A stretch of 64,000 bases of DNA from Gemmatimonadota bacterium (GTDB lineage: Bacteria; Gemmatimonadota; Gemmatimonadetes; Longimicrobiales; Gaopeijiaceae): positions 2,208,001 to 2,272,000 of the forward strand of contig JAXHMG010000003.1 in the NCBI GenBank assembly GCA_034521595.1, in the 5' to 3' direction. The position numbers were made by a program, and so were the translations under genes. How positions within the stretch are numbered: position 1 is the stretch's first letter; each line of letters opens with the position of its first letter. Shown one piece after another: positions 1 to 64,000 of the stretch. Under the pieces are notes generated by a model. The model did no database searches. It was not told the origin of the DNA and saw only the letters and a program-made list of their open reading frames with translations.

Positions 1-11
1 AACGTGAACGA

Positions 12-1454
12 ATGAACCACAACTTGCTCGGATCATTGGGGCGCCTCCACCCGCGTAGCCTGAAGTCTCTGACGGAGCCGCTGAGCCGGTTGGTTACCGG
101 CCGCCTCTGGCTGCAGGTCCTCATCGGCATGGTCCTGGGCGTGACCGTCGGGATCGTCCTCAACCCGGACACCGGCTGGTTCGAACGTTCGACCGCGGTG
201 GCCGTCGGCGAGTGGATCGCGCTGCCCGGCCATCTGTTCCTCGGGTTCATCCAGATGATCGTGGTGCCGCTCATTCTGGCCTCGATCATTCGGGGCATCG
301 CGGCCGCCAGCAATGTCCAGCAGCTCAAAAGCACCGGCATCTGGCTGGGCATCTATTTCTTGACGGCCACCATCATCGCCGTGGTCATCGGCATCTCCGT
401 CGGGCTAATCATCAAACCCGGAGCCTACGTGGACATCCAGGAGATGACCCAGCGCATGGGCGCAGCCGAGACAACGGTCGAGCTCGACCTGGAGACGGGC
501 GATCCCGGCGCCGCCATTGACATCGGACAGATCCCGAGCCAGATCGCGGAAAGCGTGCCCACCAACCCCATGGGCGCGATCGCCGAGGGGGACATGCTAC
601 AGATCGTGATCTTCGCGATCGTGCTGGGTCTGGCTCTGCTCAGCATGGAGGCACGCTCGGCCCGGCCGTTGCTCGAGCTGTTCGGATCGGTTCAGTCGGT
701 GGCCATGGCGGTGGTGGGAGTGGCCATGACCTTCGCACCCGTGGCCGTGTTCGGACTGCTGGCCCAGTCCATGATCACCACCGGGCCGCAGGTGCTCGCC
801 GGCATGGGGATCTACGCCGGGTCGGTGGTCTTGGGCATGGGCCTGCTGTTGGTGGTCTATTTGACGACCGTCATGACGCTGGGCGCCCGCAACCCTCTAC
901 GGTTTCTCGTGGGGATCCGCGAAGCGTTTCTGCTGGCGTTCTCCACCAACAGCTCCGCAGCCACCATGCCGGTGACCGTGCGCACCGCCGAGGAAAACCT
1001 GGGTGTTCGGGCGTCGCTGGCGCAGCTCGTGGTGCCGCTGGGCGCCACGGTCAACATGGGCGGGACGGCGCTCTACCAGGGCCTCGCCACCATGTTCATG
1101 GCCCAGATGTTCGACATGGAGCTACCCGTGAGCGCTCTCGTGGCTCTGGTCGCTACCGCCCTGGGCGCCTCCATCGGCACGCCCGCGGTCCCCGGAGTCG
1201 GCATCGTGGTGCTGGCCTCCGTGCTCAGCAGCGCAGGGGTGCCGCTCACCGGACTGGCCCTGATCATCGGCCTCGACCAGGTGCTCGAGCGGTTCCGCAC
1301 AAGCCTCAACGTTTCCGGGGACCTGGTGGCGTGCGTCGTGATGGACCGCTTCATGCCGGCCAAGCTGAGTCACGAGGCCGAGCGCGAACAGGACGAGGCG
1401 CTGGAGCGGACCCGAAAGATCGACGCCGTGGACACCGTCACGACGCCGGCCTGA
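12..1454 (+). CDS. Dicarboxylate/amino acid:cation symporter (DAACS/GltP family)
   Basis: Multi-TM 480 aa protein with AFSTNSSAATMP, PLGATVNMGGTALY, SIGTPAVPG and ERFRTSLNVSGD family motifs. Confidence 0.93.
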   Translation: MNHNLLGSLGRLHPRSLKSLTEPLSRLVTGRLWLQVLIGMVLGVTVGIVLNPDTGWFERSTAVAVGEWIALPGHLFLGFIQMIVVPLILASIIRGIAAASNVQQLKSTGIWLGIYFLTATIIAVVIGISVGLIIKPGAYVDIQEMTQRMGAAETTVELDLETGDPGAAIDIGQIPSQIAESVPTNPMGAIAEGDMLQIVIFAIVLGLALLSMEARSARPLLELFGSVQSVAMAVVGVAMTFAPVAVFGLLAQSMITTGPQVLAGMGIYAGSVVLGMGLLLVVYLTTVMTLGARNPLRFLVGIREAFLLAFSTNSSAATMPVTVRTAEENLGVRASLAQLVVPLGATVNMGGTALYQGLATMFMAQMFDMELPVSALVALVATALGASIGTPAVPGVGIVVLASVLSSAGVPLTGLALIIGLDQVLERFRTSLNVSGDLVACVVMDRFMPAKLSHEAEREQDEALERTRKIDAVDTVTTPA

Positions 1455-1573
1455 GCCATGCCGGGACCGCCGGATGAAGGCGAAGCTCGTCACCACGGCG
1501 GCGAGAGCTCACGGCCGTGGGTGGGGCCTTCCGGGCGCCCCCCTCGCGACGCTTCCCGCCCCCCGTGAACCAG

Positions 1574-1646
1574 TGACCCGGCAGGGGATCGAACCCTGGA
1601 CCTACTGATTAAAAGTCAGTTGCTCTACCAGCTGAGCTACCGGGTC
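1574..1646 (-). tRNA. tRNA-Lys (anticodon UUU), CCA not encoded
   Basis: Minus strand GACCCGG TA GCTC AGCTGGTA GAGC A ACTGA CTTTTAA TCAGT AGGTC CAGGG TTCGATC CCCTG CCGGGTC A folds as a cloverleaf. Confidence 0.97.
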
Positions 1647-1771
1647 TGTCCCGGAAGATAGGGCGCGTCAGGGAAAGATGAAGGACGCGTCCCGCCCTCA
1701 TCGCGCTCCCTCGTGCAGGATCGCCCGCACGCGCTCGCGGTAGTGCGGCGCCAGGTCGGCGACGCGGGCAG

Positions 1772-2317
1772 CTACCCACGAGCCACCGCTTCCTGAAACA
1801 CCCGATCAACTTCCTCGGGCGCGAGGGCTCGTCCTTCGTCGAACCACCATTCCAGGAGCCCCAGAAACGCGCCCGCCACGGCGAACGCCCTCCCCTCGGC
1901 CGGAGCCGCCTCGGGGTCCACCACGTCTCGCGACGCCATCTCGCCCCACGCGACCGCGGCGAGGACCTCTTTCAGGCGCCGCCGCACCCGATGGCTCGGC
2001 CCGCGGAGGATGGTGTTCCGGAAGAACGCCTTCTGCGCGGCGCCGTGGCGCAGCAGAGGAAGGCTGAACCGGAAACAGAAGCCACCGTCACGGTGCGGGC
2101 AGGGCGCGCCGGCGAAGGAGCGGAGCCACGCTTCGAACCCGTCGAAGAGCAGGTCCTCCTTGGCGCCGTAGTGGGTGTAGAACGTCGACCGCGCCACGTC
2201 GGCCCGCTCGGCGAGCCGCTCGATCGTGATCTGTTCGTAGCCGACCTCGTCGATCATCTCGAGCAGGGCCGTCTTCAGTCGGCGCTTGGTGCGGGCGACA
2301 CGGGGATCCTCGCTCAA
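1772..2317 (-). CDS. TetR/AcrR family transcriptional regulator
   Basis: DPRVARTKRRL and GYEQITIERLAERADVARSTFYTHYGAKEDLL N-terminal HTH; TTG start. Confidence 0.92.
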   Translation of the reverse strand: MSEDPRVARTKRRLKTALLEMIDEVGYEQITIERLAERADVARSTFYTHYGAKEDLLFDGFEAWLRSFAGAPCPHRDGGFCFRFSLPLLRHGAAQKAFFRNTILRGPSHRVRRRLKEVLAAVAWGEMASRDVVDPEAAPAEGRAFAVAGAFLGLLEWWFDEGRALAPEEVDRVFQEAVARG

Positions 2318-2351
2318 GGGTGTCTCCGGAACGGCGGCAGGAGCAGATAAA

Positions 2352-2403
2352 TGGACACAAATATATATATGTATGGTTTACTACATATACTATAATATGT
2401 CCA
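2352..2403. promoter_or_regulatory. AT-rich imperfect inverted repeat upstream of tetR (probable promoter/operator)
   Basis: 22-bp arms TGGACACAAATATATATATGTA / TACATATACTATAATATGTCCA with 8-bp spacer, in a high-GC background. Confidence 0.55.
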
Positions 2404-2422
2404 CCAACCCTCCCCAGCCCGA

Positions 2423-2833
2423 CTAGCCTGCCTCCGGCGGGGCCTCCATGACGGCCCCGAGGAACAGGATCGCGCCGGAGAGCCGCTCCCGGATGGCGAA
2501 CAGGAAGGGACGGTCGGCCCGGATCTCGGGGGGCGCCGACTCCACCATGACCACCTGGGTCACGGCCGCCGCCTCGGTGCCCTGCTCGTCGACGCGCACG
2601 AAGCTCTTCTGGCGCACCTCGTCGATCCACGGATCGCTGTCCTCGAACATGCGGCTGAAGTCGGCCCCGGCGTCGAACGCCCCGCCCATGCCCATCGCCG
2701 CGAGGTCGTCGTTGAGGGTGCGCTCCCACTCGAGCCCGAAGACGTTGCTCGACCGCAGCGCATCGACCTCGCCGCTCGAGAGCGACCGGGGAAGCTCGGT
2801 GATCTCGGGCGGCGGCTTCGGCTCGCGCTCCCC
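2423..2833 (-). pseudogene. Serpin remnant with a large in-frame internal deletion
   Basis: C-terminal serpin motifs VRVDEQGTEAAAVT (hinge) and ADRPFLFAI, joined in frame to an N-terminal-like segment ITELPRSLSSGEVDALRSSNVFGL; only ~137 codons and no start codon upstream of that segment. Confidence 0.75.
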
Positions 2834-3346
2834 CTACTCCAGCATCTGCACGCCCACGTCCTCTTCCTTCGGGCGCACGTCCGGATGCGTGTTCAGCGTT
2901 CGCGCGCAGGTGTTCCAGCGCAGGAGGGCGTCGTCGTTTCCGGCCGGGCGCAGGGGCTCCGCTTCCGCGTAGCAATCCATCGCCCGCTCGAACCACTCGT
3001 AGGCGATCGCTTCGGCTCCGGGACCGGCCTTGAGGAGCGCCGCCTCGGCCCTCCGCTCGCAGACGAGCCCGGAGTAGTATGCGCGCTCGTAGTCGCCCGC
3101 GAGGCGCCCGGCCATATCCAGCACCTCCTTGACGGCGATCCCCTCGATGATCCCGAACTGGTCACAGAGGCTCATGACGAGCATGACGTTGGCTCGCGGA
3201 TGCTCGGGCTGGAGCTCGAGCACGTCGCGGCAGATGCTCTCGGCGAGCTGCGGCTGGTTCAGGTACCGGTAGTGGAGGGCACGCTCGAGGGCCGCGTCGA
3301 CCGCGTCCGGGGTGAGCTGCTTGAGCTCGAATCTCTCGCTTGCCAT
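2834..3346 (-). CDS. Hypothetical helical (TPR-like) protein downstream of the sdh operon
   Basis: 170 aa ORF with RBS (GGAGG), high-GC codon usage and TPR-like AESICRDVLELQPEH. Confidence 0.75.
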   Translation of the reverse strand: MASERFELKQLTPDAVDAALERALHYRYLNQPQLAESICRDVLELQPEHPRANVMLVMSLCDQFGIIEGIAVKEVLDMAGRLAGDYERAYYSGLVCERRAEAALLKAGPGAEAIAYEWFERAMDCYAEAEPLRPAGNDDALLRWNTCARTLNTHPDVRPKEEDVGVQMLE

Positions 3347-3392
3347 GGGTCCTCCGTGAGTATGAGCCGCTCTGCGCTCCGGGCGGGCGGAG

Positions 3393-4157
3393 TCAGTCGT
3401 CCTGCTGCTTCTTCTTCCCGCCGATCACGAGCTGCACGAGCTTGGTGAGCGGGTCGTAGGCGTCGCCCACGACGCGCTCCTTGAGCGGGATGATCGCGTT
3501 GTCGGTGATCGTGATGTGCTCGGGACAGACCTTGGTGCAGCACTTGGTGATGTTGCAGTAGCCGACCCCGTGGTCCTCGCGCAGCTCGTCGAGGCGGTCC
3601 TCGGTGTCGAGCGGATGCATCTCGAGCGCGGCCGTGTGCACGAAGAAGCGCGGGCCGATGAACGCTTCGTGCTTGTGGTGGTCGCGGAGCACGTGGCACA
3701 CGTCCTGGCAGAGGAAGCACTCGATGCACTTCCGGAACTCCATGGCACGGTCGACGTCATCCTGCTCCATGGCCCAGGTACCGTCCTCGTGGTCCGGCGG
3801 ACGGGGCTTGAACGGCTTGATGCGCTTCTTGACCTCGTAGTTCCACGACACGTCCGGGACGAGGTCTCGGACGACCGGGAACGCCTTGAGCGGCTCGACG
3901 GTGATCGGCTTCTCCTGGGGCAGGTCCTCGAGCCGGGTCATGCACATGAGCTTGGGCATGCCGTTGACCTCGGCCGAGCACGAGCCGCAGCGGCCGGCCT
4001 TGCAGTTCCACCGAAGCGCGATGTCGTGCGCCTGCTCTGCCTGGATCTTCCGGACCGCGTCGAGGACGACGAACCCCGGCTGGACCTCCACGTCGTAGTC
4101 CCGGAACTCCCCACCGTCGGCGTCGCCGCGCCAGATCTTGAACGAGACGGATTCCAT
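3393..4157 (-). CDS. sdhB: Succinate dehydrogenase/fumarate reductase iron-sulfur subunit
   Basis: NCKAGRCGSC...LMC, CIECFLCQDVC and CNITKCCTKVCP motifs; ATG at 4157 overlaps the sdhA stop. Confidence 0.95.
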   Translation of the reverse strand: MESVSFKIWRGDADGGEFRDYDVEVQPGFVVLDAVRKIQAEQAHDIALRWNCKAGRCGSCSAEVNGMPKLMCMTRLEDLPQEKPITVEPLKAFPVVRDLVPDVSWNYEVKKRIKPFKPRPPDHEDGTWAMEQDDVDRAMEFRKCIECFLCQDVCHVLRDHHKHEAFIGPRFFVHTAALEMHPLDTEDRLDELREDHGVGYCNITKCCTKVCPEHITITDNAIIPLKERVVGDAYDPLTKLVQLVIGGKKKQQDD

Positions 4158-5977
4158 CAGCCCTGCTCCTTGATGATGTCCGTGAGCTCCTGGCGCATGG
4201 GCGGAATGGGCTCGCGCCGGACCTCCGGCTCGCCCCCACTCCCCTTCCGGACCACCAGGTTGACCCGGCCCCACTCCTCGTCCTTCGAAGGATGATCGGT
4301 GCGGGAGTGCGCGCCCCGACTCTCCTTGCGCTCCCGGGCCGCGAGCACGAGGAGCTCGGCCACGGTCACGATGTTCTGAAGGTCGATGGCCGTGTGCCAT
4401 CCGGGGTTGAACTCCCGGTTGCCGCCCACCGAGACTTTTTCGACCTCGGGACGCAGACGCTCGAGGCCGTCGAGCGCCTCGCCCAGCAGGTCGTGGTTCC
4501 GGATGATTCCGGCCTTCTCCTGCATGAGCGACTGCACGTCCTGCATGACCCGGTAGGGCCCGCGCTCTTCGGGCCCCGGGCTGCGCTCGAGCGGGGCGAG
4601 CGCCTCGCGCATCGCTTCCTCGACCTGGCCTTCGTCGACGGTGCCCGCGCCGCGCTCCTTCGCGAACTCGGCGGCGTGCGCCCCGGCCCGGCGCCCGAAC
4701 ACGAGCAGGTCGGAGAGGGAGTTTCCTCCCAGACGGTTCGCCCCGTGCAGTCCCGCCGCACACTCTCCGGCGGCGAAGAGCCCGGGCACCGACGACATCT
4801 GCGTGTCGGCGTCGACCCGGATGCCGCCCATGACGTAGTGGGTCGTCGGCCCGACCTCCATGGGCTCCCGGGTGATGTCGATGCCCGCCAGCTCTTTGAA
4901 CTGATGGTACATCCCCGGCAGCTTGCGCTTGATGTGCGTGGGGCCGTCGGAAAGCTTCTCGTCGATCCACGCGATGTCGAGGAACACCCCTCCGTGCGGG
5001 CTCCCCCGTCCCTCCTTCACCTCCCGCAGGATGCAGCGGGCGACGTGGTCCCGCGTGAGGAGCTCGGGCGGCCGGCGCGCCTCCGGATCCCCGGTCACGT
5101 AGCGCCATCCCTCCTCGGGTGTGTGCGCGGTCTGCTCCGTGTAGAGGTCGGGGATGTCGTCGAACATGAAGCGCGTGCCCTCGCTGTTCTTGAGCACGCC
5201 GCCCTCCCCCCGCACTCCCTCGGTCACCAGGATCCCCTGCACGCTCGGGGGCCAGACCATGCCGGTCGGGTGGAACTGGAGGAACTCCATGTCCAGCAGG
5301 TCCGCGCCGGCATGGTAGGCCAGCGCGTGCCCGTCGCCCGTGTACTCCCACGAGTTGCTCGTGATCTTGTAGGCTTTGCCGATGCCCCCCGTGGCGATGA
5401 TCACCGCGGCGGCCCGGAAGACCCGGAAACGGCCCCGCTCCCGGTCATAGCCGAGCGCGCCGACGATCCGCTCGCCGTCCTTGAGCAGCGTCGTGACGGT
5501 GACCTCCATGTGCACGTCGATGCCCTGGTGCACGCCGTGGTCCTGGAGGGTGCGGATCATCTCGAGGCCCGTGCGGTCCCCCACGTGGGCCAGCCGGGGA
5601 TACGCGTGCCCACCGAAGTTGCGCTGGAGGATGCGCCCCTCCGGCGTGCGGTCCATGAGCGCGCCCCACGCCTCGAGCTCGCGCACGCGCTCAGGCGCTT
5701 CCTTCGCGTGCAGCTCGGCCATGCGCCAGTTGTTGAGGTAGCCACCGCCCCGCATGGTATCCGCGAAATGAACGCGCCAGTTGTCGCGCGTGTCGACGTT
5801 GGCGAGCGACGCCGCGATGCCGCCTTCGGCCATGACCGTGTGCGCCTTGCCGAGCAGCGACTTGCAGACCAGCCCCACGCTGACGTTCTGGGACGCGGCC
5901 TCGATCGCCGCCCGCAGTCCGGCACCGCCCGCGCCGATGACGAGCACGTCGTGATCGATCGTCTTGTATTCGGCCAT
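4157..5977 (-). CDS. sdhA: Succinate dehydrogenase/fumarate reductase flavoprotein subunit
   Basis: GAGGAGLRAA, KAHTVMAEGG (covalent FAD His), QFHPTG, HGANRLGGNSL and RKESRGAH. Confidence 0.96.
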   Translation of the reverse strand: MAEYKTIDHDVLVIGAGGAGLRAAIEAASQNVSVGLVCKSLLGKAHTVMAEGGIAASLANVDTRDNWRVHFADTMRGGGYLNNWRMAELHAKEAPERVRELEAWGALMDRTPEGRILQRNFGGHAYPRLAHVGDRTGLEMIRTLQDHGVHQGIDVHMEVTVTTLLKDGERIVGALGYDRERGRFRVFRAAAVIIATGGIGKAYKITSNSWEYTGDGHALAYHAGADLLDMEFLQFHPTGMVWPPSVQGILVTEGVRGEGGVLKNSEGTRFMFDDIPDLYTEQTAHTPEEGWRYVTGDPEARRPPELLTRDHVARCILREVKEGRGSPHGGVFLDIAWIDEKLSDGPTHIKRKLPGMYHQFKELAGIDITREPMEVGPTTHYVMGGIRVDADTQMSSVPGLFAAGECAAGLHGANRLGGNSLSDLLVFGRRAGAHAAEFAKERGAGTVDEGQVEEAMREALAPLERSPGPEERGPYRVMQDVQSLMQEKAGIIRNHDLLGEALDGLERLRPEVEKVSVGGNREFNPGWHTAIDLQNIVTVAELLVLAARERKESRGAHSRTDHPSKDEEWGRVNLVVRKGSGGEPEVRREPIPPMRQELTDIIKEQG

Positions 5978-6783
5978 CAGAAGATCCTCCAGTCCGTCCA
6001 CACGCCCATGGAGCAAAGGCGGACGTAGACGTCGGAGAATCCGACCCAGAAGAGGCTTAGCCACGCGAACAGCATGTGCCGCCGGTTGAGGCAGCTGACG
6101 CACGCGTAGGACGTCTTACGCACCGGCTTACCCGCCAGACGCTTCAAGCCCCCGCCCACGAGGTGCCGGAGCGAGTGGCAACCCAGCGTGTAGCCGCCGA
6201 GCAGGACCACGTTCATCGCGAGCACCAGAGTGCCGACGCCGAGCCCGAGCACCTCCTGACCGGTGGCCGGATCGGTGAACCAGAGCGCCTTGTAGACGTC
6301 CCAGCTCAGGATGATGAGAAAGACGAGCGCGAGGTACAGGAAGTAGCGGTGGACGTTCTGGAGGATGAGCGGGAAGTGCCGCTCGCCCAGGTAGCTCTTC
6401 CGCGGCTCACCCACCGCGCAGTTCGGCGGATCGGCCCAGAACGCCTTGTAGTAGGCGCCGCGGTAGTAGTAGCACGTCAGCCGGAACCCGCCCGGCGCCC
6501 ACAGAATGAGGAACGCCGGCGAAAAAGGGAGCCAGCCGGGCCACCATCCCGGCCGCGGCCCGAGCCACGCGTGCCCCGAGTCGCCGAACAGCTCGGGAGA
6601 GTAGAAGGGGGAGAGATAGTTGCCGAACGTGTAGTGCTCGCCCTGGAAGGCCGCCCACGTCGAATAGACGATGAACGCGCCGAGCCCGAGGAACACCGCG
6701 GCGGGCTGGAGCCACCACGCATCCTTCCGCATCGTGCCGCCGAACGGCCGGCGGACCGGTAGTGCCGTCTCCGGAGATGCCAT
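5977..6783 (-). CDS. Sdh1-type (Rv0249c-like) membrane anchor subunit
   Basis: Multi-TM protein with YLSPFYSP, FRLTCYYYRGAYY, QNVHRYF, GCHSLRH and HMLFAW; first gene of the sdh operon. Confidence 0.85.
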   Translation of the reverse strand: MASPETALPVRRPFGGTMRKDAWWLQPAAVFLGLGAFIVYSTWAAFQGEHYTFGNYLSPFYSPELFGDSGHAWLGPRPGWWPGWLPFSPAFLILWAPGGFRLTCYYYRGAYYKAFWADPPNCAVGEPRKSYLGERHFPLILQNVHRYFLYLALVFLIILSWDVYKALWFTDPATGQEVLGLGVGTLVLAMNVVLLGGYTLGCHSLRHLVGGGLKRLAGKPVRKTSYACVSCLNRRHMLFAWLSLFWVGFSDVYVRLCSMGVWTDWRIF

Positions 6784-7097
6784 CCCGTGATCCTTCCACG
6801 ACGCACGCGGCGCCGTGCTCGAGGGACGATCGCCGACGGCATGCGGCCCTGCCGCGTGCCGCGGCGTCGACCGGGGTGGACCTCCGACCCGTGGGCCGGA
6901 GCGCATGGCCACGGCCGCGCGGGGCGCAGATCCTCGACGGCCCCGATCGGTGGCGATTGTACGGGGCGCGTGTGGGGCGGCGCAAGAAGGACGGGGCTCT
7001 CAGTCCCTCCTCAGCATCGACATCGGATCCCGTCGCACGGCGCGCACCGCGCCGCGACGGGGTCGGGCATCTCCCCGCCAGCGAGCCGCGGCGCTCC

Positions 7098-8303
7098 TCA
7101 GCAGGACGCCTCCGAGCCGGACGCGCGGTCCACGCGGACACACCAGCCGAGCGGCGCCTCCGGCGACGACCTATCGGTGACCACGACGGCCGACAGACGG
7201 ATCGAGCGCGCGCCGACCTCGACCTTGAGATAGCCGATCTCGGAGGTGGCGAACAGCGTCCCCGGAGCGCGGGAGACCGGCGTGACCTTGCTCGCCGAGC
7301 CGCTCACGAGATGGTAGGCGGGTCCGCCCTCCCCACCCCGCAGCACCTGGAGGCTGTGCTCGTGTGCCGCCGCGAAGAGCCGTGGGGGTCGGCGGGCGGA
7401 GCGGAGCGCCTGTTGGATGCTCGCCCGCATGCGCTCGTTGCCGTCGCCCGCGAGGTCCTGGTCGGAGATCCCCCACACCCGGGCCATCACGTAGGCGGTT
7501 CCCAGGACCGGAAGCGGGACGAAGGCGCTCGACCACAGGTCACGGAGCGGAAAGAGATGCCGATCGGCGGGAATGTACCCGCCGTGCGGCCCATGCGTCC
7601 GGAGCGGATGATGGCCCAGGACGACCACCTCGCGCCCCTCCGCGCCGTCGATGGCCGTCGTGAGCGCGTCGGATATCTCCTTCGGCGCGCGCTCGGCGCA
7701 CCCTCGCGCGTGCTCGTGGATGAACCATTGCGTATCGAGGACCACGAGCCGGACCTCGGCCACGTCCACCACCGACGGCCCGGGGCAGCCGGCCTCCGGG
7801 AGCCAGGTGACCGGCGCGCCACGCCGGTCGGCGGCCTCCACCCAGGCGGCCTGCCGCTCGAGGGTGGACAGCCCATCCTCCGCGCCCCCGGCCCAGTCAT
7901 GGTTCCCGGCCATGAACAGAGCACGCGCGCCCGACCCGGCCACGGCCTCGAGCTGGAGCGCCAGCTTGGTCGTGTCCCGCCCGTGCTCGGGGTCTCCGGG
8001 AGCCCGCACGCCGTCCGGGTAGACGTTGTCGCCGAGGAAGGCCACGAGGGTCGGCCCCAAGCTCGCCGAGCGGCGCGCGTCCGCGCCGAGGTGCGCGAGG
8101 ATCGGGCTGTCCGAGGTCACGGCGCCACCGTCCCCGACGAGCAGCACGGTCGCCACCGGCGAGCCGCCGGGATCGACGGGGGCCAGTGGCGCGACGGGGG
8201 CTTCGTACCCGCTGCACGCCATCGCCGAGAGGGTCAGGACCAGGGCGAGGCGACGTGGTGCGACAGGGCTTCGCGCCAGGCCCGACGGGCTTCGTTCTGC
8301 CAT
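7098..8303 (-). CDS. Metallophosphoesterase, probable lipoprotein
   Basis: GDGG, FLGDNVYP, GNHDW, GHHP and AHEHSL motifs; LSAMAC lipobox-like; start inferred. Confidence 0.85.
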   Translation of the reverse strand: MAERSPSGLARSPVAPRRLALVLTLSAMACSGYEAPVAPLAPVDPGGSPVATVLLVGDGGAVTSDSPILAHLGADARRSASLGPTLVAFLGDNVYPDGVRAPGDPEHGRDTTKLALQLEAVAGSGARALFMAGNHDWAGGAEDGLSTLERQAAWVEAADRRGAPVTWLPEAGCPGPSVVDVAEVRLVVLDTQWFIHEHARGCAERAPKEISDALTTAIDGAEGREVVVLGHHPLRTHGPHGGYIPADRHLFPLRDLWSSAFVPLPVLGTAYVMARVWGISDQDLAGDGNERMRASIQQALRSARRPPRLFAAAHEHSLQVLRGGEGGPAYHLVSGSASKVTPVSRAPGTLFATSEIGYLKVEVGARSIRLSAVVVTDRSSPEAPLGWCVRVDRASGSEASC

Positions 8304-8370
8304 GACGGGTGGGGACAAGGGTCTCAGGGCCACGATGCATAACACCGGACGTCCCTCCGCGTTGCAAAAC

Positions 8371-8424
8371 TCCCCTTGCAAGTCGATGGTTCCAACCCCA
8401 GACTTCCCTTCGAAGTCTATGGGA
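8371..8424. promoter_or_regulatory. Two candidate PadR operator sites
   Basis: Imperfect palindrome TCCCTTCGA-AG-TCTATGGGA (8405-8424) and a related CCCCTTGCA-AG-TCGATGGT just upstream of padR. Confidence 0.4.
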
Positions 8425-8460
8425 GCATCGGGTCGACGACGATCGAGACGGGAGGCGGGG

Positions 8461-8814
8461 ATGTTCGAAGACGATCGAGGGCTGCTCCAGGGAACGCTGG
8501 AGCTTCTGGTGTTGAAGGCGCTCAGCTTCGGGCCCGCGCACGGGTACGCCGTCGCGCGCTGGATCGAGGGCGCCACGGACGACTCGCTCCGGGTCGAAGA
8601 GGGCTCGCTCTACCCGGCCCTGCACCGGATGGCCGCCAAGGGATGGCTCGCATCGGAGTGGGGCACGTCCGAGAACAACCGGCGCGCCAAGTTCTACCGC
8701 CTCACCGAGGAAGGGCGGGCGCGCTTCGAGGCCCGCACCCGTAGCTGGAACGACATGGTCGAGGTCGTGCGCCGGGCGCTCTCGGCTCCGGCGACCCCGG
8801 GAGGTGCACGATGA
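8461..8814 (+). CDS. PadR family transcriptional regulator (acidobacterial-type)
   Basis: LLQGTLELLVLKAL...HGYAVA...VEEGSLYPALHR...WGTSENNRRAKFYRLT; RBS GGAGG. Confidence 0.93.
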   Translation: MFEDDRGLLQGTLELLVLKALSFGPAHGYAVARWIEGATDDSLRVEEGSLYPALHRMAAKGWLASEWGTSENNRRAKFYRLTEEGRARFEARTRSWNDMVEVVRRALSAPATPGGAR

Positions 8815-8983
8815 GCTCCCGCAACGAGGGACCCGGCGCGGTCAGCCACCGCCATGTAGTGCTTCGATGCAATCCACCTCACACTCGAGGCCTCACCACG
8901 AGCGTCGTAACGACGGCTCCACTTCTCCTGCCGATCACGTCCGCCCCATCTCCCCTCCTTCCAACCGCTACCGATCCGCTACA

Positions 8984-9325
8984 TCACATTTCCCGCACGA
9001 AGCGGTTCTGCCCGTCCACGAGCACGAGCTTCGGATCCACCGGCGCATCCCCGAGCTCGAAGCCCATGACGATGATCTCCTCACCCTTCTGGATGAGATG
9101 CGCGGCCGCGCCGTTCATCTCCATGGTGCCGGAGCCTCGCGGCGCTTCGATGATGTACGTCTCGAGACGCGCTCCGGACGTATTGCTCACCACGAGCACC
9201 TTTTCGCCGACCATGAAGCCCGCTCGTTCCACGAGGTCGAGGTCGATGGCGATGCTCCCGACATAGTCCACGCTCGCGCCGGTCACGACGGCCTGATGGA
9301 TCTTCGAGCGAAGGAAAAAACGCAT
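8984..9325 (-). CDS. panD: Aspartate 1-decarboxylase
   Basis: SKIHQAVVT, YVGS self-cleavage site, GARLETYII and MNGAAAH. Confidence 0.92.
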   Translation of the reverse strand: MRFFLRSKIHQAVVTGASVDYVGSIAIDLDLVERAGFMVGEKVLVVSNTSGARLETYIIEAPRGSGTMEMNGAAAHLIQKGEEIIVMGFELGDAPVDPKLVLVDGQNRFVREM

Positions 9326-9370
9326 GAAACCGAAACCCCTACGATCTGGTCTGTGAGTGAATCGGGTCGA

Positions 9371-9772
9371 TCAGTCGTCGCTGGCCTGACCCAGGCTGAC
9401 GCGCCGGCCCATCCATCCCCCGAGGGTGGCGGCGACGAGCTGCACCAGCACCAGCCCGAGCACGATGTCGGCGGCATCGAACGTCTCGACCTCGCTGAAC
9501 AGCGTCACGAAGAACCACACGAGAACGCTGAAGAAGCTGATGGCCGCGGCGTGCAGGATGGGGGCGTCGGTCCAGCGAAGGCCGACGAACAGGCCGCCCA
9601 CGTAGAAGCCGCCCCCGATGGAGACGATGACCCAGAGCACGGGGTCCGACCCGGGCACGACGAGCCCGAGGCCCACGCCGCCGAGATAGAGCGCCGCCGT
9701 CACGGACACCGCGATCAGCCATCCCCCAACCACCCAACCCGGGTGCAGGTTCGTCAGATGTTCGGACTGCAT
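9371..9772 (-). CDS. Hypothetical 4-TM membrane protein
   Basis: Four hydrophobic segments, RBS GAGGAG, co-oriented with rnhB and panD. Confidence 0.75.
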   Translation of the reverse strand: MQSEHLTNLHPGWVVGGWLIAVSVTAALYLGGVGLGLVVPGSDPVLWVIVSIGGGFYVGGLFVGLRWTDAPILHAAAISFFSVLVWFFVTLFSEVETFDAADIVLGLVLVQLVAATLGGWMGRRVSLGQASDD

Positions 9773-9802
9773 GTCATGTCTCCTCGTGGATCGCTGGTCG
9801 CT

Positions 9803-10441
9803 TCAAAGCTCGAGCTCGAACTGGGATCCCCCGAACGTGAGCCTGTGGTGAGGCGTGGGTCCGAGCGACCGGATGGCATCCCGGTGGGCCTGCGTGCCGT
9901 ACCCGACGTTCGTGTCCCACGCGTACCCTGGATACCGGCGGGAGAGCCGCTTCATCAAGCGGTCACGCACGACCTTCGCCACGATCGACGCACATCCGAT
10001 CGAGTGGACGAGAGCGTCCCCATCCACGACGGCCTCGTGCTCTCGACCGAGGTTCCGAACGGGCAACCCGTCGACGACCACGTGGTCGGGCACGACCGTC
10101 AGACGATCCAGCGCCCGCCGCATCGCGACCGTGGTGGCCTGCAGGATGTTGTTCGTGTCGATCTCGCGCACCGAAGCGGCCCCGATGCCCACACAGCGGG
10201 CCGAGAACAGGATCATGTCGAAAAGCGCCTCCCGACGGTCCGGGGAAAGCCGCTTGGAGTCGTCGGCCCCGTCCACGGACATCCCCTCGGGAAGCACGAC
10301 CGCCGCCGCGACCACGGGTCCGGCCAGCGGACCCCGGCCGACCTCGTCGACGCCGGCCACCGAACGACCACGACCCCAGAACCATCGCTCGTATGCAAGC
10401 GGGTCCTGGGGTCGCGAGGTATCGGACGGCTCCGGCGGCAC
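9803..10441 (-). CDS. rnhB: Ribonuclease HII
   Basis: [35 protein letters not shown] and GPTPHHR; start approximate. Confidence 0.96.
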
Positions 10442-10453
10442 GGCCGGGCTCCG

Positions 10454-10807
10454 TCAGCGAGCTGTGCGCTTCTCCGCGATCCGGGCCGCCTTGCCGCGGC
10501 GCCCGCGGAGGTAGTAGAGCTTCGCCCGCCGGACGTCGCCCCGGCGCAGGACTTCCACGCCGCTGACCGTCGGTGCGTGTAGAGGGAATACCCGCTCCAC
10601 GCCGATGCCGCTCGAGATCTTCCGCACGGTGAACGTCTCGTTGAGACCACCACCTCGACGTGCGATGCAAATACCGTCAAAGGCCTGGATGCGCTCCTTG
10701 GCGCCCTCACGGACGAGGTAGAGCACCCTGATGGTGTCTCCGGGTGCGAACTCGGGGATATCGTCCCGGAGTTCCTCTTTCTCGATGTCTTGTATTACGT
10801 CCGCCAT
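10454..10807 (-). CDS. rplS: 50S ribosomal protein L19
   Basis: [37 protein letters not shown] and [12 protein letters not shown]. Confidence 0.97.
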
Positions 10808-10901
10808 GACAGGCTCCCACGACGCGGTCCGGGCCGTTTTCTGAACAGACGCGTAAGCTAATCGACGGAGACGGCCCGGTGAAGGGCTTACCGTCGGGGG
10901 T

Positions 10902-11654
10902 TTACCCGCGGGGGTCGGTTCCCTCCGGACCGACTGCAACGAGATCCGGGTCACCGGGCCACGCTCCACCGTCCCGGCGGGCCCGTTCGAGCTCCGGTGT
11001 GGCGCGCACCGAGAAGCCGTGCTCCCGAAGAAGCGCGACGCACGCACGGTCGGAGCGCCGCGAGTGAATCGCGACCACGAAGCGCGCCGTCGGGGGAGCG
11101 AGATCGAGCAGGCCCTCGAGGACATCGGCCTCCGTGCCCTCCACGTCGATCTTCACGACATCGGGAGGAGCGACCGTTCCGGCCTCGATGAGGGACCGTC
11201 CCGTTCGCACGGTGACGCGCTCGCTTCCGCCACCGAGGGCGTGCATCTTCGAGGTGTCGCCACCACCGAAATCGGCCTCTCCCTCGAAGGCGCCCAGGGC
11301 CAGGGGCCGGACGGTCGCGTTGGCGACCCGGTTCCAGCGCAGGTGGCGGCGAAGCAGACGCATGTTTCGGAGACCCGGCTCGAACGCTTCGACATGTCCT
11401 TCGGGTCCCACACGCGCGGCGGCCATCAGGGTCACGTAGCCGTGATGCGCGCCCACGTCCCAGAACACCTCCCCCCGACCGGTCAGATCGTGGAGGAGCG
11501 CCATCTGAGGGCCGGCGCGCCGGCCGGTCGCGTAGCCGCTGCCCGCGCTCGCCAGGTTCCAGAAGCGTCCCCGGTTGAGGCCCCCGACGACCGGCACGGG
11601 GATGCGCTCGGTCACGGGATCGATCAGTCGTCGAACGAGTCGTGGGAGGCGCAT
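10902..11654 (-). CDS. FkbM family SAM-dependent methyltransferase
   Basis: [14 protein letters not shown] and [10 protein letters not shown] motifs. Confidence 0.88.
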
Positions 11655-11806
11655 TGATGGGCTCGGTGAGTCATGAAGGCGGCGAACGGCCCGGACAGTG
11701 TCGGTGCCGGCCGCATGGAGCAAGCCGACGCACGTGCCGTGGCGTGTCGTGCCCCTCAGGTCCAACTTGTCTTCTCTCGTAGAAACCGTACCGCAGGAGC
11801 CTCCCC

Positions 11807-12907
11807 GTGCCACCTATGCCCCGTTCCCCGCACGACAGACGCCCGAGCCTTTTCCTTTCCCTGGCCGCCGTGACGATCACCCTCGCGGCAGGCTGCGGGG
11901 GAGAGTCCGCCGACCCGTCCGTGTCCGCGGGCGACAGCGGGGCGACGGCGACACGCGCCGATCGGCTGGAACGGCTATTGGGCGTACTCGCGGCCGATTC
12001 GATGGAGGGCCGGCGCGCCGGCACCGAGGGCATCCGCCAGGCTGCCGACTTTCTCGCGACCGAGCTCGAGCGATACGGGGTCGAGCCCGTCGGGGAAGAC
12101 GGGTACTTCCAGCCCGTGTCGCTGGCGCGCGTCGGTGGCGAGGGAGGCCGGCTGGCGTTGCCTTCCGCGGAGCTGGACTTCGACACGCTTCCACAGGAGT
12201 GGATCCTCGACGACGAGGTCAACGTCGTGGGCCTCGTTCCGGGAGCGGACCCGGAGGTGGCGGACGAGGTCGTCGTCGTCGGAGCGCACTACGATCACCT
12301 GGGAATCGGGCCTCCGGTCGACGGGGACTCGATCTACAACGGCGCGGACGACGACGGCACCGGAACGGTCGCCGTGCTCGAGATCGCCCGGGATCTGGCG
12401 GAAGGCCCGGCGCCACGCCGGACCGTGCTCGTCCTGTTGAGCACCGCCGAGGAACAGGGCCTGCTCGGTACGCGCTGGTACATCGAGCATCCCCTCATTC
12501 CACTCGAGCAGACGGTCGCGGACTTCCAGATCGAGATGATCGGGAGACCCGATTCCCTGGCCGGGGGACCCGGACGAGGATGGCTCACGGGATACGAGCG
12601 GACCACCATGGGAGACCAGCTCTCGGCGGCCGGCTCACCCATCGTCGCGGACCCACGGCCCGAGATGCGCTTCTTCTTCCGCAGCGACAACCTGCCGTTC
12701 GCCGAGGAAGGCATCCCCGCCCACACGCTGTCGTCGTACAATCTGCACACCGACTACCACACGCCGTCGGACGAGGTGGACCGGATCGACTTCGAGCACA
12801 TGGCCACGCTCGTGGAGGCGGCCATCGAGGCGGTGCGGCTCCTGGCCGACGGGCCCCGGCCGGAATGGGAGGAAGGCGGCCGGGAGGGGCTGAGGGAACG
12901 CCCGTAG
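11807..12907 (+). CDS. M28 family peptidase, lipoprotein
   Basis: LAAGC lipobox; GAHYDHLG, NGADDDGTG, AEEQGLLG, RSDN and DYHTPSD. Confidence 0.92.
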   Translation: MPPMPRSPHDRRPSLFLSLAAVTITLAAGCGGESADPSVSAGDSGATATRADRLERLLGVLAADSMEGRRAGTEGIRQAADFLATELERYGVEPVGEDGYFQPVSLARVGGEGGRLALPSAELDFDTLPQEWILDDEVNVVGLVPGADPEVADEVVVVGAHYDHLGIGPPVDGDSIYNGADDDGTGTVAVLEIARDLAEGPAPRRTVLVLLSTAEEQGLLGTRWYIEHPLIPLEQTVADFQIEMIGRPDSLAGGPGRGWLTGYERTTMGDQLSAAGSPIVADPRPEMRFFFRSDNLPFAEEGIPAHTLSSYNLHTDYHTPSDEVDRIDFEHMATLVEAAIEAVRLLADGPRPEWEEGGREGLRERP

Positions 12908-12925
12908 GAACCCGCTAGGCCCCGC

Positions 12926-13606
12926 TCACGTGCGCGAGTCGTCCAACAGGTCCGGGCGTCGCTTCCGGGTCAGTCGCTCCGACTCGGAGCGACGCCACGC
13001 CGCGATCCGCCGGTGATCACCCGAGCGGAGCACCTCGGGCACCGCGTGTCCCCTGTATTCGGCCGGCCGGGTGTAGGACGGCGCGCTCAGCCGGCCGCCG
13101 TCGTAGAACGAATCGGTCGCGGCGGCATCGTGGTCTCCCATCGCGCCGGGCAGGAGACGCACGACCGCGTCCGTGATCGCCAACGCTCCGATCTCGCCAC
13201 CGGACACGACGAAGTCGCCCAAAGAGATCTCATCGCTCGCCAGGCGGTCGGCCACGCGCTGGTCGACGTCCTTGTAGTGCCCGCAGAGCAGCGTGAGCTC
13301 GGACGCGACGCTGAAGCGCACCGCATCCTCGTGCCGGAACGGACGCCCCCGGGCGGAAAGGAGCACGACGGGCCCGCGGGGATCGAGCTCGTCCACCGCT
13401 TCGAAGAACGGCTCCGGCTTCATGACCATGCCGGCACCGCCCCCGTAGGGCACGTCGTCCACGGTACGATGGGCATCGTGCGTGAAGTCCCGCAGGTCCA
13501 CCACGCGGTACTCGACGAGCCCGGCATCGGCCGCCCGCTTCGGGATCGACAGGCCGAGTGGCCCGTCGAAGAAGGTAGGGAAGATGCTGACGATGTTGAT
13601 GCGCAT
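12926..13606 (-). CDS. trmD: tRNA (guanine-N1)-methyltransferase
   Basis: VDDVPYGGGAGMVMKPEP, LCGHY..VDQR, SLGDFVVSGGE and VPEVLRSGDH. Confidence 0.97.
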   Translation of the reverse strand: MRINIVSIFPTFFDGPLGLSIPKRAADAGLVEYRVVDLRDFTHDAHRTVDDVPYGGGAGMVMKPEPFFEAVDELDPRGPVVLLSARGRPFRHEDAVRFSVASELTLLCGHYKDVDQRVADRLASDEISLGDFVVSGGEIGALAITDAVVRLLPGAMGDHDAAATDSFYDGGRLSAPSYTRPAEYRGHAVPEVLRSGDHRRIAAWRRSESERLTRKRRPDLLDDSRT

Positions 13607-13615
13607 CGAAGCTCG

Positions 13616-14167
13616 TTACAGCTCGAGGAGTCCATCCGGAGGATCGATGACGATTCGCCCTTCCCCCGTGTCGACCTCCCGGACGATCTCGTCCAGGAAT
13701 GGAATCATGTACTCCTTGTCCTCGCCGCGAACCTCGAGGAGCTCGGCCGGGCGGAGATCGTGGACGTGGGTGACCGTGCCGACGCGCATCCCCTCGACCG
13801 TGAACACCTCCATCCCGACGATCTGGTACTCGAACCACTCGTCATCCGCGAGCGGCTCGAGCTCGGAGACATCCCGATACGCGTACGTCGGGCAGAGCAA
13901 CTCGGCCTGGGTGCGGTCCTCGACCCCGTGGAACGTGGCGAGGTATCCGTCGCGAAACGGCCTGACCGCCTGGATTCTGAGGGGCGGGAGGTCGGGATCC
14001 GGCGCTTCGGCTTCGACGTGCCCCAACAAGACGACCACCCCGGGAACATACGTCCCTTCGGGGTGGTCGGTGAGCGGCCGCACGAAGAGCTCGCCCTTCG
14101 TGCCGTGCGCTTTGGCCAAGTACCCGACCGCCAGGTGGCGGGGATGGCTGTGCTCGCCCGGCGGCAT
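13616..14167 (-). CDS. rimM: Ribosome maturation factor RimM
   Basis: VGYLAKAHGTKGE, MIPFLDEIV and IDPPDGLL; lies between rpsP and trmD. Confidence 0.94.
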   Translation of the reverse strand: MPPGEHSHPRHLAVGYLAKAHGTKGELFVRPLTDHPEGTYVPGVVVLLGHVEAEAPDPDLPPLRIQAVRPFRDGYLATFHGVEDRTQAELLCPTYAYRDVSELEPLADDEWFEYQIVGMEVFTVEGMRVGTVTHVHDLRPAELLEVRGEDKEYMIPFLDEIVREVDTGEGRIVIDPPDGLLEL

Positions 14168-14179
14168 GGCGAACCGAAG

Positions 14180-14722
14180 CTATTCGGTCTTGGACTCTTC
14201 CGCGTCGTCGGCCGGCGTGTCAGCCTCCTCCGGGGCGGGCGCGGCCTCTTCGGCCACGGACTCCGCGGCAGCGGCCTCACCCTTGGCGGCTTCCTCGGAC
14301 TCCGCTTCGGCTTCGGCAGCCTCCGCGGCGGCCTTCTCAGCGGCCTCGGCGGCGGCTTTCTCTTCCGCGGCCTTCTCGGCAGCCGCCTTCTCCTCGGCGG
14401 CGCGCTTGGCGGCCAACTCCTCGGCCCGCTTGGCTTGCGCTTCCTCGGGGTCTTCGACACCGAACGCGACCGTGCCGTCCCCCCCGGCGCGTGCCTTGTC
14501 GATCAGGTTGCGCACCGTGGCCGACGGATCGGCACCCTCGGCGAGCCAGTGGTCGACGCGCTCGAGGTCGAGCACGAGGCGCGCGGGATCGGAGAGCGGC
14601 TTGTAGTAGCCCAGGTTCTCGACGAACCGGCCGTCACGTGGGGAATGGCTGTCCGCCACGACGACGCGGTAATGGGGCTGCTTCTTCCGGCCCATCCGCC
14701 GGAGTCGGATACGTACGGGCAT
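14180..14722 (-). CDS. rpsP: 30S ribosomal protein S16 with Ala/Glu-rich C-terminal extension
   Basis: [38 protein letters not shown]. Confidence 0.96.
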
Positions 14723-14940
14723 CTTCTCAAGAGTTCTTGGCGTGAACACACAGCTCCGCCGTGCGCGGAGCGGCCCCGTCCCGGAAGTCCGTTACGGAGG
14801 CAGACGCGTAGAATAAAAGAGACGGTCGTGTGTGTACAGCGTGCGGGACCGCACCACCGGCACTTTACCCGAAGCCCCGGGATCCGCTTCTTCCAACGGA
14901 CCCCGTCAGCCGAACAGCCGATGACCCCACTCCGCCGAAC

Positions 14941-16674
14941 ATGACCGGAATCGAAGACCTGATCTTCCTGGCCGGGATCCTGCTGCTCACGGCGATCCTG
15001 TCGAGCACGCTGTCGATCCGCGCCGGTGTTCCGGTGCTGATCATCTTCCTCGGCATAGGGATGCTCTTCGGTGAGGACGGTCCCTTCGGCCTGGTCTTCG
15101 ACGACTTCGCGCTCGCGCACGCCGTCGGCACCGTGGCGCTGCTCCTCATCCTCTTCGACGGCGGGCTCCGGACGCCGTTCTCCTCGGTGGGCTTGGCCTG
15201 GCGACCCGCGGTGGCCCTCTCGACGCTGGGCGTCGCGCTAACCGCCGGAATCACGGGCTTGATCGCGGCCTGGATCCTCGACCAGCCCCTCGTCATCGGG
15301 ATGTTGCTCGGCAGCATCGTGGGCTCGACCGACGCGGCGGCGGTCTTCGCGATCCTCCGCGGACAGGGCCTGCACCTGCGCGATCGGATCGCGGCCACGC
15401 TAGAAGTCGAATCCGGCTCCAACGACCCGATGGCCGTCCTCCTGACGGTCGGACTCGTCGCAGTGCTCACCGGAGGCATGGAGCTCGGCTGGCCGGTGGT
15501 CGCGTTCTTTCTCGAGCAGGCCGTGATCGGGGCGGCGGGCGGACTGCTCGTCGGTGCGCTCGGATCCATCCTCGTGAACCGTGTGCGATTGACCGCGGCC
15601 GGGCTCTATCCGGTCCTCACCGTCGGCATCGCTCTTCTCGCATACGGCTTGCCCGCCTACCTGGGCGGGAGCGGCTTCCTCGCCGTGTACCTGGCGGGCA
15701 TCGTCATGGGCAACGCCCGTCTCGTCTTCAAGCGGGGCATCCTCCAGGCACACGATGGGGGGGCCTGGATGGCTCAGATCGCCATGTTCGTCACGCTCGG
15801 CCTCCTGGCCACCCCCTCACGGCTCCTCGACGTGGCACTCGAGGGAACGCTGGTGGCGGCGGCCCTCATCGTCGTCGCCCGACCCGCCGCCGTGTTCCTC
15901 ACGCTCGTTCCCTTCCGTTTCGCTCTCCGGGAGATGGCGTTCCTCTCGTGGGCGGGGCTCAAGGGAGCGATCCCCATCATCCTGGCGATCTATCCACTCC
16001 TGGCCGGCGTGCCCGAAGGCCGCCTCATCTTCGACGTGGTCTTCTTCGCGGTGCTCCTCTCCGCACTGGTCCACGGCTGGACCCTGCCGCCCGTCGCCCA
16101 GTGGCTCGGAGTGCGCGAAGAGCACCCTCCGGCCCCACCCATATCCCTGGAGATCACCTCGCTGCGGGACGTCGATGGTGACATCGTCGACTATCTCGTC
16201 GAGCCCGACAGTCTCGCAGCCGACCGGTTCGTACGTGAGCTCGCCCTGCCCGAGAGCGCCGTCATCGCGATGATCGTGCGGGACGCGGAGATCATCGCGC
16301 CGCGGGGAAGCACCTCCATCCGGCCTGGAGACCACGTGTTCGTCGTCCTCAAGCCGGGGGTTCGCTCCGTGGTGGATCGGGCGTTCGCCCCGAGTCCCAG
16401 GCCCGTCGCAGAGCGAGCGGTGGAGCTCGCGTTCCCCCTGGATGCGACGGCTACGGTTGCCGAAGTGGAGGAATTCTACGGAGTTCACCTCGATCCGAAC
16501 CCCGACCGCCGCCTCGGTGACCTCCTCTCGGAGCGGCTCGGGGACCGGTTGGCGGAAGGTGCCGAGATCGAAGCCGGCGAGGTCCGTTTGGCCGTACGCA
16601 CCCTCGTGGACGGCGTCGTCACCGAGGTGGACATCGAAGTGCTGCGCGAGCGGGACGAGCAACCGCCGCCGTGA
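14941..16674 (+). CDS. Potassium/proton antiporter (CvrA/NhaP2-like) with TrkA-C and CorC-like domains
   Basis: ILFDGGLRT, STDAAAVF, LEVESGSNDPMA, WAGLKGAIPIILA and a C-terminal RCK-C segment. Confidence 0.9.
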   Translation: MTGIEDLIFLAGILLLTAILSSTLSIRAGVPVLIIFLGIGMLFGEDGPFGLVFDDFALAHAVGTVALLLILFDGGLRTPFSSVGLAWRPAVALSTLGVALTAGITGLIAAWILDQPLVIGMLLGSIVGSTDAAAVFAILRGQGLHLRDRIAATLEVESGSNDPMAVLLTVGLVAVLTGGMELGWPVVAFFLEQAVIGAAGGLLVGALGSILVNRVRLTAAGLYPVLTVGIALLAYGLPAYLGGSGFLAVYLAGIVMGNARLVFKRGILQAHDGGAWMAQIAMFVTLGLLATPSRLLDVALEGTLVAAALIVVARPAAVFLTLVPFRFALREMAFLSWAGLKGAIPIILAIYPLLAGVPEGRLIFDVVFFAVLLSALVHGWTLPPVAQWLGVREEHPPAPPISLEITSLRDVDGDIVDYLVEPDSLAADRFVRELALPESAVIAMIVRDAEIIAPRGSTSIRPGDHVFVVLKPGVRSVVDRAFAPSPRPVAERAVELAFPLDATATVAEVEEFYGVHLDPNPDRRLGDLLSERLGDRLAEGAEIEAGEVRLAVRTLVDGVVTEVDIEVLRERDEQPPP

Positions 16675-16773
16675 CCACCATCGACGCACGCTTGACCTGC
16701 TCCACCATCGGCACGAAGGTCGCATGCGACGCGGGCCGCGACCCGCCACTCTCGCTCCCGCCGGAAACGCCTC

Positions 16774-17556
16774 GTGTTCGACCCCACCGACCCGCTCCTC
16801 CTGCTCGCCGCGTTCGGCGCCGCCCTGCTCGCGGGTGCGGGCAACGCGGTCGCCGGCGGCGGCACGAACCTCTCGTTCCCCATCCTCATCTGGCTGGGGA
16901 TTCCGCCGGTCGCCGCCAACGCCACGAACGGGGTGGGCCTGTGGCCGGGCTCCGCCGGGGCCGCGTGGAGCTACCGAACGGCTTTGGCCGAGGGCGATCA
17001 GCGTTGGTGGTGGTTCGCCCTACCGTCCCTGGTCGGTGGCGGAATCGGGGCGTGGCTGCTCCTCGCCCTTCCCCCCACCTGGTTCGGCGCCATCGCCCCG
17101 TGGCTCGTAATCGTCGCGTCCATGCTCGTGGCCGTCGAGCCGGTCGTGCGGCAGTGGCTGCGCTCGCCCGGACACGAAGGCGGGCGCGGACCGCTCTGGC
17201 TCTTTCTGACGATGTCGGTGCAGTTCGTCATCTCCGTGTACGGTGGGTATTTCGGGGCCGGCATGGGCATCCTCATGCTCACCAGCCTCGGGCTGATGGG
17301 CATGCACGACCTCCACGAAGCGAACGCGTGGAAGAACGTGCTGGCCGTCGCCATCAAGGGCGTCGCCGTGGTGTACTTCATCGTGGCGGGCATCTTGGTC
17401 TGGCCGGTCGCGATCGTCATGGCGATCGGCTCGACCGTGGGTGGCTACGCGACGGGTAGCTTCATCCAGCGGTTCGACCAGCGAAAGCTACGGTGGGTCG
17501 TGGTCGCGATGGGCGTCGGCATGGGGCTGGTGCTACTGCTGCGAGGCAACGGATGA
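16774..17556 (+). CDS. Sulfite exporter TauE/SafE family protein
   Basis: NAVAGGG..LSFP, ANATN, YGGYFGAGMGILM and ANAWKN. Confidence 0.9.
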   Translation: MFDPTDPLLLLAAFGAALLAGAGNAVAGGGTNLSFPILIWLGIPPVAANATNGVGLWPGSAGAAWSYRTALAEGDQRWWWFALPSLVGGGIGAWLLLALPPTWFGAIAPWLVIVASMLVAVEPVVRQWLRSPGHEGGRGPLWLFLTMSVQFVISVYGGYFGAGMGILMLTSLGLMGMHDLHEANAWKNVLAVAIKGVAVVYFIVAGILVWPVAIVMAIGSTVGGYATGSFIQRFDQRKLRWVVVAMGVGMGLVLLLRGNG

Positions 17557-17578
17557 GCCGTCCGGACGAACGGCGCTA

Positions 17579-17850
17579 CAGCCCGTGGTAGAAGTCTGGT
17601 GGCCCGCGCACGAGGGTCTTGCGTGTCGCAGGCAAGGCGGCTTCTTGAAGGCGATGCCGTAGCATCGGCGAAAGGAGCCAACGCCGCATGCGGCCGCAAT
17701 CCCCTCGTGCCCTTCGGGTTGGGGCGGCACGGCCCCCGCTCCGTCGTTGGAGCCCCTCGACGTAGCTACGGCTATGCCTTCGGGGCTCCGCCATAGGAGC
17801 CCGGGCCGTGGCGCTCCCAACGCGGACCACCAGACTTCTACCACGGGCTG
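17579..17850. mobile_element. 272-bp MITE-like non-coding element with 30-bp terminal inverted repeats
   Basis: CAGCCCGTGGTAGAAGTCTGGTGGCCCGCG (17579-17608) matches the reverse complement of 17821-17850 at 29/30 positions; interior is almost fully self-complementary; flanks CTA/CTG. Confidence 0.75.
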
Positions 17851-17866
17851 CTGAGGGAGGGAACAG

Positions 17867-18286
17867 GTGAAGCGAGATCCGAGATTGAGGGGGCTGTCCT
17901 CCGACCACCACCAAGCCCTGGTGCTCGCCCGCAGGGTCGGGCACCGGGCCGAGGCCGGCACACTGGACATGGACCTCGCGCGCGATGTGGCGGAGCGCTT
18001 CCGCGATGAGCTGGAGCCGCACTTCGGCGTCGAGGAGGAGGTGCTCCTGCCGGCGCTACGCGACCTCGGAGAGAACGAGCTTCCGGACCGGACCCTGGAC
18101 GACCACGCGTTCCTGCGCCAGCGGGTCCGCGCCGCCGAGGACGGCGACGCCGAAGCGCTGGCCGACTTCGCCGAACGCCTCCACGACCACGTCCGGTTCG
18201 AGGAACGAACCCTGTTTCCGGCCTGCGAAGCGCGGCTACCCGACGCGGTGCTGGAGGAGGCGGCGCGCCGGGCGCCCAAGGAGTGA
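17867..18286 (+). CDS. Hemerythrin (HHE) domain protein
   Basis: LSSDHH, HFGVEEEVL, DH and HVRFEERTLF motifs. Confidence 0.85.
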   Translation: MKRDPRLRGLSSDHHQALVLARRVGHRAEAGTLDMDLARDVAERFRDELEPHFGVEEEVLLPALRDLGENELPDRTLDDHAFLRQRVRAAEDGDAEALADFAERLHDHVRFEERTLFPACEARLPDAVLEEAARRAPKE

Positions 18287-18334
18287 GGCACGGGTTCTGC
18301 GGGGGTACTCCCCGACCCCGATCCCCGGCTCCGC

Positions 18335-19000
18335 TCAATGCTCCTCGCGGACGTGCGCCAGGGGGCAGAGGCTACCGCAGCCAGCCACGCCCGGCAGCAG
18401 GTGCCGGAGGCAACACACCCGACGCCGACGGATCTCGGCCTCTCCGTCGCTCACGTACCGGATGGCGCCGTGGAGGGGGTTCCGGCCCAAGCCGGGCCAT
18501 TCCCGACGGTCGAGCAGCTCGCCTCGCGCCCTGCGAGCGTCCTCCGCCACCGCATCCGGTCGCGCTTCGAGCTCGGCGAGTGCCCACTCCATGTAGTGGG
18601 CCGCATTTCCCCACAGCAGGCCGCGCCCCACACGGTACCGCGCCGACAGAATCTCCACGACCGGAGCGACATGCCGCATGATCAACGGATCGAACCAGGA
18701 CGAGTCACGGGCCCCCTCGTGGTCGCTCGAGATCGAGGCTGCGGGCTGAGGAAGGACGCGACCTTCCCCGTTTCCGGAGCGAGAGTGACGCGCACCTGAT
18801 CGACGGTGGCGGGGAGCGCGCGCCGGAGCCCGACGGTGGCCACCACCGAGGACACGAGGAGGCCGCCAAAGTACCAGAGCGACCAGTACGAGACCACGGC
18901 CCGCAGGTCCGCGTTCCCATGCTCCCGACCGAAGGCATCCAGGCATGCCTCGAGCCGGCCCGGCGCGAAGATGGCCCGGGCCGGCAAGCCACCGGGCTCC
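18335..19000 (-). pseudogene. fhuF: Siderophore ferric-iron reductase FhuF-like gene, frameshifted and lacking its own start
   Basis: ADLRAVVSYWSLWYF in one frame; LLWGNAA, NPL and RRVCCLRHLLPGVAGCGSLCP (2Fe-2S motif) in another; shift near 18750. Confidence 0.75.
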
Positions 19001-19004
19001 CCGT

Positions 19005-19268
19005 CGACGAGCCTCGGAACGAGCTGCCCCAGAACCCACGGAAGGTTGAGCGGCGTCGCGTTGGTGAGTCCGGCCACGAGTGGACTCTGTGGATCGAGGT
19101 AGATGACCGCGCCCTTCGCACGACGTCGAGCTTTCCGTACACCGGATCCACCTCGAGCTCGTTTCGCTGTTGGTCCGTGGCCAACCAAACGAGCAGGTCG
19201 CGGTCGAAGAGGTCAACGCGCTCCTGGCTGATCGCGGTCACGAAATGATCACGTGTCAGCGCAGCCAA
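19005..19268 (-). pseudogene. C-terminal remnant of an iron-siderophore ABC substrate-binding protein
   Basis: ISQERVDLFDRDLLVW...DPVYGKLDVV, then after a frameshift VIYLD...LTNATPLNLPWVLGQLVPRL. Confidence 0.55.
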
Positions 19269-19374
19269 CCTCTACAGTCACTTCCGCTGGAGAAACGCCC
19301 GTTATTTGACGGCCCGTCGCCTCATCCCTTGCGACATTACTTGACACACCCATCACGTAGAGAGATTCTACGGC

Positions 19375-20025
19375 ATGGATTCATATGAGAACGGTTTTCA
19401 GTCTCATGCCCCTGCACAGCGCGATGAGCGAGTGTCCGGGAACGACCTTCGCCTCCTTCTCACGCTGCCTGGGCGACTCTGTAGCGCCCGCTGGGTCCGC
19501 GCCATCGAGTTCGCCAGGGTATTGGGACGGGCGTCCGCAGAGTACCTCGGCCCGCTGATCCGTGACGGGATCCAGGAAGGGCACCTTCCGTTCCTTCAGC
19601 CCGTTGTCTACCTCGAGATGATCGTAGTGTCCTCCGCTCCGGAGGGATTGGTCTCAGAGGAAGAGCTCCAGTCATGGCGCCGGGCGTTCGAGGACGGGCG
19701 AGCCGCCCGAGACCCCCGGGTCCAGGCGTTTGGAGCAGGACTCGCAGAACGCATCGCCGAACTCACGGCGTCCGTGCTTCAGCGCCGCAAGCTGCTGGCC
19801 CGCTATCTCGAGATCCCGCAGGCCTCGCTTTCCCTGTCGGGTATCGCGCCCGGCGGCGTCCCTGTCTTCATGGTGCGAGGAGAGTGCTTCCTCGTGACCG
19901 ACTCGGAGGAAGCGGAGGGTCTGGGGGCTGGAAGGATCCGGGCCCTTTGCGGCCACGACGGAAGGTCATGTGAGGTCGAGTCGTGCCCGTTTCTGGGCAT
20001 GCTGATCCACCGCTCGAGGAACTGA
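19375..20025 (+). CDS. Hypothetical protein, no recognisable family
   Basis: 216 aa ORF filling the gap before ffh, with TTGACA upstream at 19341; atypical codon usage. Confidence 0.45.
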   Translation: MDSYENGFQSHAPAQRDERVSGNDLRLLLTLPGRLCSARWVRAIEFARVLGRASAEYLGPLIRDGIQEGHLPFLQPVVYLEMIVVSSAPEGLVSEEELQSWRRAFEDGRAARDPRVQAFGAGLAERIAELTASVLQRRKLLARYLEIPQASLSLSGIAPGGVPVFMVRGECFLVTDSEEAEGLGAGRIRALCGHDGRSCEVESCPFLGMLIHRSRN

Positions 20026-20089
20026 GGGATCATCCCGGAACAGAGCTCTACGGCTCGACGGGCTACGATGCGAATCGCCGAGCGAGGAT

Positions 20090-21457
20090 CTACCGACCGG
20101 ACCGTAACCCCGGAAAGCCTCCCCCCATGCCGGGAATATTGGGCATGCCGCCGCCACCGCCCGTCATGCCCTTCATCTGCTTCATGAACTTCTGCATTTC
20201 CTTGAACTGCTTCATGAGCCGGTTCACCTCCGACACCGGGCGGCCGCTTCCCTTCGCGATGCGGGCGCGGCGCGAGCCGTTCAGGATGTCCGGGCGCTCG
20301 CGCTCCTCCGGGGTCATGGAGAGGATGATCGCCTCGACGTGCTTCATCCGCTTGGGATCCATGTTGGCGGCCGGGATCTTCATCTTCCCCGCCCCGGGAA
20401 TCAGCTTCATGAGCTGATCGAGCGGGCCCATCTTCTGAATCTGCCGCATGGCCACGAGGAAGTCCTCGAGGGTGAAGCGCCCCTTGCCGAGCATCTTCTT
20501 CTCGAGCTGCTCCTGCGCCTCCTCGTCGACCGTGGCCTGTGCACGCTCCACGAGACCGACCACGTCGCCCATCTGCAGGATCCGTCCGGCGAGGCGCTCC
20601 GGATCGGCCGAGTCGAGGTCGTCCACACTTTCGCCGACTCCCACGAACTTGATCGGCTTTCCCGTGACGCCGCGGATCGAGAGGGCGGCACCGCCGCGCG
20701 CGTCGCCGTCCATCTTGGTCATCACCACCCCGGTGATGCCGAGCGCGTCGTCGAAGCCCTGCGCGATGGTGACGGCTTCCTGACCCGTCATCGCGTCGGC
20801 GACGAGGAGGATCTCGTCGGGCGTCACGGCTTCCTTGACCCGCCGGAGCTCGTCCATGAGCGCCTCGTCGATCTGCAGGCGACCGGCCGTGTCGACGATG
20901 ACGACCCCGTGTCCGTTCTCCTTCGCGCTGTTCCGGGCCTGCCGCGCGGCTTCGACGGGATCGCCCTCGAACGAGCCCGAGACCACCGGCACGTCGATCT
21001 GGCGCCCCAGCGTCTCGAGCTGCTCGATGGCGGCGGGACGTTGGAGGTCGCACGCGGCGAGCATGGGGTTGCGGCCCTCGCGGTCGAGCCGGCGAGCCAG
21101 CTTCGCGGCGGACGTCGTCTTCCCGGAGCCCTGCAGCCCCACGACGAGCACCACGACGGGGCTCTTGGCCCCGGGGGCCAGCGAAGGACGCCCCTCGCCG
21201 AACAGGTTGGCGAGCTCGTCGTGAACGATCTTGACGATCTGCTGGCCCGGCGAGACCGCCTTCAGCACGTCCTCGCCGAGGGCCTGCTCCTGCACCCGAG
21301 CCAGGAAGTCTCGCGTGACCTGGAAGTTGACGTCGGCCTCGAGGAGCACGCGACGAACCTCGCGGAGGCCTTCCTTGACCATGGCCTCGTTGAGCACGCC
21401 CCGCTGTCGGAGCTTCTTGAGCGCGTCGTCGAGCTTGGAGCTTAATTCGTCGAACAT
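20090..21457 (-). CDS. ffh: Signal recognition particle protein
   Basis: GLQGSGKTT, DTAGR, TKMDGDARGGAALS and a Met-rich M domain (SRRARIAKGSG). Confidence 0.98.
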   Translation of the reverse strand: MFDELSSKLDDALKKLRQRGVLNEAMVKEGLREVRRVLLEADVNFQVTRDFLARVQEQALGEDVLKAVSPGQQIVKIVHDELANLFGEGRPSLAPGAKSPVVVLVVGLQGSGKTTSAAKLARRLDREGRNPMLAACDLQRPAAIEQLETLGRQIDVPVVSGSFEGDPVEAARQARNSAKENGHGVVIVDTAGRLQIDEALMDELRRVKEAVTPDEILLVADAMTGQEAVTIAQGFDDALGITGVVMTKMDGDARGGAALSIRGVTGKPIKFVGVGESVDDLDSADPERLAGRILQMGDVVGLVERAQATVDEEAQEQLEKKMLGKGRFTLEDFLVAMRQIQKMGPLDQLMKLIPGAGKMKIPAANMDPKRMKHVEAIILSMTPEERERPDILNGSRRARIAKGSGRPVSEVNRLMKQFKEMQKFMKQMKGMTGGGGGMPNIPGMGGGFPGLRSGR

Positions 21458-21568
21458 GTGGGGCTTGGGATCGGTGGTCGAGCTACCGAGCGGCCGGGCA
21501 GGCGTCCGCTCCGAGGTGCCCCAAGCTACCCGGACGAAAGGGGTCGCTCAACGGACCCCGCGGAGCCG

Positions 21569-22012
21569 CTACTTCCTGGCCCGCTGGCCGGCCACGTAGT
21601 CGCGAAGCACACCCGCTTCCGTCTCGAGCTGTTCGAGCCGCTGCTTGACGAGGTCCCCGACCGAGATGACGCCCGCCACGCGCGTGCCGTCCATGACGAC
21701 GAGGTGGCGGAGCCGCTCGCGCGTGAGACGGGCCATCACGTCGCGAATGGAGTCGTCCGCCGCGCACATGGGGGCGGGCCGCCGCATGATCTCCGAGACC
21801 GGCGCGTTGCGGATGTCCTTCCCGTGCCGGTCCACCAGGCGCACGATATCCCGTTCGGACACGAATCCGGCAAGATTGCCCTCGGAGTCCACGACCGAGA
21901 GGCCACCGACCCCGCGCTCCATGAGCAATCTCGCGGCGGCGGCCGTGGTCGCGGACGGGGAGATCGACACCACGCCGGCGGGTTTTCGGTTCAACAGCTC
22001 GCGCACGCGCAT
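21569..22012 (-). CDS. CBS domain-containing protein
   Basis: GFVSERDIV and RLRHLVV...GVISVGDLVK tandem CBS pair. Confidence 0.9.
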   Translation of the reverse strand: MRVRELLNRKPAGVVSISPSATTAAAARLLMERGVGGLSVVDSEGNLAGFVSERDIVRLVDRHGKDIRNAPVSEIMRRPAPMCAADDSIRDVMARLTRERLRHLVVMDGTRVAGVISVGDLVKQRLEQLETEAGVLRDYVAGQRARK

Positions 22013-22143
22013 CGGGCCTCCTCCTTCCGTCACGGTGGGGCTCTCTGGTGCCGACCGGGCCCGGGGGTGGCGCGGGCCCTCGGCTACCGTTTCAATACCC
22101 TGAAATCAGTCCGGGGTCCCACCGAACACCCACCACGGTTCCG

Positions 22144-22647
22144 ATGCACGCGCTCTACGTCACCTCCGTGTTCCTCCACGTCCTGGCGGCCATCGTCTGG
22201 ATCGGCGGGATGTTCTTTCTCGTCCTCGTCGTGGTCCCGTGGCTCCGGAGCGGGAACCGCGCCGTGGGCAGCAAGATGCTCCGCGACACGGGAATCCGGT
22301 TCCGGAACGTCGGGTGGGCATGCTTCGCCGTGCTGCTCGGCACGGGAATTCTGAACCTGGGACTGCGGGGCGTCGGATTCGCACACTTCGCCCGGCCCGG
22401 GTGGCTCACGTCTCCCTTCGGGCGCGCGGTCCTGTTGAAGATCGGGCTCTTCGCCGCCGTCCTCGTCGTGAGCGCGATCCACGACTTCGCCGTCGGGCCG
22501 CGCGCGACACGCGCCATGGAAGCGGACCCGGCTGGTCCCGAGGCCCTGCGGCTACGTCGCGCGGCGTCCTGGCTCGGGCGCTTGAACGTCCTTCTCGCGC
22601 TGGGCCTGATCTTCCTCGGGGTCGTGCTGGTCCGCGGATGGCCGTGA
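22144..22647 (+). CDS. CopD/DUF4149-like membrane protein
   Basis: LHVLAAIVWIGGMFF and SAIHDF..GPRA; 4 TM segments. Confidence 0.75.
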   Translation: MHALYVTSVFLHVLAAIVWIGGMFFLVLVVVPWLRSGNRAVGSKMLRDTGIRFRNVGWACFAVLLGTGILNLGLRGVGFAHFARPGWLTSPFGRAVLLKIGLFAAVLVVSAIHDFAVGPRATRAMEADPAGPEALRLRRAASWLGRLNVLLALGLIFLGVVLVRGWP

Positions 22648-22678
22648 CCTGGGCGTCACGAGGCCTGCCGCCGCGGCC

Positions 22679-24934
22679 TCAGGGAGACTCGGCGTCCGTG
22701 GCTTCCGGCTCCTCCGTGTCTTCGAGGGTCTCGAGCACCTGGCTCCATTCGAACCCGTCGCCGATCCCGCGCACGTAGTAGTCCATCCACGCCATCTCGC
22801 TCACCGACTTGAGCAGCCGGTTGCGCCGGTCCGGGATGCCGTGACTCTGCCCGGGATACATGAAGAGCTCGGTCGGGACCTCCAGCTTCTTGAGCGCCAT
22901 GTGGAGCTCGACGGACTGTGGGCTCGGCACGCGGGGATCCCCTTCCACCACGTGGATCATGGTCGGTGTGCTGGCGTTCGCGATGTACTTGAGCGGTGAC
23001 TGCTCCCAGTACGGCTCGAAGTTCTCGTAGAGGAAGTCGTCCCCGATGTAGAACCGGCGGTTCCGCTGGACGTCGCTCTGCGCGTACATGCTGATCCAGT
23101 TCATGGTGCCGGCGCCCGAGCTGATCGCCTTGAAGCGGTCGGTCTGCGTGAGGATCCAGTTGGACCAGTGCCCGCCGGCGCTCCATCCCAGGGCACCCAT
23201 GCGATCGCCGTCCACGATGCCTTCGTCGATGAGGTGGTCGACGCCGGTCATGATGTCCTCGTAGCCGAGCGTGAAGTAGTCGGCGACGATGTCGGTCCGG
23301 TGCTCGTTCCCGTAGTTCCTGGAGCCCCGGTAGTTCGGCTTGAGCACCGCGTAGCCGGCACCGGCATACACCTGGGAGCCATAGCCGTCATTGAAGCTGA
23401 GCACGTCGGCGGAAGCCGGACCGCCGTGGATGGACACGATGAGCGGATATCGCCGGCCCTCCTCGTAACCCACCGGGAGGTTGAGCACGCCCCCCACGGT
23501 CTTGCCATCCGTGGACGTCCACTCCACCTCCATCTCCCGACCCAGGGCGATATCCTCCTCGATCCACGGATTCGCGTTCACGAGCCGGGTCCAACGCGAA
23601 CGGTCCGCCACCATACCGATGTCGTCGACGGTGAAGACGGTCCGCGGCATCTCGGGGTCGGTATAGTCGATGAGCAGCACCCCGGAATCCTCGTCGCGGT
23701 CGACGGAGAGCGACGCCCGCTCCTCGGTGACCTGGCGCACCGTGCCGTCGTCCACGTCCACGGCATGGAGCTGGCGGGTCACCTTCACACCGGTCGTGAA
23801 GTAGATCGTCTCGCCGTCCTCGGACCAGAAATCCACGTCCAGGCTGTTGTCGAAATCCGCGCCCAGCTTGCGGAACGACCCGCCCCGGTCCTCGACCTCC
23901 CGGACGTAGACCCGGTCTTCGGTCATCGAGTAGCCGTCCAACTCGTCCGGTGCGGAGAAGGCGATCCACCGACCGTCCGGCGAGAAGCTCGGGGTGCTCT
24001 CGCCGACCTCGTAGTTGTCGAGCAGGCGTTCGACCTCCCCGGTGGCCACCTCGAACAGGTACGGATCCGCGTAGAGCCGCGCCCCGGTGATGTTGCGCTC
24101 GTAGCGCTCCGGCGAGCCGCCCCGGAACGAGATCCAGTCGCCGTTCGGCGACACCTCGAAGTCGTCCACGCTGAAGCTCGGGTCGTCGGTGAGGCGTTCC
24201 TCGGCGGGGCCAGCCACCTCGACCACCCAGAGGCTCGACAAGGGCGTCTCCTGATTCTTCACGTCCACCGTGAAGCCTTCCTCCCTCCGCCGATGGTCGG
24301 CCTCGTCGAAGGCGTTCGGGCGCGTGAAGTAGATGCGCGGGCGGTCTGGAGCCCATTCCCAATCCTCGACGCCGGCCTCGCCGGAGGTCAGCCGTTCCGG
24401 GGTCGCATCCGGCGGGAGGTCACCCGGGAGCCGGTAGAGCTGCTCCCGCCCTTCCTCACCGCTCCGGTACGCCAACCAGCGCCCGTCCGGGCTGAACTCG
24501 AAGTCCGACACCCCGTGCTCGGCTTCCGTGATCCGGCGAGCCTCGCCCCCGTCCGTCCGCATCACGTAGAGCTGGCGTCCGCTCAGCTCCGGGAGCTCCG
24601 CGTCGCGATCGGAGGAGAACACGAACGAAGCCTCGCCCGGAGCCCAACCTGGCCGATCCTCGTCGTGCTCCTCGGTGAACGTGAGGCGACGGCTCGACGG
24701 AACCCCTTCCGACAGCGACACGAGGTGGATGTCGGACTGCGCCGCGTCCTCCTCCCAGTCGGGCGTCGTGACGGTATAGAGCATCCATGCACCGTCCGGG
24801 CTCGGAGTCCACGACCCGGCGCTGCGCATCTCCTGCACGTCGAGGAAGGTGAGCGGGCGTTGCTGCGCTTCGACAGGGACGTGAACCGCGACGAGCGCGA
24901 GGGCCGCGGCAGCGCGGAGAAGGGACCAAGGCAT
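22679..24934 (-). CDS. S9 family peptidase (secreted, beta-propeller plus alpha/beta hydrolase)
   Basis: Signal peptide, PD40-like repeats, IHGGP, NYRGS, GWSAGG, DPRVP and YPGQSHG. Confidence 0.94.
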   Translation of the reverse strand: MPWSLLRAAAALALVAVHVPVEAQQRPLTFLDVQEMRSAGSWTPSPDGAWMLYTVTTPDWEEDAAQSDIHLVSLSEGVPSSRRLTFTEEHDEDRPGWAPGEASFVFSSDRDAELPELSGRQLYVMRTDGGEARRITEAEHGVSDFEFSPDGRWLAYRSGEEGREQLYRLPGDLPPDATPERLTSGEAGVEDWEWAPDRPRIYFTRPNAFDEADHRRREEGFTVDVKNQETPLSSLWVVEVAGPAEERLTDDPSFSVDDFEVSPNGDWISFRGGSPERYERNITGARLYADPYLFEVATGEVERLLDNYEVGESTPSFSPDGRWIAFSAPDELDGYSMTEDRVYVREVEDRGGSFRKLGADFDNSLDVDFWSEDGETIYFTTGVKVTRQLHAVDVDDGTVRQVTEERASLSVDRDEDSGVLLIDYTDPEMPRTVFTVDDIGMVADRSRWTRLVNANPWIEEDIALGREMEVEWTSTDGKTVGGVLNLPVGYEEGRRYPLIVSIHGGPASADVLSFNDGYGSQVYAGAGYAVLKPNYRGSRNYGNEHRTDIVADYFTLGYEDIMTGVDHLIDEGIVDGDRMGALGWSAGGHWSNWILTQTDRFKAISSGAGTMNWISMYAQSDVQRNRRFYIGDDFLYENFEPYWEQSPLKYIANASTPTMIHVVEGDPRVPSPQSVELHMALKKLEVPTELFMYPGQSHGIPDRRNRLLKSVSEMAWMDYYVRGIGDGFEWSQVLETLEDTEEPEATDAESP

Positions 24935-25065
24935 GAAGACCTCCCGACGGCGGAAACAGGATCACCCGCGCAGGCTTGCGCTCGGCGCGGACATACCGAC
25001 ATGGTGCAACATCCCGGCGAGCGTCGCCAGCCGGTCCACCGCTCACACCCACTCGGAGCCGCCCC

Positions 25066-25236
25066 GTGGGCATCCTACTCTTCGTGCTCCTCGCCGCTCT
25101 GGTCGCCACCTACGGCTTCTGGGATACTCTGTCCGCCCTCCTCGGAGCCGCAGGGATCGTCGTGCTCGTGGTCGTTCTCGCCGGCACCGCGCTCGGCGTC
25201 GCCGGATACGTGATGCTCAAACGGCGACGCGGGTAG
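25066..25236 (+). CDS. Small 2-TM membrane protein (56 aa)
   Basis: GGAG RBS plus GTG; two hydrophobic helices and a basic C-terminus. Confidence 0.6.
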   Translation: MGILLFVLLAALVATYGFWDTLSALLGAAGIVVLVVVLAGTALGVAGYVMLKRRRG

Positions 25237-25307
25237 CGCCCCCACTCACTCGGCCCGGAGCGCCTCCATCGGATCGACGCTGGTGGCCCGGAGGCCGGGC
25301 ACCCGCC

Positions 25308-25766
25308 TCAGCGGTGCTCGAGCCGCTCGCGGCACGCATCGGCCAGGACGCCCGACACGACCTCCGGAGGCTCGCCCCATCCCGTGAAGCGTGCGTCCAC
25401 GAGCACCGGATGGAGCCCGTCCACACTTCCGACCTCACCGGCGCCGACGCCGAATACCACCCTGGCGATGCGGGTGGCCCGCACGGCGTATGCGCAGAGC
25501 ACGCAGGGCTCGACGGTCGTGTAGAGGGTCGCGCCGGACAGGTGCCGTCCTTCGGTAGCATCACACGCCGCCCGGATCGCCTCGACCTCGGCATGGGCCG
25601 CCGGATCGTAGGTACGACGCACCCGCTCCCGGCCGGCGCCGATGGGCACGCCGTCCGCGCTCACCACCAGCGCCCCCACGGGTGTCTCACCCTCGGCCCC
25701 GGCCTCGGCGGCGAGGTCGAGCGCCACCTGCATCCACCGCTCGTCGCTTGGATATCGGTCCTTCAT
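25308..25766 (-). CDS. Zn-dependent nucleoside deaminase (TadA-like)
   Basis: ETPVGA, DPAAHAE and TVEPCVLC motifs. Confidence 0.88.
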   Translation of the reverse strand: MKDRYPSDERWMQVALDLAAEAGAEGETPVGALVVSADGVPIGAGRERVRRTYDPAAHAEVEAIRAACDATEGRHLSGATLYTTVEPCVLCAYAVRATRIARVVFGVGAGEVGSVDGLHPVLVDARFTGWGEPPEVVSGVLADACRERLEHR

Positions 25767-25983
25767 CTCGCACTCCATGTTCCGGCATGCCCCAGGGCCG
25801 AAAGGTCGTCGAGGCACGGGTCGTCTCGGAACCTGCTTTCGCCGTAGCGGTTATGAGCTAACGGTCGGGAGGACGGTGGCGGACCGCTCCGCCACAAGAC
25901 GACACGGCCGCCCGATCCGCGCGATAACGTGTTGGCAAACAGCAACATATGGCAGCATTCGTCGATCGGTGCTGCATGGTTGA

Positions 25984-27921
25984 ATGCCCATGTCCGAGGA
26001 ACGCAAACGGATCACCGACCTGATCCATTCCGACCGCCAGAAGCGTGACCAGGAAGCGTGGAAAGGAACCTTCCTGGACTACCTCGACCGGGTCCGGGAA
26101 GACCCCTCGATCGCCCGACTCGCCCACGAGCGGTTGCACCGCGTGATCACCGAGCACGGCGTGGGCGACATCCGGGACTCCGACGACCCGCGCACCCGAA
26201 AGGTCTTCGGCGACCAGCCGGTGAAGGTGTACGACTTCTTCAGCGACAGCTTCTTCGGGATCGAGCGCCCCATCGATCACATCGTGCGCTACCTCCACTC
26301 CGCGGCGCTCCAGGGCGAGGAATCCCGGCAGGTCCTGTGCCTCATCGGGCCGGTCGGCGCCGGGAAGAGCTCGCTCGTGGCCCGGCTTCAGGAGGGCCTG
26401 GAGCAGAGCGATCCGGTGTACGCGATCGAGGGGTGCCCCATGGCCGAGGAGCCGCTCCATCTGATCCCCAACGAGCTCCGTGAAGAGTTCGAGGAGATGC
26501 TCGACGTCCGCATCGAGGGCGAGCTTTGCCCGATCTGCCGCTTCCGGCTGCAGGAGGAGTTCGAGGGCCGTTACGAGGACGTGCCCGTCACTACGGTGCC
26601 GTTCTCCCGTCACCAGCGACGGGGCATCGGCGTGGTGCCCCCCGTCGATCCGAACAACCAGGATACGTCGGTGCTGATCGGCTCCGAGGACATCTCCAAG
26701 CTCGACCGGTACTCCGAAGGCGACCCGCGCGTGCTCGACCTCAACGGTGCCTTCAACGTCGGCAACCGCGGCATGACGGAGTTCATCGAGATCTTCAAGA
26801 ACGAGATCGAGTACCTCCACACCATCATCACGGCGACCCAGGAGAAGTTCATTCCGGCGCCGGGCCGGCACGGCACGGTGCACGTGGATACCGTGATCCT
26901 CGCGCACTCCAACGAGGCGGAGTGGCAGCGCTTCAAGGGGGACCACACGAACGAAGCGATCCTCGACCGGCTCGTGGTCGTGAAGGTCCCCTACAACCTC
27001 CGGCTCTCCGAGGAGGTGAAGATCTACCAGAAGCTCCTGGAGCAATCGAGCTTCGAGGCGCACGTCGCGCCCCACACGCTCGAGGTCGCCTCGATGTTCG
27101 CGATTCTGACCCGTCTCGAGGAGACCAACAAGAGTGACCTGATGACGAAGCTGCGCCTGTACAACGGCGAGGAAGTGGTCGAGAAGGGCAAGACGGTGAA
27201 GCTCGATCCCCGAGAGCTGCACGAGGAGTCTCCCCGGGAGGGCATGGACGGCGCCTCGACCCGGTTCATCGCCAAGGCACTGGACGCGACGCTCGCGAAC
27301 CATCCCGAAGGCATCAACCCGATCAACCTCCGCGAGACGCTCGTCCAGATGGTGAAGTCGGCCGATCTCTCCGACGAGGCACGGAAGCGCTACCTCGAGC
27401 TTCTCCAGGACACCGTGCACAAGGAGTACCTCTCGATTCTGGAGAAGGAGATCACGAAGGCGTTCGTCCACTCGTTCGAGGAGCAGGCCGAAACCCTGTT
27501 CCAGAACTACCTGGATCACGCCGAGGCCTTCGTGAACCGGAGTCGGGTCAAGGACAGCAGCACCGGCGAGGATCTCGAGCCGGACGAGGAGTTCCTGAAG
27601 TCGGTCGAGGAGCAGATCGCGATCGTCGGTTCGGCCGCCGAAGGCTTCCGGCAGGAAGTGATGGCCTACCTCTGGGCGGCCAGCCGCCGGGGCCAGAAGG
27701 TGACCTATACCTCGTACGAGCCCCTGCACGAAGCGATCGAGAACCGTCTGATGAGCTCCGCCCGGGAGATGAGCCGGGTCATCACGAAGGCCCGTACCCG
27801 GGACGAAGAGCAGCGGGAGAAGTACGACGATCTCGTCCAAGCGCTCGTCGACCGCGGTTATGACGAGACCTCGGCCGAGATGGTCCTCCGGTACGCGGCG
27901 AACAACCTCTGGAAGGACTGA
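25984..27921 (+). CDS. prkA: PrkA/YeaG family AAA+ serine protein kinase
   Basis: GPVGAGKS, GCPMAEEPL, NRGMTEFIEIFK and NEAILDR; first gene of the prkA-yeaH-spoVR trio. Confidence 0.93.
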   Translation: MPMSEERKRITDLIHSDRQKRDQEAWKGTFLDYLDRVREDPSIARLAHERLHRVITEHGVGDIRDSDDPRTRKVFGDQPVKVYDFFSDSFFGIERPIDHIVRYLHSAALQGEESRQVLCLIGPVGAGKSSLVARLQEGLEQSDPVYAIEGCPMAEEPLHLIPNELREEFEEMLDVRIEGELCPICRFRLQEEFEGRYEDVPVTTVPFSRHQRRGIGVVPPVDPNNQDTSVLIGSEDISKLDRYSEGDPRVLDLNGAFNVGNRGMTEFIEIFKNEIEYLHTIITATQEKFIPAPGRHGTVHVDTVILAHSNEAEWQRFKGDHTNEAILDRLVVVKVPYNLRLSEEVKIYQKLLEQSSFEAHVAPHTLEVASMFAILTRLEETNKSDLMTKLRLYNGEEVVEKGKTVKLDPRELHEESPREGMDGASTRFIAKALDATLANHPEGINPINLRETLVQMVKSADLSDEARKRYLELLQDTVHKEYLSILEKEITKAFVHSFEEQAETLFQNYLDHAEAFVNRSRVKDSSTGEDLEPDEEFLKSVEEQIAIVGSAAEGFRQEVMAYLWAASRRGQKVTYTSYEPLHEAIENRLMSSAREMSRVITKARTRDEEQREKYDDLVQALVDRGYDETSAEMVLRYAANNLWKD

Positions 27922-29147
27922 TGGACGGGTCGGACTCCGGCACGGTCTTCCGCGACTACTCCGAGTCGGACGCGGTGCGCTCGGACCGGAGCGCCGGCGA
28001 CCGGCATCGGCACCGCCAGAAGGTGCGCGAAGCGATCCGCGAGAACATCGCCGACGTGATCGCCGAGGAGTCCATCATCGGCCGAAGCGGCGACCGGATG
28101 GTCAAGGTGCCGATCCGTGGGATCCGCGAGTACCGGTTCGTCTACGGTCCGAACACACCGGGCGTTGGAGCCGGCGAAGGAGACACCGAGCCTGGCGACC
28201 GTGTCGGCAAAGCGCGCGAGCAGGGCGAGGGCGACGAGCCGGGTCCCGCGGGCGATCGCCCCGGGGTGGACCACTACGAGACCGAGATCTCACTCGAGGA
28301 CCTCGTCGACATCATGTTCGAGGACCTCGAGCTCCCGGAGATGGAGCGGAAGCGCTTTCGGGAGATTCCGACCGAGACGCAGCGCAAGCGCAAGGGCTAC
28401 CGCCGCTCCGGCGTCCGTGTGCACCTCGACAAGCGCCGCACGATGAAGTCCCGCATCCGCCGCAAGGTCGCCCGCTCGGGCGAGGCGTCCGCCACGGAGC
28501 GCCCGGAGGTGGAGGACCCGGATGCGGAGCGCTTCCCCTTCCACCGTGAGGACCTGACGTACCGGCGGATGGTCCGCGACGAGCGGCCGCACTCGAACGC
28601 CGTGGTGCTCTGCATCATGGACACGTCGGGCTCGATGGACATCATGAAGAAGTACCTGGCGCGCAGCTTCTTCTTCCTTCTCTACCAGTTCGTGCGGACC
28701 CGCTACCGGAACGTCGAGCTGGCGTTCATCGCGCACCACACCGAAGCGCGCGAGGTCTCGGAGGAGGAGTTCTTCCACAAGGCCGAATCCGGCGGCACGC
28801 GCATCTCGTCGGGCTACCACAAGGCGCTCGAGATCGTGCAGGAGCGCTACCATCCCTCCCTCTGGAACGTGTACGCGTTCCACTGCTCGGACGGGGACAA
28901 CTGGCCGGACGACACGGAGGAAGCCCTCAAAGCGGCCGAGGAGCTCTGCGACGTCGCTAACCTCTTCGGGTACGGCGAGATCAAGCCGCTCAACTCCCGG
29001 CACTACGGAAGCAGCCTGCTCGAGGACTTCGAGACGCTCGACGCGCCGAACTTCCAGACCGTGAAGATCGAGCGGAAGGAAGACCTCTGGCCGAGCTTCG
29101 AGCGCTTGCTCTCCCGTGAACGGACGGGAGCGCCTCAAGGGGGGTAG
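27921..29147 (+). CDS. yeaH: YeaH/YhbH (DUF444) vWA-like protein
   Basis: AVVLCIMDTSGSM, ESGGTRISS and YAFHCSDGDN. Confidence 0.92.
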   Translation: MDGSDSGTVFRDYSESDAVRSDRSAGDRHRHRQKVREAIRENIADVIAEESIIGRSGDRMVKVPIRGIREYRFVYGPNTPGVGAGEGDTEPGDRVGKAREQGEGDEPGPAGDRPGVDHYETEISLEDLVDIMFEDLELPEMERKRFREIPTETQRKRKGYRRSGVRVHLDKRRTMKSRIRRKVARSGEASATERPEVEDPDAERFPFHREDLTYRRMVRDERPHSNAVVLCIMDTSGSMDIMKKYLARSFFFLLYQFVRTRYRNVELAFIAHHTEAREVSEEEFFHKAESGGTRISSGYHKALEIVQERYHPSLWNVYAFHCSDGDNWPDDTEEALKAAEELCDVANLFGYGEIKPLNSRHYGSSLLEDFETLDAPNFQTVKIERKEDLWPSFERLLSRERTGAPQGG

Positions 29148-29152
29148 GCGGT

Positions 29153-30607
29153 ATGGCGACGAGTTGGACCATCGACGAGCTCCAACGGTGGGACGAGCAC
29201 ATCCGCGAACAGGCGGAGGCGTTCGGGCTCGTCCTCCGGCCTCAGGAGTTCGAGATCTGCGATCGTGAACAGATGCTCGGATACATGGCCTACTCGGGCA
29301 TGCCGTCCCACTATCCGCATTGGTCGTACGGCAAGCGCTACGAGCGCATGAAGACGCTGCACGACTACGGCGTGACGGGCCTTCCCTACGAGATGGTGAT
29401 CAACAGCCACCCGGCGCTCGCCTACCTCATGCGGGACAACACGCTGGCCCAACAGGTCCTGACGATGGCGCACGTCTACGGGCACAACGACTTCTTCGAG
29501 AACAACTTCAACTTCGAGCCCACCCGTCCGGACCTCACCCTCGGCCGCTTCAAAGTGCGCGCCGACCGCATCCGTCGGTACGTGGAGGATCCGTCGATCG
29601 GCCTCGAGCGGGTCGAGCAAGTGCTCGACGCCGCGCACGCGCTATCGCTCCAGGTCCAGCGCAACCCGGCGATCCAGAAGCTGAGCCGCGAGGAGCAGGA
29701 GGAGCGGGCCCTGGCCCGGGCGCGGCCCCGCAAGGAGCCCCACCACGAGATCCGGACGCCGGACGAGCCCGTCGAAGTGGACCTCCACCGGACGCCGCTC
29801 GAGCCCGAGTCCGACCTCCTGCTCTTCATCCGGGACCACAATCCGTACCTGGCCGAGTGGGAGCGGGACGTCCTCACCATCGTGCACGACCAGGCTCGCT
29901 ACTTCGTGCCGCAGATCGAGACGAAGATCATGAACGAGGGGTGGGCCACGTACTGGCACCACCGGATCCTCAACGCGCTCGCGCTGCCCGAGGACCTGCA
30001 CATGGAGTTCCTGGTCCACCACAGCCAGGTGATCCGCACGCAGAAGGGCGACATCAACCCCTACCACCTCGGCTTCGTGCTCTGGCACGACATCCGGCGG
30101 CGCGCCGCCGGCGAGGAGGGACGCCCTGGCGAGGTCGACGTCCAGCGACTCCTCGAGGCCGGAGACGAGCCCCTTCCGGGCGAAGAGGAGCTCTTCGAGA
30201 TCCGGGAGGTGGACCGGGACGTGTCGTTCCTGCGGCGGTTCCTCACCTGGGACGTCATGCGCGAGCTCGACCTGTTCGAGTACGAGGAGGAAGACGAGGA
30301 CCTGGTGGTCTCACGGGTGTCGGACGCCGACGAGTGGACCCGGGTGAAGGAAACGCTCCTCCGGCAGGTCGGGATGGGCTCGGTCCCGGACATCCGCGTG
30401 CACGACGCCGACATGGACCGCAACCGCGTGCTTCTGCTCCGCCACCACCACGACGGAAGGGACCTCGACCTGGGGTACGCCGAGCAGACGCTCCGCCACA
30501 TCCACCGTCTCTGGGGACGCACGGTCGTCCTGGAGACGCGGATGGGAGAGGAAGCCGAGAAGGCCGTGCTCTCGTACGACGAGGAGGAGGGGTTCGAGGT
30601 CGCCTGA
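29153..30607 (+). CDS. spoVR: SpoVR/YcgB family protein
   Basis: YPHWSYGK, YEMVINS, AHVYGHNDFF, TKIMNEGWATYWH and NPYHLG. Confidence 0.93.
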   Translation: MATSWTIDELQRWDEHIREQAEAFGLVLRPQEFEICDREQMLGYMAYSGMPSHYPHWSYGKRYERMKTLHDYGVTGLPYEMVINSHPALAYLMRDNTLAQQVLTMAHVYGHNDFFENNFNFEPTRPDLTLGRFKVRADRIRRYVEDPSIGLERVEQVLDAAHALSLQVQRNPAIQKLSREEQEERALARARPRKEPHHEIRTPDEPVEVDLHRTPLEPESDLLLFIRDHNPYLAEWERDVLTIVHDQARYFVPQIETKIMNEGWATYWHHRILNALALPEDLHMEFLVHHSQVIRTQKGDINPYHLGFVLWHDIRRRAAGEEGRPGEVDVQRLLEAGDEPLPGEEELFEIREVDRDVSFLRRFLTWDVMRELDLFEYEEEDEDLVVSRVSDADEWTRVKETLLRQVGMGSVPDIRVHDADMDRNRVLLLRHHHDGRDLDLGYAEQTLRHIHRLWGRTVVLETRMGEEAEKAVLSYDEEEGFEVA

Positions 30608-30743
30608 GCGGCCGCCCCGTCCGGTACGCGATCGAGCCTTCCACCGCTAGATTTCGAGTGACTCGCCGAAGCGAGCGCGTCGTCTCGCGGTCGTGAGGTC
30701 ACGCTCGAATGGGATGCCGATGAGCCACCTGTCGGAAGGCCGG

Positions 30744-31085
30744 ATGCGCGAGCTGGTCCTGACGCTTCTGGTGGCGTCTTTCGCGGTTTTCGTGCATCCA
30801 GCACCGACCGCGACCGAGTCCGACAGTTCTCAGGCCACACTCGGCCAGGTCAGCGAGCCGCCCCCGGCGGCTCTACCCACGCTGTCGCCGACCCTCTCGG
30901 CCGACGCGAGCCAGGAGTGGTCCAGCCGCGGCCACCACCACCATGCCCGTGTATCAGCGGACCCGTTCGCCGGGCATGAACCGAGCATATCCGGACCGTC
31001 GGACCCCGACGCCCTCACGCGCACGCTCGGCGGGTCCTTGCTCGGCCTCCCCACCGCTCCGGCCAACGCCCCTCCCCGCGGCTGA
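30744..31085 (+). CDS. Putative secretion-targeted leader ORF ending PANAPP
   Basis: N-terminal hydrophobic helix, Pro/Ser-rich linker, GHHHH and C-terminal TAPANAPPRG. Confidence 0.45.
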   Translation: MRELVLTLLVASFAVFVHPAPTATESDSSQATLGQVSEPPPAALPTLSPTLSADASQEWSSRGHHHHARVSADPFAGHEPSISGPSDPDALTRTLGGSLLGLPTAPANAPPRG

Positions 31086-31191
31086 ACCGCGAACACCGCC
31101 GAGGTGGTCGCAGCAGACCAGCCGCAGCTCGCCCCGCTCGCTCGCGAGGCGGGCTCCTCAGCACGATTCCATTCCCGGGGAGGGAATTCCC

Positions 31192-31389
31192 ATGCATACG
31201 CTCATCCAAGCCGTCGCAATCTTCGCGCTCATGCAGAACGCCGAGGGAGGCCAGACCTCCAACGGGTTCCTGCAGTCCATTCCGCGCGATCCCGCTTCTA
31301 TCTTCGCTCTGCTCGTGATCATCGTCGGAGCGGGCGCCGTCATGTGGTTCGGACGCCCGAAGGGCAACGGAAACGAGACCACCGACTGA
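31192..31389 (+). CDS. Small membrane protein (65 aa)
   Basis: GGAGG RBS; C-terminal TM helix SIFALLVIIVGAGAVMWFG. Confidence 0.65.
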   Translation: MHTLIQAVAIFALMQNAEGGQTSNGFLQSIPRDPASIFALLVIIVGAGAVMWFGRPKGNGNETTD

Positions 31390-31452
31390 CCCGGGAGACC
31401 TCGAGGCACCGCCGATCGGCCTGTGAGGCCGGTCGGCGGACGGCTCGATCCC

Positions 31453-31800
31453 TCAGGTCGGAGGCTCGTCCGGCCAGAGTTCGAGGCCCCGCACGTCTTC
31501 GAAATCGCGTCGGTTCAGGCTCCAGAGGGCCGCGTTCCACGAGATGGCGCACGCGGCTATGGCGAGGTCGAGCTCGCGCCCTCGGGGACGTGCCACCGCC
31601 CCGTAGAGACCGGCCGCGACCCTCGCTTCGGCGGGACCGAAGGGCACGGCGGAGGTACGCGGACCACGCCACCATTCGTAAAGGACGAGGGTGGGCAACA
31701 GGATCCGGTGACCCGCGTCGATCGCAGCGCGCAGAGCGTTCCTCGTGGGACCGTCGGAGCCGAACGCGTCGATCAGCACCGAGGTGTCGAGCAGGATCAC
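31453..31800 (-). CDS. vapC: PIN-domain (VapC-like) toxin
   Basis: MILLDTSVLI, YEW, DLAIAACA and LWSLNRRDF; start overlaps the antitoxin stop. Confidence 0.85.
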   Translation of the reverse strand: MILLDTSVLIDAFGSDGPTRNALRAAIDAGHRILLPTLVLYEWWRGPRTSAVPFGPAEARVAAGLYGAVARPRGRELDLAIAACAISWNAALWSLNRRDFEDVRGLELWPDEPPT

Positions 31801-32096
31801 GCCCCGCCCTCGGGATCCGTCCTCCGCCCTCGCCGCCGGCGAGACGCACGCAGCGCTTCGAGGTCGGCATCCAGTTCCTCTCGGGGTCGGTCAGGAAGAG
31901 CCTCCGTGACCCGATCGAACCTCGCCAGCATGCGGTCGCGCTCTTCGTCCGACAAGCGTCCGAGGTGCTCGCCGTAGAGCTCGAGGGCCTCACGCACGAC
32001 CTGGCTCTTCGGGATGTCGAGCCGCGTCGCGGCCCGCTCCAACTCCCGAACAGCGCTGTCGTCGAGCGTGAAGGTGACCTTCTTCATGGATGGCAT
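31797..32096 (-). CDS. Ribbon-helix-helix (CopG-type) antitoxin
   Basis: KKVTFTLDD...LERAATRL...KSQVVREAL; directly upstream of the PIN gene. Confidence 0.85.
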   Translation of the reverse strand: MPSMKKVTFTLDDSAVRELERAATRLDIPKSQVVREALELYGEHLGRLSDEERDRMLARFDRVTEALPDRPREELDADLEALRASRRRRGRRTDPEGGA

Positions 32097-32113
32097 ATCA
32101 TATATATGGTGTA

Positions 32114-32129
32114 TGTATGACGGCATACA
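32114..32129. promoter_or_regulatory. Palindromic operator of the TA operon
   Basis: TGTATG-ACGG-CATACA inverted repeat in an AT-rich stretch just upstream of the antitoxin start. Confidence 0.55.
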
Positions 32130-32254
32130 GTCTGTTGAACCAGGATTAGGAACTTTCGATGCGTCCGGTCACGCCGCGATGCGTTTCGCCACCCAGGCGC
32201 CTGCCGCGTCTACAAGAGCGCAGCTGTGCTCACACACCGGAGGCTGCGATCGCC

Positions 32255-32416
32255 ATGCGCATTCCGAGACAGTTCGTGCCCGCGGCGCACGTCGAACGCG
32301 AGGACTTGGCCCCGCTGCTGGGAATGATGGGCCTCTACTTCCTGGTCGTCTTCAGCGTGGGGGTGCTGAGACCCATCCGGAACTCCATCGCGCTCGACGG
32401 CCTGGCGGCTACGGAT
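32255..32416 (+). pseudogene. 5' fragment of an Npt1/Npt2-like (ADP/ATP carrier-type MFS) transporter
   Basis: GGAGG RBS plus ATG; EREDLAPLLGMMGLYFLVVFSVGVLRPIRNSIAL resembles the first TM; breaks off before the purA 3' end. Confidence 0.5.
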
Positions 32417-32441
32417 GGGAACCCCGAGGCCCCCACCCCGG

Positions 32442-33737
32442 TCAAGCCACCGGGATTATCTGCGTCCGCCGGGTCCCAACAGACACCCAGCGCACGGGCG
32501 TGCCCATGAGCTCCTGGATACGGTCGAGGTAGGCGCGGGCGTTGCGCGGGAGGTCTCCTAGATGACGGATTTCGGCAGTGGAACTCTCCCAACCCGGCAG
32601 CGTCTCGTAGACCGGCTCGAGCTCCGTCAACGACCAGGTATCGGCGGGGAAGCGCTCGGTCAGTGAGCCGTCGGGCAGGCGGTACGCGGTCGCCACCCGC
32701 AGCTCGGGCAGCGTGTCGAGCACGTCGAGCTTGGTGACCGCGAGCCCGGTGAGCCCGTTGACCTGGGCCGCGTGGCGCGCGAGCACGGCATCGAACCACC
32801 CGCACCGGCGCGGCCGCCCCGTGGTCGCGCCGAACTCGCCGCCGAGCTCGCGCACGCGCGCGTCCATCTCCGGGGAGAACGCGCTGGGGAGCGGTCCCTC
32901 ACCGACCCGGGTCGTATACGCCTTGATGACACCGATCACGGCGTCGATGGAGGTCGGCCCCACGCCCGTGCCCGTGGCGGCCGCGGCCGCGGTCGTGTTC
33001 GAGGACGTCACGAACGGGTACGTCCCGTGGTCGAGGTCGAGCGCCGTTCCCTGGGCTCCTTCCAGCAGCACGCGCTTTCCGTTCCGAAGCGCTTCGCTGA
33101 TCTCGGGGCCGGTGTCGGTCGCGAACTCGAGAAGGCGTTCACCGAGGGCCAACGCTTCGTCGAGCGCGCGGTCCATCTCTTCGTTGGCCCCGCCCCCCAT
33201 CTCCCGCAAGCGCTCGCAAATGCGTCCTTTGGCCTGATCCACCCGCTGCCGCAGCCGACTCGGGCTCGCGAGGTCCGCGACGCGCACGCCCCTCCGACCC
33301 GCCTTGTCCTCGTAGGCCGGTCCGATGCCACGTCCGGTCGTGCCGATCCGGTCCTCGGCCGCGGCCGAATCCTCGACGGCCCGGTCCATGAAGCGGTGGT
33401 AGGGAAGCAAGAGCTGAGCCCGTTCGCTGACCCCCACACGACCCGTGAGATCGAGGTCGCGCTCGAGCAGCGCGTCGTACTCTTCGAAGAACTGGTGGAT
33501 GTCGAGCACGACGCCGTTGCCGAGCAGGCAGCGCTTTCCTTCGTGCAGGACGCCGGACGGGATCTGGTGGAGGACGAACTCCTCGTCCGCCACGTGGACC
33601 GTATGTCCCGCGTTCGCTCCACCCTGGTACCGGGCCACGATGTCCACGTTCTCGGCCAGAACGTCTACGATCTTCCCCTTCCCTTCGTCCCCCCACTGAC
33701 AGCCGACGACGACCGTACACCTGCCTTGCTCGGACAT
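32442..33737 (-). CDS. purA: Adenylosuccinate synthetase
   Basis: QWGDEGKGK, GGANAGHT, IGTTGRGIGPAY, EGAQG and GATTGRPRRCGW. Confidence 0.98.
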   Translation of the reverse strand: MSEQGRCTVVVGCQWGDEGKGKIVDVLAENVDIVARYQGGANAGHTVHVADEEFVLHQIPSGVLHEGKRCLLGNGVVLDIHQFFEEYDALLERDLDLTGRVGVSERAQLLLPYHRFMDRAVEDSAAAEDRIGTTGRGIGPAYEDKAGRRGVRVADLASPSRLRQRVDQAKGRICERLREMGGGANEEMDRALDEALALGERLLEFATDTGPEISEALRNGKRVLLEGAQGTALDLDHGTYPFVTSSNTTAAAAATGTGVGPTSIDAVIGVIKAYTTRVGEGPLPSAFSPEMDARVRELGGEFGATTGRPRRCGWFDAVLARHAAQVNGLTGLAVTKLDVLDTLPELRVATAYRLPDGSLTERFPADTWSLTELEPVYETLPGWESSTAEIRHLGDLPRNARAYLDRIQELMGTPVRWVSVGTRRTQIIPVA

Positions 33738-33748
33738 TCGTACCCTCG

Positions 33749-33796
33749 AATAAAGAGAAAACGGGCCGCCCCCCGTTGCTTGGGGGATGGCCCGTT
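33749..33796 (-). terminator. Intrinsic-terminator-like hairpin in the purA 5' leader
   Basis: Minus strand AACGGGCCATCCCCC-AAGCAAC-GGGGGGCGGCCCGTT followed by TTCTCTTTATT. Confidence 0.6.
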
Positions 33797-33817
33797 GACC
33801 GCTGTATCCTTCGGGAA

Positions 33818-33846
33818 AAGCTAGGTGCGGGGGGAGGGGGTGTCAA
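33818..33846 (-). promoter_or_regulatory. Sigma-70 promoter for purA
   Basis: TTGACA-N17-TAGCTT on the minus strand. Confidence 0.7.
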
Positions 33847-33854
33847 CGAAACGG

Positions 33855-33880
33855 GGAACCCCGCGAGCCGGCATTCTGTT
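33855..33880 (+). promoter_or_regulatory. Candidate ECF (SigR/SigH-like) promoter
   Basis: GGAAC-N18-GTT upstream of the kinase-sigma-antisigma operon. Confidence 0.5.
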
Positions 33881-33929
33881 CGGAGGCTGACCACCCAGAT
33901 TCCGGCCTCAGACCCGCGAGCAGAGTCCT

Positions 33930-35326
33930 GTGCGATCCTGGTCTCTCATCTTCATCCTCCTCCTCGTCCCGGCGGCGCATCCGCTGCTCATGCCGTTGGT
34001 CGGGGTGCCGTCACACCTCCTCTGGTGGATTCACGTGCTGCCGGTCGCCCTCGTGGCTTTCCGGCACGGGTCGACGGGCGCCGCGGCGAGCATCGCGGCC
34101 TCGGTCGCGTTCGTGGTCGTGGGCGAGCGCCTCTTCGGAGCAGGGTACGGGATGGCTGCTCCGTGGGAGACCGTATGGTCGCTGGCGGTGGCGGTGCTGG
34201 GCACGCACTTCCTCGTCGCGGGCTTCGCTCTGTACGCACGCCGCACCGCACGGCGGTATCAGCTCCTCTTCGACAACGCCGCCTCCGCGATCCTCAGGAC
34301 CGACGAGAACGGCCGGGTGATCGCCGCCAACCCCGTGGCCCTGCGTTTGCTCAAGTGTGCTTGGACGGACATGAAGGGGCGCACGTTCGAAGAGATCCCG
34401 TGTCTGTCGCACGTTCCCGACCCGGCCACGCTGGTTCGCGAGGGGTGGTCGGGCACGCTGACATCGGGCGATCACCGACGCGCAACGCACCGTACACGTG
34501 ACCGTGGCCGCGGTAGGCGGAGAAGATCCCGCGGGCTACCAGGTCCTGATCGTGGACCGGAGCGAGGAGGTCGTGCACGACCGGGAGCTCCAACGCCAGG
34601 GCCGGCTCGCCGTGCTCGGCTCGACCCTCGCGGGCGTCGCTCACGAGATGAAGAACCCCCTTCAGGTCATCATGGGGCACACTCGAGCTCGGCCTGGATC
34701 CTGCCGCGCCGGCTTCCGAGATGCGCGAGTCCCTGGAGGTCATCGAGGAGCGCGCCGGGGTCCTCCGCGGGCTGGTGCAGGAGCTTCTCGGCTTCTCGCG
34801 CTCCGATACCGGACCCGACGAAGTGAGCCTCGCCGACGTGGTGCAGCGCATCGTGGCGCTCCAGCGCGTGAGCCACGGCCGCACGGTCGTCTTCGAGGAG
34901 AGGATTCTCTGGCACGACACGGTCGTGGCGAGCGCCGTTCGCGTCGAGCAGATACTCTCGAATCTGCTCTCCAACGCAGTGGATGCGGCCCCCGCCGGAC
35001 GGGGCATCGTCGGCGTCACTCTCTGGCGCGACGGACAGGACGCCGTGGTCGAGGTCGCGGACAACGGAGAAGGGATCGACCCGGAGCTGGGCGATCGGAT
35101 CTTCGAGCCCTTTGTCTCGACGAAGGATACGGAGCAAGGTACGGGACTGGGCCTCGCCATCTGCCGGCGCCTCGCCCTGGCGATGGGCGGCACGCTTTCG
35201 GCCCGCAATCATGCGGAAGGGGGCGCGGTGTTCGAGCTTCGCCTCCCCATCGCAGCCGAGAAGGCCGATACGGCGGCGCGTCACCCGATGGGCGCTTCGA
35301 CGTCCGGCGAGGCGTTGGCCCGATGA
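33930..35326 (+). pseudogene. Membrane PAS sensor histidine kinase with two frameshifts
   Basis: TM plus PAS (frame a), LAGVAHEMKNPL H-box (frame b), NLLSNAVDA/DNGEG/GTGLGL HATPase (frame c); shifts near 34465 and 34680. Confidence 0.8.
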
Positions 35327-36017
35327 GTCAGCAAGCCCTTTGGGAGAGAGTCCAGATGGCGTGGGCGGTGCTCGCCCGAAAGCGACGGCACGTCGTCGAC
35401 GGTGAGCGGACCCGGGAGGAACGGCCGAACCCCGAGGAGACGAGCCGGAATCGGCCAAAGAAGGGTTCTCGGAGGAGGCGCTCCCGTGGCTCGACGCAGT
35501 CTACAGCTTCGCGCTCAGGCTCACCGGGGGCGACGGCGACGACGCCGCGGATCTGGTTCAGGATACGTTCCTGCGGGCGCACCGCTTCTGGGACAGCTAT
35601 GAGCGGGGCACGAACGTAAAGTCGTGGTTGTTCACGATCTGTCGCAACACGTTCCTGCACCGCAAGGAGCTCGCTCGAAACCGCCGCGAAAAATCCGCGA
35701 CGGACATCGACACCGAGCTCGAAGCAATCCCCACAACGCCGCTCTTTCATACGGGGCGCCCGGATCCCGAGCAGACGTTCTTCCACGGGCTGATCGACGA
35801 GGAGGTCGTCGCGGCCATCGACGACCTTCCTCCCGACTTCAAGGACGTTCTGGTCTTGAGCGACCTCGGTGACCTTCGCTACGCCGAAATCTCCGAAGTC
35901 CTCGAGATCCCCGTGGGCACCGTGAAGAGCAGACTGTTCCGCGCACGCAACCTACTCCAGGAACGCCTCCGGGAATTCGCCATCAGCTCCGGCTATCTCG
36001 AGGAACCGGCACCATGA
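35323..36017 (+). pseudogene. ECF RNA polymerase sigma factor, N-terminus frameshifted
   Basis: FSEEALPWLDAVYSFALRL...DLVQDTFLRA...SWLFTICRN...YAEISEVLEIPVGTVKSRLFRAR; this frame is closed by TGA at 35403 with no start before region 2. Confidence 0.8.
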
Positions 36018-36301
36018 ACACCATGATGAAGAAGATGAACATGATGCGCTGCGACCAAGCCATGGCGCGCCTCTGGGAGTTTCTCGACGGCGAGCTGCCC
36101 GAGGAAGAGCACCGAGCGCTCGAACGGCATCTCGAAGTCTGCAGTCGCTGCTTTCCCGCGTACGACTTCCAACGGGCCTACCTCGAGTATACGCGCCACC
36201 TGGCCGCTCAGGAGCAGGCGCCCCCGGAGCTTCGGAAGGAAGTGTTCCTGAAGATTCTCGACCTGGAATCGAGCGACCAACAAGAAGGAGGAGGGTCATG
36301 A
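36014..36301 (+). CDS. ZAS (zf-HC2) anti-sigma factor
   Basis: C...LWEFLDGEL...HLEVCSRC (HxxxCxxC); start overlaps the sigma stop. Confidence 0.9.
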   Translation: MNTMMKKMNMMRCDQAMARLWEFLDGELPEEEHRALERHLEVCSRCFPAYDFQRAYLEYTRHLAAQEQAPPELRKEVFLKILDLESSDQQEGGGS

Positions 36302-37476
36302 CCCTCGAATCAGTGATATATGCGACCGCCCGCTCGACCGCTGCTCGGAGGACCTGGAAGCTCGGAGTGTCCCTGAGCTTCACGGTCTTGCTCACCACGC
36401 TGGCGTCACCGGCCGACGGGCGGGCGCAGCTCCCCACCCTACCTCAGGAAGACTGGCAGACGGACTTCACCAAGCACACGGTGCCGCTGGAGGAGATCGT
36501 CTCGGGAGGCCCGCCCAAAGACGGCATCCCCGCGATCGACGATCCCGACTTCGTGTCGGTGGACGACGCCGACGACTGGCTCGACGACCGTGAGCCGGTG
36601 ATCGTCGTGCGGCATGAGGGCGATGCCCGCGCCTATCCCTATCAGGTCATGATCTGGCACGAGATCGTGAACGACGAGGTCGGCGGCAAGCCGCTGGCGG
36701 TGACCTACTGCCCCCTCTGCAACACGGCGCTGGTGTTCGAGCGGGAGCATCCGGAAGGCCGGTTCGACTTCGGCACCACCGGACGCCTTCGCATGTCCGA
36801 CCTCATCATGTACGACCGGCAGACCGAAACCTGGTGGCAGCAGGCCTCGGGTGAAGCGATCGTGGGCGAGCTCGCCGGCGAGCGGCTCAAGCTCTTCCCG
36901 GCCCAGAGCACGAGCTGGAGCCAATTCAAGGAAGCGCATCCGGAGGGCCGCGTCCTGTCCCGTGACACCGGACACGACCGCCCCTACGGGCAGAATCCCT
37001 ACGAGGGATACGACACCCAGCCCGGCCCGTTCGAGCGGTTGTTCCGGAGCGATACGGACAACCGCCTGCCACCGATGGAGCGGGTCGCCGCGGTGACGTA
37101 CGGCGACCGTCCCGTCGCCTACCCGTTCTCGGCGCTGAGCGAGCAGCGGGTGGTGAACGACAAGATCGAAGGTGAATCGGTCGTCGTCCTCTGGGCGCCG
37201 GGAACGGCCAGCGCTCTGGATCGGGGCAACATCGCGGACGGACGGGACGTGGGCTCGAGCGGCGTGTTCCTGGCCACCCTGGACGACCGCACCCTCACCT
37301 TCGAGGCCGCGGGCGACGGACAATTCCGCGACCGTGAGACCGGAAGCACCTGGGACGTGACCGGGCGCGCGGTCGAAGGGCCCCTCTCGGGCACCCGTCT
37401 CGAGGCGATCCCCCACGGAGACTACCTCTGGTTCGCCTGGGCGGCGTTCCGGCCGAACACGGAGGTGAGACGGTGA
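36298..37476 (+). CDS. DUF3179 domain secreted protein (CxxC)
   Basis: GGPPKDGIPAIDDP, HEIVND, TYCPLCNT, MYDRQTETWWQQ and WFAWAAFRP. Confidence 0.85.
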   Translation: MTLESVIYATARSTAARRTWKLGVSLSFTVLLTTLASPADGRAQLPTLPQEDWQTDFTKHTVPLEEIVSGGPPKDGIPAIDDPDFVSVDDADDWLDDREPVIVVRHEGDARAYPYQVMIWHEIVNDEVGGKPLAVTYCPLCNTALVFEREHPEGRFDFGTTGRLRMSDLIMYDRQTETWWQQASGEAIVGELAGERLKLFPAQSTSWSQFKEAHPEGRVLSRDTGHDRPYGQNPYEGYDTQPGPFERLFRSDTDNRLPPMERVAAVTYGDRPVAYPFSALSEQRVVNDKIEGESVVVLWAPGTASALDRGNIADGRDVGSSGVFLATLDDRTLTFEAAGDGQFRDRETGSTWDVTGRAVEGPLSGTRLEAIPHGDYLWFAWAAFRPNTEVRR

Positions 37477-37532
37477 GCCCGACCAGGACATCCGCGACAA
37501 CTCGAAACCCGAACGGCTTAGAGGGAAGGCAC

Positions 37533-38306
37533 ATGACCCGGAAGCTCTGCTCGCTTCTTCTAGCAGGAATGCTCTCGGCGGGACCGGCCGTCGCTCAAAC
37601 TTCATCGTCGACCTTCGACCACGAGCTCTACGACGAGTTGCTGAGCGAGCACGTGACCGCGAGAGGCATGGTCGACTACGACGCCTTCGCCCGCTCGGAC
37701 GACTTTCAGACCTACCTCGACGCGTTGGCCGACGTGGACATGGCACGGCTGTCGACGCCCGAGCGGCTCGCTCTATGGATCAACGCCTACAACGCGTATA
37801 CCATCGAGCTCATCAATCGACACGAGGAAGACGAATCGATCCGCAACATCAACACGACGTTCGGCCTGGGCAGCGGCCCCTGGAAGGAACGATTCGCCGA
37901 CGTCGGTGGTGAAACGTACACGCTCGACGAGATCGAGCACGAGATCATCCGGCCTCGTTTCCAGGAGCCTCGGATCCACTTCGCCTTGGTCTGCGCGGCC
38001 ATGGGTTGCCCGCCCCTCCGGCAAGAAGCCTACACCGGCCCGCGAATCGACGAGCAGCTCGAGGAGCAGGCGCGCGTGTTCTTGCGCCGGCACACGGACA
38101 AGAACCGCGTGGACGTGGAGGAGGGTAAGATCTACTTGAGCTCCATCTTCGACTGGTATCGTGAAGACTTCCCGAAGGGTCGTGACGGGCTGGGTGAGTA
38201 TCTGGCCGATTTCTTCCCGCCGGGCCCGGAGCGCGAGCTGCTGAAGAGTGGCGATTTCGAGATCGAGCACACCGACTACGACTGGAGCCTCAATGCCCAA
38301 CGCTAG
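37533..38306 (+). CDS. DUF547 domain secreted protein
   Basis: LALWINAYNA, TLDEIEH, PRIHFALVCAAMGCPPL, SSIFDWYREDF and YDWSLN. Confidence 0.88.
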   Translation: MTRKLCSLLLAGMLSAGPAVAQTSSSTFDHELYDELLSEHVTARGMVDYDAFARSDDFQTYLDALADVDMARLSTPERLALWINAYNAYTIELINRHEEDESIRNINTTFGLGSGPWKERFADVGGETYTLDEIEHEIIRPRFQEPRIHFALVCAAMGCPPLRQEAYTGPRIDEQLEEQARVFLRRHTDKNRVDVEEGKIYLSSIFDWYREDFPKGRDGLGEYLADFFPPGPERELLKSGDFEIEHTDYDWSLNAQR

Positions 38307-39060
38307 CCTGGACGCCGCGGCGGCCGAGCCCGCGGACCGCCCCTCGGCCGGCGGCGCCTGGAAACGTCTGCTCTTCGGGCTGCTGATCCTCATCGGCTTG
38401 GTGGTGGTGGCCCGGGACGGTGCCGACCGCGTCCCGGAGATCCTGAGGCGCATCGACGCGATGGGTGCATGGGCGGCGGTCGCGTACATCGCGCTGTACA
38501 TGGGCGCCGCGGTCGCATGGATCCCCGGATCGATCCTGACGCTCGCCGCGGGCGCGATCTTCGGGCTCGGCTGGGGCACCTTGTACACGATCGTCGGCGC
38601 GACGCTCGGCGCCTCCCTCGCCTTCCTGGTCGGACGGTACATCGCTCGGGCGGCGATCGAGCGCCGTCTCGGCGACAGCCCGAAGCTGCGCGCCGTGGAC
38701 GACGCCGTCGCGAAGGAGGGCGCCAAGATCGTTTTTCTGATCCGGCTCTCTCCGGTCTTCCCCTACAACGCCCTGAACTACGCGCTCGGCCTGACGCAGG
38801 TCCGTTTCCGGGACTACGTGCCCGCGAGCGCGCTCGGTATGATCCCCGGAACGTTCATGTACGTCTACGCCGGACACGCCGCGGGTCAGATCGCGGCCGG
38901 CACTGCAGGGGCAGGTCCTTCCGGGCCGGGCCAGTACGTGCTTCTCACCCTCGGCCTCGTCGCGACCATAGCGGTCACCGTTCTGGTCACCCGGGCGGCG
39001 AAACGCGCCCTCCAGAGCACCACGGCGATCGAAGCGACCCCGCCGGACGAAACCGACTGA
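38293..39060 (+). CDS. TVP38/TMEM64 (VTT/DedA) family membrane protein
   Basis: PGSILTLAAGAIFG, RLSPVFPYNALNYALG and GMIPGTFMYVYAG. Confidence 0.9.
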   Translation: MPNASLDAAAAEPADRPSAGGAWKRLLFGLLILIGLVVVARDGADRVPEILRRIDAMGAWAAVAYIALYMGAAVAWIPGSILTLAAGAIFGLGWGTLYTIVGATLGASLAFLVGRYIARAAIERRLGDSPKLRAVDDAVAKEGAKIVFLIRLSPVFPYNALNYALGLTQVRFRDYVPASALGMIPGTFMYVYAGHAAGQIAAGTAGAGPSGPGQYVLLTLGLVATIAVTVLVTRAAKRALQSTTAIEATPPDETD

Positions 39061-39128
39061 TCGGCAGCGGACGCCCCCCTGCGCCGACATCCCGATCTCC
39101 ATCCAGATCACACGAGGTCACGTCATAA

Positions 39129-39716
39129 ATGAGTGCACGCATGCCCTACGAAGAAGCGTTTCACGCAGGCATTCCCTTCAACGAGTTCCTCGAAGCCACG
39201 GTCAAGAACCGGAGCTTGTGGCACGGGGTGGCGGCTCGTGTCACCGTGTCCGACGAAGCCATTGACCGAGCGCGGGCCACCCGGGAGGGCACGAGACTGC
39301 TGGTGCTCGCGGACGACTGGTGCGGCGACGCCGTGAACACCGTGCCCGTCGTAGCGGCTCTCGCCGACACCGTCGGTGTCGAGTTGCGAATCGTGGAGCG
39401 CGAGGCGTATCCGGAGATCATGGATGCCCACCTCACCAACGGAGCGCGGTCGATTCCGGTCGTGATCCGCCTCGACGGAGAGGGACAATGCCAGGGGTGG
39501 TGGGGACCGAGGCCCGGAGAGCTCCAAGCCTGGTTCGAAGCGGAGGGCCGCGCCCTTCCGACCGACGAGCGCTACAAGCGACTGCGTCGGTGGTATGCGC
39601 GAGACCGCGGCCGGAGCACGGCGAACGAAGTCGCCCGGTTGCTGAGCCCGGAACGGCAAAGGAGCGGCGAGCCCGAGGCTTCGACACACCCGTGCCCGGA
39701 TGAGCAAGCCGCGTGA
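39129..39716 (+). CDS. Thioredoxin family protein (WCGD monothiol type)
   Basis: LVLADDWCGDA, LTNGARSIP and WGPRP. Confidence 0.85.
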   Translation: MSARMPYEEAFHAGIPFNEFLEATVKNRSLWHGVAARVTVSDEAIDRARATREGTRLLVLADDWCGDAVNTVPVVAALADTVGVELRIVEREAYPEIMDAHLTNGARSIPVVIRLDGEGQCQGWWGPRPGELQAWFEAEGRALPTDERYKRLRRWYARDRGRSTANEVARLLSPERQRSGEPEASTHPCPDEQAA

Positions 39717-40450
39717 GCGGCGCACGGACACCCGTCCTCATACTTTCCGCGCTCGGGATGTTGGGTGCGGGCTCGGCTGGCCTCGACACGGTTCGCCTGG
39801 ATCGCCTGGAGGAAGCCGACGTGGGAGACGCCCACCCGCCGGGGTGGCAGGTCCGTTCCGTGCGCGGGGTCGAGCCACCCCACAGCGAGGTCGTCGAGGA
39901 GACGGGGCACCCCGAGCTCGATCGGGCGCTCCGGTTCGAAGCGGAAGGGCAAGCCGCGTTCTTTTGGCTCGAGCTCTCCGAGTCGATCGAGCCCGCCCGG
40001 GAAAAAGTGCGGTGGTATTGGAAAGTCGAAGATCCGGTGGACGGGGCCCATCTACGCGAGCCCGAACGGGATGACGCACCAGCACGGTTCTTCGTCGTCT
40101 TCGGGACCGGAGGCGTCTTCTCGACGCCCGAGATCCTCTTCTACACCTGGGGCGGAGCCGCCGAGGACGTCGGAACGCACTGGACCTACCCGGACGAGGA
40201 CAATTTTCGGATCATGGTGACTCGCAACGCAGACGATCCCCTCGATACGTGGCTCCGGGAAAGCCGCGACCTCCACGAAGACTACCGGCGAACCTTCGGA
40301 GGCGATCCCGAGGCCGTGACGGCGGTGGGATTCATGATCGACACCGATGACACCGGAGCGCGCGCGGCGAGCCGGCTCGGCGCCATCGCCAAGACCCTCA
40401 AGAGGTCCCCAGCGCCCGGCGCGCCCATACCAGACGCTGGAGCACGGTGA
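39713..40450 (+). CDS. DUF3047-like secreted protein
   Basis: WYWKV, RDDAPARFFVVF, YTW, RDLHEDYRRTFG and MIDTDDTG. Confidence 0.78.
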   Translation: MSGARTPVLILSALGMLGAGSAGLDTVRLDRLEEADVGDAHPPGWQVRSVRGVEPPHSEVVEETGHPELDRALRFEAEGQAAFFWLELSESIEPAREKVRWYWKVEDPVDGAHLREPERDDAPARFFVVFGTGGVFSTPEILFYTWGGAAEDVGTHWTYPDEDNFRIMVTRNADDPLDTWLRESRDLHEDYRRTFGGDPEAVTAVGFMIDTDDTGARAASRLGAIAKTLKRSPAPGAPIPDAGAR

Positions 40451-41015
40451 GCGCGGTGAGTCCCGCCATCAGCGTGAAAAGGACTCCCTGCTGCGCCGGC
40501 AGAACGAAGAAGAGCGTGTAGAACACGACGGTCTCGGTTCCCGAGATCACCCCTTCCGGGATGCTGATCGACGTCGGCTCCCCTCGCGCTTCGGCACCGT
40601 GCCGACGTTTTTCCAGGATGGCCGCCAGCACCATCCATGAGGCGGCGTTCACGTAGAAGGTCACGAGGAGCACGAGCGCGGATGCGACGAGCGTAGGATC
40701 GGCGCCGGGGCGCAGCGCCAGGACGACCGGAATCGCACCGTACACGACGAAATCGGCGAGGAGGTCGACGTACCCGCCGAGATCGCTGGACCGACCCTGG
40801 ACTCGGGCGACGGAACCGTCGAGCCCGTCGAGCACCCGGTTTCCGAGCCAGAACACGAGCCCCCACCCGAAGCGCCCTTCCCAAAGAGCGACCACCGCAC
40901 CGAGACCCACCACGAGCGCCAAGGCCGTCACGAAGCCGGGCGACACGAACGGCAGGGCCCGCGCCACGGGGTCGAAAAGCTTGTCCTTCAGAACGCGAAG
41001 CCGCGCATCGAACAC
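40398..41015 (-). CDS. CDP-alcohol phosphatidyltransferase family (YnjF-like)
   Basis: DGLDGSVAR...GGYVDLLAD signature and GTET. Confidence 0.9.
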   Translation of the reverse strand: MFDARLRVLKDKLFDPVARALPFVSPGFVTALALVVGLGAVVALWEGRFGWGLVFWLGNRVLDGLDGSVARVQGRSSDLGGYVDLLADFVVYGAIPVVLALRPGADPTLVASALVLLVTFYVNAASWMVLAAILEKRRHGAEARGEPTSISIPEGVISGTETVVFYTLFFVLPAQQGVLFTLMAGLTALTVLQRLVWARRALGTS

Positions 41016-41063
41016 CGGCTCACCCCTCCTCGGCAGGTCGTGCCCTCACGAGCGGACGTTCGC

Positions 41064-42599
41064 TCACGTCAACCGCCGCCAGAGCCGAAAATACTGATTG
41101 AACGCCCACGAGACGCGCTCCGTGAGCCGCGATCTCCGGCGGGCATCGGCCGCCTTGCGTAGGGACTCCGCGATGGTCGGGTACGGGAAGACCACATCGC
41201 TGAGCGAATCGAGTCCGACTCCGAGCGTCATGAGCTGAGAGATCTGGCCGATCAGCTCTCCTCCGTGTGGATGAACGACGGTCGCCCCGACGATTCGGTC
41301 CTTTCCCGCTTCGAGGTGGATGCGCACGAAGCCGTCCTCGTCCCCGTCGAGCCTCGCCCGGTCGACGTCGGCGAAGTCGATGGTGACGGTCTCGATCTCC
41401 ACGCCTTTGTCGGCGGCTTCCGCCTCGGAGAGTCCCACGCGAGCGAGCTCCGGGCTCGTGTAGGTGGCCCACGGGATGGTGAGCTCCGTGGACTTGCCCC
41501 GGCCGAAGAAGAGCGCGTTGCGCACCGCGAGGCGTGCCTGGGCGTCGGCGGCGTGGGTGAACTGGAACGGTGACGCGACGTCGCCGACCGCGTACACCCG
41601 CGGATTGGTGGTACGGAGCCGCGCGTCCACCTCGACACCCCGACGACCGAACGCGATCCCCGCGGCGTCGAGATCGAGGTCCAGATTCGGGGTCCGCCCG
41701 AGCGCGAGCAGCACCTCGTCTCCCTCCAACGTACGCCGCCCTCCTTCGGACTCGACGAGCACGCGCTTCCCGCCGCCCTCGCCCGAGCTGGCCTCGACGA
41801 CCTTCGTGCGGCCGAGGAACTCGACGCCGTCACGCTCCATGGCGCGCTGCACGACCCGGGCCGCATCCGGCTCCTCGCGCGGAAGCACGTGCTCCTCCAT
41901 GTCGAGGAGCACCACCGAGCTCCCGAAGCGGGCGAAGGCCTGCGCGAGCTCGCACCCGATGGCCCCCGCGCCGAGAACGAGCATGCGCTCGGGCACCTCG
42001 TCGAGGTCGAACACGGTCTCGTTCGTCAGGAAGTCGATCGTCTCGAGCCCCGCGATGGGTGGAACCATCGCCCGGGCTCCCGTGGCGAGCACGGCTCTGC
42101 GGAACGGCAACCGATGTCCGTCCACCGAAACGGAGCGATCCGAATCGAAGCGCGCTTCACCCAGGAAAACGTCGATGCCGAGCGATCGGAACCGCTCGGC
42201 TGCGTCGACGTCGCTGATCGCCGCTCGGATCTCGCGCATGCGACCCACGGCCGTGGCGTAGTCCTCGTCCCCGCGTGCCAGCGGTCCGCCGAACCGCTCG
42301 TGAGAGGAATGAGCCTCGGCCCAGGAGCGGCTCGCGCGCAGCAAGCCCTTCGAGGGCACACAACCGACGTTGAGACAGTCGCCGCCCATACGGTCGCGCT
42401 CGACGAGAGCCACTCGGGCACCCAATCCGGCCCCGATGGCAGCGCTCACGAGCCCGGCCGTGCCCGCGCCCACCACCACGAGGTCATACCGGTCCCGCGG
42501 CTCGGGATTGACCCAGTCGTGCGGACGAACGTTGTCCAACAGATCGCGGTCGTGATCGTGCGCGACCGAGCTCGCAACACCCGCTGCGTCGGCGTTCAT
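41064..42599 (-). CDS. FAD-dependent pyridine nucleotide-disulfide oxidoreductase (MerA/Lpd-like, no C-terminal Cys pair)
   Basis: GAGTAG, GGDCLNVGCVPSK, GAGAIGCE, AVGD and PYPTIAE. Confidence 0.9.
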   Translation of the reverse strand: MNADAAGVASSVAHDHDRDLLDNVRPHDWVNPEPRDRYDLVVVGAGTAGLVSAAIGAGLGARVALVERDRMGGDCLNVGCVPSKGLLRASRSWAEAHSSHERFGGPLARGDEDYATAVGRMREIRAAISDVDAAERFRSLGIDVFLGEARFDSDRSVSVDGHRLPFRRAVLATGARAMVPPIAGLETIDFLTNETVFDLDEVPERMLVLGAGAIGCELAQAFARFGSSVVLLDMEEHVLPREEPDAARVVQRAMERDGVEFLGRTKVVEASSGEGGGKRVLVESEGGRRTLEGDEVLLALGRTPNLDLDLDAAGIAFGRRGVEVDARLRTTNPRVYAVGDVASPFQFTHAADAQARLAVRNALFFGRGKSTELTIPWATYTSPELARVGLSEAEAADKGVEIETVTIDFADVDRARLDGDEDGFVRIHLEAGKDRIVGATVVHPHGGELIGQISQLMTLGVGLDSLSDVVFPYPTIAESLRKAADARRRSRLTERVSWAFNQYFRLWRRLT

Positions 42600-43351
42600 C
42601 GGTACTCCGGGTTCGGATGATCGAAACGGCACCCGGCCTCCCAGGCCGAACGCTGATTCCCGTGCGCCGGGATCCCACCTCGTTCCCGTAGCATGAGCGC
42701 CATATGCATCAGGTTCCAGGTCATGAAGGTCGTGTTCCTGTTGGTGAACTCGTTCTCCGGCCCCCCCGACTCCGGGTCGAGATAGGACGGGCCGGGGCCG
42801 GCTTCTCCGATCCAACCGGCGTCGGCCTGAGGAGGTATCACGTAGCCGAGGTGCTGCAACGAGTAGAGGATATTCATCGCGCAGTGCTTGACTCCGTCTT
42901 CGTTTCCGGTGACGAGGCAGCCCGCGACTCGACCGTAGTAGGCATACTGTCCGTGCTCGTTGAGGACGCCCGAGTAGCCGTAGAGCCGCTCGATCACCTT
43001 GCTGCAGACGGACGACTTCTCCCCGAGCCAGATGGGCGTGCCCAGCACCAGGATGTCGGCCGCCATGACCTTCTCTTGAAGCGTGGGCCACGCGTCGCGC
43101 GCCCAACCGTGCTCGGTCATGTCCGGGTAGACGCCGTACGCGATTTCGTGGTCCACGGCGCGTAGAACCTCCACCTCCACCCCTTGCTTGGCCATGATCG
43201 CCCCGGCCGTGTCGATGAGGCCGCGCGTATGGGACGTTCCGGGCGATGGCTTCAGCGTGCAGTTGATGAACAACGCGCGCAGCCCCGAAAAGTCGAGGTC
43301 GTGCGAAGTATGGTCCGAACGGGGCGTTGAAGTGTCTTGGCCACGACTCAT
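42596..43351 (-). CDS. Flavodoxin-like / NADPH-dependent FMN reductase family protein
   Basis: NCTLKPSP..SHT, ADILVLGTPIWLG and GNEDGVKH. Confidence 0.85.
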   Translation of the reverse strand: MSRGQDTSTPRSDHTSHDLDFSGLRALFINCTLKPSPGTSHTRGLIDTAGAIMAKQGVEVEVLRAVDHEIAYGVYPDMTEHGWARDAWPTLQEKVMAADILVLGTPIWLGEKSSVCSKVIERLYGYSGVLNEHGQYAYYGRVAGCLVTGNEDGVKHCAMNILYSLQHLGYVIPPQADAGWIGEAGPGPSYLDPESGGPENEFTNRNTTFMTWNLMHMALMLRERGGIPAHGNQRSAWEAGCRFDHPNPEYR

Positions 43352-43502
43352 GGCTGTTTCCTGTCTCGCAGTGGAATGGGACGAGCGACACCGTGCGGCG
43401 CGCCCACGGATGAACCGCCGGAGAGGCGTCCGGAGTTCCCCGACCCGACACGGGACGTCGCGAAGCTACCCGGCGGCCCGAGCCTCCGACGGCCGAGCTC
43501 CG

Positions 43503-43528
43503 GGAACCCGTCATGCGCTCAGCCGGTT
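43503..43528 (+). promoter_or_regulatory. Second candidate ECF promoter
   Basis: GGAAC-N18-GTT about 65 bp upstream of the second DUF3179 gene. Confidence 0.5.
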
Positions 43529-43594
43529 GGACGATCACAGCACACGGCGATCTCGAATCGCCAAGCATCCTCGCCCAGCCGGAGTCCAGCTTCC

Positions 43595-44707
43595 ATGCAC
43601 GAGCATCGTAGAACCCCGAAGGCCGCGCTCATTGCGACCGGCATCGTCATCGGACTCGGCGCCTGTTCCAGCGAGCCGGCGGTCAGGCCCTCCGGGTCTT
43701 CCCAGGCCCTCGAAGATCTGTCGTGTAGCGTTCCGGAATCGGAGATCTTCGTGGGCGCGTTCAGGGACGGCATCCCGGCGCTCACGGATCCCGAGATGCA
43801 GCTACCCGGATTCGAGGAAACGAGTCTCTGGCAAGATGACGACCGGGTGGTCGGAATGGTCCTCGGTGATCAGCCGATTGCCGTACCGCTCAACATCTTC
43901 TGGTGGCACGAGATCGTGAACCTCGACATGGATGGCTATTCGGTCGCGATCACGCACTGTCCGCTCACCGGTTCGAGTCTCGCATTCGACCGGGAACCTC
44001 AGGGCGGGGTCGAGTTCGGTGTGTCCGGACTTCTGTTCCGTAACAACCTCATGATGTACGACCGGACGGGCGAGAACGAATCGCTCTGGCCCCAGATGTC
44101 CCGCGGTGCGCGCTGCGGCCCGAAGGACGGCCAGGGGCTGGACATGCTCCCGGTCGTGGAGATGACCTACGGCAAGTGGCGGCGCATACACCCGAACACG
44201 CTCGTGGTCACGTCCGAAACCGGCTGGGATAGGGACTACTCATCGAACGGCTATCCGTACCGCGGATACGACGACCGATCGAATCCAGAGCTCCTCTTCC
44301 CGATCTCCGGAGACATCGACACACGCTTCCCACCCAAAGCCAGGGTGCTGGGCGTGCCTGAAGGCACCGGGGGCACGGCGTTTCTCTACTCCGAGCTGAA
44401 CCGCCTGGGAGACCGAGCGGTCGTAACCATGGAATCCGCGAACGAAGACTACGTCGTCTTCTGGGACGAAGAGGCGTGGGGCGCCATGGCATACCATCCG
44501 ACGGTCGACGGACAGCCTCTGACGTTCGAGGTCAGGAGCGAGAAGATCGTCGACGAAGAGACCGGCTCCACCTGGAACATGTCTGGACAGGCGACCGGCG
44601 GCGAGCTCGCCGGAAGTCGGCTCGAGCCGATCGACGAGGCGTACGTCGCCTTCTGGTTCGCATGGCCGCTGTTCCAACCCGACATTCAAGTATGGAGCGC
44701 ATCATGA
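43595..44707 (+). CDS. DUF3179 domain lipoprotein (CxxT variant)
   Basis: LGAC lipobox; DGIPALTDP, WHEIVN, THCPLTGS, FGVSGLL, MYDR and FWFAW. Confidence 0.85.
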   Translation: MHEHRRTPKAALIATGIVIGLGACSSEPAVRPSGSSQALEDLSCSVPESEIFVGAFRDGIPALTDPEMQLPGFEETSLWQDDDRVVGMVLGDQPIAVPLNIFWWHEIVNLDMDGYSVAITHCPLTGSSLAFDREPQGGVEFGVSGLLFRNNLMMYDRTGENESLWPQMSRGARCGPKDGQGLDMLPVVEMTYGKWRRIHPNTLVVTSETGWDRDYSSNGYPYRGYDDRSNPELLFPISGDIDTRFPPKARVLGVPEGTGGTAFLYSELNRLGDRAVVTMESANEDYVVFWDEEAWGAMAYHPTVDGQPLTFEVRSEKIVDEETGSTWNMSGQATGGELAGSRLEPIDEAYVAFWFAWPLFQPDIQVWSAS

Positions 44708-45615
44708 GCAAGAAGCTTGGCAACCGGTTCACCATCGCTGCGAGCATCGTCGCGGCCGCGGCACTCTTCCCGACCACGACCGAGGCCCAAGCGATCTGCA
44801 GCGCACCGCACTCGTCACCCACGCTGAGCGAGAGCGCCTCGATACGGACGTTGCCGTCCGGGGAGGGCTGGGTTCAACTCTCGACATCCTTCACCACGGC
44901 GACGGAATCGTTCAATCCGACCGGGGACCGCCAGGACTTCCTCGGTGGCTCGACGTTCGACACCCGGTCGGCCTTCCTCACCGCCTCGTACGGTGTGACG
45001 CGCGGATTGGAGATTTGGGGCCAGGTCCCGGTTCACCGTCTTCGCACGGAAGGGGGTAACGGAGGTGTGAGCCGCTCCACGGGGCTCGGTGACATCCGGA
45101 CGGCGGTCCGCGTGAGCCCGGCCCTGGTCGGAGTCGAAGCCCCCGTCGCCCTCCGGCTCGGATACAAGCAACCCGGAAGCGACTTCCCGATCGACGCGAC
45201 GGAGCTGCCCCTTACCGAGGGTCAACGCGATGTCGAGGTGAGCGTCGAATCGGGGTGGGCACCGGTTGAGTCGCCCTTCTACGTGTCGGGTTGGGCCGGG
45301 TACCGCTGGCGATCCGAGAACACGGACACCGAGCACCAGCCCGGAGACGAGGTCTTCGCGCACCTGGCCATAGGCGGCACGCTCGGCGTGCTGGGTTGGG
45401 AGCTCGGCGTGGACGGCCTCTGGGGCGGAACTCCCGTGGATCAGGGCCTCCGGCTCTCGAGCCAGGACCGCCAGTTGATACAGATCGTGCCCACGATCGC
45501 CTCGTTCGTCGGGCCGGGGAATCTCGAGATCACGGCTCCGATCCCGGTGTCGGGCCGCAACCTTCCAGCCAGCTACGGGCTGAGCGTCGGATACCGTATC
45601 GGCTGGGGACGGTGA
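44704..45615 (+). CDS. Putative outer-membrane beta-barrel channel
   Basis: Signal peptide, alternating beta-strands, STGLGDI and C-terminal GLSVGYRIGW. Confidence 0.65.
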   Translation: MSKKLGNRFTIAASIVAAAALFPTTTEAQAICSAPHSSPTLSESASIRTLPSGEGWVQLSTSFTTATESFNPTGDRQDFLGGSTFDTRSAFLTASYGVTRGLEIWGQVPVHRLRTEGGNGGVSRSTGLGDIRTAVRVSPALVGVEAPVALRLGYKQPGSDFPIDATELPLTEGQRDVEVSVESGWAPVESPFYVSGWAGYRWRSENTDTEHQPGDEVFAHLAIGGTLGVLGWELGVDGLWGGTPVDQGLRLSSQDRQLIQIVPTIASFVGPGNLEITAPIPVSGRNLPASYGLSVGYRIGWGR

Positions 45616-45622
45616 CGAAACG

Positions 45623-46271
45623 ATGAGCGAACGGACCCACACCCACCCTTCTGTCGGCAGGATCCCGGGAGTCGTTGCGCTCCTGGGCGTCCTGTTGCTC
45701 GGGGGGACGACCGTCGGCACGGCGCAGGAGCAGGAGGCGCATCTGGACGGAATCGGACACGAGCTCGGTGATCCCGAGGCGCCAGTCGTTCGTCGTCGAG
45801 TACGGCGACTTCGCCTGTGGGGCTTGTGCCCAGTTCGTCGCCGGAGCTTGGCCCGAGATCCGGGAAAAGTTCATCGAGACCGGCAAGGTCCGCTGGAAGA
45901 CCGTCCCCTTCGAGCTCGGCTTTCCGAACAGCGGAGAAGGAGCGCATGCCGGCGAGTGCGCGGCCGCCCAGGGAATGTTCTGGGAGATGCACGACGCGCT
46001 CTACGAACAGAGAGAGATGTGGGTGGGCGAGCGCGATCCCGAGGACGAGTTGGTTGATTTGGCGGGAACGACGGGGCTCGACGAAGCGCTGTTCCGCAAA
46101 TGTTACCAAGACGAGCACTACGAGGACCGCATCGACGCAGCCAACGACGCGGCGGACACCGACGGAGTCCGGGGAACCCCGACGTTCTACATCAACGGGT
46201 TCCAGGTCCAAGGAGCGCTTCCCATCGACGCCTTCCGAACCTTGCTCGAAGATGCGTCTCCCCGACGCTGA
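45623..46271 (+). pseudogene. DsbA/Thioredoxin_4 family protein with one frameshift
   Basis: Signal peptide plus LGDPEAPV, then +1 shift at ~45790 into VVEYGDFACGAC...FWEMHD...GVRGTPTFYING. Confidence 0.8.
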
Positions 46272-46665
46272 CGGATCCGCCGGCGCGACCAGCCGGAGCC
46301 GGCCCGCGCTCGCGGCACTGGCGCTGGGGCTCACCGTGCTGGCCTGCTCGAACGGGGCCACGGCGCCACCTCCGGACGGAGGGGCGGATCTCGATGAGGG
46401 AGAGGCCGCTACCCGGGTCGAGGTCATGACCGTCACGGCCGGGGCGGACGGCTCCGCCTCCGTCGGCCTTCCGGAGCATCTGGGCACATCGGAAGCTCCA
46501 CCGAACGTCGTCTGCAGCTATACGCCGGATGGGAAGAAATGGTGGATCGCGTTCGGCGATACTGCCTGTCGCCTCGAACCGGCGGGAGACGGGACGTTGC
46601 GAGTCACGATCGAGGGACTTTCCGAAGGATGGTCGATCCGGATCGAGGTACATCCGCCCGGTTGA
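46252..46665 (+). CDS. Hypothetical lipoprotein
   Basis: Hydrophobic helix ending VLAC; small beta-rich domain with two Cys. Confidence 0.6.
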   Translation: MRLPDADGSAGATSRSRPALAALALGLTVLACSNGATAPPPDGGADLDEGEAATRVEVMTVTAGADGSASVGLPEHLGTSEAPPNVVCSYTPDGKKWWIAFGDTACRLEPAGDGTLRVTIEGLSEGWSIRIEVHPPG

Positions 46666-46711
46666 CGATGTCGGCGGGCGCCGACCCCGCTACGGCGTCT
46701 AGCAGCCGCGT

Positions 46712-46930
46712 GCCGGAATCGAACTCGGGGGCAACGTCGCGTTCATCCACAACCAGCTCGACCTCCCGAGGGGCGATGCCGATCTGGAGGAGGTACTCCT
46801 CGGACGCCGCCAGCTCGAGACCAACTTTCAGGCCGGTCTCAGCCTCGGGTTCCGCTACCGCTTCGGCTCGATCTACAACAACATCGCGAACACGCGCTTC
46901 GGCGGAGGTGGGTCGCAGGATCGGTTCTGA
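46712..46930 (+). pseudogene. 3' remnant of an outer-membrane protein gene
   Basis: IHNQLDLPRGDADLEEVLLGRRQLETNFQAGLSLGFRYRFGSIYNNIANTRF; frame closed upstream by TAG at 46700, no start. Confidence 0.6.
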
Positions 46931-47108
46931 GGCCGCGAACGCTTAGCCATCGAAACGGTCGTGGAGGTAGGTGACGACGGAAACCGGGACCCGAGAGGAT
47001 GAACCGTCGAGAGCCCCGGTTGCGCACGGGCAATCCGTTTCGTCCATTGCGTACCGGCCGCCTCGGCAGCCCTCGCATCCAAGCCTCCCGCTCACGGAGT
47101 GACCGCGC

Positions 47109-47489
47109 ATGAGACCGATGACCTCGATTCTGGCCGTGACCGCCCTGTTCTTCGCCACCGATGATGTTCAGGCGCAGGAGGCGCACGCGAGCGACTACGA
47201 GGCCGAGCTTCGGGAGATGGTCGCCGAGCCCGATCCGGCCGAGCGGGACCGCGAGGTGGTTCGCGACTTCCTGGACCGCTCCGACGTGGCCGACGTCGTC
47301 GCGGAGCACGGGCTCGACCGGGAGCGACTCGAGGCCGGTGTGAGCACCCTCGATGCGGACGCCGCTGCCGATCTCGCCCGCCAGGTACGGAGCATGGGCG
47401 AGGAAGCCGAGCTGGTCGGCGGCAACACCGTCGTGCTGTCCACGAGCACCATCGTCATCATCCTCCTGATCCTCATTCTCGTGACGTGA
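47109..47489 (+). CDS. PA2779-like secreted protein with Gly-Gly and a hydrophobic C-terminal tail
   Basis: Signal peptide, acidic helical body (VRDFLDRSDV...GLD...VSTL) and LVGG-NTVVLSTSTIVIILLILILVT. Confidence 0.75.
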   Translation: MRPMTSILAVTALFFATDDVQAQEAHASDYEAELREMVAEPDPAERDREVVRDFLDRSDVADVVAEHGLDRERLEAGVSTLDADAAADLARQVRSMGEEAELVGGNTVVLSTSTIVIILLILILVT

Positions 47490-49453
47490 CCGCAGCCGCC
47501 ATCGCCGTCCTGCTGGGCCTTTCGAGTGCCGGACAGCCGGCATGGACGGACGCGCCGGCAGCCGATCACCCCGACGGCGTGGACATCGAGGTGCCGTTCG
47601 TGGCCCAGGGTCCGCTCCTCTGCGGCGGCGCGGCGGCGGCGATGGTGGAACGGTTCTGGGGCGTCCGGGGCGTGTACGGGGAAGACTTCCGCCATCTCGT
47701 CCGGGAGGACGAGGGAGGGATCCGGGCGTCGGAGCTGACCACGGCGCTGGAGCAGCGCGGGTACGACGTGCACGTCTCGCAGGCACGGCCGGACCGGATC
47801 CTGGCGGGGCTGGAAGACGGGATCCCGCCGATCCTCCTTCTGGAGTCGGGCGCCACCCGTCTGCACTACGTCGTTCTCGTAGGGCTGGACGACGAGGTCG
47901 CCTGGATCCACGACCCGAACTTCGGGCCCTCGCAGGAGATCGCGCGGGACGAGCTGCTCCGGCGTTGGCGTGCGTCCGGGTTCTGGGCCGCCCACGTGGT
48001 GCCGTCGCGCTCGGCGCCCGACGAAACGGACCCGTCACGCCCGTCACCTCGCGCCCGAAGCCTGGACCCACTCGCGGACGCCGCGGCCGAATCGGCCATG
48101 GAGCGGATCCGCTCCGGCGATTTCGAAGAGGCACGCGCCACGGCCGGCACGCTGATGTCGGCGGGGGAGGACGAGGCCGCGCTCGGCCGGCGCCTGCGGG
48201 CCACCGCCTGGTTTCTGGAAGGGGAGCGGACCCGCGCCCTGGAAGAGTGGAACGTCCTGGGCGAGCCCACCCTGGATCTGGTGCGTATTCGCGGGATGGA
48301 GCACACCCGCTACCAGGTCGCCGAGCGCCGCTTGTCGCTCGAGTACGGCGACGTGCTCACCCCCGCGTCCCTCGCATTGGCACGGCGCCGGCTCGAGGCT
48401 CTCCCATCCGTCGCGGCGTCCCGCGTCGACTACCGTCCCGTGGTGGACGGCACGGTGGAGATCGACGCAGCCGTCCTGGAGCGCGCTCGCGTGCCCGGAT
48501 ACGCGACGTTGGCGGCCCAGGTGCCGCGGGGACTTCTGAACCAGCGGACAGCCCTCGAGGTCGGGCCTCTGCTGGCCGGAGGCGACCGCTGGCGGGTCTC
48601 CGGAAGCTGGGCGCCCGCACAACGTTACGTCGGAGGATCGATGTCCGCTCCGGCCCCTCCGTTGCCCGGGATCGCGGCCGTGCGCATGGAGTGGCGCCGG
48701 GAGCGGTTCGCGACCTCGGGTGGCGGGGCGAGCTCGCCCACGGAGACGGAGTATCGGTTTCGGGGCGCGCTGGAGCTCCAGGAGTGGATGCATCGTCGTC
48801 TGCGTCTCGGCGCGAGCCTGGCCCTCGAATCCTGGGACGTCCCGGCCTGGACCGTGGATGCCGCGCACGCTCCGCTGCGTCTCCTGAACGCGGGACTCCA
48901 GGCCACCGTGGCGAATCCCGACGGCCCCACGTGGCTCACCGCGCGGGGAGAGGGCTGGATGGGCTCCGGACATTCGTTCGCTCGGACGAGCCTGGAGGCT
49001 GGGACGAGCGTTCCGCAGGGTGCGCGGCGGGAGTGGCGCCTCCGTGCGGGCGGGACCGCGGTGACCCGCCGGGCGCCGCGCATGATCTGGCCGGGCGCAG
49101 GAGCCGGTCGTACGCGCGCCCCTCTGCTCCGCGCGCACCGCCTGATCGAGGACGACGTGATCCAGGGACCGGCGTTCGGGCGAGCGCTTCTGCACGCGAC
49201 CGCCGAGCACCGGATCTTCGGCCGGGTCGGCCCCGTCCGCATGGGCGGGAGCCTGTTCGTCGATGCCGTCCACGCGGGATCTCGGGCACACGGAGCCGAC
49301 AGTCGGGGCTTCGTAGACGTCGGCCTGGGAGTCTTCGTCGATGCGGGATCCGACGAGGTCACGGTGAGCCTCGCGCGGGGCTCCTCGGGATGGCACCTCT
49401 CCGCACAGGTCGAGGAACGATTTCCAACGGGACTCGGCCCGCAGCCGAACTGA
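47486..49453 (+). CDS. C39-like (PA2778-type) cysteine peptidase fused to TPR, POTRA and an Omp85-like beta-barrel
   Basis: VPFVAQGPLLCG, HYVVLVG and IHDP triad; POTRA-like LVRIRG...RRRLEAL...VLER; strand-rich C-terminus with LRAH and FVDA. Confidence 0.75.
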   Translation: MTAAAIAVLLGLSSAGQPAWTDAPAADHPDGVDIEVPFVAQGPLLCGGAAAAMVERFWGVRGVYGEDFRHLVREDEGGIRASELTTALEQRGYDVHVSQARPDRILAGLEDGIPPILLLESGATRLHYVVLVGLDDEVAWIHDPNFGPSQEIARDELLRRWRASGFWAAHVVPSRSAPDETDPSRPSPRARSLDPLADAAAESAMERIRSGDFEEARATAGTLMSAGEDEAALGRRLRATAWFLEGERTRALEEWNVLGEPTLDLVRIRGMEHTRYQVAERRLSLEYGDVLTPASLALARRRLEALPSVAASRVDYRPVVDGTVEIDAAVLERARVPGYATLAAQVPRGLLNQRTALEVGPLLAGGDRWRVSGSWAPAQRYVGGSMSAPAPPLPGIAAVRMEWRRERFATSGGGASSPTETEYRFRGALELQEWMHRRLRLGASLALESWDVPAWTVDAAHAPLRLLNAGLQATVANPDGPTWLTARGEGWMGSGHSFARTSLEAGTSVPQGARREWRLRAGGTAVTRRAPRMIWPGAGAGRTRAPLLRAHRLIEDDVIQGPAFGRALLHATAEHRIFGRVGPVRMGGSLFVDAVHAGSRAHGADSRGFVDVGLGVFVDAGSDEVTVSLARGSSGWHLSAQVEERFPTGLGPQPN

Positions 49454-49494
49454 CACGGGATCCTCCTTCGGTCGCTTGGCTCGGCCTCGGGCTG

Positions 49495-50799
49495 CTAGAG
49501 CAGGCCGGCGAGCATCGTGGCGATCCCCAGGAAGCTCGCGAACCCGACGATGTCGGTGACGGTCGTCAGCACGATCGAGGACGACTGCGCGGGGTCCTGC
49601 CCGAGCATCGTCAGCATCGTGGGGATGAGCACCCCCGCGATTCCCGCGGCCACCATGGACAGCACCATCGAGACACCGATCACCAGCGCGAGCCCCACCG
49701 ATCGGCTCCAGACGTAGACACCGGCGGCGGTGGTGAGCGACACGGCCACCCCATTCAGCAGCCCGACCGTCGCCTCCTTGCGCAAGAGCCGCGGCCATTG
49801 ACCGATGCGGATCTCCCGCATGGCCAGCCCGCGCATCGTAACGGCCAGCGCCTGCGCGCCCGTGTTACCCGACTGCCCCGCCACGACGGGCAGCAGCACG
49901 GCGAGCGCGGTGAAGCGCGCGATGGTGTCCTCGAAGATCCCGACCACGGATGCGGCCAGGAACGCCGTCACGAGGTTGATTTCGAGCCAAGGCAGGCGCT
50001 TCTTGACCGCGAACAACACCGGTGACAGCGCGCGCTCCTGTCGGCTGGCGCCCACCATGGTCTGCATATCGGCGGCGACGTCCTCCTGCGCCGTCAGGGC
50101 AAGGGTATCGGCGCGGATGACGCCGAGCAGACGCCCCTCGAAATCCACCACCGGCAGGCTCGAAAGCCGCCTCTTGCTGAAGTGCTCGACGACCTCCTCC
50201 TGAGGATCGATCGCCTGCACCGCGACCGCAGGCTGGGCGAGCGTCTCCACGACCGCGTCGGATGAGGCGGCGGCCAGTGCTTGCAGCGGAACGGTTCCCG
50301 TCAGGCGTCGCTCCGAATCGATCAGGAAGACGTCGGCGACTCGGCGCTTCCGCACGGCACGCAGGCGGTCGAGCGCCTGTTGCACCGTGGTTCCCGGGGC
50401 GAGACCGATCGCGCGCGGGTCCATGAGCCGTCCCGCCGTTTCGGGCGGGTAGTCGGCCATCATCCGCAGCTCGCGGGCGAGCGAGGGGGCGAGGCGGTCG
50501 AGCAACGCGGCCCGCGCCGCTTCGTCCATCCAACCGAGCACGGAGACGGCTCGGACGGGGTCCATCGTGGCCACGACATCACGCCGGGAGTCTTCCGAGA
50601 GCGCGCCGAGAACGTCCACGGCGAGGTGCGGAGGCAGGTGCTCCAGCAGAGGAACGGCGTGTCGCGTGGGCTCGGTGCTCAGAACGCCCGCGATCTCGTG
50701 CGCCGGAAGCTCGTCGAGGCGGTCCGCCGCCTCCTCGGGAAACTCGCGGATGAAGGTCCCCGCCAACTCTTGAAACCCCGCGGGTGGCTCATTCCGCAT
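49495..50799 (-). CDS. mgtE: Magnesium transporter MgtE
   Basis: N domain, CBS pair (ETAGRLM), RLPWL, GNTGAQ, DPAQSS and TTVTDIVG. Confidence 0.93.
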   Translation of the reverse strand: MRNEPPAGFQELAGTFIREFPEEAADRLDELPAHEIAGVLSTEPTRHAVPLLEHLPPHLAVDVLGALSEDSRRDVVATMDPVRAVSVLGWMDEAARAALLDRLAPSLARELRMMADYPPETAGRLMDPRAIGLAPGTTVQQALDRLRAVRKRRVADVFLIDSERRLTGTVPLQALAAASSDAVVETLAQPAVAVQAIDPQEEVVEHFSKRRLSSLPVVDFEGRLLGVIRADTLALTAQEDVAADMQTMVGASRQERALSPVLFAVKKRLPWLEINLVTAFLAASVVGIFEDTIARFTALAVLLPVVAGQSGNTGAQALAVTMRGLAMREIRIGQWPRLLRKEATVGLLNGVAVSLTTAAGVYVWSRSVGLALVIGVSMVLSMVAAGIAGVLIPTMLTMLGQDPAQSSSIVLTTVTDIVGFASFLGIATMLAGLL

Positions 50800-51661
50800 G
50801 CGTCACCTCGTCTCCCGATTCGATAGGGCGGTCGAGACCCCGGCCGACGGACGCCGTCCCGGAGATGGCAGCGACGATCCCGGTGGTTCCGAGTTGGAAG
50901 ATCTCCGCGAGCGCCTTCGCGGTGAGCCGCGCAGAATCGCCCCCCTGGTCGGGAGCTTGCCTTTCGAGCTTGCGCAACACCTGGTAGCGGATGGCGCCCA
51001 CCAGCCGATCCTCGTCGTCGACGACCGGCATGGCATGGTAGCGCTGCCAGCCGGGGTGCTCCCGCACGATCGCGGCCGGCAGCCACGCGCTGAGGCGATC
51101 GACGTCGCGGTGCATGACGGCGCTGACCGGATCGCGCGCCCGGGCCAGCATCAGCTCGGGAATGTCGAGCACGCCGACGAGCCGGTTGTCGCGGTCGACG
51201 ACGTAGAGATAGTAGAGGAGATCCCGAGCGGCCCGACCGAGGCGGACGCGCGCATCCGCCACGAGCACGTCGTGGGGGAGCCGGAAGATCGTCGGGTCCA
51301 TCACCGCGCCGGCGGTGCCCTCGAGGTAGGAAAGCACGCGCGTGATCGGCTCGCGTACGTCCGCGGGAAGACCGGCCAACAGAGGCTCACGCCACGCGGC
51401 CCCGAGCCCCCGCACGATCGCGCCCGCTTCGTTCGCGGTCAGCTCCGCGACGATCGCGGCCCCGTCCGGAACCGAAAGATGCTCGAGACAATCGGATGCG
51501 CTCGGCACCGTCATTTCGCGCAGCACCGCCGCGGCCGAAGGCTCCGGAACGGCACGCAATACCGTAGCGGCCGTCGGCGCCGGCATCTGCTCGAGCTTCC
51601 GTGCGGCCCGACGAGGGTGCGACTCCAGGAACGCGCGGGCGAGGAGGTCGACCCCGATCAC
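50789..51661 (-). CDS. Soluble MgtE-like N-domain plus CBS protein (no TM domain)
   Basis: GTAGAVM, YYLYVVD...LVGVL and MPVVDDEDRLVGAI; lacks the MgtE TM helices. Confidence 0.8.
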   Translation of the reverse strand: MIGVDLLARAFLESHPRRAARKLEQMPAPTAATVLRAVPEPSAAAVLREMTVPSASDCLEHLSVPDGAAIVAELTANEAGAIVRGLGAAWREPLLAGLPADVREPITRVLSYLEGTAGAVMDPTIFRLPHDVLVADARVRLGRAARDLLYYLYVVDRDNRLVGVLDIPELMLARARDPVSAVMHRDVDRLSAWLPAAIVREHPGWQRYHAMPVVDDEDRLVGAIRYQVLRKLERQAPDQGGDSARLTAKALAEIFQLGTTGIVAAISGTASVGRGLDRPIESGDEVTHAE

Positions 51662-52452
51662 GAGCCGTCCCTCGCCAGCAGCAGTGTCGAGTTCATCTCG
51701 CCGAACTGCTTCGCGGGCACGATCACCCGACCTTCAGCCACTTCGAGGACCACGGCGTTGCCCGTGAACTCGACGATCGTGCCCTCGACGCCTCCGATGC
51801 GCACCGACTGCCCGATCTCGAACGTCTGCCGCAGGTAGTGCGAGCCGATGATGTTGCTGATCGCGGTGCGGGCGCCAAGACCGAACGCGAGCGCGAAACC
51901 GCCGAAGAACGCCGCGAGGGAGACGGAAAAGATCGCGGTCAGGAGCGCGATATCCACTCCCAACCCGGCCACCGCGATCAAGACCGCGGCGGTGATGATC
52001 GTGGCACGGACGACCTGACCGAGACCGGGGCCGAACGCCGCGCCCGCGCCCACCGCGGTGGCGGTTACGGCGCTGCGGGCGATGTTCCCCATCACCAGGC
52101 CCGCCACGAGGATCAGCACCGCGGCCAGCACACGCGGCACGAAAACCGACAGGCTGTCGACGACGGACGTCAGGAGTGCGAGCCCGAGGGCATCCGCCGC
52201 GTTCGCCACGAAAAAGAGCAGGACCGTCCAGAATACCACCGCGCCCACGATACGGGAGGCGGCCTGTTCCTCCGTGGCGCCCCAAAACGAGGTGCGGAAC
52301 CAGCGCCCCGGAACCGCACGCTCCACCGCCGAAATGACTCGGACCGTCAAGGTCCGCAGCAGGAACGCGAGCAGCACGCCGACGGCGAGCAGGATGACGG
52401 CGGTGATCAGATTCGACTGGTTCGCCGCGAGCCAGGGTCCGATGTTCTCCAT
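51658..52452 (-). CDS. Small-conductance mechanosensitive channel family protein (CmpX/MscS-like)
   Basis: TM repeats (FVPRVLAAVLILVAG), ALAFGLG and an MscS beta domain. Confidence 0.8.
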   Translation of the reverse strand: MENIGPWLAANQSNLITAVILLAVGVLLAFLLRTLTVRVISAVERAVPGRWFRTSFWGATEEQAASRIVGAVVFWTVLLFFVANAADALGLALLTSVVDSLSVFVPRVLAAVLILVAGLVMGNIARSAVTATAVGAGAAFGPGLGQVVRATIITAAVLIAVAGLGVDIALLTAIFSVSLAAFFGGFALAFGLGARTAISNIIGSHYLRQTFEIGQSVRIGGVEGTIVEFTGNAVVLEVAEGRVIVPAKQFGEMNSTLLLARDGS

Positions 52453-52494
52453 GAATGGCAACTCGTTGGTGAGGAGCAGGCCGCGCGCCGGGGC

Positions 52495-53277
52495 TCACAA
52501 CCCCGCGAACGCCCCCAGGTCTTGGAGCTCGGGCGAGTCCCGCACGTCGAGCACCACGGCGTCGTCGGGGAGAGGATCCCCGAAGGCCAGGCGGAGGATC
52601 GCCGGGGCGGGTGACTCGGCGTCGAGGAGCTCGCCGGATGAATGCAGCTCACGGAAGCGCTCGACGTCCGGGAAGTCCTGCTCGCTCTGGCGGCGAATGA
52701 GCTCCTGCATGCCGGTCTCGATCACGCCCGGGGCGAGCGCGTAGGCACGGATTCCGTGTGGACGCTCCTCTCGGGCGGTCACGCGGGTGAGCATGTCCAC
52801 CGCGGCCTTCCCGGCGCAGTAGGCACCCCACCCCTCGATGGGATGCACCGCCGCGCCCGATGAAATGTTGACGACCGTGCCCGTGCGCCGGGCGGCGTGG
52901 AGGCGCTCGAGATAGATGCGCGTCCCATGGAAGACACCGAGCAGATTGACCTCGACGTGCGTGCGCACATCATCCGGCCCAATCTCTCGCACCGGTCCGA
53001 TGGGGTCGAGGAGTCCCGCGTTATTCACCCAGAGGTCGATCGGCCCGAGACGCTCCTCGGCTTCGGAGGCGAAACGGCTCAGCGCCTCGTAATCCGTGAC
53101 GTCCACGTGTCCGTAGTGGATGCGCTCGGGGTCGTCGGGGAGTTCTCCGGCGTCCGGATCCGATCTCGCGCAGAGGGCGAGCTTCAGTCCGTGGCGGTGA
53201 CAGACCCGGGCCAGGCCGGCACCGATGCCTCGGCTCGCGCCCGTGACGAGGGCGACGCGGTCACGCAGCGTATCCAT
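52495..53277 (-). CDS. SDR family oxidoreductase
   Basis: TGASRGIG, NNAG, SSGAA and YCAGK. Confidence 0.93.
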   Translation of the reverse strand: MDTLRDRVALVTGASRGIGAGLARVCHRHGLKLALCARSDPDAGELPDDPERIHYGHVDVTDYEALSRFASEAEERLGPIDLWVNNAGLLDPIGPVREIGPDDVRTHVEVNLLGVFHGTRIYLERLHAARRTGTVVNISSGAAVHPIEGWGAYCAGKAAVDMLTRVTAREERPHGIRAYALAPGVIETGMQELIRRQSEQDFPDVERFRELHSSGELLDAESPAPAILRLAFGDPLPDDAVVLDVRDSPELQDLGAFAGL

Positions 53278-53320
53278 TGAATCCTCCATTCTTCCTTGCT
53301 CGACGTCGAAGGCCCGGCGA

Positions 53321-54118
53321 CTACTCGGCCGCGTTGAGCTTCCCCGCGACGCGCGCGCTGAAGCCCCGCGGTGTGAAACGCACCAGGAACGCACCGAGCT
53401 TGTTCATCGTGCCGGGGATCACGATCCGCCGCCCGGCCGTGAAGCCCCGGTAGCCCGCTTCGGCCACCGCGTCCGCTGTCGTCATCGGTACCGCGCCGGT
53501 GGCGATGCCCGCTTCACCCATGTCCGCGCTCCCCTGGAAGCCGGTGGGCACGGGTCCGGGACAGAGGACGGTGACGGTGACGCCCTGACGTCTCACTTCC
53601 TCGGCGATCGCCTCGGAGAAGTGGAGAACGTACGCCTTGCTCGCGTAGTAGACGGCCATGAGCGGGCCCGGTTGGAAGGCGGCCGTGGAGGCGACCTGCA
53701 GCACGCCGCCGCGTCCACGCTCGACCATGCCGGGGAGGAACAGCCGAGTCATGCGAGTGAGCGCCTCGATGTTCACGCGGATCATGCCGATCTCACGGTC
53801 GAGGTCCTGCTCGTGGAACGGACCGTGGCTCCCGAAGCCGGCATTGTTGACGAGGATGTCCACGTCGATCCCGGCTTCGGCGAGCTCCTGCCGGATCGTC
53901 TCGGGCACGTCCGGGCGGGCCAGGTCCCCGGCAATCACCCGCGCCGAGACGCCGTGCTCGACTTCGAGCTCGCGCGCACGCTCCCCGAGCTCGTCCACGC
54001 TCCGGGCGGTGAGCACCAGATCGTGCCCGTGCCGGGCGAATACTCGGGCCAGGGCGAGCCCGATGCCCCGAGACGCCCCCGTGATCAGAACTCGCCCGCC
54101 GTCGCTCGCTGGATTCAT
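53321..54118 (-). CDS. SDR family oxidoreductase
   Basis: TGASRGIG, VNNAGFG and YYASK. Confidence 0.93.
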   Translation of the reverse strand: MNPASDGGRVLITGASRGIGLALARVFARHGHDLVLTARSVDELGERARELEVEHGVSARVIAGDLARPDVPETIRQELAEAGIDVDILVNNAGFGSHGPFHEQDLDREIGMIRVNIEALTRMTRLFLPGMVERGRGGVLQVASTAAFQPGPLMAVYYASKAYVLHFSEAIAEEVRRQGVTVTVLCPGPVPTGFQGSADMGEAGIATGAVPMTTADAVAEAGYRGFTAGRRIVIPGTMNKLGAFLVRFTPRGFSARVAGKLNAAE

Positions 54119-54187
54119 CGCCGTCCCCTCCACCGTGTTCTCGGCACGTGCACCTCGTGACTCGGTGACTCGTTCGAGGCTTCTGGT

Positions 54188-55114
54188 CTAGACCCCCACC
54201 TTCTCTCCCAGCTCGGCGGCGGCCAGGATGCGGCGAATCTCTCCGCTGCGCTCCTCCGACACCGGGGAGAGCGGGGCCCGGGGCTGTCCTCCGTGCAGGC
54301 CGAGGAGGTCCAGAGCGGCCTTCACGCCGGGCACCCCCATGCCGCCCACGATCTGGTCGTGGACCGGAGCGATACGCTCCTGGAGGCGGCCGGCGTCCTC
54401 GAGCCGGCCGTCCCCGAAAGCGGCCGAGATCTCCGCGGCCTCCGCACAGGCCATCAGCCCCACCGCAACGATGCCCCCCACGGCACCGATCTCGAGCCCA
54501 CCGTAAAGGATCGCCCCGCTTCCGACCAACACCTGGAAGTCGTCCGCGGTCTCTTCCACCAACTCCCCGACGAGCTCCAACTTTCCACGGGAATCCTTGA
54601 TCCCCACGATATTGTCGTGCCGAGAAAGCTCGGCGACGAGCCCCGTCGGAAGCTCCAAGGTGCTGAGCCGAAGAGGGACCTGATAGACCATCACCGGAAC
54701 CGGCGACGCATCGGCCACCGTGCGGTAGTGCCGGGCCAACGCCTCGGGAGTCATCGCCCCCTTGTAGTACGCCGGCGGGCTCACGAGAACCGCATCGGCT
54801 CCGGCGGCGGCCGCCTCTCGAGTGAGGCGGATCGCCTGGCGAGTGGATTCGGCACCGGTCCCCGCGATGAGCAGCGCGTCGGCCGGAATGACGTCCCGCG
54901 CCGCTTCCACGAGGGTGACCCGTTCGGGGTCGTCCAGGAACACGGACTCCCCGGTCGAGCCGGCGGTCAGGATGCCCCGGATGGGCCGCTCGAACCAATG
55001 CCGGAGATTGGTCCGGTAGGCGACGACGTCGAAGTCGCCGGTCACTGGGTCGAACGGGGTGGTGACGGGCAAGAACGTCCCGCCGAGGTCGATTCTCTCG
55101 ATCTTACCGCTCAC
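54188..55114 (-). CDS. Dihydrodipicolinate synthase-family aldolase
   Basis: TTPF, GSTGE, AGTG, MVYQVP and GIKDS. Confidence 0.9.
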   Translation of the reverse strand: MSGKIERIDLGGTFLPVTTPFDPVTGDFDVVAYRTNLRHWFERPIRGILTAGSTGESVFLDDPERVTLVEAARDVIPADALLIAGTGAESTRQAIRLTREAAAAGADAVLVSPPAYYKGAMTPEALARHYRTVADASPVPVMVYQVPLRLSTLELPTGLVAELSRHDNIVGIKDSRGKLELVGELVEETADDFQVLVGSGAILYGGLEIGAVGGIVAVGLMACAEAAEISAAFGDGRLEDAGRLQERIAPVHDQIVGGMGVPGVKAALDLLGLHGGQPRAPLSPVSEERSGEIRRILAAAELGEKVGV

Positions 55115-55118
55115 GCGC

Positions 55119-56252
55119 TCAGCCTCCGGCCAATCGTGTCATCTCGTCTTCGAGCCCGGTCGTTCCGGGCACGTCGCGGCTCTGTCCCGAGTCGCCCAAC
55201 ATGTTCATCTTGAGGTCGAAGTCCGCGGGGTTGTTCGCCGCGGCCTTGGCGACCTCGAAGTCCACCTCGCCCGAGCTCACCAATTCCATGAGGTGCTGGT
55301 CGAAGGTCTGCGAGCCGTAGTGCTCCTTCCCCTCCTCGATGAGATCGCTGATGTCGTCCATCCGGTCCGGATCACGAATGCAGTCTCGGATCGTGGAGGT
55401 GACGGGCATGATCTCCATCGCGGCCACGCGTCCCCCGTCCTTGCGCTGGACGAGTCGCTGAGAGATCACCGCCTGAATGGACTCGGACAGCCGCACGCGA
55501 ATCATCTCCTGCTCGTTCGGATCGAACACGGCGATGATCCGCGACATGGTCTGTACCGCGTTCTTCGTGTGCAGGGTCGAGATCACGAGGTGGCCCGTCT
55601 CGGCCGCCTTGAGCGCCGTCTCGATGGTCACCTTGTCGCGCATCTCACCAATCAGAATCACATCGGGGTCCTGACGCAGCACGGCGCGCAGCCCGGTCTC
55701 GAACGAGTCCGTGTCGGTTCCGATGTCCCGCTGCGTGATCGAGGACATGTTGTCCCGGTGCAGGAACTCGATCGGGTTTTCGAGCGTCACGATATGCAAC
55801 CGGCGATTCCGGTTCATCCAGTCGATCATGGCCGCCTGAGTCGAGCTCTTCCCCGAGCCCGTGACTCCGGTCACCAGGATCATGCCCCGACGGGTCGCCG
55901 CGATGCGGTTGATCACCGGTGGCAATCCGAGGTCCTCGACGGTGGGGATCTCGATCGGGATCGCCCGCATGACGATCATCGGCGAGCCCCGCTGCTTCAT
56001 GATGTTGACGCGGAACCGCCCCACGCCCGGGATGCCCCAGGAGCAGTCGTAGTCGAGCAGCCGGTCGAAATCGCGCCGTTCTTCGTCATGAGGGATGAGC
56101 TGGAGCGCGATGCCCTTGACCTGATCGACGGTGAGCTTCTGCTGCGTGAGCGTCTGAAGATCACCGTTCACCCGAGCGCGGATGTAGTCCCCGGCCTTGA
56201 TGTGGATATCGCTCGCGCCTCGTTCGACGGCGGCCTTGAACAGCTCCTGCAT
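55119..56252 (-). CDS. pilT: PilT/PilU family type IV pilus retraction ATPase
   Basis: ASDIH, GVTGSGKSST, LRQDPDVILIGEMRD and AAETGHLVISTLHT. Confidence 0.92.
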   Translation of the reverse strand: MQELFKAAVERGASDIHIKAGDYIRARVNGDLQTLTQQKLTVDQVKGIALQLIPHDEERRDFDRLLDYDCSWGIPGVGRFRVNIMKQRGSPMIVMRAIPIEIPTVEDLGLPPVINRIAATRRGMILVTGVTGSGKSSTQAAMIDWMNRNRRLHIVTLENPIEFLHRDNMSSITQRDIGTDTDSFETGLRAVLRQDPDVILIGEMRDKVTIETALKAAETGHLVISTLHTKNAVQTMSRIIAVFDPNEQEMIRVRLSESIQAVISQRLVQRKDGGRVAAMEIMPVTSTIRDCIRDPDRMDDISDLIEEGKEHYGSQTFDQHLMELVSSGEVDFEVAKAAANNPADFDLKMNMLGDSGQSRDVPGTTGLEDEMTRLAGG

Positions 56253-56391
56253 TCCGACCTCCCCTCCGTGACTCGGTGAACTTGGAACCTAGCGAACGGA
56301 GGGAAGCCACGCGATCACCCGAACGTCGCCGATCACCGCGGGCGCATGTGGCCGACCGGCACGGGTGCGCCCTTCGGCGAGCCCGATCCGC

Positions 56392-57414
56392 TCACTCGTC
56401 CAGCGCGCTCCGCCAGTCGAGCCCCATGTTCGCCCGGACCTCCGCCATCGTCCGCTCCGCCATCTCCCGTGCACGAACCGCGCCTTCGTCGAGGATTCGG
56501 CGTACTTCCTCCGGTCGGCGCCGGAATTCCGCCGCACGCTCCCGAAACGGCGCGAACGCCGACGCGATGTTTTCTGCGAGGATCTTCTTGCAGTCCACGC
56601 ACCCTCTCGTGGCGCCCCGGCACTGGACGGCGATGTCCTCGAGCTGCTCCTCGTCGGCGAAAAAGCGGTGGAGCGAGAAGACGTTGCACATCTCGGGACG
56701 GCCCGGATCGTCACGTCGCACCCGTTGGGGATCGGTGACGGCCGTGCGCACGCGCTCCCATATCTCTTCGGGCTCGGCGAGGATTCCGACCGTGTTGCCG
56801 AGGGACTTGCTCATCTTCGCCTCGCCGTCGAGCCCGAGGATGCGCCCCACGTCCCGGTCGATGAGCGCCTCGGTCTCGGGGAAGGTGTCGCCGTAGCGCG
56901 CGTTGAATTTCCGCGCGATCTCTCGCGTGAGCTCGAGGTGCTGCCGCTGATCCTCGCCCACCGGCACGGCGTCCGCCTTGTACAACAGGATGTCCGCGGC
57001 CTGGAGAATCGGATAGTTGAGAATGCCAGCCGGGATGGAGTCGAACTGCTGTGCCTTGTCCTTGTACTGCGTCATCCGTTCGAGGTCGCCGACCGGCGTG
57101 ATCGCGTTGAAGAGCCAGGCGAGCTCGGTGTGCTGGGGCACGTCGGACTGCACGAAGATGAGGGACCGTTCGGGGTCGAGCCCGACCGCCAGGAACGACA
57201 CCGCGAGATCGAAGACGTTCTTGGGCATCTCGCTGGGATCCCCGCCCGCAGTGATCGCGTGATCATCCACGATGCAAAAGATGCAGTCGTGCTTCTCCTG
57301 CATCTCCACCCAACGGCGTAGCGCGCCCAGATAGTTTCCGAGGTGGGCTTCGCCGGAAGGCTGCATTCCACTGAACACTCGCTTTTTTCGGCCGCCCGAC
57401 GTCGACTCCGGCAT
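56392..57414 (-). CDS. trpS: Tryptophan--tRNA ligase
   Basis: SGMQPSG, HLGN, YPILQAADIL, VPVGEDQ and KMSKS. Confidence 0.97.
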   Translation of the reverse strand: MPESTSGGRKKRVFSGMQPSGEAHLGNYLGALRRWVEMQEKHDCIFCIVDDHAITAGGDPSEMPKNVFDLAVSFLAVGLDPERSLIFVQSDVPQHTELAWLFNAITPVGDLERMTQYKDKAQQFDSIPAGILNYPILQAADILLYKADAVPVGEDQRQHLELTREIARKFNARYGDTFPETEALIDRDVGRILGLDGEAKMSKSLGNTVGILAEPEEIWERVRTAVTDPQRVRRDDPGRPEMCNVFSLHRFFADEEQLEDIAVQCRGATRGCVDCKKILAENIASAFAPFRERAAEFRRRPEEVRRILDEGAVRAREMAERTMAEVRANMGLDWRSALDE

Positions 57415-57528
57415 GCGCTCCGTTCCCTTCGCCTGGTCCGTGTTTCGAGGGCTGCTAAGTTAGCGTCCCGCTCCACGGCACGGCACCCGTGGAGGCGCCC
57501 AATCTACCCCAATCCCGACGAGCTACCC

Positions 57529-58338
57529 GTGCACCGACTGCTCGAGACCGCCCGCGCGGCCGCCGACGCCGCGACACACGTCCACCGCCGAGACTTCGGG
57601 GCCGGCCTCGCCAGCGCCACCCGGAAGGCCCGCGCGGACTACGTCTCCCGTACCGACCTCGACGCTCAGGAGGCGGCCCTCGACGTGATCCGCCGCAGGC
57701 ATCCCGACCACCTGATCCTCGCCGAGGAGAGCGACGAGAGCGTGGCCACCCAACTCGCTCGCTGGGACGGCCGGCCGCTCTGGATCGTCGACCCGCTCGA
57801 CGGTACGGCGAACTACCTGCACGGCCATCCCATGCACGCGGCCTCGGTGGCGGTGGCCGTCGACGGCGCGCCCGCGGCGGGGGTGGTGGCGTGCGGATCC
57901 ACCGGCGAGCGGTGGTGGGCGGCGCGTGGGATGGGGACGTTCAAGAACGGCCGCCGCGTGACCGTATCCGAGCCCTGCCCGCTGATCGATGCGCTGGTCG
58001 GCACGGGCTTCCCGTTCAAGCGGCTGGATTTGCTCCCCGACTACCTCGGGCAGTTCGAGCGAGTGCTCCGGTCGGCCTCCGGAATCCGGCGGGGGGGATC
58101 CGCCGCTCTGGACCTCGCGTACCTCGCGCAGGGCGCCCTCGACGTCTTCTGGGAAGAGATCCTCATGCCGTGGGATTTCGCCGCCGGCATGGTCCTCATC
58201 CAGGAAGCGGGAGGGATCGTGACGGGCGTCGGTGGGGACGAGCCGACGTTGACGGAGGGACCGCTCCGCGCGGCCAACAGCCCGCGCCTCCTCGACGAGC
58301 TGAACGCAGTCCTGGGCACCACCGCCGACGCGGACTAG
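57529..58338 (+). CDS. suhB: Inositol monophosphatase family protein
   Basis: AEES, WIVDPLDGTANY, GSAALDLAY and WDFAAG. Confidence 0.9.
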   Translation: MHRLLETARAAADAATHVHRRDFGAGLASATRKARADYVSRTDLDAQEAALDVIRRRHPDHLILAEESDESVATQLARWDGRPLWIVDPLDGTANYLHGHPMHAASVAVAVDGAPAAGVVACGSTGERWWAARGMGTFKNGRRVTVSEPCPLIDALVGTGFPFKRLDLLPDYLGQFERVLRSASGIRRGGSAALDLAYLAQGALDVFWEEILMPWDFAAGMVLIQEAGGIVTGVGGDEPTLTEGPLRAANSPRLLDELNAVLGTTADAD

Positions 58339-58403
58339 CACCCCCGTGCCGTGGGGGGCCTCCTACGAGCGCGGACGCTCCTCGACAACTCCGGGTGGGC
58401 CAT

Positions 58404-60584
58404 TCAGGCCCAGCTCAGGTCGTGGTCCGAGAGCGGCAGCGATCGGATGCGATGTCCCGTCGCCGCATGGATCGCGTTGCAGAGTGCCGGGATCACGGGT
58501 GGCAACATGGGCTCACCGATCCCCGTGGGATCGTTGTCCGACTCGATGAAGTCGAGCTCCACCTCGGGCGCCTGCCGGATGCGCAGCAGCGGGTATTCGT
58601 CGAAGTTCTCTGGCTCGGCGTGCCCGTCCACGATCCGGACCTCCTGGCCCAGCGCGTGGCTGATCCCCTCGATAATGCCACCCTGCACGTTGTTCTCGGC
58701 GTTCAGGGGATTGATGATGTGACGTCCGACGTCGCCGACGGCCCACACCTTGTCCACGGCGAGCTCGCCCTCCCGGCTCACGGTCGCCTGCACCACCTCC
58801 GCGAAGTATCCGCGGTGGCTGTAGTGGAACGCCACCCCTAATCCGCTCCCCTCGGGAAGGTCGGTCCTTCCCCAGTCCGAGATCTCGGCAACACGCTCGA
58901 GCACGGCCCGCATGCGCTCCGGGTCGAGCGCCGCATCGGCCCCCGCGGCATCGAGGATGCCCAGACGGAACCGCACGGGATCGACGCCGGCCTCGTGCGC
59001 CAACTCGTCGATGAAGCACTGATACACGAACGCGAGGCCGTTGCTTCCCGGCGCCCGCAATGCTCCGGTCGGGACGCCCGAGGGGATCAGGCTCGCGCCC
59101 ATCTCCATGTTCGGAACGAAGCCGGCCGGGAATTCGGTATCACGCACGCTGGCACTCGACTGGAAGCTTTCGCCTTCGCCGAACGACACGAAATGATTCC
59201 GCCAGGCCACCAGGCGTCCGGTCTCGTCGACACCGCCTTCCAAGCGGTGGTACCCGGCCGGCCGATAGAGGTCGTGGCGCATGTCGTCTTCGCGCGTCCA
59301 CAAGAGCTTGACGGGCACGCCTACCTCGCGTGCGATCCAGGCCGCTTCGACCACGGCGTCGTTGTAGAGCCGGCGTCCGAACCCCCCTCCCATCCGCATG
59401 AGGTGTATCGTGATGTCTTCCTCGGCCATGCCGAGGGTCTCGGCCACCAACGACCGTCCGCGCTGCGGCGTCTGTGTGGGCCCCCAGATCTCGAGCTGGC
59501 CGTCCCGGTAGTGGGCGGTACAGTTCTGTGGCTCGAGCTGGGCATGAGACAGGAAGGGATACCGGTACTCGGCCTCCACCCGGTGTGGCGCGCTCCGGAG
59601 CCCTGACGACGGATCGCCGTCGGTACGAAGGTTCATCCCGGGCACCTCGCCGTAGAGCTCCCGAGCGCGCGCTTCGAAGCCGTCGCTGCTTTGCGCCGCG
59701 GTGGGCCCCTCGTCCCAATCCACGCCCAGAACGTTCACCCGAGCCTGGTTCACCAACCACCAGTTGTCGCCCACGACCGCGACACCGGACAGGAGCCCGC
59801 CCAGATCGTCTCCACCTTCCACGACGAACGCGTCACGGACTCCGGGTTGGCGGCGCACCTCGTCGAGGTTGGCGCTCCGCACCCTCCCGCCGAACACGGG
59901 GCATTTCTCGAAGACCGCGTGGAGCATGTCGGGCATCTCCACATCGATTCCGAACAGGGGCTCCCCGGTGACGATCGCGTCGAGGTCGACGTTGTGCACC
60001 GGCGTGCCGATGATCCGGAACTGATCCGGGGTCTTCAGCGCCACGCTCTCCGGATCGGGCGCCGTCATCCCAGAGGCGGCATCCGCGAGCTCGCCGTACG
60101 ACGCACTCCGCCCGCTCCTGGCGTGCCGCACGACACCCGCGTCCGTGCTCAGCTCCGCCATCGCCACCCCCCACTCGTCCGCCGCGGCTTGCAGCAAGAC
60201 CTGACGGGCCGCAGCCCCGGCCTGGCGCATGGGCAGCCAGTGGGTCGGCGTCGCGGTGCTTCCTCCGGCGAATTGGCGTGAGTAGAGCGAGGGGTCGAAG
60301 TCGGCCTGCTCCACGTGGACGTCTTCCCACGCCACGTCCAACTCCTCCGCGATCAGCATGGGCAGCATGGTCTTCACGCCCTGACCGACCTCCGGATTCT
60401 GGGCCATGATCGTGATCATGCCGTCGGGGTCGATGCGGACGAACCCGTTCGGCACGAAATCGGCCGCGGCCGCGGTGGCCCCACGCACGCCGAAGACGTC
60501 GAAGTAGCTCGAGATCAGCAGCCCGCCCCCGGCGACCGCGCTCAAGCGCAGGAAATGCCGACGGTTCATGGTCGTGGCACTCAT
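58404..60584 (-). CDS. Xanthine dehydrogenase-family molybdopterin subunit (IorB-like), Tat-exported
   Basis: MNRRHFL Tat motif, EVGQG, MGGGFGRR, LRAPG and GIGEP. Confidence 0.92.
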   Translation of the reverse strand: MSATTMNRRHFLRLSAVAGGGLLISSYFDVFGVRGATAAAADFVPNGFVRIDPDGMITIMAQNPEVGQGVKTMLPMLIAEELDVAWEDVHVEQADFDPSLYSRQFAGGSTATPTHWLPMRQAGAAARQVLLQAAADEWGVAMAELSTDAGVVRHARSGRSASYGELADAASGMTAPDPESVALKTPDQFRIIGTPVHNVDLDAIVTGEPLFGIDVEMPDMLHAVFEKCPVFGGRVRSANLDEVRRQPGVRDAFVVEGGDDLGGLLSGVAVVGDNWWLVNQARVNVLGVDWDEGPTAAQSSDGFEARARELYGEVPGMNLRTDGDPSSGLRSAPHRVEAEYRYPFLSHAQLEPQNCTAHYRDGQLEIWGPTQTPQRGRSLVAETLGMAEEDITIHLMRMGGGFGRRLYNDAVVEAAWIAREVGVPVKLLWTREDDMRHDLYRPAGYHRLEGGVDETGRLVAWRNHFVSFGEGESFQSSASVRDTEFPAGFVPNMEMGASLIPSGVPTGALRAPGSNGLAFVYQCFIDELAHEAGVDPVRFRLGILDAAGADAALDPERMRAVLERVAEISDWGRTDLPEGSGLGVAFHYSHRGYFAEVVQATVSREGELAVDKVWAVGDVGRHIINPLNAENNVQGGIIEGISHALGQEVRIVDGHAEPENFDEYPLLRIRQAPEVELDFIESDNDPTGIGEPMLPPVIPALCNAIHAATGHRIRSLPLSDHDLSWA

Positions 60585-61075
60585 GATTCCTCCTCGCCGC
60601 CGTCGGGCGCGGCCGTGCCGGCCATCAGCCTCGCGGCCCGGTGAACTCCCTCACGGATGCGGACGTACGTGCCGCAGCGACACAGATTTCGGTCCATCGC
60701 ACCGTCGATGTCCTCGTCCGTGGGGGTCGGGTTCCGCTCGAGAAGCGCCGCCGCCGCCATGAGCTGGCCAGCCTGACAATATCCGCACTGCGGCACGTCC
60801 AGCTCCCTCCACACCCGTTGCAGGGGGTGGCTCCCGTCCGGGGAGAGCCCTTCGATCGTGACGACATCGTCACCCTCGAGCGTCTCCAGCCTGACCTGAC
60901 AGCTACGGGTCGTACGGCCGTTCACGTGCACGGTGCACGCACCGCACTCCGAGATCCCGCAGCCGAACTTCGTCCCCTTCAGGTCCAGCTCGTCGCGAAG
61001 CACCCAGAGCAAGGGCATGTCGGGCGGCGCATCCACCGACACGGGGGCGCCGTTCAGGGTGAAGTTGACGAGCAT
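60581..61075 (-). CDS. (2Fe-2S)-binding subunit (IorA-like)
   Basis: GTKFGCGISECGACTV, QCGYCQAG and NLCRCG. Confidence 0.94.
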   Translation of the reverse strand: MLVNFTLNGAPVSVDAPPDMPLLWVLRDELDLKGTKFGCGISECGACTVHVNGRTTRSCQVRLETLEGDDVVTIEGLSPDGSHPLQRVWRELDVPQCGYCQAGQLMAAAALLERNPTPTDEDIDGAMDRNLCRCGTYVRIREGVHRAARLMAGTAAPDGGEEES

Positions 61076-61229
61076 GGGGCGAGCCTCCCTGATGTACGCA
61101 TGAGCCGACTGTCTTCCATCGTCTGATCCTACGATGGAGTCGGCCCGTCCAGCAAGCCGCATCGAATCCGCCTGTTCCCGGTCGGGCCGAAGGGTGCTGC
61201 CGCCCGGCCGACTCGGGCGGCAGACCAAG

Positions 61230-61259
61230 AAAAAAGGCCGGGAGCCGCGGCTCCCGGCC
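61230..61259 (-). terminator. Intrinsic terminator after hsp20
   Basis: GGCCGGGAGC-CGCG-GCTCCCGGCC plus T6 on the minus strand. Confidence 0.85.
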
Positions 61260-61281
61260 CGACCCGCTCACGCGTCGCCGA

Positions 61282-61746
61282 TCAGGACTTCGAGATCTCG
61301 ATCTTCCGGCCCTTGGCTTCGGCGACCTTCGGGAGGTCCACGGTCAGCACCCCGTTATCGAAGCGCGCCGTGATCTCTTCCGCCTTCACGGTCCGGGGAA
61401 GCGTGAACGAGCGCTGGAATCCGCCGTAGCTCCGCTCCCAGACGTGGTAGCGACGCTCCTCGCTCCCCTCGGTGCGCTCCTCGACCTTCTCGCCACTGAT
61501 GGTGAGGACGTTGTTCTCGAGCTCGACCGAGACGTCGTCCTCGCTCATTCCGGGGAGCTCCGCGGTGAGCACGAGGTTGTCCTTCGTCTCGCTGACGTTC
61601 ACGGCGGGCATCCAGCTCGTGCCCCCATCCCCCTCTCTACGAAGCGGGCTCTCGTCGAAGAAGCGCGCCAAGCGGCTCGACACGTCCTCGAGCTCCCGCC
61701 ACGAAGTGAGTCCGGGATTCCGATACTGATGGCGTGTGATGGCCAT
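61282..61746 (-). CDS. Hsp20/alpha-crystallin small heat-shock protein
   Basis: WMPAVNV, AELPGM, ERSYGGFQRSFTLP, NGVL and KIEI. Confidence 0.95.
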   Translation of the reverse strand: MAITRHQYRNPGLTSWRELEDVSSRLARFFDESPLRREGDGGTSWMPAVNVSETKDNLVLTAELPGMSEDDVSVELENNVLTISGEKVEERTEGSEERRYHVWERSYGGFQRSFTLPRTVKAEEITARFDNGVLTVDLPKVAEAKGRKIEISKS

Positions 61747-61847
61747 GTTGACCTCCTTGTGGATGTGGGTGGTGCCGTGCGTGCCCCACCGGGACGTGAT
61801 CACCCGGTCGGACGATGCGCCTTTTCGCTTCTCACCCTCTTTCCCAG

Positions 61848-61864
61848 AGCAATCGATGTGCCAA
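61848..61864 (-). promoter_or_regulatory. Sigma-54 (-24/-12) promoter for hsp20
   Basis: TTGGCAC-ATCGA-TTGCT, a consensus match. Confidence 0.8.
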
Positions 61865-61883
61865 TTCCAAGGCCGCCTCACGC

Positions 61884-61937
61884 TGCCAGAATGAACGACC
61901 ATGGACGGTCGCGGTGCCCGTCGCTATGCCAGAATGA
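61884..61937. repeat. Direct repeat TGCCAGAATGA x2, candidate enhancer-binding-protein sites
   Basis: Identical 11-mers at 61884-61894 and 61927-61937, upstream of the sigma-54 promoter. Confidence 0.55.
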
Positions 61938-62022
61938 CGCTGTCGGCGTCCGCCGCATGCCACTTGCTACGGCGGGTCGGATGCGAAAGGGCGGGCAGTG
62001 GGGACGCGCTCGGGCCCGGCCG

Positions 62023-62961
62023 CTAGCAGCCCGCCCGGGCCGACTCGACACCAGCGAGGCGCGCGGCGCCGAGCGCCGGGTCGACGGGCGTGGTCGTGAG
62101 CTCGAGGCCGAGGGGCTCGAGGAGAGGAAGAAGCACGGGACGCAGCGCTCCCCCCTCCGCGATCAGCCCTCCCCACAGTGCGAGGCGCAGCGGAGGGTCG
62201 GCCGCATCGGCGCTCCCCGCGGCGGTCAAGCGCTCCACGAGCGCGAGGAGGTGCGTGCGAAGCTCGGCCGCCGCGTCGGTCACGATGGCCGAGGCCACGG
62301 GATCGCCATCCCGCGCCACCTCGATGACACGCGGAGCCAGGGCGGCGAGTTGGCCGCGCGTCGCCCGATCGGTCCAAGCGATGAGGTCCTCGGGCCCCTC
62401 GATCTCCAGATGGGCCATGATCGCCGAGCGCAGCGCGGTCGGCTGCGCTCGGCCATCCTCCGCACGCGCCACGCTCCGGAGCGCCCGGACGGCGATCCAG
62501 TGTCCGCCTCCCTCATCCCCCAACCACGCGCCCCACCCCCCGACCCGTACCCGACGACCTTCGCTGTCGCGCGCCAGTGCGATCGTGCCCGTTCCCGCGA
62601 TCAACAGGATGCCGGGCCCTTCGCCGAAGGCGCTCGCGAAGGCGGCGGCGGCATCGGTTCCGACTCGCACGTGCGTCGCCAGGTGACGAGCCACGAAACC
62701 CTGCTCGACTCGTTGCCGCACCGGCTCGCGCCCCGCACCGGCGAGCCCCACCCAAAGGGCCCGGGCCGGCAGCTCTGCCCCGGCTCGACGCACCGCCGCA
62801 CGGACGACCTCTTCCACGGCCCCGACCGTGCCCTCGACCGGCCCCTCTCCGAGCGGGACGGAGGGGCCGCTACACCGGGCGAGCTCCGTCCCGCGCGCGT
62901 CCGCCACCACTGCGGTGACACGCGAGCCTCCGGCGTCGACACCGACCCGACAGTCCGACAC
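62023..62961 (-). CDS. BadF/BadG/BcrA/BcrD family sugar kinase (N-acetylglucosamine/muramate kinase-like)
   Basis: GVDAGGS, GLAGAG, IAGTG and GGWGAWLGDEGGG. Confidence 0.88.
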   Translation of the reverse strand: MSDCRVGVDAGGSRVTAVVADARGTELARCSGPSVPLGEGPVEGTVGAVEEVVRAAVRRAGAELPARALWVGLAGAGREPVRQRVEQGFVARHLATHVRVGTDAAAAFASAFGEGPGILLIAGTGTIALARDSEGRRVRVGGWGAWLGDEGGGHWIAVRALRSVARAEDGRAQPTALRSAIMAHLEIEGPEDLIAWTDRATRGQLAALAPRVIEVARDGDPVASAIVTDAAAELRTHLLALVERLTAAGSADAADPPLRLALWGGLIAEGGALRPVLLPLLEPLGLELTTTPVDPALGAARLAGVESARAGC

Positions 62962-62962
62962 G

Positions 62963-64000
62963 TCACGGCCTCCGCGGGAAGATCCACCCCGCGAGCCAGC
63001 CGGTCGCGAAGGTGATCGCGCTGCCGAAGAGGACGTACCACGGCCACGCCATATGCTCTCGGAACAAGGTCACGAGGCCGATCCCGGTCGCCATTCCCAC
63101 GATCGCCGCGCCCTGTCCCGGCCGCTTCGTGAGCACTCCGAGCGCGAATACGCCGAGCAGCCCCCCGTACACGAGCGAAGCGATGCCGAGCGCGACCTCC
63201 ACCGCCGACGTCCCTTCGGAAAGCGGGATGAACAGGATCGCCCCCCCGATGAGGAGGCCCGCCCACACGAGGGTGAAGACCCGCCCCGCCCGGAAGATCC
63301 GGGCTTCGTCGTCCGAGGCGCCCACGATGGGGGCCCAGTAGTCGTACGCGGTCGAGGATGCCAACGAGTTGATGGACGAAGAAAGTGACGACATGGCGGC
63401 CGCGAAAACGCCCGCGATGAGCAGGCCCGTGAGGCCCGAGGGCAGGGCTTCCACGATGAAGCGGGCAAAGATCTCGTCGGGAATCGCGAAGTCGCGCCCG
63501 CCATAGTATCCCCAGAGCCCGAGCCCGACGAGAAGGAACAGCAGAAACTGTACGACGACCACGACACCACTCCCTACCAGCGCCCGCTGCGCGGAGCCAC
63601 GGTCCCGACACGTCAGCAGGCGCTGCACGATGAGCTGATCGGTTCCGTGCGATGCCATGGTGAGGAACGCCCCACCCAGCACGCCGGCCCAGACCGTGTA
63701 GGTCGTGCTCAGGTTCCAGGTGAAGTCGACCACGTCGAGCTTCCCGGCGGCGGACGCGGTCGTGAGCACCTCGCCCCACCCGCCCGGCACGAGGAGCTGC
63801 ACCGCGATCCCGGCCACGGCCGCACCGAAGAGGTAGAGGCTCATCTGCACGGCGTCGACCCAGACGACCGCCTTGATCCCGCCGTAGTAGGTGTAGACCA
63901 CGGTGAGCGCCCCGATGACGACGATCGACGCCGGGTACGGCCACCCGGTGATCAGCGCGAGCGGGATGGCCGTGGCGAACAACCGTACCGAATCGGCGAG
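62963..64000 (-). CDS. Sodium:solute symporter (5' end outside the window)
   Basis: GGIKAVVWVD, HGTDQLIVQRLL and AAAMSSLSSSINSLA. Confidence 0.9.
   Translation of the reverse strand, partial: LADSVRLFATAIPLALITGWPYPASIVVIGALTVVYTYYGGIKAVVWVDAVQMSLYLFGAAVAGIAVQLLVPGGWGEVLTTASAAGKLDVVDFTWNLSTTYTVWAGVLGGAFLTMASHGTDQLIVQRLLTCRDRGSAQRALVGSGVVVVVQFLLFLLVGLGLWGYYGGRDFAIPDEIFARFIVEALPSGLTGLLIAGVFAAAMSSLSSSINSLASSTAYDYWAPIVGASDDEARIFRAGRVFTLVWAGLLIGGAILFIPLSEGTSAVEVALGIASLVYGGLLGVFALGVLTKRPGQGAAIVGMATGIGLVTLFREHMAWPWYVLFGSAITFATGWLAGWIFPRRP

Follow-up and report, generated by a model that had tools for sequence, protein, structure and literature searches.

A PA2779-like small protein and its C39 peptidase–Omp85 partner look like an uncharacterised cell-envelope machine

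Omp85 proteins are core machines for building or crossing the outer membranes of bacteria and organelles, and their hallmarks are an arginine-bearing loop-6 motif of the VRGF/Y type together with a motif of the F-x-D-x-G type. Among described gene pairs, the closest in layout belong to the PA2779 and PA2778 families (NF033919 and NF033920; Pfam DUF6627), in which a small protein is likewise followed by a C39 protein. These families are uncharacterised, and in the parts of PMC3985676 and bioRxiv 10.1101/733030 considered here PA2778 and PA2779 are named only in passing; the latter, a transposon screen in P. aeruginosa, lists PA2778 with other putative enzymes encoded ahead of small genes in which insertions are depleted when H1 type VI secretion is active. 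A 2014 classification of Omp85 proteins distinguishes ten subfamilies, none with a peptidase in the sections drawn on here, and four supplementary files hold no match for C39, PF03412, PF13529 or peptidase (PMC4104836).

Here we describe a gene pair from a Gemmatimonadota genome, located in a 64,000-nucleotide stretch of DNA that we refer to as a whole as the window, in which a PA2779-like small protein is encoded directly upstream of a C39 peptidase fused to an Omp85-type barrel. The pair looks like an uncharacterised cell-envelope machine. An earlier note on this DNA had said that no description of the fusion was known to it; in the literature searched, which was not exhaustive, we likewise found neither a C39-Omp85 fusion nor the three-gene unit reported below described. 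What is new here is the modular unit itself, the apparent tracking of a Gly-Gly motif with the peptidase, and the predicted docking of the small protein's body on the TPR-POTRA part of its partner. The features are as follows.

47109..47489 (stop included), forward strand: gene 1, PA2779-like, putatively tail-anchored small protein, 126 residues, ATG start (list of open reading frames)
47109..47177, forward strand: putative signal peptide of gene 1, residues 1-23, ending VQA/Q (from sequence and relatives)
47178..47411, forward strand: helical, putatively periplasmic body of gene 1, residues 24-101 (AlphaFold2 helices; predicted interface with gene 2)
47412..47423, forward strand: L-V-G-G motif, residues 102-105, putative C39 site after G105 (conservation)
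47424..47486, forward strand: hydrophobic C-terminal tail, residues 106-126, putative inner-membrane anchor (conservation; predicted helix)
47486..49453 (stop included), forward strand: gene 2, C39-TPR-POTRA-Omp85 fusion, 655 residues, GTG start (open reading frame, profiles, model)
47588..48010, forward strand: C39 papain-like peptidase domain, residues 35-175, Cys46 codon at 47621-47623 (Pfam, triad, ComA alignment)
48068..48256, forward strand: TPR-like helical region, residues 195-257 (model; TPR families; NF033920)
48269..48481, forward strand: single POTRA domain, residues 262-332 (model; alignment with TamA POTRA3 and BamA POTRA5)
48545..49417, forward strand: Omp85-type beta-barrel, residues 354-644, with the loop-6-like LLRAH and, on a later strand, FVDA (structure alignment)

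Two overlapping genes and their products

Both reading frames and their overlap are as the earlier note had described them: the genes share the four letters GTGA at 47486-47489, gene 1 closing with ...CTC GTG ACG TGA and gene 2 opening with GTG ACC, and this GTG is the earliest possible start codon in its frame. A scan of positions 46500-49700 for promoters and terminators found none, with methods that may not cover the promoter type of the host. The layout read earlier for gene 1—a signal peptide (inferred), a helical body, L-V-G-G and a hydrophobic end of 21 residues—is also present. The N-terminal hydrophobic stretch, which ends VQA/Q, recurs in every relative, with A22 in 69 and Q23 in 67 of 75. 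AlphaFold2 places helices at residues 30-37, 43-55, 58-66, 71-79 and 83-102 and a tail helix at 112-125; modelled alone, the protein reaches a pLDDT of 69.1, and Foldseek matched this model to no solved fold in the PDB at E ≤ 0.001. At a threshold of E ≤ 0.001, NF033919 detects all 74 of the aligned relatives (best E 8.8e-15); gene 1 itself, a single-copy gene in the host genome, scores 36.6 bits (E 4.3e-9), just below the curated cut-off of 40 bits. Strong acidity was considered as a family trait and rejected, the body carrying a net charge of -15 in the window protein against a median of -3 among relatives.

The C-terminus of gene 1 reads AELVGG-NTVVLSTSTIVIILLILILVT-stop, where NTVVLSTSTIVIILLILILVT is the 21-residue hydrophobic tail. 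Among close relatives no segment of the protein is better conserved than this tail, which includes an I-S-T-T stretch; across the 75 relatives its length is 21-26 residues, its last residue is D, K, S, T or another, and it has no basic cluster. In more distant relatives a polar linker leads into a hydrophobic stretch of about 20 residues, followed in some by a polar C-terminal end of about 12. From these sequences we infer that the tail is an inner-membrane anchor. Conservation of the Gly-Gly among homologues of the precursor, set beforehand as a test of the earlier reading, holds in 74-75 of the 75 sequences (G104 in 74, G105 in all 75, and L102 in 68), and the motif has the form expected of a putative double-glycine site, with a hydrophobic residue at -4, the two glycines and a predicted helix (83-102) before them. 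Left out of the gene 1 set were L021, which has no upstream DNA, L049, with a short start, L027 and L068, whose aberrant tails probably reflect a frame problem, and L037 and L052, in which no start codon gives a suitable length and the raw tails do show GG.

We also considered whether the tail could be a general sorting signal. A tail-profile search of 32,284 six-frame open reading frames of at least 60 residues gave one match, gene 1 itself (E 7e-10; next E 6.4), and this reading was rejected because only one reading frame in the genome carries such a tail.

The four parts that had been proposed for gene 2—a C39 domain, TPR-like helices, one POTRA and an Omp85 barrel—all appear in its AlphaFold2 model, which has a pLDDT of 90.8 and packs the domains as one unit (pTM 0.88). 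The model consists of an alpha/beta domain (35-175), four helices (195-257), a beta-alpha-alpha-beta-beta POTRA (262-332) and a barrel of about 15-16 strands (354-644), of which DSSP counts 15 with three or more residues. The peptidase triad read by eye holds up across 67 sequences: in the set Q41-x4-C46, H127 and D143, the Cys, His and Asp never vary and the conservation of Q41 is at least 90%. The domain aligns with the peptidase domain of ComA (PDB 8hf7) across the Cys, His and Asp positions; PF03412 scores 31.6 bits over residues 46-161 against a gathering cut-off of 22, PF13529 scores 28.9 bits, also above its cut-off, and PF03412 is matched at E ≤ 0.001 by 63 of 67 homologues. TPR families of Pfam match up to 12 of the 67. 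On its profile score, 32 bits (E 8e-8) over residues 35-249 against a curated cut-off of 150 bits, gene 2 is a distant relative of NF033920 that falls outside the family under the curated rule.

Residues 251-648 superpose on POTRA3 and the barrel of TamA with Z 23.5 (rmsd 5.0, 354 residues aligned) and the barrel alone on that of TamA with Z 23.1 (rmsd 3.4, 276 residues); Z is about 21-22 for BamA barrels and 20.7 for FhaC, and a Foldseek search with the model finds BamA and TamA at E about 2e-13. In LLRAH, L548 and R549 are invariant, and in FVDA, F591 is invariant and D593 at least 90% conserved (67 sequences); both motifs also line up in a distant homologue. The Pfam Omp85 model PF01103 matches neither the gene 2 protein nor the place of gene 2 in the genome and only 5 of the 67 homologues, and four other Omp85 genes of the same genome exceed its cut-off. 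Genes of this type are annotated merely as C39 or papain-like peptidases because standard domain models miss the barrel. A search of gene 2 for ABC transporter domains found none, its C-terminal part being the POTRA and the barrel.

Linkage, variant forms and the Gly-Gly motif

That the two genes co-occur, as had been supposed, is borne out: of 80 related loci, 79 have the small gene immediately upstream in the same orientation. A start for gene 2 falls between -14 and +42 nucleotides from the stop of gene 1 in 70 of 74 loci. The same 80 loci hold no conserved third gene, with no other family of open reading frames in more than 12 of them, and this survey found no conserved secretion-system genes near the module. 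Across 301 Gemmatimonadota genomes, gene 1 occurs in 24 and gene 2 in 20, all of the latter within those 24; of the pattern matches in the species genome set, 373 of 413 encode relatives, and the small-protein profile retrieves 2571 cluster representatives at E ≤ 0.001. The gene pair and its features go far beyond chance, and the module occurs in a minority of Gemmatimonadota and Acidobacteriota genomes.

The module exists in several forms: fused as in the window, split into three genes (small protein, free C39 and TPR-POTRA-barrel), without C39, and as orphan small genes. In the split loci, which were found in Acidobacteriota, the free C39 and barrel genes each have an N-terminal hydrophobic leader of their own, and the TPR remains with the POTRA and barrel. 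Because separate genes supply the same three functions there, the fusion is one of the ways in which a three-part system is packaged. Three genera have forms that lack C39 and in which the small gene with its tail and a TPR-POTRA-barrel partner are present and intact, and orphan copies with the tail exist in genomes without any partner. One Acidobacteriota locus (L123) encodes a C39-TPR protein that scores 106 bits against NF033920 and has no adjoining barrel. A search for shorter relatives of gene 2 returned 28 matches, most of them fragments cut off by the end of a contig, and PA2778 of Pseudomonas was not among them; a plasmid search with the C39-TPR part gave only two weak matches, both in unrelated contexts.

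Comparison of these forms suggests that the Gly-Gly motif tracks the C39 peptidase. In eight small-gene copies without an adjacent C39, from seven genomes, the two positions read AR, SG, KG, VD, GA, GA, GI and TE; the GG dipeptide is retained in just one of the eight and the tail is kept. Five of those seven genomes were searched with PF03412, and none has a match. The C39-less lineage L091 still has S-G-G, and the genomes of two orphan copies that bear GG hold a fused gene elsewhere. Of nine split loci in which the C39 is free, eight read A-G and one G-G, and five Acidobacteriota genomes with A-G or A-G-G copies have one C39 each. The genomes counted for this covariation are related to each other and represent some three or four independent lineages. 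Conservation of the motif and its covariation with the peptidase are consistent with putative C39 cleavage after the Gly-Gly. The core function would need no cleavage, because C39-less forms persist in three genera with intact genes.

A predicted complex and the readings it bears on

Prediction of the complex between the two proteins gave an ipSAE of 0.65, against 0.00 for the best control. Among solved complexes 58 of 80 attain this level, and among mismatched pairs 2 of 110; both counts apply only roughly here, because the alignments were our own. Between runs at least 86% of contacts agree, and the partner pLDDT is at least 71. The predicted interface joins residues 25-44 and 72-83 of gene 1 to residues 192-251, 269-272 and 311-334 of gene 2, the last two segments being those of the POTRA; it is with its helical body that gene 1 would dock on the TPR-POTRA region. 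Conservation at the interface shows no excess in gene 2 (0.53 against 0.51 in the rest of the TPR-POTRA, permutation p 0.33) and stands at 0.47 against 0.42 in gene 1, which adds nothing in favour of the complex. Residues 100-126 of gene 1, the C39 domain and the barrel have no confident contact in the prediction, in which residues not named are uncertain. LVGG was accordingly not placed with confidence at the catalytic Cys46, an outcome that counts neither for nor against docking there.

We regard it as about evenly balanced whether the pair serves the cell envelope as a dedicated dock-and-cut module, in which the TPR-POTRA captures the anchored partner and C39 frees it after the Gly-Gly. Gene 1 would be exported by Sec and lose its signal peptide, after which its hydrophobic C-terminus would anchor it in the inner membrane and leave a helical body of about 80 residues in the periplasm. 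Gene 2 would be an outer-membrane Omp85 protein with a periplasmic arm of three modules, of which the TPR-like helices and POTRA are predicted to bind the body; the C39 domain, beside them on a flexible linker, would cut after Gly104-Gly105, where the long helix that leads to the anchor ends, as conservation and covariation suggest. The cut would release the body from the inner membrane, and the freed body might either remain on the TPR-POTRA and form a subunit of the barrel protein, or be passed through the barrel to the surface in a manner like two-partner secretion; we lean slightly towards the retained subunit.

The geometry of such a module deserves mention in its own right. The putative site would lie only a few residues away from the inner membrane and the peptidase would be tethered to the outer one, and the periplasmic parts do not look long enough to cross a typical periplasm. 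Given this problem of reach, the cut may precede the arrival of gene 2 at the outer membrane, or the anchor may lie elsewhere than we suppose.

Several other readings make use of the same parts. It is possible, though unlikely, that the stable complex of tail-anchored protein and TPR-POTRA arm is what is essential, serving to make contact within the envelope, to assist assembly or to regulate the barrel, with C39 an accessory for turnover or disengagement that yields no active product: the three genera whose forms lack both C39 and motif and keep small gene, tail and barrel partner, the orphan copies with tails, and a docking prediction confined to the body and TPR-POTRA would all accord with it. 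Yet where C39 is present, the triad is invariant and the motif nearly so, which argues for a cut under strong selection, and from domain sizes a body of about 80 residues, a TPR and a POTRA seem too short to bridge two membranes. Less probable still is that the body is a leader removed by C39 and that the barrel inserts the 21-26-residue hydrophobic peptide into the outer membrane or passes it across. Cargo does lie C-terminal to the Gly-Gly in known C39 systems, and the high conservation of the tail among close relatives, I-S-T-T included, and its richness in beta-branched residues would suit a cargo; the tail as cargo is nonetheless disfavoured, in that split-type and distant relatives have a polar linker and a generic hydrophobic span, some with a polar C-terminal extension, forms without C39 retain the tail uncut, and no periplasmic energy source or extractor that could pull the span from the inner membrane appears to be encoded nearby. 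Contact between tail and barrel is not confidently predicted either, which is not evidence of absence. Of the earlier proposal that the precursor is clipped outside the cytoplasm, with either the tail inserted or exported at the outer membrane or the soluble domain released, release of the soluble domain fits better. The part concerning the tail, and with it the idea of an outer-membrane analogue of peptidase-containing ABC transporters, is not supported: in distant relatives the tail resembles an ordinary single membrane span, and it is the body that is predicted to dock.

The order of domains in gene 2 invites a further reading, that C39, with or without the TPR, is a passenger moved to the surface through its own barrel to act outside the cell, as the arrangement of an N-terminal enzyme, one POTRA and an Omp85-type barrel is that of PlpD in the part of PMC4104836 drawn on here. 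We hold this to be very improbable, given that C39 is a separate gene with its own leader in split loci, where the TPR stays behind with POTRA and barrel, that the conserved partner bearing the Gly-Gly site is predicted to be periplasmic and membrane-anchored, and that the model packs the domains into a single unit. The least probable of all is a toxin–immunity pair, with the C39 protein as an antibacterial toxin and the small protein as its immunity factor, an idea floated for PA2778 and not followed up there, in the part of the screen considered (bioRxiv 10.1101/733030); it sits poorly with Sec-type leaders on both proteins, with fusion of the peptidase to a resident outer-membrane barrel and with the lack of conserved secretion-system genes near the 80 loci.

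Returning to the dock-and-cut module, it would add to the Omp85 proteins a subfamily with a built-in, putative double-glycine peptidase and a one-to-one client. It also offers a concrete, testable function for the PA2778 and PA2779 families, and the natural variants—fused, split, C39-less and motif-decayed—are ready-made controls for experiments. A bolder extension, to which we give a low probability, is that of an unrecognised envelope pathway in which a client is parked in the inner membrane, captured by an Omp85 arm, released by a protease and passed through or onto the barrel. If true, it would give Omp85-mediated sorting of proteins a new branch, gated by a protease and present in a minority of Acidobacteriota and Gemmatimonadota genomes.

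Comparison with described systems

With the PA2778 family, gene 2 shares the C39 and TPR part (residues 35-249), to which it adds the POTRA and Omp85 barrel, and both window proteins score below the curated cut-offs of the PA2779 and PA2778 families (36.6 against 40 and 32 against 150 bits). Peptidase-containing ABC transporters such as ComA have the same papain-like Gln/Cys/His/Asp domain and a partner in which a helix precedes the Gly-Gly and position -4 is hydrophobic. Their C39 domain is cytoplasmic and fused to an ABC transporter, whereas that of the window would be periplasmic, Sec-exported and fused to an Omp85 barrel; their substrates are cut after a short N-terminal leader, whereas the putative site here lies near the C-terminus of the substrate, before the anchor.

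The POTRA and the 16-strand-type barrel are common to gene 2 and TamA/BamA; its conserved Arg in the loop-6-like LLRAH and the F-x-D of FVDA on a later strand may be variants of the two Omp85 motifs. Gene 2 differs in having one POTRA and an N-terminal extension of C39 and TPR, in being missed by the Pfam Omp85 model, and in the small partner dedicated to it, which takes the place of general clients or TamB. PlpD, of type Vd, also combines an enzyme, a single POTRA and an Omp85 barrel in one chain; its enzyme is a patatin, in contrast to a C39 peptidase with a TPR arm, and the split forms, in which the enzyme is separable and the TPR stays with the barrel, argue against secretion of a passenger to the surface. 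In two-partner secretion (FhaC/TpsB with TpsA), as here, a dedicated Omp85-family protein is encoded beside a single client that its POTRA is predicted to bind; TpsB has two POTRA domains where gene 2 has one and a built-in protease, and the client of the window, helical, putatively tail-anchored and of about 100 residues, has no TPS domain. GlyGly-CTERM proteins and rhombosortase share with the window pair a short motif followed by a span at the extreme C-terminus and a dedicated enzyme, and the window system is distinguished from them by one substrate per genome, a soluble-type cysteine peptidase and a tail without a basic cluster.

The gene pair and the architecture of gene 2

Both open reading frames described in the earlier note, with their coordinates, their overlap and the Gly-Gly motif and tail, were found in the window sequence:

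47109-47489, plus strand: gene 1, a small PA2779-like protein, 126-aa ORF
47486-49453, plus strand: gene 2, 655-aa ORF; its GTG is the first possible start codon of the frame

The GTG start of gene 2 overlaps the stop codon of gene 1 as GTGA. Gene 1 opens with a hydrophobic leader ending VQA/Q, continues as a helical body, and finishes with LVGG (residues 102-105) and a 21-residue hydrophobic stretch running up to the stop. The net charge of the body (47178-47411) is -15 (median of 75 relatives, -3); two sequencing runs that hold most of the window stretch (X1 and X2) are labelled salt pan metagenome, and the acidity may reflect salt adaptation rather than function. Gene 1 is present once in the genome. 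The tail profile matches a single ORF of 32,284 in the genome, which rules out the tail as a shared sorting signal.

The genes flanking the pair are unrelated to it:

43337-46665, upstream of gene 1: DUF3179 protein, small outer-membrane-type barrel (Phenol_MetA_deg, weak match), DsbA-like thioredoxin, and a short ORF without a family match
49495-50799 and 50789-51661, minus strand, downstream of gene 2: MgtE magnesium transporter gene and the gene before it, which it overlaps; the latter is limited to an MgtE N-domain and a CBS domain and lacks the membrane part

Across the 80 homologous loci compared, none of the genes of 43337-46665 was conserved beside the module.

Residues 46-161 of gene 2 match C39 peptidase models of Pfam (PF03412, 31.6 bits, cut-off 22; PF13529, 28.9 bits, cut-off 24). 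Residues 35-249 score 32 bits against the NCBIfam PA2778 family, below the cut-off of 150, and gene 1 scores 36.6 bits against the PA2779 family, below the cut-off of 40. In an alignment of 67 homologues, C46, H127 and D143 are invariant and Q41 is at least 90% conserved; these residues line up with the catalytic sites in the peptidase domain of ComA. The AlphaFold2 model built from this alignment (pLDDT 90.8, pTM 0.88) has a low-confidence linker between the alpha/beta domain and the helices.

Features of the gene 2 model (AlphaFold2)
Residues 35-175: alpha/beta domain
Residues 195-257: four helices, TPR-like
Residues 262-332: POTRA, beta-alpha-alpha-beta-beta
Residues 339-352: helix
Residues 354-644: barrel

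Foldseek returned BamA and TamA (E about 2e-13), and VIA-align superposed TamA POTRA3 plus barrel on model residues 251-648 (Z 23.5, rmsd 5.0, 354 aligned), followed by BamA barrels (Z about 21-22), FhaC (Z 20.7) and Sam50 (Z 19.5). Two motifs are conserved among the 67 homologues, LLRAH in a loop (L548 and R549 invariant) and FVDA (F591 invariant). The Pfam Omp85 model does not match this barrel; four other Omp85 genes of the genome exceed its cut-off. The C39, TPR-like, POTRA and Omp85-like parts that the earlier note had read from the sequence are thus borne out by Pfam (C39), AlphaFold2, Foldseek and VIA-align. Relatives carry no public name more specific than "C39 family peptidase" or "papain-like cysteine protease".

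Linkage, packaging and distribution

The species genome set yielded 413 pattern matches, 373 of them relatives, from which 80 loci were kept (by our own count 49 Gemmatimonadota, 26 Acidobacteriota, 2 Fibrobacteraceae and one each from Eisenbacteria, a "delta proteobacterium" and an unclassified source). The two genes had been expected to co-occur, and a same-strand ORF matching the gene 1 profile lies directly upstream in 79 of the 80, the exception (L021) having no upstream DNA; in 70 of 74 loci a start codon for gene 2 is found between 14 nt before and 42 nt after the gene 1 stop. No other conserved ORF family beside the module is common to more than 12 of the 80. Raw tails show GG and a hydrophobic end in 77 of 79 (L027 and L068 are aberrant). 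Conservation of the Gly-Gly among precursor homologues, also anticipated, is near complete over 75 aligned sequences (G104 in 74, G105 in all 75; L102 in 68), and the tail columns, spanning 21-26 residues, are the most conserved part of gene 1.

The fusion in the window is one packaging of a three-part system, because split, fused and partial forms all occur. Gene 2 is present in 20 of the sampled Gemmatimonadota genomes. The full fusion is found in 16 of these; in three, each from a different genus of the family to which the window belongs, the partner begins at the TPR region and has no C39 domain; in the last (G045) gene 2 is in pieces. Four further Gemmatimonadota genomes have the small gene alone. 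Of 20 Acidobacteriota loci fetched, nine encode the three parts in separate genes: the small protein is accompanied by a free C39 (about 190 aa, with a leader of its own) and by a TPR-POTRA-barrel protein of roughly 520-600 aa. One more locus holds a C39-TPR protein that scores 106 bits against the PA2778 family and adjoins no barrel, another is truncated where its contig stops, and nine have no adjacent partner. In one of these genomes, a free C39 followed by a 586-aa TPR protein lies about 2 kb from a small-protein gene, and profile comparison identifies the 586-aa protein as a POTRA-barrel homologue (probability 98.9%, E 1.7e-17).

Several individual loci are also recorded here. The broken module (G045:C2:326917-329377), whose small gene matches as two fragments and whose fusion gene is spread over three frames, reflects either decay or assembly error. 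One split-locus free C39 (L116, 3383-3958, minus strand) weakly matches NF050078 (27 bits, cut-off 475), "putative pilus system C39 family peptidase FilB"; that family, likewise of periplasmic C39 peptidases, might merit comparison. An orphan small-protein gene without the motif (L097, 381-2914) stops 4 nt short of a gene for a STAS-MlaE permease, after which comes one for an ABC ATPase; a link to lipid transport, seen once, is possible. Another orphan (L098, 3-2834) keeps the Gly-Gly and precedes a gene for a 594-aa M48 peptidase, in a genome whose fused module is on another contig. In one Gemmatimonadota family (L093, L094 and L095; 3/3 sampled genomes) a small gene without the motif precedes M19 dipeptidase and transketolase, and no Omp85 partner was found genome-wide.

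At E<=0.001 the gene 1 profile recovers 2571 cluster representatives, a number that drops to 787 at 1e-10. Gene 1 occurs in 24 of 301 sampled Gemmatimonadota genomes (gene 2 in 20, all within the 24) and in 29 of 301 Acidobacteriota genomes, a tally taking in G354, which is flagged unpublished and enters no other result; this patchy occurrence marks the module as an accessory unit.

The motif, the peptidase and a model for the pair

When the motif region of all variants was aligned to the gene 1 profile, C39-linked copies followed a pattern of hydrophobic residue, any residue, small residue and Gly (LVGG in the window; among split loci, F-x-A-G in eight and RGG in one). The eight copies without a C39 partner read LRAR, LQSG, ADKG, FAVD, IGA, LGA, RSGI and LRTE, with a GG dipeptide in the raw sequence of L091 only; all eight keep the hydrophobic tail. 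A PF03412 search of five of the seven genomes holding these copies found none. Two orphan copies keeping GG come from genomes that carry a fused gene elsewhere, and the five Acidobacteriota genomes with unpartnered copies keeping A-G or A-G-G have one C39 gene each. These genomes are mutually related, representing perhaps three or four independent events; even so, the pattern of motif loss is what a cleavage site would be expected to show.

Complexes were predicted from gene 2 residues 27-655 and gene 1 residues 24-126, with controls. The pair reached ipSAE 0.65 in all three runs (best control 0.00), a mark attained by 58/80 solved complexes and 2/110 mismatched pairs, counts that are rough because our own alignments were used in the prediction. 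Runs agreed in at least 86% of contacts, with partner pLDDT of at least 71. Confident contacts run between residues 25-44 and 72-83 of gene 1 and, on gene 2, the TPR-like helices (192-251) and POTRA (269-272 and 311-334); as a prediction, this supports binding of the gene 1 body to TPR-POTRA. Conservation of the predicted interface positions added no support. The earlier note had called for co-folding gene 2 with the precursor to see whether LVGG docks at the catalytic Cys; LVGG, tail, C39 domain and barrel were not confidently placed. Alone, gene 1 is predicted as short helices and a long helix (83-102) running into the motif, then a break and a helix at 112-125; no solved fold resembling it was matched.

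The earlier note had mainly cast the tail as a product inserted or exported at the outer membrane, a reading that was not supported: in distant relatives the motif is followed by a polar linker, about 20 hydrophobic residues and sometimes about 12 polar residues, a generic layout suggesting a single-pass inner-membrane anchor rather than a conserved peptide product. This layout and the docking prediction together favour a dock-and-cut model, in which TPR-POTRA would hold the periplasmic body of gene 1 and C39 would sever it from its membrane anchor after the Gly-Gly, after which the body might either stay with the Omp85 arm or leave the cell through the barrel. The model's rivals are the scaffold, cargo-tail, passenger and toxin-immunity explanations. 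Two considerations limit confidence in dock-and-cut—forms without C39 show that the cut is dispensable for the core function, and an outer-membrane-tethered peptidase is hard to bring near an inner-membrane site, unless cleavage takes place with gene 2 still on its way to the outer membrane.

Our literature searches found only passing mentions of PA2778 and PA2779 and otherwise nothing relevant to the module: a transposon screen (bioRxiv 10.1101/733030) names PA2778 as a putative C39 protein, and PA2779 is mentioned as a hypothetical gene beside bswR (PMC3985676). In the text consulted, a 2014 survey of Omp85 proteins distinguishes ten subfamilies, none of them fused to a peptidase (four of its supplementary files contain no match for C39, PF03412, PF13529 or Peptidase), and a review of papain-like peptidases describes C39 with ABC transporters only.
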